Source of the DNA: an uncultured archaeon
GTDB lineage: Archaea > Asgardarchaeota > Thorarchaeia > Thorarchaeales > Thorarchaeaceae
Assembly: GCA_964610875.1 (NCBI GenBank)
Contig: CAZSWP010000048.1
Coordinates: 1 to 25,800 of the forward strand
Length of the DNA stretch: 25,800 bases
Reading direction: 5' to 3'
Made by a program: the position numbers and the translations under genes. The notes beneath the pieces were generated by a model that saw only the letters and a program-made list of their open reading frames with translations, was not told the origin of the DNA and made no database searches. Of the stretch, positions 1 to 25,800 are shown piece by piece (the first letter of the stretch is position 1; every line of letters begins with the position of its first letter).

Positions 1-924
1 TTGGGACATGAATTGATATTTTTAGGGGGGGGCCTAGTACAACGTCAAAATCTCAATGCCTTTTCTGAAACATATCATGTACCAATTACGAATTCTATCA
101 GGCTTGTTATAGAGCCAACATTTAGGCGCAAATGGTTGAAAACAATTGACAAAATTAAACCAGATTTGGTTCATGCTCATAACATAATTGCAGCTGCGAT
201 GATGCTTGATACAGAATATCCCTTAGTATATGATGACCACGAATATTGGAGTCAAGAATTATTCAAGTATTCAACAAGAAGTCTGTTCAAGCGATTGGTT
301 GTAAAACCTTTAACGCGCGCTATTCCGAAATGGGAGAAAGATGTACTCAAAGAACATCCAGTGTTGACAGTAAGTGAAAATATCGCCTCCGAACACAGAC
401 AACTCTCCCGATTTGTAGGCGTAACAAAAAACTACCCTCTTCTTTCTGAAGTGAGTGGCCTTACACCTAAGTCTGATCGTGAGGGTTGTGTATACATTGG
501 CAATGACTTCAATCTTCCAAAGTTTCTACCTCATCGAAATATGTCTGGATTGCTGGAAACACTCAACTTTGATTCTCTCACAGGTTTTCCTCACCAAAAG
601 ATGATGGAGAAACTGACTCATTACAGAGTAGGATTGACTCCATGGAAACAACACGCCTTCCATAAGTATTGCGAGCCAAACAAGAACTATGAGTATCTTC
701 ATGCTGGGCTTCACGTGATATTAACAGAATCCCTTGCATTGGACTTACACAAGTTGGACTATGTTCACACATTCAAAGAGTATGCTGAGATTCCTCACAT
801 CCTTGAAGATTTGGATGATTATAATCCACAAGAAATTATGAATTTTGCAAGAGCTAATTTCGTTTGGGAAAATCAGGAAGAGGTAATTACTAAAGCTTAT
901 GAAAGTGCCTTGAACGGGAAATGA
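1..924 (+). CDS. Glycosyltransferase family 4-like (GT-B fold); 5' end possibly truncated by the window edge
   Basis: KPDLVHAHN, LVYDDHEYW, PNKNYEYLHAGL and the C-terminal ARANFVWE motif are typical of GT4 enzymes. Confidence 0.85.
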   Translation: MGHELIFLGGGLVQRQNLNAFSETYHVPITNSIRLVIEPTFRRKWLKTIDKIKPDLVHAHNIIAAAMMLDTEYPLVYDDHEYWSQELFKYSTRSLFKRLVVKPLTRAIPKWEKDVLKEHPVLTVSENIASEHRQLSRFVGVTKNYPLLSEVSGLTPKSDREGCVYIGNDFNLPKFLPHRNMSGLLETLNFDSLTGFPHQKMMEKLTHYRVGLTPWKQHAFHKYCEPNKNYEYLHAGLHVILTESLALDLHKLDYVHTFKEYAEIPHILEDLDDYNPQEIMNFARANFVWENQEEVITKAYESALNGK

Positions 925-1002
925 TGAGAAGCGACAACTCCATATATGAAACGAGAAAGAGGTTTTCATCACCTCAGAAAACCAGTGAGGATATAGATAC
1001 TC

Positions 1003-1935
1003 ATGACACTGCCTGAGAATAATTTTCCTTATCATGAATATTGTGGGTTTTGTAGAGAATCATGCACTGCGGTTCACACAGATGCATCATACCTGTTGAT
1101 TACTAATTTCTGGAATGAACACGATAATATTGTACGATTCTTCCAACGGATTGGAAAACAGACTGTCTTGCCAAAACTCTGGATTTGGATTGATGATGGC
1201 TCAACTGATAATTCATCTGACGAAATTCGAAGAATGTTGGACAGTCTTCCTGAAGTTGAAATTTGGTTAGAGGTTATGCCACGAAAAGAAAAAGGGGATC
1301 TTGATACCATTGGAAAGGCATATGATAGAACAATTCCGAAACTGATTGAAAAAATTGACAAGTTCAAACTTGACTATGCAGCTATCATGGATGTTGATAA
1401 TGACCCATGTCCCAACTACTGCGCAAGGATGATGTGGCTTCTTGACAATCACCAGCACGTTGGTGCTGCCGCAGGAATTCCTATTGGTGAGATAGAGAAA
1501 AGAAAGGTGGGTCTACCTATGGGCGGAGGAAAATTCATCCGTTGGTCCATTATGAGAAAAATCAAGAAATATTGGGATATTGCACCTGATACCTTATTGA
1601 ATATCAAAGCTTTGGCAAATGACTACGAATTGAGAACTTGGCCAGTTCCTATGAATTTAGATGAATTGACCACAGGATTTACCTCAAAAGGTGTCTTCAG
1701 ACAAGGTCGTCTTAACTACTATGTCGGTCGACCCTTTTGGGCTGTCCTTTTCCGGGCTTTGCGAAGATTTATTCTTCAACAACATGGTACACAAATGCTT
1801 CGTGGTTACTTCATGGAGATGAAAAGAGGTACTTGGCGATTTGAAGACCCTGATGTTGAAAGATATTACAATAGAGGTCAGAATCCAATCTCTGGTTTAC
1901 TTGATGTATTGAAATACGCTTTCAAAAAAATGTAA
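1003..1935 (+). CDS. Glycosyltransferase family 2 (GT-A fold)
   Basis: NFWNEHDNI, WIWIDDGSTDNS and the IMDVD DxD motif. Confidence 0.88.
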   Translation: MTLPENNFPYHEYCGFCRESCTAVHTDASYLLITNFWNEHDNIVRFFQRIGKQTVLPKLWIWIDDGSTDNSSDEIRRMLDSLPEVEIWLEVMPRKEKGDLDTIGKAYDRTIPKLIEKIDKFKLDYAAIMDVDNDPCPNYCARMMWLLDNHQHVGAAAGIPIGEIEKRKVGLPMGGGKFIRWSIMRKIKKYWDIAPDTLLNIKALANDYELRTWPVPMNLDELTTGFTSKGVFRQGRLNYYVGRPFWAVLFRALRRFILQQHGTQMLRGYFMEMKRGTWRFEDPDVERYYNRGQNPISGLLDVLKYAFKKM

Positions 1936-1953
1936 CATGGTGTCATAATCACA

Positions 1954-2610
1954 TTACGTTCCAAAAGACTCCACAAATCCTCTCTCTTGTACAAATGCCT
2001 CTGCATATGGATATCCAATATGATTTCCCTGGTATCCCATTAATGATTTAATCGCATTTATTTCAAAGTAACCTCTTCTCGCAACTTGTGATTTGTATAA
2101 TTGAAGCATCTCGATTTTCTTATCAACCTCTTCTTGCGTTAGAGGAATGAAAACTTGTGGTGTGAAACCAGGACAGTTTCCAGGCACCTCATATGACAGT
2201 ATTCCAGTATCTGTCTTCATAAATGCCCTACGAGTTTCTTCTGCAACAACTTTGTGATCTTGATGTAAATCACCATACCATGTTGAGATCACAAGGTCGG
2301 GTTTCTTTTCCTTTCGGAATTCATAGATTTTCTCCAAGATGTCTTGTCTATAAGTAGGAAATTCTCTGACGGGTGTCTGTAGAATAGTTACATCATTAAT
2401 ACCAATGTGTAGAGCAGCAGCTTTACACTCCTTCTCAAGAGCATCTATGGGGAATCTGGACGTGTCTATACTCTTTCTACAATCACTGAAGACTAGAAAC
2501 GTAACTTCGATTCCTGCTTCCACCATCTTCCTTGCAGTTCCCCCAGCTCCAAGTTCCATATCATCAGTGTGTGCTGAGATGATAAGCGCTCGTTTTATTT
2601 TCCACTCCAT
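1954..2610 (-). CDS. PIG-L/LmbE family N-acetyl sugar deacetylase
   Basis: AHTDDMELGAGG, DLHQDH, YKSQ and YAEAF motifs; start placed at MEWKIK (2610) rather than 2637. Confidence 0.92.
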   Translation of the reverse strand: MEWKIKRALIISAHTDDMELGAGGTARKMVEAGIEVTFLVFSDCRKSIDTSRFPIDALEKECKAAALHIGINDVTILQTPVREFPTYRQDILEKIYEFRKEKKPDLVISTWYGDLHQDHKVVAEETRRAFMKTDTGILSYEVPGNCPGFTPQVFIPLTQEEVDKKIEMLQLYKSQVARRGYFEINAIKSLMGYQGNHIGYPYAEAFVQERGFVESFGT

Positions 2611-2743
2611 GAATATGAACTCCTGACAGGATAGCATTCCTAGTGATTCAAAAGATATAACTTTCGGTACAATTCAATACTATTAACAAAATTCAAGAGG
2701 GAAACACCATGCTACTGAAACAACCTCCGTACTGGTGAATTAA

Positions 2744-3826
2744 GTGAAGAAATGCAAGGTTTTGGTAACCGGTTCGACAGCTCCTGGATTCGTAAGTATC
2801 GTTAAAGCTCTACGGTCTAGTGAAAAGTATGATTTTGAAATTGTTGGGTCAGACTATCGTGAGGGACTTGGTTCCAGATATTTTGTCAAAGACCATTATA
2901 TACTCCCTGATAATCGGAGTGATGCTTTTCCAACTGCATTACTAGAACTCTGTGAAAGGGAATCTGTTGAGGTGATACTCCCGATACGAACTGATGATCA
3001 GATGCCTATTTGTGAACACTTTGGTGAGTTTCGAGACAAAGGAATTGAACCAGCACTAATTGTCAGTGATCCCAAGCTAATGGATATGTTGTTGAATAAA
3101 CGAAAACTATTGGAATATTGTGAGAAGATCATCCGAATTGAAGTTCCTCAATATGGATTCTCAACTCATTCAGAAGATTTGGAATCCGAAATCAAAAGGC
3201 TTGGATATCCTGAAAGACCTGTTGTAATCAAACCTAGTTACTCAAATGGCTCACGTGGTTTCAGAATACTCGATGCTTCTAAGGACAAAAAGAGGATGTT
3301 TTTTGAGGAAAAGCCGACCGGCATATTTTCCACCCTGGATGAAGTTCTAGCAATTCTTGGTGACGAATTTCAAGAAATGATTGCAATGGAATATTTACCT
3401 GGTAGAGAATATACCCTGGATACATTATGTAGAAGAGGAAAGACCTTCGCAGTAGTTCCACGCTTTCGATCTAGAATGACAGGGGGGATAACAACTAGCG
3501 GTGTCGTTTCGAAGGATTCCAATTATAACACTATCAAAGAAACTGCTGAGAAGATTGTTGAAGGATTTGGGTTGTCTTACAACGCTGGTATCCAAGTTAA
3601 GGAGAGTAAAGATGGAATCCCCCTTCTACTGGAAGTGAATCCGCGACTCCAAGGAACCACAACAATGAGTGTTACTGCTGGCGTTAATATTCCGGAACTA
3701 ATGGTTATGATGGCATTAGAAGAATTTGATTACGATTTCTCTCCTAATGTGAAATGGGGTTTGGAGATGGAGCGCATTTGGCTTGAACTGTTCAGCTATG
3801 ATGGGAAGGTTTGGACAAATGAGTGA
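2744..3826 (+). CDS. ATP-grasp domain ligase (CarB-like single domain, glycan-locus type)
   Basis: VVIKPSYSNGSRGF, MEYLPGREYT, LLEVNPRLQG and AGVNIP motifs. Confidence 0.9.
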   Translation: MKKCKVLVTGSTAPGFVSIVKALRSSEKYDFEIVGSDYREGLGSRYFVKDHYILPDNRSDAFPTALLELCERESVEVILPIRTDDQMPICEHFGEFRDKGIEPALIVSDPKLMDMLLNKRKLLEYCEKIIRIEVPQYGFSTHSEDLESEIKRLGYPERPVVIKPSYSNGSRGFRILDASKDKKRMFFEEKPTGIFSTLDEVLAILGDEFQEMIAMEYLPGREYTLDTLCRRGKTFAVVPRFRSRMTGGITTSGVVSKDSNYNTIKETAEKIVEGFGLSYNAGIQVKESKDGIPLLLEVNPRLQGTTTMSVTAGVNIPELMVMMALEEFDYDFSPNVKWGLEMERIWLELFSYDGKVWTNE

Positions 3827-4223
3827 TATTCTAGTGATTCTAGACTATGATGATACAATAATCCATAGAGATGGACATACTGAAAATCTTAATCTCTTAT
3901 GCGATTTCAAGAAAAACGAAGTTGAATTCTCTCTAGCATCTAGAAATCATCACTATCATGTTGTAAGGGGGCTGCAGAAGTTGGATATTCTTGATATTTT
4001 TACTTATATAATGGCTGATTTCAGACCCAAGTCCTATCAGGTTCGTCATATATTGTCTAACTACGAAAATGAAGGGTTTGATTTCAATAAGGTATACTTT
4101 GTCGATGATTATTTACCTAATATTGAAAGGGTCAGGAAGGATGAGCCATCGGTATCAACCATACATTTTGGAATTGAAGCATCTTCTTTTGAAGATGTTT
4201 TCTCCAGAATCGGTTTGATTTAG
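3819..4223 (+). CDS. HAD-superfamily phosphatase (MDP-1-like)
   Basis: Motif I ILDYDDT, motif II SLASRN, a Lys in RPKS, motif IV YFVDD; ATG at 3819 overlaps the end of the ATP-grasp gene. Confidence 0.82.
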   Translation: MSDILVILDYDDTIIHRDGHTENLNLLCDFKKNEVEFSLASRNHHYHVVRGLQKLDILDIFTYIMADFRPKSYQVRHILSNYENEGFDFNKVYFVDDYLPNIERVRKDEPSVSTIHFGIEASSFEDVFSRIGLI

Positions 4224-5788
4224 ATTAGACCTGCTTTTTGTGCAAACTTGCGATAGCCTTTCATGAGTAGCTTTACAACATTCATTTTCAGATTGAACTT
4301 GATCCATTTCTCCTCAGTTGGTTCTTTGAAAAACAGACCAAATTGTTTCGCATAATCGTTTTCTGAAGGAATTGATACCAGCTCTTCAACAGCTTTCGGT
4401 GAAAATGTCAATTCCACATCGGGATTCTCAGCTCTATGAGGAATCACATCAATCTTGTTCTTTCCTGTTATCAGAACGTGGAATCTATCTTTGTCAATGA
4501 TGTAATCAATTACAGCTCCTTTCTTTAGTCCTTCAAATATCTTAGGATGGTCTGATAGATATTCCATGAATCGAATCTTGATTTTGCTCTCGGTAGATTT
4601 GGCTTTCTTTTTCGTTGTAATGTATGGCACCAGAAATTCTGGAATATCTAAGATTTCCATATTACTCCCTGCGTATTTTGCACCATCTACGAGTCCTCTG
4701 TGACAGAACGGACATGCTGTAACCAAAATGGATGAACCGGTTTCTTCAGCTTCTACGATCCGATCTGCTGCAACTTTGTCAGCAATCTCTCCAAAAGCAC
4801 TTTTGACTCCTCCGCCTGAACCACAACAGTGTGCATATCGTTTGTTAGTAGCCATTTCGATAAGTTCTACATTCTCTACTGCTTCAATTACACGGCGTGG
4901 TGCCTCATAGACCTCGGCATGTCTTCCGAGATGACATGGGTCATGATATGTAACCTTGATGGGCTCTGGAGCACTGAAGGATATATTTCCATTCTGAATC
5001 AAATCATCCAGATATTCTGTGATATGCAGTACTTTGAAGGGATATTTGAAGCCGTTCTCAGGAACGTCTATCTTCCATGTTCGGTAGCAACCTGCGCATG
5101 AAGTGATGATTTTCGTTGCTCCTGTTTTCTTTATTGCTTCAATGTTATGTTCCGTCAGATTTGCGAAGGATTTGGTCCTACCTGTTCTAAGGAGTACCGA
5201 GCCACAACATCTCTCATCTTGAATGATTGTATAATCTGCTCCTGCTGCGTCTAGAAGTTCTACCGTCTTTCTAGCAATCTCTTTTTCACGATATGAAGCA
5301 GTGCACCCAACATAGAAGACTGCATCTGCTTTCTCAGGCCATTGTCTCTCACCAAAGACTGCCCATCTTTTATCATGGCTTTCCTTGTACGGATTGAATT
5401 CGTTGATTATTGATTCTTCTACCACATCATGTCTTGCAACACCAAATCCATTCTCAACCAAGTCCTTCCTTAGTGCTTCAATCATGTCTGGTATTCTAAT
5501 CCCCTCCGCTGTTGCAGGGCACGTTTCTTGACAGCTCTTACACGTGTTACAAGCATAAAGCCAATCCACGATATCGTCATTGACTTCGAGGTTCCCCTCG
5601 ATTAAGTCATTCATGACCATTACTCGCCCTCTTGCAGAATATGCCTCAAATCCCAACACATTCTTTATTGCACAAGGAAAGTAAACATCCCTATTTGATG
5701 CAACTGTCTTATCGGCGAGTGAGCAATCTCCACATCTTCCACAGAGGAAGAGATCCTCTTGATATTTGACCAAGTTTGGAAATTCCAT
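4220..5788 (-). CDS. GlcF/GlpC/HdrD-type Fe-S oxidoreductase (4Fe-4S dicluster plus two CCG domains) with a C-terminal SCP2-like domain
   Basis: CGRCGDC and CNTCKSCQETCP; two CCG domains (YVGC..CCG..CAGC and HDPCHLGR..CCG..CPFC); an extra ~120 aa C-terminal domain containing NPDVELTFS. Confidence 0.9.
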   Translation of the reverse strand: MEFPNLVKYQEDLFLCGRCGDCSLADKTVASNRDVYFPCAIKNVLGFEAYSARGRVMVMNDLIEGNLEVNDDIVDWLYACNTCKSCQETCPATAEGIRIPDMIEALRKDLVENGFGVARHDVVEESIINEFNPYKESHDKRWAVFGERQWPEKADAVFYVGCTASYREKEIARKTVELLDAAGADYTIIQDERCCGSVLLRTGRTKSFANLTEHNIEAIKKTGATKIITSCAGCYRTWKIDVPENGFKYPFKVLHITEYLDDLIQNGNISFSAPEPIKVTYHDPCHLGRHAEVYEAPRRVIEAVENVELIEMATNKRYAHCCGSGGGVKSAFGEIADKVAADRIVEAEETGSSILVTACPFCHRGLVDGAKYAGSNMEILDIPEFLVPYITTKKKAKSTESKIKIRFMEYLSDHPKIFEGLKKGAVIDYIIDKDRFHVLITGKNKIDVIPHRAENPDVELTFSPKAVEELVSIPSENDYAKQFGLFFKEPTEEKWIKFNLKMNVVKLLMKGYRKFAQKAGLI

Positions 5789-7213
5789 TTAGACTCCTCC
5801 TTCAAAGACATGCGGACTCAGTATATTATCTGGGTCTAAGGCTTTCTTGATTTTCCAGTAAATATCCAGGAAATTCTTGTCTGCTCTTTCAATTGTTCTT
5901 CCCTCCCAGAGAAGCCCATTCCAGTACGGACATCCTCCTGTTTCTATTATCGAGTCAAGCATTTCATTCCATATTTTAAGTCCAATCTCCATCTTTTCAG
6001 GAGTTGGCGGGAAAATGGTAACCCATCCTGTTGCATATGCCCGTTCGGCGGCAAGACAACTGGCTATGTATTTGATTCCATGTTTCTTGGTGTCATATTT
6101 TTTGAATATGGCATAAATTCTGTCCATCATCTCGGGTATTGATGTAATGGGTCTAAGATGACATGTATTCAACCAAAAACCATTGTTGTAGAGTGGTTGT
6201 ACTAGATTGAACAACTCACTCCAATGCATTTGAGCAGCAAAATTGCCCAAATCTTTACCATCATGTTCTTTAACAATTTCAAGAATGAGCTCTCTTTTTC
6301 GTCTTGCGAGGACTTCATCTGTTTCTTGTACGATAGCTGCAAAGAACGCATTAATCTCTGGATGGCTATTTAGAAGTCCTGGGAAGAAGGTTTCAACAGC
6401 CTCTCTATCAACTAGTAGATTCAGTTCTTCTGTGAAACCTAGTTTCTGGACCTCAAGAAATGCTTTGGTTGCACTCTCCAAGTCTTTGAATCCAAAATCG
6501 CCATACGCATAATGTTCTGCCTTTGGATATATCTTCAATGTCACTTTTGTCTTAACGCCAAGTGTTCCGTGGTCACCAAGGAATAAGCCTGTCAAATCAA
6601 AGAATGAAGAATATCTCCCAAACAATTTGGCATCTGGATTCCATCCTGTCCCTGTTGTGACAATTTCGCCATTTGCTAGGACAACTTCAACAGATACGAC
6701 TCCCTCTGTTGACGGTCCATATTTTGACGCAGCATATCCAATGCTGTTAATGCTAGTGGATCCACCAACAGTCCCAACATTGCCACCGTAGGGTCCTCTA
6801 AATCCTAGCTTGTATCCCTTCTCATCAAGACGATGGATGAGTTCAGCCCATCTGAGTCCAGCCTCAACTGTTACTGTCATAACATCTTCATCAATGTTGA
6901 CGACACTGTCCATCTTTACCATGTCAAGCATCACTGCACTCTTAGTTCGAGGAAGACATGCACCACATATGCCATTGCGGCCACCTGCTGGCACCAGTGG
7001 TGTCTTGGTTTCTCGACAAAGATTCACAATCGCTTGGACTTCCTCTACACTAGTAGGTATAACAACGATGCCCGGTCTCTCTGCTGTCAGATGGGATGAG
7101 TCTTTGCTATATGATGAGATTATGATTTGATTATCATTCAGACGGTCTTCACCGACGATTTCTTCTAATCTATCATAGAGTGGGTGTGACTGGGTAGATC
7201 GCACGACGGTCAT
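5789..7213 (-). CDS. FAD-binding oxidoreductase, GlcD/D-lactate dehydrogenase/ADHAPS (VAO/PCMH) family
   Basis: VVIPTSVEEVQAIV, PAGGRNG, VTVEAG, TVGG, GDHGTLGV and KKALDPDNILSP; likely start 7213 (or 7228/7225); its stop abuts the Fe-S gene start. Confidence 0.9.
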   Translation of the reverse strand: MTVVRSTQSHPLYDRLEEIVGEDRLNDNQIIISSYSKDSSHLTAERPGIVVIPTSVEEVQAIVNLCRETKTPLVPAGGRNGICGACLPRTKSAVMLDMVKMDSVVNIDEDVMTVTVEAGLRWAELIHRLDEKGYKLGFRGPYGGNVGTVGGSTSINSIGYAASKYGPSTEGVVSVEVVLANGEIVTTGTGWNPDAKLFGRYSSFFDLTGLFLGDHGTLGVKTKVTLKIYPKAEHYAYGDFGFKDLESATKAFLEVQKLGFTEELNLLVDREAVETFFPGLLNSHPEINAFFAAIVQETDEVLARRKRELILEIVKEHDGKDLGNFAAQMHWSELFNLVQPLYNNGFWLNTCHLRPITSIPEMMDRIYAIFKKYDTKKHGIKYIASCLAAERAYATGWVTIFPPTPEKMEIGLKIWNEMLDSIIETGGCPYWNGLLWEGRTIERADKNFLDIYWKIKKALDPDNILSPHVFEGGV

Positions 7214-7427
7214 TAGAAACGCCATCATAAAAAATGGAAATGCCCTATAAGTATTCAACGATAAGGTATTCCATATTTTAAAGTTAGAATAATAGCAAAG
7301 ATGATTATCCAATTGTAGTGTGGTGCCATAGTGAGGGCAAATAAGTGTCTGTTGATCCCAGTAGTTCTCTTGATTGTTCTTATTGGATATCAAAACTCAC
7401 TTCTGGCTCAGATTAAATCTAGTATTG

Positions 7428-7754
7428 ATGGAAAATCTAAACTATCGGCTCGATAGTAAATTCAAAGGAGCAGTACGAGCATTAGTTCAAGGTAAGTATA
7501 CCCACAAGAATGTAGTAGCAGAAATTCAGGTAGAAGGGTCTCTTCAGGAGAATGATGCTGAACATTCAGTAAGAATTCCTGGAGATGATGAAGCAATATT
7601 ACCTACTACTATTCAAGAGTTTACTTCCAGAATTGTTGAATGGAGATGCGTTCATTGTGGCGCATCTCTCACATCTGAGGATGTTGAAACACTTCGAGAT
7701 AGAGTCCCTTTGGAATGTAGATTCTGTGGAAGAACAATCTCCTCGGAACGATGA
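7428..7754 (+). CDS. Small protein with C-terminal Zn-ribbon (CxxC-x19-CxxC)
   Basis: WRCVHCGASL...LECRFCG; start placed at MENLNY. Confidence 0.7.
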   Translation: MENLNYRLDSKFKGAVRALVQGKYTHKNVVAEIQVEGSLQENDAEHSVRIPGDDEAILPTTIQEFTSRIVEWRCVHCGASLTSEDVETLRDRVPLECRFCGRTISSER

Positions 7755-7763
7755 TGTCCGGAA

Positions 7764-8231
7764 TCATTTGATCATACCCATATATTCGATTTCTTTGTAT
7801 TTTCGAGAGAGTTCAGGCCATGTGCTCAAAAACAGGTCAACCTTACCAAGAAGGAGTGTTCCTGCTTTCGATGGTTTATAGACTCGACCAGGGCTCTCAA
7901 TGAATACCGTCTTTATGCCAAGGAATTTTGCCGTAAGGAAGATCGGATAAGTAAGTCCAGAGCCTGTACTAATAGCCACCCTAGGCCGGACAATGAGTAA
8001 AAGGAGTAGACCATGAATGAATAGGAGTAGTGTTCTTAGAATAGTCAAAAATATATTGTCACCAGCTCGAAACCTTGGTGAAAGTACACTGAAATAATTT
8101 GTACCGACTCTTTTCTTGGTGTGCTCCGATTCCCATGGCACTATGTAGAAGACATCAGCCGTTATTTGTTTGCTGAGGATCAACCCTCTAGCTGTATGTC
8201 CTCCTGCACCTAGAACAAATAAGACTCTCAA
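7764..8231 (-). CDS. Alg14/PssD/Cps14F-like oligosaccharide biosynthesis glycosyltransferase subunit
   Basis: LGAGGHT, RPRVAISTGSG, FIESPGRVYKPSKAG and the TWPEL motif. Confidence 0.9.
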   Translation of the reverse strand: MRVLFVLGAGGHTARGLILSKQITADVFYIVPWESEHTKKRVGTNYFSVLSPRFRAGDNIFLTILRTLLLFIHGLLLLLIVRPRVAISTGSGLTYPIFLTAKFLGIKTVFIESPGRVYKPSKAGTLLLGKVDLFLSTWPELSRKYKEIEYMGMIK

Positions 8232-8542
8232 TGTTGATTCCTATTCAGGATTTACGTTCTTCCTGATAAGCAATGTTATGGGACTGTCACTTGTGTATCT
8301 ATGCACATCCGTTCGTTTCATGTCATCATATATCAATCCGCGCCAAATACTAGGGTCATAAATTCCGTAAAGTCGAGATGTATTCTAATTTCATACGCTG
8401 GTATACATTGGGGTAATACATGGAGCTGTATGCCACTATTGTCTGGATTTGATGTGCTCTTTATATTAGAAAAATGCCTTAGTTCCAGTGGAAGCAAAGG
8501 TCAGTTTATTCTGGCTTTGAAAAACCACCGAGATGAACAACC

Positions 8543-9292
8543 TTGAGTAAGAAAAAGCGCACATCCAAGAAGAAACAATCGAAACTCATCAAACCACGTG
8601 GAATGGGGCTTGCAATCAAGCTCTATCGTCACAGTGGATTGACAGAAACTCCCACAAAACTTGCTAAGGCATTACGGGATATTGAGTATAAACCCTCGAA
8701 GAAGAATGACATAACATCAGGGTTCACCAAGGCTACTGCAAAAGGTAAAACCGTGGAAGGTGAATTCGTTGCAGGTTTCAGAGTACCTGTTCTCACGTAC
8801 AGTGCAGATGGTGATCTAACAGCTCAGCATTACGTGAGTGTAGATCGTGCACATGTATTCATAAAGATGGACAGGGGTACTATTGAGATTCGCGGTTCCG
8901 ACAGAGTAGCTCGCAGATTCCTGAAAACACTGGAAGATGCAACTGGTGCCACTACTTCTCCATTGAACCTTAATGGAGGAACTAAGGTCCTATACGATTC
9001 CGCTAAAGATATCTCTTCAGTCTTATTGACTGGAGTTGAGAAGGGAAATCTATCTAAAGCGCAGTTTCAGGGTGAAGGAATTCAAACAGAAGAAGAGATT
9101 GGTCTATACACCCGTAGATACAAGGGTGAGATCACTCGATTTAGGGGTAAGTTTGGATATCCCAGTGGAGCAATACTCACAACCGCTGTCAATGCTGAAG
9201 TAGGTTCATTAGTAGTATTCAGATCTGGTGACGGCATCCTTGAGAAGGATGTGGACTGGATTGTTGGAATGATGGAAGACGCAGCTGTATAA
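8543..9292 (+). CDS. Hypothetical protein with a basic N-terminus and a probable RdgC-like fold
   Basis: Clean 249-aa ORF; residue pattern recalls RdgC (see findings). The fold is an inference. Confidence 0.7.
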   Translation: MSKKKRTSKKKQSKLIKPRGMGLAIKLYRHSGLTETPTKLAKALRDIEYKPSKKNDITSGFTKATAKGKTVEGEFVAGFRVPVLTYSADGDLTAQHYVSVDRAHVFIKMDRGTIEIRGSDRVARRFLKTLEDATGATTSPLNLNGGTKVLYDSAKDISSVLLTGVEKGNLSKAQFQGEGIQTEEEIGLYTRRYKGEITRFRGKFGYPSGAILTTAVNAEVGSLVVFRSGDGILEKDVDWIVGMMEDAAV

Positions 9293-9305
9293 GAATAGCC
9301 TGCAT

Positions 9306-9353
9306 GATGGATGGGCCCTCGGTGGCCTTTCCTCTTCCATCGGTCCTTCTTTT
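9306..9353 (+). terminator. GC-rich stem-loop between convergent genes, followed by a pyrimidine/U tract; terminator or small structured RNA
   Basis: GATGGA(9306-9311)/TCCATC(9336-9341) encloses GGGCC/GGCCT, followed by CCTTCTTTT. Confidence 0.4.
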
Positions 9354-9395
9354 GATGCACAGAGGAAATTAGGATTATCGAAGAATATGTATTTC

Positions 9396-9833
9396 TTAAT
9401 CATACAACCTCAATACAATGTTTACAGTTCGTTTAACAAAGGTTGGACATATATCTCTGAATACTCCCTGATCTCGAGCTGCCTGCAGCTCCAAGTCGGA
9501 AGATAAATCATATCCGATAAGCTCCTTACAAAGGGTTGAACCCATTTCTTTTTTGGATCGTTTTACAAATTCTCCTGCGGCATCATATGATGCATCAAGG
9601 TGCTTCTCTTGGTCCTGCTCTTTCTGTTTTTCGATTGCCCCTATCGCCATCACTGCGCCTGAGATGCAACCACAGGTTAATCCTCGTTTACCAATTCCTC
9701 CACCGAAACCAGCGGCCAGATGGACCATATCTTTCTCAGCTAAATCGAAGTTTTCCATTATGGCTTTGAAAACTGACTGTGAACAGTTATAGATACTGAG
9801 AAAATACTCTCTCGCTTTTTGTGATGCATCCAT
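9396..9833 (-). CDS. C-GCAxxG-C-C family putative redox protein
   Basis: YNCSQSV, GFGGGIG, TCGCISGA, GSTLCKEL and a final Cys. Confidence 0.92.
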   Translation of the reverse strand: MDASQKAREYFLSIYNCSQSVFKAIMENFDLAEKDMVHLAAGFGGGIGKRGLTCGCISGAVMAIGAIEKQKEQDQEKHLDASYDAAGEFVKRSKKEMGSTLCKELIGYDLSSDLELQAARDQGVFRDICPTFVKRTVNIVLRLYD

Positions 9834-9894
9834 ATGATTCCGCCTCGTTTATTACAGATTAGAATGGCACTAGAGTATGTTAATTATGTAGGGC

Positions 9895-10200
9895 TTATGT
9901 ATCCTGTAGCCATTCGATTGGATCTCGTTTTACTCCAATGATTGTTCTAGTGTTATCGAGATACCATCTCGTTTTTTCTCTGAATCGAGGCCAGAAATCA
10001 AAGAATAATCTTGGCTCTTTAGACTCGAGAACTAAGAATCCATTCCACTCAGTGCCCCACGCATATCTGTAATCACCAACTATTGTGAGTTCTTCTGGCC
10101 AATTATTCTTGACAAACTCCCTCCAAAACTCCTTAGCCTTTGATGCCTTTTCAGCATCCATTTTCACAAAGCGATAGTATACAATAAATGCGAATGTCAT
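9895..10200 (-). CDS. Small hypothetical protein, probable dimeric alpha/beta-barrel (DUF3303/GYD-like)
   Basis: ATG at 10200 preceded by an SD-like GGAGTGGTG; beta-alpha-beta-beta-alpha-beta pattern (FIVYYRF..IVGDY..WNGFLVLES..TRTIIG). Confidence 0.65.
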   Translation of the reverse strand: MTFAFIVYYRFVKMDAEKASKAKEFWREFVKNNWPEELTIVGDYRYAWGTEWNGFLVLESKEPRLFFDFWPRFREKTRWYLDNTRTIIGVKRDPIEWLQDT

Positions 10201-10272
10201 TAGAGTGACCACCACTCCGAAATTATGTCGGTGCATTAAAAAGATTGGTGCTTGACATAGTCTTGTGTTCCT

Positions 10273-11004
10273 ATGAGTGAGTCCAATGATGAAATTGTAC
10301 GAAGGGATTTCAAGCATGGTAAAGTAGCCTACGGTTTTCAATGGAACAAATCCAATCACATACGGATTGGCAATGAAACTGGTGACAGTGCTTCTCTATG
10401 GGCCCATCTCACAACTATTCAATCCGGAAAGATACCTAAAACTCCTTTTACTGATGTATTCTATTCTAGAGCTTCAAGCTTGAAGTTCAAGAAAATGTCA
10501 AACCCTGCAAGGACAAAACTAAGAAGGAAGCTTGAACGAGCGGGAAATCTTCGTCGTACAATAGAGCACGACTTGATAGAAAAGATTAGAGAATGCCACA
10601 GGGTAATTGGTGACAATTCGTATCAAGCTGATCATTCAATACTATCGGAAATGCTCACAAACGACCCATATACAATCGCTATTGAGGTTCCTGTGTGGTC
10701 TGAAAGATATCAATTATCAGGACACGTTGACCTTATTCGATGTGTCGATGGCACAATAGAAGTATGTGATTACAAACCAGGAAAAATGGACAGTACATCG
10801 AAGAGATTCTTTAATTCAATTCCTCAGGTTGCTTCATATGGTGAAATGGTGACACATCATCTAGCTTCAACACTACGTTCTGCTCTTGAGGCTTCGTTAT
10901 TACCAAAGGTTCGATGTTATATTTTTGATACTCATGCTGCTTGGAGTTTTCCTTCTGAATTGTTTGTAACTCTAGAAACTACTGGATATATTCAGGATCT
11001 CTAA
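10273..11004 (+). CDS. PD-(D/E)XK nuclease, RecB/Cas4-like superfamily
   Basis: AIEVPV, SGHVDLI, VCDYKP and QVASY motifs. Confidence 0.85.
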   Translation: MSESNDEIVRRDFKHGKVAYGFQWNKSNHIRIGNETGDSASLWAHLTTIQSGKIPKTPFTDVFYSRASSLKFKKMSNPARTKLRRKLERAGNLRRTIEHDLIEKIRECHRVIGDNSYQADHSILSEMLTNDPYTIAIEVPVWSERYQLSGHVDLIRCVDGTIEVCDYKPGKMDSTSKRFFNSIPQVASYGEMVTHHLASTLRSALEASLLPKVRCYIFDTHAAWSFPSELFVTLETTGYIQDL

Positions 11005-11837
11005 TCTTTGCCATTCACGAGTACACGCATACTTACTTGTTCATCTAATGATGGCATATCGGTTATTCCTCTATTGACTTTCAGTTGGATCGTTGGACGT
11101 TCTGAAATAAGACCTTCTCGAATCCTTGAGAAATAATTTTCCGTTAGATTCCCAAAATTGCCTAAAGCCGGGTCAACAGGAATCCATCCTTTGCTCTCAA
11201 GATAGACCTCTCCCCATGCGTGTGGTTCAGGATCCGGACCTCCTCTAAATAGATGTCCAACCACTCTTCTTGAAGGAATACCAACAGTTCGAGTAAGTGC
11301 AATGAATAGATCTGTATGCTCGTCACAATCTCCTTCTTTCTCAAATGCTGCTTTTGCCGCTCCATATCGTACATCCAAATGATTCTTCAATTTCAACCGC
11401 TCCTTTACTACTTTTAATGCAAGACGGGCATAGGACTCATCATTTCCACTAGATTCTGCAATTCTTTCAGAAATCTCTTGAACAATTGGGTCATCAATTT
11501 CCCAATACTTTTGTAATTTACAATATGTTGATCGGATTCTTTTCATTTCAGTGTTCGGTGTTGCTTTGGGTTCAAGTAACCAATCCCGAGTTATTGTATC
11601 TATCCTCAATATGACGGTTGGTGAAAATGATTCACCAGGATTTAGTTCAGGGACCTTAATCATTGCAACCATATTATTTTCTGCCTTTTCCAGAACCCGT
11701 GCAGGTGGAAAAACATCAAATGATTCGACAAATTGATTATCCTGGTCTGTGAAGAGATGCCAGAGAAGCTTTCCATCCTTGATTCGAGTTGAGCTTCTGT
11801 TGTGAACATTAGCTTGCATCTCAACCAATAGTCGCAA
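11001..11837 (-). CDS. Transglutaminase-like superfamily protein
   Basis: Catalytic triad GDCDE, HAWGEV, WIPVDP; SD GAGGTGA upstream of the TTG start. Confidence 0.92.
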   Translation of the reverse strand: MRLLVEMQANVHNRSSTRIKDGKLLWHLFTDQDNQFVESFDVFPPARVLEKAENNMVAMIKVPELNPGESFSPTVILRIDTITRDWLLEPKATPNTEMKRIRSTYCKLQKYWEIDDPIVQEISERIAESSGNDESYARLALKVVKERLKLKNHLDVRYGAAKAAFEKEGDCDEHTDLFIALTRTVGIPSRRVVGHLFRGGPDPEPHAWGEVYLESKGWIPVDPALGNFGNLTENYFSRIREGLISERPTIQLKVNRGITDMPSLDEQVSMRVLVNGKD

Positions 11838-11931
11838 TCTGTCACCTCGGGCATGAAATAGTGGTAGGATTCCTACTCCGAATAGTTTTATGTATTATTC
11901 TAGCACAAACATAGTATAGCGAGGTAATCTT

Positions 11932-13377
11932 ATGTCAGGTGATGAGGATTTTTCAAAGGATGACAATGATGATGTAATTGGAAAACTACTCGATGACCTT
12001 GGGGTTGATGAGGAAACAAGGAAAGATTTAGTGGATTCAGGTAGAATATCGTCCGATGTCTTCAAGGTTGCAACAGCAGACCAGATTCGTAGAAGAATGG
12101 AAATTGAGAAGAGTACAAAACGTTTGAGAGAAAGTCTGAACCTAGTTGAACGAAACATCCTAGAGATAGACACAGCAATAGATCGTATCGAGAGAGACCT
12201 CATACCTGTAATCCTTTCCTTTTTAGTAGGACTGAAGGGAAACTTAGTCGCCTTGCGAACGGATGTTATTGGCCGTAGTAAACGGAGAGCAAAAACGAAT
12301 CTCCAATCAACCTATGTTGAAACAGAAGTGAAATCCATTGTAGATGAAGAATTTGCGAAAATTGAACATACGCTGACCTCTGACATGGCTACACCTATCC
12401 TTGACAAAGTCAGAGAAGTAGCTGATACTTTCAAAGAAACATTGCGTCATTCACTTGAGGAACTTGCTACCTTGAAAGGTACAATTGAAGACTTTACTCA
12501 GAGAACAAATACAGAAGTTGAATTCCTCACAAAAGAAATCAGTATGAAACCAAAGGTAGAAGTTCCAAAAGAAGTTCAAGAAGAGCTTGACCAATTAAAA
12601 AGACGTGTTCAACAATTAATGAAGGAAGTCGAGCTAGCTGAAGAAAAGATACAAAATAGAGAGAATGAAATAGCTGCTCTTCAAAAGAACTTGTCAGCCA
12701 CAAAAGAAAGAAATGCTTCTCTGGAAGCATCTATTCAAACACTCAAAGCCACTCCTAGTATTGACGCGGAAGCAATGGCCGAGCTTCGTCAGACGATTAA
12801 AAGCCTTGAAGCCAAGAAAGAATTGATTGAGAGAAAACTATCAGAAACTGAAGAGCGACTGGCTGAATCTGAAAGCGAGAAGAGTGATGTACGCGATAAG
12901 CTGACTAGAAAAGAATTGGAATGCGAGGAGCTCAGAGGGAACGTTTCTAGCTTAGAATCTGATCTCGGTGTGTCCAGTGAACGTATACTTGAAATCGATG
13001 AACTTAGGTCAAGAGTAAAACAACTCGAATCTGGTGACACCATGCGGGAGCTTGAAAGGACAAAAAGTGAACTTGAACGAGCTCGGGCATCTTTAGAACG
13101 AGCCACAAATGACATGAACGCCGCAATCCAGAGTGCAAATTATAATCAATCAAGAATTGATGCTTATCTCGGATTGATGGGTGCTACAGAGAAGACCAAG
13201 GCATTTCTGATGCTTGAAGAAAATCAAGAGATGACAATTCGTGAGATTGCCCGTTCTCTTGGTGTTTCTGATGCCGTTGTAAAGAAATGGACTGAAGATT
13301 ATGTTAGTCTTGGAATTGCTAAAGTTGTTGATGATGCAAAACTAGTATTGAGCACAAAGCCCCCTGAGAGTAAATAA
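11932..13377 (+). CDS. Long coiled-coil protein with C-terminal winged-helix/HTH
   Basis: Extended E/K/L-rich heptads; tail MTIREIARSLGVSDAVVKKWTEDYVSLGIAKV; SD GAGGT; no Walker motifs. Confidence 0.8.
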   Translation: MSGDEDFSKDDNDDVIGKLLDDLGVDEETRKDLVDSGRISSDVFKVATADQIRRRMEIEKSTKRLRESLNLVERNILEIDTAIDRIERDLIPVILSFLVGLKGNLVALRTDVIGRSKRRAKTNLQSTYVETEVKSIVDEEFAKIEHTLTSDMATPILDKVREVADTFKETLRHSLEELATLKGTIEDFTQRTNTEVEFLTKEISMKPKVEVPKEVQEELDQLKRRVQQLMKEVELAEEKIQNRENEIAALQKNLSATKERNASLEASIQTLKATPSIDAEAMAELRQTIKSLEAKKELIERKLSETEERLAESESEKSDVRDKLTRKELECEELRGNVSSLESDLGVSSERILEIDELRSRVKQLESGDTMRELERTKSELERARASLERATNDMNAAIQSANYNQSRIDAYLGLMGATEKTKAFLMLEENQEMTIREIARSLGVSDAVVKKWTEDYVSLGIAKVVDDAKLVLSTKPPESK

Positions 13378-13383
13378 TCTATA

Positions 13384-13827
13384 CTAAACTTCTTGAACCC
13401 GGTTCAGAAATCTAATGACTTCGAGTAGTCTATCCAATCTTTGTGCCCCAGCATAAAGGGTTTCAACTTTCGTGAGTGGTTGTCCCTGATTTGTGAGATA
13501 ACCTTTCACAGTGGGTCTTACCAGTTCATGCATGAACGCTGAACGAAGCTTGGAAATCTCGCTTACCATTTCTTCAGTTAAACCGTGTGAATGGAGTGCT
13601 GATTTGAGATCAATAATTTTTGAAGCACAACTCAATCCCTTTGAAAGTCCAATAAGTGAATCATCAAGAGCTTCTATTGCTAAGGTCCTACAAATCTTTT
13701 CGGCTTCAACGATGTCCCTTATTGCCAAAAGTTTTGTGTCAGAACACTTGTCCAGAAATTCCTTGTTTCTCTGTTCTATGGATTGGAGAATTCCTCCTAT
13801 CTTTGCCAAGTCACCTACATCTGGCAT
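13384..13827 (-). CDS. Hypothetical all-helical protein
   Basis: 147-aa ORF filling the gap, amphipathic helical pattern, GGTGA upstream. Confidence 0.6.
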   Translation of the reverse strand: MPDVGDLAKIGGILQSIEQRNKEFLDKCSDTKLLAIRDIVEAEKICRTLAIEALDDSLIGLSKGLSCASKIIDLKSALHSHGLTEEMVSEISKLRSAFMHELVRPTVKGYLTNQGQPLTKVETLYAGAQRLDRLLEVIRFLNRVQEV

Positions 13828-13932
13828 TTAGAAAACCAAGTCACCATTATCGTATTTACTTTTAAAATCTACCAGCGAAATAAAATATCATACCAAAACA
13901 AGAATAAGCTACCCCTTTGAATAGTATGTACA

Positions 13933-14982
13933 ATGAAAGAAGCGATGCTTTGGTCATCCATTGAAAGTGGCATTCGATGCGATTTATGTTCACGTCGATG
14001 TGTCATCAAAGATGGAGAAACAGGATTCTGTAGAGTGCGCAAGAATATAGATGGAACATTATATTCTACGGTATATGGCCTTATTGATGGAATGGCTGCT
14101 GACCCGGTCGAAAAGAAACCACTATTCCATTTCGCACCAGGGTCCCATACATTTTCCATAAGTACATCCTCGTGTAATTTCAGATGCAAGTTTTGTTTGA
14201 ACTATCATTCAGCTCACAGAGAAAATCCTGTTGGTCGCGAATTAACTCCAAGCGATATTGTAAAGCTTGCTAAGAAGAATGATTGTCAAGGTGTCACGTA
14301 TACGTACACAGAACCAACAGTCTTCTTTGAACTGGCATATGACACCGCAAAGATTGCACATGAAGCAGGGATGTATAATACGTTCGTGACAAACGGTTAT
14401 ATGACTACTGAGGCAGTTGATACTATCGCTCCTTTTCTCGATGCTGCTTCAATCAATTTCAAAGGAAGTGGCAATACCGATTTCTATAGGGAATATATGG
14501 AAGTGCCAAAAGTTGAACCAATCTATCAATGTATGCAGCGGATGAAAGAAAAAGGCATCTTCATTGAGATTACAAATCTCATTGTCCCTCAAGTTGGAGA
14601 TCATATCGAAGATACAAGAAAGATGGCTGAATGGACAGTTGAGAATCTTGATTCTAGAACACCATATCACCTCACAGCATTTGCTCCTACCTATAAGATG
14701 ACTCATCTCCCACGAACATCTGCAAAAACTTTGGAGAAGCACATAGATGTTGCAAAGGAAGCAGGATTGGAGTTTGTTTATTCCGGTAACATTGCGGGAC
14801 ATAGCTATGAGAATACAAGATGTCCAAGGTGTGATTTTTTGGCAATAGAGAGATACTCTGTTTTTTTGAAGAGCAATAATCTTGCTTCTGATGGAACTTG
14901 TCCTGAATGTGGTTTCAATTTTGGTATTGTGGGTATTGAGTGGATGCAAACCGGAAAAGCAGAATATGGTTTATTTTCGTGA
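13933..14982 (+). CDS. amrS: AmmeMemoRadiSam system radical SAM enzyme
   Basis: CDLCSRRC..GFCRVR, DPVEKKPLFHF, CNFRCKFCLN, YTYTEP, FVTNGY, YSGN and the C-terminal TRCPRC..CPECG. Confidence 0.93.
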   Translation: MKEAMLWSSIESGIRCDLCSRRCVIKDGETGFCRVRKNIDGTLYSTVYGLIDGMAADPVEKKPLFHFAPGSHTFSISTSSCNFRCKFCLNYHSAHRENPVGRELTPSDIVKLAKKNDCQGVTYTYTEPTVFFELAYDTAKIAHEAGMYNTFVTNGYMTTEAVDTIAPFLDAASINFKGSGNTDFYREYMEVPKVEPIYQCMQRMKEKGIFIEITNLIVPQVGDHIEDTRKMAEWTVENLDSRTPYHLTAFAPTYKMTHLPRTSAKTLEKHIDVAKEAGLEFVYSGNIAGHSYENTRCPRCDFLAIERYSVFLKSNNLASDGTCPECGFNFGIVGIEWMQTGKAEYGLFS

Positions 14983-15070
14983 AATTATTAGCTATCCCCA
15001 TATCATTGATTAATACTTGGCGAACATACATTTCGAGTAAGTTCATATGTAATGATTATTTGGTGTTCAA

Positions 15071-15916
15071 TTGATGAATGAATCCATTGAGAGCGAAAAA
15101 AAGATTCGATACATATCTCTAGTCCGACGAGATGGCGGGGAGCCAATTTTGGGAATACCATATCGGGCAATGAGTGTAGACCCTGATCTTGTTGCTAGTT
15201 TTGTTCTCGCAATAATAATTTTTGAAAATCGACAGTTACGAACATTCACAAAAGAAGGATATGTTGTTATCATCGAAGAAGGTGATTATGTTGTTGGCCT
15301 TCTTATTGTAGATAAGGTCGAGGATGATTCACCCTACCGAGAAAAATTGATAGAAATCATAAAGGGGTTTGAGGCTGAATATGAAACTCATCTTCAAAAT
15401 TGGAAAGGTGATATCAGACCTTTTAGAGAGTATGCACTCCAGATTCTTGGAAATTTTCCATATAGACAATTTGAGTTAGAATTAGTACCGAGCATCGTTA
15501 CTAAATCAGAAGCAAATCCAGACTATCATTCCAAAATTCCATGGAGTGTAGGTGAAACCGATGAAAAAATTCACACGATAATTGGATACATAAATGGGAA
15601 GCGTTCAATGAAGGAGATTATGGAAGCTTCCGAACTGGATGAAGATGAAGCAAAAGCTATTTTCTCAATGCTTGACCATTACAATTGGATTACATTAACG
15701 AAGAAATTGGGTCCCGATACAAAGCTAGTCAAACTAACAGATCCACCAATGTTCTTGCAGGGTGTATACGGCGAAGCACTTGTCAAGCTAGTTGAGCTAT
15801 GTGATGGAAATCTTACATTGTCTCAAATAGTAGAACAACTTCCATATACGCTAGAAGTTCTACGAACTTTAGCAAAGAATCTGATTGATGCAGGAGTGCT
15901 CGGATATGCGAAATAA
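15071..15916 (+). CDS. Longin-like domain plus two winged-helix domains (NPRL2/NPRL3-like), paralog 1
   Basis: Longin pattern YISLV..GEPIL..VDPDLVASF..GDIRPF; WH repeats YINGKRSMKEI and LCDGNLTLSQI. Confidence 0.75.
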   Translation: MMNESIESEKKIRYISLVRRDGGEPILGIPYRAMSVDPDLVASFVLAIIIFENRQLRTFTKEGYVVIIEEGDYVVGLLIVDKVEDDSPYREKLIEIIKGFEAEYETHLQNWKGDIRPFREYALQILGNFPYRQFELELVPSIVTKSEANPDYHSKIPWSVGETDEKIHTIIGYINGKRSMKEIMEASELDEDEAKAIFSMLDHYNWITLTKKLGPDTKLVKLTDPPMFLQGVYGEALVKLVELCDGNLTLSQIVEQLPYTLEVLRTLAKNLIDAGVLGYAK

Positions 15917-15981
15917 GTCGCTAAGTAGTAATTCTTATAGCATACCATTGTATTCCTCTGCCATTGGGTTACTGAAGAGAG

Positions 15982-16845
15982 ATGGTGAGTCACGCACTGG
16001 AGGGGATTACTAAAATGGCAATGGATGTTTCCAAAGTCAAGTACATCTCAGTCATTCGACTCGAAGGTGGAGAGTCAATCCTCAATATTCCATATGCGGA
16101 ACTCACAGTTGACCCAGACCTTATCGCAGGATTCGTGACGGCTGTAATAATTTTTGCTCGAACCCCGATTAGAACAATTAAGAAAGCAACTTATGATATC
16201 TTAATTGAAGTTGGCAAAACCGTTCTTGTACTTATGGTGGTTGAACCGATACCTGATGAAAAACCGTATCGCGAAAAATTACAGCTTATACTGTCCCAAG
16301 TTGAGCACACTCACGGTGATAGACTGGAAAAATTTGAAGGTGATGTTAGGACTTTTAGAGAGTCTATTCTTACAATTCTAAAGGAATTTCCCTATTCGGA
16401 TGTTGATTTGAATCTGGTACCCTGCTTAAAGAAAAGTGGAGTTCAGGTTCCGTTTCGAGTTGGAAAGGTTGACAGTCTACTTGAGCAGATTGAGAATTTC
16501 ATCAATGGAAAACGTACTGTAAGTGAGATACTTGATCTCATCGGGCTTAATGAGGAAGAGGTCCTTGCACTCCTGTCAGTATTGAAGCGATATTGCTGGA
16601 TTGATTTCAAACGAAGACTAACTGAGAATGACTTTCTAAGAGTATCCAAATGTGAGAATGAAAAGACCCTATTATATTTGACACAACAATATGGAAAACC
16701 CGTCACCGACCTCATGGATGCATTTGCAAATCCTCAGAGAGTTGAGGATGTGATAGCATCTCTTCCATATGATAAAAATGCTATTTGGTTCCTCATAACA
16801 AAATTAGTTGACGCCGGATGTCTGAAAGTCATTATTCTCTCCTAG
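15982..16845 (+). CDS. Longin-like domain plus two winged-helix domains (NPRL2/NPRL3-like), paralog 2; start may be 16015
   Basis: Colinear with paralog 1 (YISVI..GGESIL..VDPDLIAGF..PYREKL..GDVRTF..FPY..FINGKRTVSEI..LVDAG); SD GGAGGGG before ATG 16015. Confidence 0.75.
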   Translation: MVSHALEGITKMAMDVSKVKYISVIRLEGGESILNIPYAELTVDPDLIAGFVTAVIIFARTPIRTIKKATYDILIEVGKTVLVLMVVEPIPDEKPYREKLQLILSQVEHTHGDRLEKFEGDVRTFRESILTILKEFPYSDVDLNLVPCLKKSGVQVPFRVGKVDSLLEQIENFINGKRTVSEILDLIGLNEEEVLALLSVLKRYCWIDFKRRLTENDFLRVSKCENEKTLLYLTQQYGKPVTDLMDAFANPQRVEDVIASLPYDKNAIWFLITKLVDAGCLKVIILS

Positions 16846-17666
16846 AGTATCGTATCATCACCTGGAATTCCGACTACATCACTTCTACATTGTTTGCAAT
16901 GTATGAATTGCCTGATATATTTTAATGACTTCCTTCTTACAAGTTGAATTTCTTGTTTCGTTGGACCATTCAGGTGTTTCATTTGTCCAGATGGTATCAA
17001 TGGTATTATGTTCTGAAGCTTGGCTCCAGCAGTAGCAATCTGTAAAGCGAGCTCGGGAATCTCATCATTATTTGTGTGGGGAATCAAGACCGTATTCACT
17101 TTTACATGTACACCCATCTCGGCAAGGTGTTCAATTCCCCGCAATTGGTTGTCTATTACCTTTTCGCCCAACTCGTAACCTGAGAGGGACCTACCATCGA
17201 CAAATCCTTTCAAATATATTTTTGATGCGGTTTCTGGTGTGATGGCATGCATTGAGACCGAAATGGTATCTAGTTTGAGCTTGTCAACTTTGCGAATCTT
17301 TTCTGAAACCGATGTTCCATTCGTGCTAAGACATAATTTTTTATCTGGCCATTTTTCCCTAATTTGAAGCAATGTGTCCAAAACACCTTTACTGAATAGG
17401 GGGTCTCCTGGTCCAGAAACCGCTATGATTTTCAGAGCAGGTCTAGAGTTGATTTCCTTTTCCAATCTTTCTAGGGCTACTGTTGGAGTCATGATGCTCC
17501 TTGCAACACCTGGAAATGATGTATGACATGCGCCTGGTGCTAGGGTCTCACAGAATGCACATTTGAGATTACATGTTCTGGCTATCGGTAGATGAATTCT
17601 CTCCCAAAGTTGAGAACGGTCCTCTGACCAACATGGGTGATGATTAAATGGAAATGATTCACTCAT
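16842..17666 (-). CDS. NifB-like radical SAM protein (stand-alone, divergent)
   Basis: HHPC, RIHLPIA, CNLKCAFC, SGPGDPL, LCLSTNG, VKVNTVLIP, NIIPLIP and HCKQCRSD. Confidence 0.9.
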   Translation of the reverse strand: MSESFPFNHHPCWSEDRSQLWERIHLPIARTCNLKCAFCETLAPGACHTSFPGVARSIMTPTVALERLEKEINSRPALKIIAVSGPGDPLFSKGVLDTLLQIREKWPDKKLCLSTNGTSVSEKIRKVDKLKLDTISVSMHAITPETASKIYLKGFVDGRSLSGYELGEKVIDNQLRGIEHLAEMGVHVKVNTVLIPHTNNDEIPELALQIATAGAKLQNIIPLIPSGQMKHLNGPTKQEIQLVRRKSLKYIRQFIHCKQCRSDVVGIPGDDTIL

Positions 17667-17678
17667 TTCGAAGAGCTC

Positions 17679-18071
17679 TCAGAAAATATTTTGGATTAAG
17701 TGAGCTGCTTCTTTTGCAGCTTTTCTAGCATCATTCAAAATCAATCCTAGCTTTGCATTTTCAGGTGCAGTGACTGTCAATAGGAACCCCTCACTGATAT
17801 ACACGGTAAGAGTGGTCCCAAGTGTACCTTGAATGATTATTGTCTTTAGTCTACCTTGTCGTAGAGTTTGAACTGTTTGGTCACCTACAGCTTGTATACT
17901 CGCAACCATTGCAGCAACAGAAACTTCTTCCACACCTGAATGAAAATAACTCACATAAGGAAGTCCTTCAACTGAGAAGATTGCTGCTCCAAGTATTGGT
18001 GACCTATTACTTAACTCCTTAAGCATGTCACGGAGGGGGCCCAATTCTTCAGTTGATGAACTTTGATTCAA
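17679..18071 (-). CDS. Roadblock/LC7 (MglB/LAMTOR-like) domain protein
   Basis: GAAIFSVEGLPY, VAAMVASI, GRLKTIIIQGTLG and AKLGLIL; SD GAGGT before TTG. Confidence 0.92.
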   Translation of the reverse strand: MNQSSSTEELGPLRDMLKELSNRSPILGAAIFSVEGLPYVSYFHSGVEEVSVAAMVASIQAVGDQTVQTLRQGRLKTIIIQGTLGTTLTVYISEGFLLTVTAPENAKLGLILNDARKAAKEAAHLIQNIF

Positions 18072-18127
18072 AGCTTTTACCTCTTATCTCCGAATTGCGT
18101 GGAATGTATTGAGATTGCTAGAGGCGC

Positions 18128-18142
18128 CTTTATACATTTTCC
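18128..18142 (-). promoter_or_regulatory. Putative BRE/TATA for the roadblock-nifB-like unit
   Basis: Minus strand GGAAAATGTATAAAG about 60 nt upstream of the roadblock start. Confidence 0.45.
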
Positions 18143-18162
18143 TAGCGTCTATAAATGGCTTT

Positions 18163-19176
18163 TCAATCTATTAACCGCACAGAGGTTATAGTATCAGAAT
18201 GGAGTAGTCTTGTTGGGGACTTCATAACTCTGAGAACATTGTCCGCCTCTTGATTAAGGCCATTTTCTCTTAGTAGGTCTACAAATTCAAAACCTGTGGT
18301 GATAGATAATCCCTTCAATGGTTTGCCTTTCTTGCACGACTCGAGAAGATCACGTGCATCTAGTAATCGGCAGGAGAGTTGGTTGCCAATATGTTTCTGT
18401 AAATGTCTAATTCCCTTCAGTGCAATACCTCTGTTCTCTCTTTGTTCCTCTGTGAAGTTCTTTCGTTTTGTGATATTTCTGAGTCTTTCAACACCTTGCT
18501 CGATTAATTCTTTTGCTTTTAATCTCGGACCATAAGCGTTTCTAACACTCTTTGTAGTGGTTGTTACCAACCATGATGTGCCAAATTCTTCCTGATATCG
18601 CATCCCTTTCAATATCTCGCTTTCACTAAGTAGAGTTATGGAGCGATATCCTTTGTACTCCACAGATATCGACCAGCTTTCATCTGGATGCTTTACCATA
18701 AGATCTGGTGTCAATCCGCCTCCTGTACTTGGAACAAATGTTTCCACTTTTGGAAACAGCCTCTTTGTGAGAGCTAAGAAAGCTTCATGGAACATATTAT
18801 GCCTAAGATTTCGTGCTTCCTGTGGATGTCTCAATCCTGCTTCTCTATAAAGTAGTGGCATCTCAAGTTTTTGTCCCGTTTTCTTCTTTACTTCACTTTT
18901 TGTAGTCAATCGTCCTTTGGCATGATTAGCTCTTACTAATCTGATAGCAGCTTCTAGACCAATTAATCGAAATACTTCTCTCCCTACATCTGCTCGTTTG
19001 ACCTTCTTCCCTTTTGCTTCCTCAGTAATTCTCTCTTCAGCTTCTTTTTCAGCCCAATTCACAACATCTTGAGCATCTGCACCAAGAATGGAGAGTATCG
19101 TTGCAATCTTGTTTTTGAGATTGTATTTTTTGATGTATTTCCTTAGGTCCTGTCCATACTTCATTCTGCGAGCCAC
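18163..19176 (-). CDS. PD-(D/E)XK restriction-endonuclease-fold protein
   Basis: Helix NMFHEAF, then LTPDLMV and ISVEYKG; very basic protein; SD GAGGA before GTG. Confidence 0.7.
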   Translation of the reverse strand: MARRMKYGQDLRKYIKKYNLKNKIATILSILGADAQDVVNWAEKEAEERITEEAKGKKVKRADVGREVFRLIGLEAAIRLVRANHAKGRLTTKSEVKKKTGQKLEMPLLYREAGLRHPQEARNLRHNMFHEAFLALTKRLFPKVETFVPSTGGGLTPDLMVKHPDESWSISVEYKGYRSITLLSESEILKGMRYQEEFGTSWLVTTTTKSVRNAYGPRLKAKELIEQGVERLRNITKRKNFTEEQRENRGIALKGIRHLQKHIGNQLSCRLLDARDLLESCKKGKPLKGLSITTGFEFVDLLRENGLNQEADNVLRVMKSPTRLLHSDTITSVRLID

Positions 19177-19225
19177 TGTTATCCTCTAATTGTTCCAAAA
19201 CCATTTTAGCTATATAGTATTTCCT

Positions 19226-19897
19226 TCATAGGATTTCTTTGATGAGCTTTACTTCCTGTGTTTCCTCATCGTACGAAACTAGTTCAGCATTCCTCAAATC
19301 GTATATAGCTTTCAGCACTGCGGTTGACATAATCCCTGTACTGGTTTCAATATTCTTCCTAGGAATTGCCGCTCCTGTATTGTGTAATGTGTATAGAACA
19401 CGAGCATGTGGCTTTCCTCCAAAGATGTTTTCTATTAGCATAATGTAAATGCCTAACAAATCACTCACATCTACTTTTTCCTCAAGTTTTTCTTTTTCTG
19501 CAGATGTTTCTCGATATAGCTCCGAAACTCGTTCAAGCTTTGTTGTTATCTCATCCATCTCACTTTTCAGATCATCTCTCTCTTTTATGATCTCTCCAAT
19601 TCTCTCTTCTAGTTGAGCCTCTGTATTTGAGATGTGTTCTTTCGTTTTCGCGAGTTCTGTATTCTTAGCTTCAATCTCAGATTCCAACTCTGAAATCTTC
19701 GTTTGCAGTTCCTCGACTTTCGCTTCTGTTTCTTTTACTTTCTCTTCAGCAGCCCAATTCTTTTCTTCAAATTCCCTTCGTGTCTTTCGAAGCTCATCTG
19801 CTTCTAATGAAAGTTTGTCGAGTTCATCAAAGAGTGCTTTACTCTTTTCCTTCAAACCATCAATTTGTTGTAAAAGTTCTTCCCTCTCGATAGCCAT
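19226..19897 (-). CDS. Coiled-coil protein with C-terminal winged helix
   Basis: About 140 aa of heptads, then KPHARVLYTLH..IPRKNIETSTGI..VLKAIYDLRNAELVSYDEETQEVKL; SD GAGGAG. Confidence 0.82.
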   Translation of the reverse strand: MAIEREELLQQIDGLKEKSKALFDELDKLSLEADELRKTRREFEEKNWAAEEKVKETEAKVEELQTKISELESEIEAKNTELAKTKEHISNTEAQLEERIGEIIKERDDLKSEMDEITTKLERVSELYRETSAEKEKLEEKVDVSDLLGIYIMLIENIFGGKPHARVLYTLHNTGAAIPRKNIETSTGIMSTAVLKAIYDLRNAELVSYDEETQEVKLIKEIL

Positions 19898-19933
19898 GGT
19901 CTTCTCCTCAAGTATGCAGTTATGCGTTCTACC

Positions 19934-21079
19934 TTAAATGAGTTTCACATCATAAGATCTTGCCTTTTCCTTGATATAATGTATGTATGTCTTCTTCAAT
20001 TCAGCTAGTGGTAAACCAAATGCTTTGAATGCTTCAAGTTCTCCTTTTCTCTTCTTCTTTAGTAGAAGCTCGTTCTCATGTTTCAAGATAGGATTCTTTG
20101 AAATAGCTGGAATGTTCTGATTCTGCTTGGCACAACGGATATCTGATTTTGACATCTTTTCAAGTGAATGTTCAATTGAGTTCAACATGCCTTTACGATC
20201 CCAGAAATCATCCGTAGTGATTCCTATTAGTTTTGCATCCGGTGTGGCAAGTCCTCTGATATTTGCTAATTCAATGGAATTGGATTGTATTGTTGAGAAT
20301 ATTCTCAGAGACCAAGGTGACATATCAACCAATACAAAGATTGGTACGCCTTGTTCTGAAAGGCGACGTATCCATGCTCTCATATTTCTACCTGGCTGAC
20401 CAAAGAGTGAACCAATACCAACTTTCATACTCTCAGCTAAACCCAACTCAATCAGGTTTCTCGCCATTGCTTCCTTTTCAACAAAGATTGCTGCATCGAT
20501 ATTGATATCGTGAATTTTTGCTTCATAAGGCCTACTAGAAATGAACCACCCATACTCTCCCGATGACGAGCAATTGAGTTGTTTTCCTGATAGATCGGTG
20601 AGTGTCACGTCGCCATAGAAAGTTCCTTTTGGAGAGCTGACGACTCCAAATTCTTCCCTGGGGACAGAGCCACCTTTAATTCTTAGAATTCGCTCACAGA
20701 GATTGATGAGTCTATTAGTTTCATTTTGGTGCGAAATATCAAGTACATCTTGAACCTCTCTTACCTTGTGCATGTAATAGAAATCTCTCAGTGACATTGA
20801 CATCCCTTGATCGAGGTGTTCCTGAAATCTTGTTAGTGCATATGCTAGAGAAGCTATCGTCTTTGCACTCTCTACTTTTCTGCCATCAAGAAAAGATGCA
20901 TTACTGTCAACATGTTGATACCCCATTTCCTGATTATAATCTACATTCTTTTTGGAGGAACCAAAGTATCCAATCTCTGGAAATACACCATCCTCTACCG
21001 TTTCTGCAATAGTATCTAGAATGGTGTCTATTAGACCCAAGACCTTTTCGTGTGATATTTCAGAACTGAAAGATGCCAT
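19934..21079 (-). CDS. top6A: DNA topoisomerase VI subunit A (Spo11-like), divergent
   Basis: SLRDFYY catalytic Tyr region, PKGTFYG, TOPRIM FVEKEA, GQP, KGELEA; 1-nt overlap with top6B. Confidence 0.9.
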   Translation of the reverse strand: MASFSSEISHEKVLGLIDTILDTIAETVEDGVFPEIGYFGSSKKNVDYNQEMGYQHVDSNASFLDGRKVESAKTIASLAYALTRFQEHLDQGMSMSLRDFYYMHKVREVQDVLDISHQNETNRLINLCERILRIKGGSVPREEFGVVSSPKGTFYGDVTLTDLSGKQLNCSSSGEYGWFISSRPYEAKIHDINIDAAIFVEKEAMARNLIELGLAESMKVGIGSLFGQPGRNMRAWIRRLSEQGVPIFVLVDMSPWSLRIFSTIQSNSIELANIRGLATPDAKLIGITTDDFWDRKGMLNSIEHSLEKMSKSDIRCAKQNQNIPAISKNPILKHENELLLKKKRKGELEAFKAFGLPLAELKKTYIHYIKEKARSYDVKLI

Positions 21080-22611
21080 TAATATCCCTCCTCTGGAAAG
21101 AGTGTACGATGTGTTACTGGACGGCCTACTGATTCAGAGAGTATTGTCGCCAGAAAATCATAATACTTCTCTAGCTTATTTTCGCGCTTTTTTCTTTGCT
21201 GCACTCTTTTCTTTCTACGTACCTGTTCACCAAGTCTACGAAGACAATCCTTGAACCCTAAATCTATCTCCCTTCTGACAATATCAACATCAGCAATGTA
21301 TTCTTTTCCTACAGTCTTGTAAGGTACTTTTGTCGAGCAGAGGTGTACAACAAATGCAAGTGGATCGTCTGTATTAAGAGCATAATTTTTCAAGTTCATC
21401 TCTCGTAGGATTCTACTACTGACATCTGAGCTCTCATCGTAAAGTAAAGGTATGCGGTTTGCAAACCTGTAGAGTTTCATGCCTGAACTGATCTCTCCAC
21501 CATAAGCAACACCTGTTTCAATAATGAACGGGTGCCCCTCATGTACTGATGGCGATCTTTTTTTGATGACCATTACTTCAGGGTTCAATCGCTGCATCCC
21601 TGCCCTCAAAACATCTTCTCCAGCTGGAGATAATGACTTTGATGAAGGTGCCATGAATCCATCATGAGATTCAAAAATGCGCATGAGTCCAACAAGTTCA
21701 TCGTCAGTTAATTCATGAGGATGTTTTGACCCATCGAGTTTTGATAGTTCTATAATATCATCTGCAGTTGCAGGACCTACCTTTTGAAATGAACGCTTCA
21801 AAAAGGTGCTGAGATTTTCAGCTCTCGTCTTGGAAATGATATTCTTTAGCATCTCCACATCCACACCTCTCGGGTGTGGTTTGGTCTTTTTCGGTGTTCG
21901 AGGAATCTTTTCAATAAGTCTCTTGTAATGATAGGTTTCTTCATCTGGAGTATCAAAGCGCATCGCTGCATAAGGGACAATCATGCTTGTCTGATTGAAA
22001 TACTCGATTATTCTTCTCTTACTTCTTAACCAATCTCCCTGAAGGTAATATGTAATGTCTGTGCCATGAACATCGAGTGGTTTTGGTAATTTTGCTTCTT
22101 CAAGAATTATGGGTTCATTCTTCTCAATGTCAAGCTTCAACACTATCTTCGTAAAATCAGATGCACCTTTCCTGCCTGTTGTAACTGTTATAGGTCTTTG
22201 AGTTGTTACTTGACCATAGAGAAGAGCCAGACTACCGCCTAGTCCAAATGTTCCCCGACTCTGTTTTAGAGAATACTTTGTGCCTGTTAGCATTTTGCCA
22301 ATTAGCTTTGTAATGTCTTTCTTTGAGATTCCTTCTCCATTATCAGAAACACTCAGCTGATACACTCTGGGTCCGGAACTGATTCCTAATGCTTCCTCGT
22401 CTTCTGAGCTATAATCAGTCAATCTCACTCTAACATCAGGAAAAACGCGAATAGTTTCAGCAGCATCAAGACTATTTTCAACTAGCTCCCTAATAGACAC
22501 ATAGAGCGATCTTGCTGGATTATCGAATCCTGCGATTGTTCTATTCCTATAGAACCATGCTGATACAGATAATTCAACTACTTGGTCAATGGACTCGGGT
22601 ACATTATACAA
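21079..22611 (-). CDS. top6B: DNA topoisomerase VI subunit B
   Basis: GHKL motifs RELVENSLDA, DNGEG, QSRG..GLG; KPHPRGVD; H2TH FQKVG; transducer RFANRIPLLYD and KVPYKTVGKE. Confidence 0.96.
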   Translation of the reverse strand: MYNVPESIDQVVELSVSAWFYRNRTIAGFDNPARSLYVSIRELVENSLDAAETIRVFPDVRVRLTDYSSEDEEALGISSGPRVYQLSVSDNGEGISKKDITKLIGKMLTGTKYSLKQSRGTFGLGGSLALLYGQVTTQRPITVTTGRKGASDFTKIVLKLDIEKNEPIILEEAKLPKPLDVHGTDITYYLQGDWLRSKRRIIEYFNQTSMIVPYAAMRFDTPDEETYHYKRLIEKIPRTPKKTKPHPRGVDVEMLKNIISKTRAENLSTFLKRSFQKVGPATADDIIELSKLDGSKHPHELTDDELVGLMRIFESHDGFMAPSSKSLSPAGEDVLRAGMQRLNPEVMVIKKRSPSVHEGHPFIIETGVAYGGEISSGMKLYRFANRIPLLYDESSDVSSRILREMNLKNYALNTDDPLAFVVHLCSTKVPYKTVGKEYIADVDIVRREIDLGFKDCLRRLGEQVRRKKRVQQRKKRENKLEKYYDFLATILSESVGRPVTHRTLFPEEGY

Positions 22612-22698
22612 TTGAGAATTCCCTCACTTGTTTGCAGTATCCTCTGTATATTCTGACACTATGAATACCAGTATTACTTGGAGAATATTGAATTAACT

Positions 22699-23592
22699 CT
22701 AAATTACAAGATATCCAATTATTAGAAGTATTATCAATCCTATACTGACTGAGAGCCAAATTCTCTGATTCCATCTTCTTACAGTGGCCCCATCAAACGG
22801 TCCCAAAGGAATCATGTTGAATAATGCAAGGGTTGCATTCAGAATAATCAGATTTCTTGCAATGAATATGATCCCAATAGGGATCATGATTGCTGTCAAT
22901 GCACTGCCCAGAATGATAACGGTAGTAAATAGTGCAATTATGAAATTTGATAATGGGCCTGCTAGATTCACTTTTCCTTCTTCATCTAGATTTCTGGCTC
23001 CACTAGTGAATACAATGCCTGTACCAAAAATAGGGATGGAAAACAAAATTGCGATTGCTGAGAGATAATAACCAGAATTCACCATTCGGAATTCTGCCCA
23101 CATCCCATAATGCTGTGCAGTAAACTTGTGTGCAAATTCATGAATGAAATATGCTAGTAAAAATGTGCTGATTAACGTTACAGGTACCCACCAAAGATCA
23201 CTGGCAATAAATTGATACACAACAAAGATACCCGCAAAGATACTGAATCCTCCTGTCCATTGAGCATGTAATGAAATGCCTACTAGAATGACCAGAATAG
23301 CTGAGATAGTTAGGTCTCGTTTCTCTGTTTGTGAGAAGCGTTTTCTTCTCCTAGGTTTTTGTCTTCTGTTGCTATCTTTTTTTCGTGGAAATGATATTCT
23401 TCGCAGGAATGATTGTTCTTTTTCAGATTCTGGAAATGAGTCTCCAACTTTCTTTTTTGCTCGCTCTCTTGCTTGTTGCATTCCTGGACAACCATGACTC
23501 TCAGGTAATCTGTGCTCACTACAGTATTGGCCATTACAGTAGGGGCATGAGAAGCAAAGGTCTTCCCTTCCGCAAAGAGAACATTCTGTCAT
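22699..23592 (-). CDS. AN1-type Zn-finger fused to an M50 (site-2 protease family) membrane metalloprotease
   Basis: CSLC..CPYCNGQYCSEHRLPESHGC; HEFAHK, LAGPLSN, FNMIPLGPFDG; several TM helices; start at MTECS. Confidence 0.9.
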   Translation of the reverse strand: MTECSLCGREDLCFSCPYCNGQYCSEHRLPESHGCPGMQQARERAKKKVGDSFPESEKEQSFLRRISFPRKKDSNRRQKPRRRKRFSQTEKRDLTISAILVILVGISLHAQWTGGFSIFAGIFVVYQFIASDLWWVPVTLISTFLLAYFIHEFAHKFTAQHYGMWAEFRMVNSGYYLSAIAILFSIPIFGTGIVFTSGARNLDEEGKVNLAGPLSNFIIALFTTVIILGSALTAIMIPIGIIFIARNLIILNATLALFNMIPLGPFDGATVRRWNQRIWLSVSIGLIILLIIGYLVI

Positions 23593-23770
23593 TCTTGGAC
23601 TCACTCTGACAAACTCATTTACTTTGGATGAATTCAGAGCATTTTCTACATCATGGCACAAAAGGATATCTCTACTGGCTATTTTCTATATTTCTACATT
23701 AAGGCAAAACCTTAAGTGCTGTATTCCGGTTCGACGCTCCCGGCAAAGGCTCTTGTCGGAGAGAATTTTA

Positions 23771-25177
23771 TTGGATTATGATGTTGCCATTGTTGGAAGT
23801 GGCCCTGCTGGAATTTTCTGTGCACTTGAGTTGATTTCGCACAAACCGGACCTGAAAATTATTATAATCGAGAAAGGCAAAGCAATCGAGAAACGTCAGT
23901 GCCCCAATAGCAGAGAAGCTAGAGGTTGTGCTAAATGTAATCCTTGTGCGATTCTTGCTGGATGGGGTGGTGCTGGTGCTTTTTCTGATGGTAAACTGAC
24001 AATCTCTACTCGAGTTGGTGGATGGCTTGATGAGTTTATGTCATCCGAGAAATTAATGGAACTCATAAAGTATGTTGATTCTCTCTACATAAAGTACGGA
24101 GCTCCAAAGAAGATTTATGGTGACAATATTGATGACATTGAAGAGTACTCTCGGAGAGCCGCATTGAATGGTTTGGAACTCATTCCACAAGAAGTCCGTC
24201 ATATGGGACGAGAAGGAAATATCGATGTTATGGGAGGCATGTATTCATTCATAGAAAAACATGCAGAAATTAGATTTCAAACCGAAGCGAAGGACATCCA
24301 TATCAACGGACATGCAGTTCAAGGGCTAGAAACAAATGGTGGCAATCTTCTCAAGGCACGTTATGTTGTTGCAGCTCCTGGTCGTGTGGGAAACAAGTGG
24401 TTGTCTGACCAAGCGAATAGACTAGAACTTCACAAAGAGAACAACTATGTGGATATTGGCGTAAGAATTGAAATTCCTGAACCTGTGATGGCAGACATTG
24501 CAGGAAAATTATACGAACCCAAGTTAGTATATTATTCAAAACGCTTTGATGACAAAGTGAGACTGTTCTGCTTCAATCCTGGTGGATATGTCACAAGTGA
24601 ATACTATGATGATATCCTAACTGTCAATGGACAATCTTTTGCTAAGAAGAAGACCGCGAATACTAACTTTGCTTTGCTCGTTTCTACTAGATTTACTGAT
24701 CCATTTAATTCTCCAATTTCATATGGACAATCTATTGCTCATCTCGCAAATATGCTTGGAGATGGCGTACTGGTTCAACGGCTTGCTGATCTGCGGCGTG
24801 GAAAAAGAAGCACTTCTGAACGTATTGCAAGAAGCCCTGTCAAACCAACACTCCCAAGTGCTTGCCCTGGAGACCTCAGTTTTGCATTACCCTACCGACA
24901 TCTCTCTTCTATTCTTGAGATGCTGAATGCACTGGATAGACTCTGTCCGGGTGTTGCTGGGGATGGGACTTTATTGTATGGTGTAGAGGTCAAATTCTAT
25001 TCTTCTCGACTCAAGTTGAATGAACATCTTGAAACAGCTGTTGACAATCTCTATGCTGCAGGAGATGGTGCGGGTGTCACTCGCGGACTGATGCAGGCGT
25101 CTGTTTCAGGTGTTATGATTGCTCGCGATATTCTCCGGAAAGAGGGAGTGAGTGAAAAAGAGTTTGACATTTCCTAA
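23771..25177 (+). CDS. NAD(P)/FAD-dependent oxidoreductase (COG2509-like)
   Basis: YDVAIVGSGPAG, GWGGAGAFSDGKL, VDIGVRIE, VNGQS, LYGVEVKFYS and GDGAGVTRGL; TTG start at 23771 preferred over 23624. Confidence 0.9.
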   Translation: MDYDVAIVGSGPAGIFCALELISHKPDLKIIIIEKGKAIEKRQCPNSREARGCAKCNPCAILAGWGGAGAFSDGKLTISTRVGGWLDEFMSSEKLMELIKYVDSLYIKYGAPKKIYGDNIDDIEEYSRRAALNGLELIPQEVRHMGREGNIDVMGGMYSFIEKHAEIRFQTEAKDIHINGHAVQGLETNGGNLLKARYVVAAPGRVGNKWLSDQANRLELHKENNYVDIGVRIEIPEPVMADIAGKLYEPKLVYYSKRFDDKVRLFCFNPGGYVTSEYYDDILTVNGQSFAKKKTANTNFALLVSTRFTDPFNSPISYGQSIAHLANMLGDGVLVQRLADLRRGKRSTSERIARSPVKPTLPSACPGDLSFALPYRHLSSILEMLNALDRLCPGVAGDGTLLYGVEVKFYSSRLKLNEHLETAVDNLYAAGDGAGVTRGLMQASVSGVMIARDILRKEGVSEKEFDIS

Positions 25178-25187
25178 AACTTATATA
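25176..25187 (+). promoter_or_regulatory. Putative BRE/TATA box upstream of the hsp20 leader
   Basis: AAAAC-TTATATA with TATA at 25181-25187. Confidence 0.55.
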
Positions 25188-25200
25188 CCAAAAGGTCCCT

Positions 25201-25307
25201 AGTCACTAGTGAACAACTGGTCCATAGTTGTGACCTATACGCACACATGTGCAGAAGGAGCCCTTCAGTGACTCAAATACAGGGCGGTGGCCCCGCCCAT
25301 GGGCTCC
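25201..25307 (+). other. Structured GC-rich leader or candidate ncRNA upstream of hsp20
   Basis: Several perfect stems: AGTCACT/AGTGACT, ACAACT/AGTTGT, GAAGG/CCTTC, GGGCGG/CCGCCC, GGAGCCC/GGGCTCC. Confidence 0.45.
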
Positions 25308-25327
25308 CCAATGAGAGGCTGTAATAT

Positions 25328-25753
25328 ATGATTGATGACGATTTTGATAAGATAATGCGCCGCATGCTTGAAAACTTCTTTGGAAGTTCTTTTGATGGCA
25401 ATAATAGCGGCAGAATTCACATGAGGCTTGGACCAAATGCAGGGATGCCTGTACAAGATGAAATGACGAACCAAGCAAATGTAGAAGAGATTGAACTTGA
25501 TGATTCATACTTAGTAGTAATAGATGGTATCCCAGATGACGAATTAGTGGAAGTAAGCGTGCAGGGGACAGAGCTTTTAGTTTCCCTTGTTGAAAGTGAA
25601 GAAAATGACTTGAAGATAACCCTCCCTTATCCAATTGACATTAGGGAATCATCAATGTCCCAAATTAACGGAATAATTGAAATTAGTTTGAAGAAATCTA
25701 TTAATGAAGAAAATAGTTCTGCGAATGGTTTGGCTATTATCAAGAGAGAATAA
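25328..25753 (+). CDS. Small heat-shock protein (Hsp20/alpha-crystallin family)
   Basis: N-terminal FDKIMRRMLENFF; VEEIELDDSYLVVI; ITLPYPID..INGIIEISLKK. Confidence 0.85.
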   Translation: MIDDDFDKIMRRMLENFFGSSFDGNNSGRIHMRLGPNAGMPVQDEMTNQANVEEIELDDSYLVVIDGIPDDELVEVSVQGTELLVSLVESEENDLKITLPYPIDIRESSMSQINGIIEISLKKSINEENSSANGLAIIKRE

Positions 25754-25800
25754 TTTAGGTGAATAGATAAATGTCCGAAGATATGATTAAATTAAAAGTA

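Follow-up and report, generated by a model that had tools for sequence, protein, structure and literature searches.

What does a NifB homologue make, and for which protein, in an archaeon in which neither nitrogenase nor the MCR activation complex is detected? The question is raised by one gene in the window, i.e. the whole 25,800-nucleotide stretch of Thorarchaeaceae DNA analysed here. To our knowledge, no context other than nitrogenase and its relatives was known for the [8Fe-9S-C] cluster until 2025, when the MCR activation complex became the second, and its only known users are NifD/K/E/N/CfbD-type proteins, McrC and Mmp7. A conserved NifB lineage outside both contexts would point either to a third kind of user or to a different product made on the same scaffold. 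The gene in question is the following.

16842..17666, (-) strand: NifB-family radical SAM gene (P0001), ATG start, single domain, 274 aa

The reading frame is intact, and the NifB-like gene is present in one copy in its own genome (3.75 Mb, 124 contigs, completeness 95%, contamination 5.8%). A Pfam scan of the protein returned the Radical_SAM domain and nothing else. Among the NCBIfam models, nifB (TIGR01290) scores best by a wide margin (E 3e-59, 200.9 bits, positions 10-279 of 441). The score does not reach the equivalog cut-off of 343.65, which among the control genomes was exceeded only by M. acetivorans. Sequence matches to solved structures are to NifB only (6Y1X, E 1.6e-57; 7BI7/7JMA/7JMB, ~7e-54). 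We then modelled the protein with AlphaFold2 (AF2) from a 40-sequence alignment, which gave a pLDDT of 91.7 and a pTM of 0.90, with residues 43-49 (the plug loop) as the sole low-confidence stretch. The best Foldseek matches of the model are the NifB structures 7BI7/7JMB/6Y1X (TM 0.84-0.90); with 7BI7/7JMB the TM is 0.90 and the rmsd 1.8-2.0 Å over 265-268 aligned columns, and the next fold, PFL activase, reaches a TM of 0.58. Judged by these matches, P0001 is a member of the NifB family, with homology far beyond chance, and its predicted structure has the three-dimensional fold of NifB. The preliminary description of this DNA, which had called the gene a NifB homolog, is thus borne out by the nifB HMM, the NifB matches in the PDB and the predicted fold.

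The next-best HMM family is MoaA (GTP 3',8-cyclase), which likewise belongs to the radical SAM enzymes and carries an additional cluster. However, the MoaA models score P0001 at ≤68 bits (67.6 best, against a cut-off of 284), and the ligand pattern differs. No MoaC and no MoaA above the cut-off were found in the own genome. In view of the missing MoaC and the different ligand pattern, we rejected P0001 as a MoaA substitute.

P0001 contains exactly eight cysteines (12, 32, 36, 39, 47, 112, 257 and 260), each at a NifB ligand or plug position, with none to spare. C12, H25, C32/36/39, C112, C257 and C260 are invariant across 40 diverse family members, and the same residues, together with D263, do not vary in any of the groups compared. 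The motifs that carry these residues are located as follows.

17631..17639, (-) strand: HPC motif, residues 10-12, with the invariant Cys12

17592..17600, (-) strand: RIH, residues 23-25, with the invariant His25

17550..17573, (-) strand: CNLKCAFC, residues 32-39, the radical SAM Cx3Cx2C cluster motif

17316..17333, (-) strand: CLSTNG, residues 112-117, with Cys112 as the counterpart of a K1 ligand

16869..16898, (-) strand: CKQCRSDVVG, residues 257-266, with Cys257 and Cys260 as the counterparts of K2 ligands and DVVG in place of DAxG

In NifB, the N-terminal Cys that corresponds to Cys12 bridges K1 and K2, and the counterparts of Cys112 (Cys128 in 6Y1X, Cys115 in 7BI7) are K1 ligands (PMC10114646). 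His43 of MaNifB, the counterpart of His25, is an essential nitrogen ligand of K1 and is required for K1-K2 coupling and carbide formation (PMC7145814). Cx3Cx2C, HPC, the K1 His together with the CxSTNG Cys, and the C-terminal Cx2CRxD are therefore all found in P0001, and the putative K-cluster ligands (HPC, RIH, CLSTNG, CxxCRxD) and the CxxxCxxC motif stand exactly where the preliminary description had placed them.

The same description had called the protein motif-divergent on the grounds of altered fingerprints. This holds: of the six fingerprints by which Arragain et al. (2017) filter for NifB (HPC, Cx3Cx2C, ExRP, AGPG, TxTxN, Cx2CRxDAxG), P0001 fails four, namely ExRP, AGPG, TxTxN and DAxG. 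TSFP, SGPG, SVSMH and DVVG all read as claimed, with the qualification that the changes are clade-wide and that three of them are conservative. Besides DVVG, the altered motifs are located as follows.

17508..17528, (-) strand: plug loop CHTSFPG, residues 47-53, in place of C-x-N-E-S-R-P-G; Glu absent, Arg replaced by Phe

17400..17417, (-) strand: SGPGDP, residues 84-89, in place of AGPG[DE]P

17247..17261, (-) strand: SVSMH, residues 136-140, in place of TxTxN

We compared the residues of 65 clade members with those of 111 canonical NifBs (NESRPG) and 67 other NifB-like proteins. Where P0001 reads TSFP for ExRP, the clade consensus is CHTSKPG, likewise without Glu, and a His directly after the plug Cys (His48 in P0001) is found in 92% of the clade. 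The AGPG position is Ser in 94% of the clade versus Ala in 99% of canonical NifB, and the Val of DVVG is present in 97% of the clade. All other NifB-like groups conserve the TxTxN Asn (97%); the Thorarchaeota clade alone has lost it, and has done so throughout (Ser in 82%, His in P0001; clade pattern S-x-S-x-S). Clade-specific residues are A84S, T136S, T138S, N140S (His in the window), A262S, A264V, G82A and L118T, whereas the loss of the ExRP Glu and Arg is common to the clade and other non-canonical NifB-like proteins. Aligned homologues at 44-52% identity (~274-280 aa; database names e.g. Thorarchaeota, Sifarchaeia and Promethearchaeia) have in common HPC[WYF], RIH, CN[VIL][KQ]Cx[FY]C, the plug loop C-H-T-S-K/R-P-G, SGPGEP, C[LI]STNG, T-I-S-V-S-M-S and HCKQCRSDVVGIP. 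The motif changes mark out a whole monophyletic clade and are no single-gene quirk. Three of the four are conservative (Ala to Ser, Thr to Ser, Ala to Val). Two losses are substantive, that of the Glu and that of the TxTxN Asn. The plug-loop Glu of 6Y1X ligates K1 and, together with the plug Cys, blocks futile SAM cleavage (PMC10114646); a structural role for the TxTxN Asn was not found in the literature searched.

The structurally characterised NifBs of Methanothrix thermoacetophila (6Y1X) and Methanothermobacter thermautotrophicus (7BI7/7JMB) resemble P0001 in length class, in the absence of a NifX domain, in fold (TM range as above) and in their RS, K1 and K2 ligand residues, at an identity of 35-38% in structural alignments. 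M. thermoacetophila likewise lacks nitrogenase (bioRxiv 10.1101/2023.10.20.563283). However, the plug loop of P0001 has two more residues before the Cys and one fewer after it, and the clade differs from these proteins in lacking the plug Glu, in having Phe or Lys for Arg, and in carrying SGPG for AGPG, SxSxS/H for TxTxN and DVVG for DAxG. The hosts differ as well, as Methanothrix and Methanothermobacter possess MCR with McrC and Mmp7, whereas the window's archaeon has none of these. Homologues from Methanosuratincola, an MCR-bearing TACK lineage, are 40-42% identical, single-domain and without nitrogenase. Their plug loop (DKCEQKPG) is non-canonical, as in the clade, but AGPG, TxTxN and DAxG are kept; hosts of this type are methanogens with the MCR activation system (PMC12176620; PMC13474568). 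NFL-associated homologues (NflB/MarB type) have non-canonical plug loops too, yet they adjoin their own NflHDK clients, and no such genes accompany the Thorarchaeota clade in the genomes searched.

The search for clients covered the own genome and its family. PF00148, which takes in NifD/K/E/N, CfbD, BchN/B and NFL D/K, matches nothing in the own genome or in any of 81 family genomes, of which 23 are ≥90% complete. No true NifH scores above the cut-off in the own genome, the best being a 20.5-bit MinD/Mrp-like match. McrC was not detected in the own genome or in any of 76 family genomes, nor was Mmp7 in the own genome or in any of 81. The PF00148, McrC and Mmp7 searches all ring in control genomes. 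They also find their targets elsewhere in the phylum: PF00148 occurs in other Asgard families (G029, G253, G048), with a PF00148-NifH pair followed directly by a NifB homologue in G029 and a NifB homologue ~1 kb from the PF00148 gene in G253, and McrC has a match in G297, outside the window's family. None of the known users (NifDK/EN, NFL DK, McrC/Mmp7) was thus detected in the own genome. The label 'nitrogenase-independent' in the preliminary description therefore stands and extends to the family, and the genome-wide check that it proposed for nifHDKEN and cfbCD came back empty for PF00148 and gave no NifH above the cut-off. Its remark that the window holds no nifHDK/EN or NifX domain is likewise correct by Pfam scans of the window's ORFs, but the same check for NifX-like genes turned up four PF02579 domains elsewhere in the genome, two of which adjoin two MinD/Mrp-ferredoxin ATPases on contig C51. 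We tried PF02579 as a co-varying carrier and rejected it as uninformative, since it is present in 255 of 301 phylum genomes irrespective of the NifB-like gene.

Trees were built with FastTree from 196 family members and with IQ-TREE from 79. The Thorarchaeota clade is monophyletic in both (support 0.98 and SH-aLRT 98, respectively). Its sole moderately supported sister (0.91; SH-aLRT 93) is P0185, which lies on a metagenome contig in a cluster of the order PF00148-PF00148-NifH-NifB-like-3x radical SAM-methyltransferase and has SGPG and SIS in common with the clade. P0172, encoded near PF00148 and NifH genes, falls with the clade in FastTree (0.84) and apart from it in IQ-TREE. The Methanosuratincola-type and other Asgard homologues form a separate group. 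As the backbone is without resolution in both trees, we make no claim of an MCR-linked or NFL-linked ancestor.

Within the window's Asgard family (Thorarchaeota by database names), 63 of 76 genomes carry the NifB-like gene, and across the sample of 301 genomes of the phylum it occurs outside this family in three small groups only. Four of five 'negative' family genomes tested look like assembly gaps, because the neighbouring 337-aa gene is missing too. The same ~14-kb syntenic block was found in 9/9 homologous Asgard loci inspected, which span the deepest splits of the clade, and the NifB-like gene is single-copy in these nine. The block begins with M50 peptidase, TopoVI-B, TopoVI-A, a coiled-coil protein, a 333-aa protein, Roadblock/LC7 and the NifB-like gene, and continues convergently with two longin/roadblock-like paralogues, (DUF2797) and an AmmeMemoRadiSam radical SAM enzyme. 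The NifB-like gene is vertically inherited and conserved in the family. Its upstream neighbour in the window is the following.

17679..18071, (-) strand: Roadblock/LC7 gene, 130 aa, Pfam PF03259

The NifB-like gene lies directly downstream, its ATG 12 nt behind the TGA stop of the Roadblock gene, and this adjacency is kept in 9/9 homologous Asgard loci inspected. Given the 12-nt gap and the TATA-like and SD-like elements upstream of the Roadblock gene, the two genes are probably co-transcribed. Adjacency alone does not show a functional link, however, as the whole 14-kb block is syntenic; functional coupling to Roadblock, the longin-like pair, TopoVI or the AmmeMemoRadiSam enzyme is inseparable from plain synteny, and we rejected it as an argument. 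A complex prediction for the NifB-like and Roadblock proteins scored 0.00, which speaks neither for nor against binding. In G242, a family genome that consists of a single contig, the M50, coiled-coil, 337-aa and Roadblock genes stay together with no NifB-like gene behind them, and the rest of the contig yielded none either. At a mean identity of 48%, the NifB-like protein evolves faster than any other enzyme of the block (TopoVI-A 71%, AmmeMemoRadiSam enzyme 69%, Roadblock 63%; neighbours 60-71% overall); the window's copy is no outlier in rate.

Methanogens are an established case of NifB without nitrogenase, the MCR activation complex being the user of the same [8Fe-9S-C] cluster there (PMC12176620; bioRxiv 10.1101/2023.10.20.563283), with McrC and Mmp7 of this complex binding three L-cluster-like [8Fe-9S-C] clusters (PMC12176620; PMC13474568). 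Methanogens cannot do without NifB, even where they have no nitrogenase (PMC12176620; bioRxiv 10.1101/2023.10.20.563283; PMC13474568). Nitrogenase independence does not imply a different cluster, because the NifB of a methanogen without nitrogenase makes [8Fe-9S-C] (bioRxiv 10.1101/2023.10.20.563283). By itself it is no longer remarkable; what is unusual here is that the clients on the MCR side are missing too.

The reading that we favour, with a probability of about 0.45, is that P0001 still builds an L-cluster-type cofactor from two 4Fe units, for a client of a new kind. P0001 would hold the radical-SAM [4Fe-4S] cluster and two further [4Fe-4S] units (K1 and K2) on its conserved Cys and His residues. 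With SAM, it would be catalytically active and fuse K1 and K2 into a large L-cluster-type iron-sulfur(-carbide) cofactor, in which we infer carbide to be present. The product would then be handed to a separate protein, one outside both the nitrogenase-like enzymes and the MCR activation complex. The clade-conserved His48 may stand in for the missing Glu as a resting-state ligand. We count in favour of the L-cluster reading the HMM and PDB matches, the fold, the invariant ligands with no spare Cys, the family-wide conservation and, for a client of a new kind, the empty searches for the known ones; since McrC and Mmp7 use such clusters, L-clusters already have clients outside Nif. Counted against it are the four of six failed fingerprints, the 200.9 bits below 343.65, the absent plug-loop Glu and lost TxTxN Asn, the faster evolution (48% versus 60-71%), G242 appearing without the gene, and the lack of a client found. 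We tentatively propose that the recipient represents a third class of clients for an 8Fe iron-sulfur(-carbide) cluster made by NifB, and that this class has no relation to nitrogenase-like enzymes or to the MCR activation complex.

The same scaffold may instead yield, or stop at, a different product, for example a fused K-type cluster without carbide ([8Fe-8/9S]) or one of the L*-type ([8Fe-8S-C]), which would be kept on the enzyme or passed on. The preliminary description had inferred such a different metallocluster, though from nitrogenase independence the step was premature. The clade-specific changes in SAM-side motifs (SGPG, SxSxS/H with the Asn lost, DVVG), the remodelled plug loop with clade-conserved His48 in place of the Glu ligand, and the nearest relative P0185 being an NFL-linked homologue with SGPG and SIS would fit this, and whether the NifB homologues of NFL systems yield the same cofactor is not known (Chem Rev 2026, PMC13474568). 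Judged from the residues, it seems unlikely on balance but deserves serious attention, as P0001 keeps the catalytic His and every K1/K2 ligand, and three of the four motif changes are conservative. Another reason for the empty searches would be a known client that was missed, through incomplete MAGs or a NifDK-, McrC- or Mmp7-like protein too divergent for the profiles. All genomes are indeed MAGs, the own one at 95% completeness with 5.8% contamination, and a review repeats reports of nitrogenase in Thorarchaeota, which the empty PF00148 scan of 81 genomes does not bear out. We regard such an oversight as very improbable, given zero matches in ~80 genomes (23 ≥90% complete) for three independent families, whereas the same searches match the controls and other Asgard families (PF00148 in G029/G253/G048; McrC in G297).

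Small molecules are the substrates of many radical SAM enzymes that carry auxiliary clusters, and P0001 could in principle have become a neofunctionalised enzyme of this sort, using its extra clusters as auxiliary ones (redox or sulfur donor) and directing the 5'-dA radical at an organic or protein substrate. Its faster evolution than the neighbouring enzymes and the lack of a client would agree with this. Yet the ligand set and spacing are exactly those of NifB, no substrate-binding domain has been added, the superposition of the model with NifB takes in 265-268 aligned columns, and with no MoaC and no true MoaA a MoaA-like role would be left without a pathway, all of which makes such neofunctionalisation distinctly improbable. 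The least credible option is a cluster-based sensor or regulator, or a decaying relic. Nothing specific favours it; among the neighbours are Roadblock and longin-like proteins that match winged-helix domains weakly. The protein has no signalling or DNA-binding domain, its SAM and catalytic motifs are under selection family-wide, and the frame is intact in nearly all genomes; the suggestion in the preliminary description that the protein was repurposed as a sensor is thus unsupported.

Neither a paper linking NifB with Thorarchaeota nor a NifB lineage without both the Nif/NFL and the MCR machinery was found in the literature searched, and the occurrence of NifB is all that the Nature 2025 paper notes for Asgard archaea. 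New here are the NFL-linked sister, the group-specific residues, the relative evolutionary rate, the decoupling from Roadblock in G242 and the uninformative distribution of NifX-like domains. If the third class of user is real, anaerobic archaea would rely on 8Fe clusters as low-potential redox cofactors more generally than assumed so far. Either outcome, a new user or a new product, bears on the evolution of complex Fe-S cofactors before nitrogenase and on the minimal set of residues that defines a carbide synthase. Some databases label the gene 'nitrogen fixation protein NifB', which may feed the reported nitrogen-fixation potential of Thorarchaeota.

In two genomes of another Asgard family (G041 and G058), there is also an orphan NifB-like gene, whose surroundings are unrelated and include no Roadblock gene. 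Selenocysteine was a candidate in the G041 copy on account of an in-frame TGA and a neighbouring SepSecS gene, but this TGA is a plain stop codon.

The NifB-like protein has a mean identity of 48% among seven genomes, compared with 60–71% for the other enzymes of the syntenic block; it therefore diverges faster than its neighbors, yet every ligand residue is fixed. Its gene is convergent with a pair of paralogues, the two stop codons overlapping in the motif CTAG (16842–16845):

15071–15916, plus strand, longin/roadblock-like paralogue 1 (281 aa)
15982–16845, plus strand, longin/roadblock-like paralogue 2 (287 aa)

By eye, the N-termini of both proteins appear longin/roadblock-like, and their C-termini give weak winged-helix matches. 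Nine related loci were examined; both paralogues are conserved in eight of them, and a single copy was seen in the remaining one (L005). On the other side of the NifB-like gene, upstream of the Roadblock gene, lies a further conserved member of the block:

18163–19176, minus strand, 337-aa protein

A Pfam search with this protein returned no match, and it is conserved at ~61% identity among the syntenic loci compared.

The block is rearranged in G242, a single-contig genome of the family (L040, G242:C1:956000–972000). Genes for M50, the coiled-coil protein, the 337-aa protein and Roadblock are retained there; TopoVI and the longin pair do not adjoin them, nor does a NifB-like gene, of which no copy was found anywhere in G242. 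Because the locus contains 300 N, scaffolding gaps are possible. Near this block is also a radical SAM gene of the SPASM type, which is unrelated.

In other Asgard families, a NifB homologue lies near nitrogenase-like genes at two loci, L033 (G029:C18) and L034 (G253:C2), the former with the order of one PF00148 (NifD/K/E/N-CfbD-type) gene, a NifH-type gene and then NifB. McrC, a component of the MCR activation complex, was not found in the families of these two genomes, and the loci therefore look like nitrogenase-like (NFL) systems in Asgard archaea. The Thorarchaeota clade has its nearest relative on a metagenome contig (L035, Logan SRR33696241), where the NifB-like gene is clustered with two PF00148 genes and NifH on one side and with three more radical SAM genes and a methyltransferase on the other. 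This gene cluster is nitrogenase-like, uncharacterised and biosynthetic in appearance.

Nitrogenase has been stated in a review as reported in Thorarchaeota (PMC6646929). Since no PF00148 gene was found in any of the 81 genomes searched in the window's family, such reports may stem from NifB-, NifX- or NifH-like annotations. NifX-like (PF02579) genes are near-universal in the phylum (255/301 genomes), and the genome holding the window carries a cluster with two of them outside it:

contig C51, 16615–19188, two NifX-like genes, then two MinD/Mrp-type ATPases

Both ATPases bear 4Fe-4S ferredoxin inserts, and the first NifX-like protein has a Gly/Arg-rich tail.

Elsewhere in the window is a gene pair resembling a lactate/glycolate dehydrogenase with an HdrD-like subunit:

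4220–7393, minus strand, FAD-linked oxidase (534 aa), then a 522-aa protein

The latter carries two cysteine-rich CCG domains.
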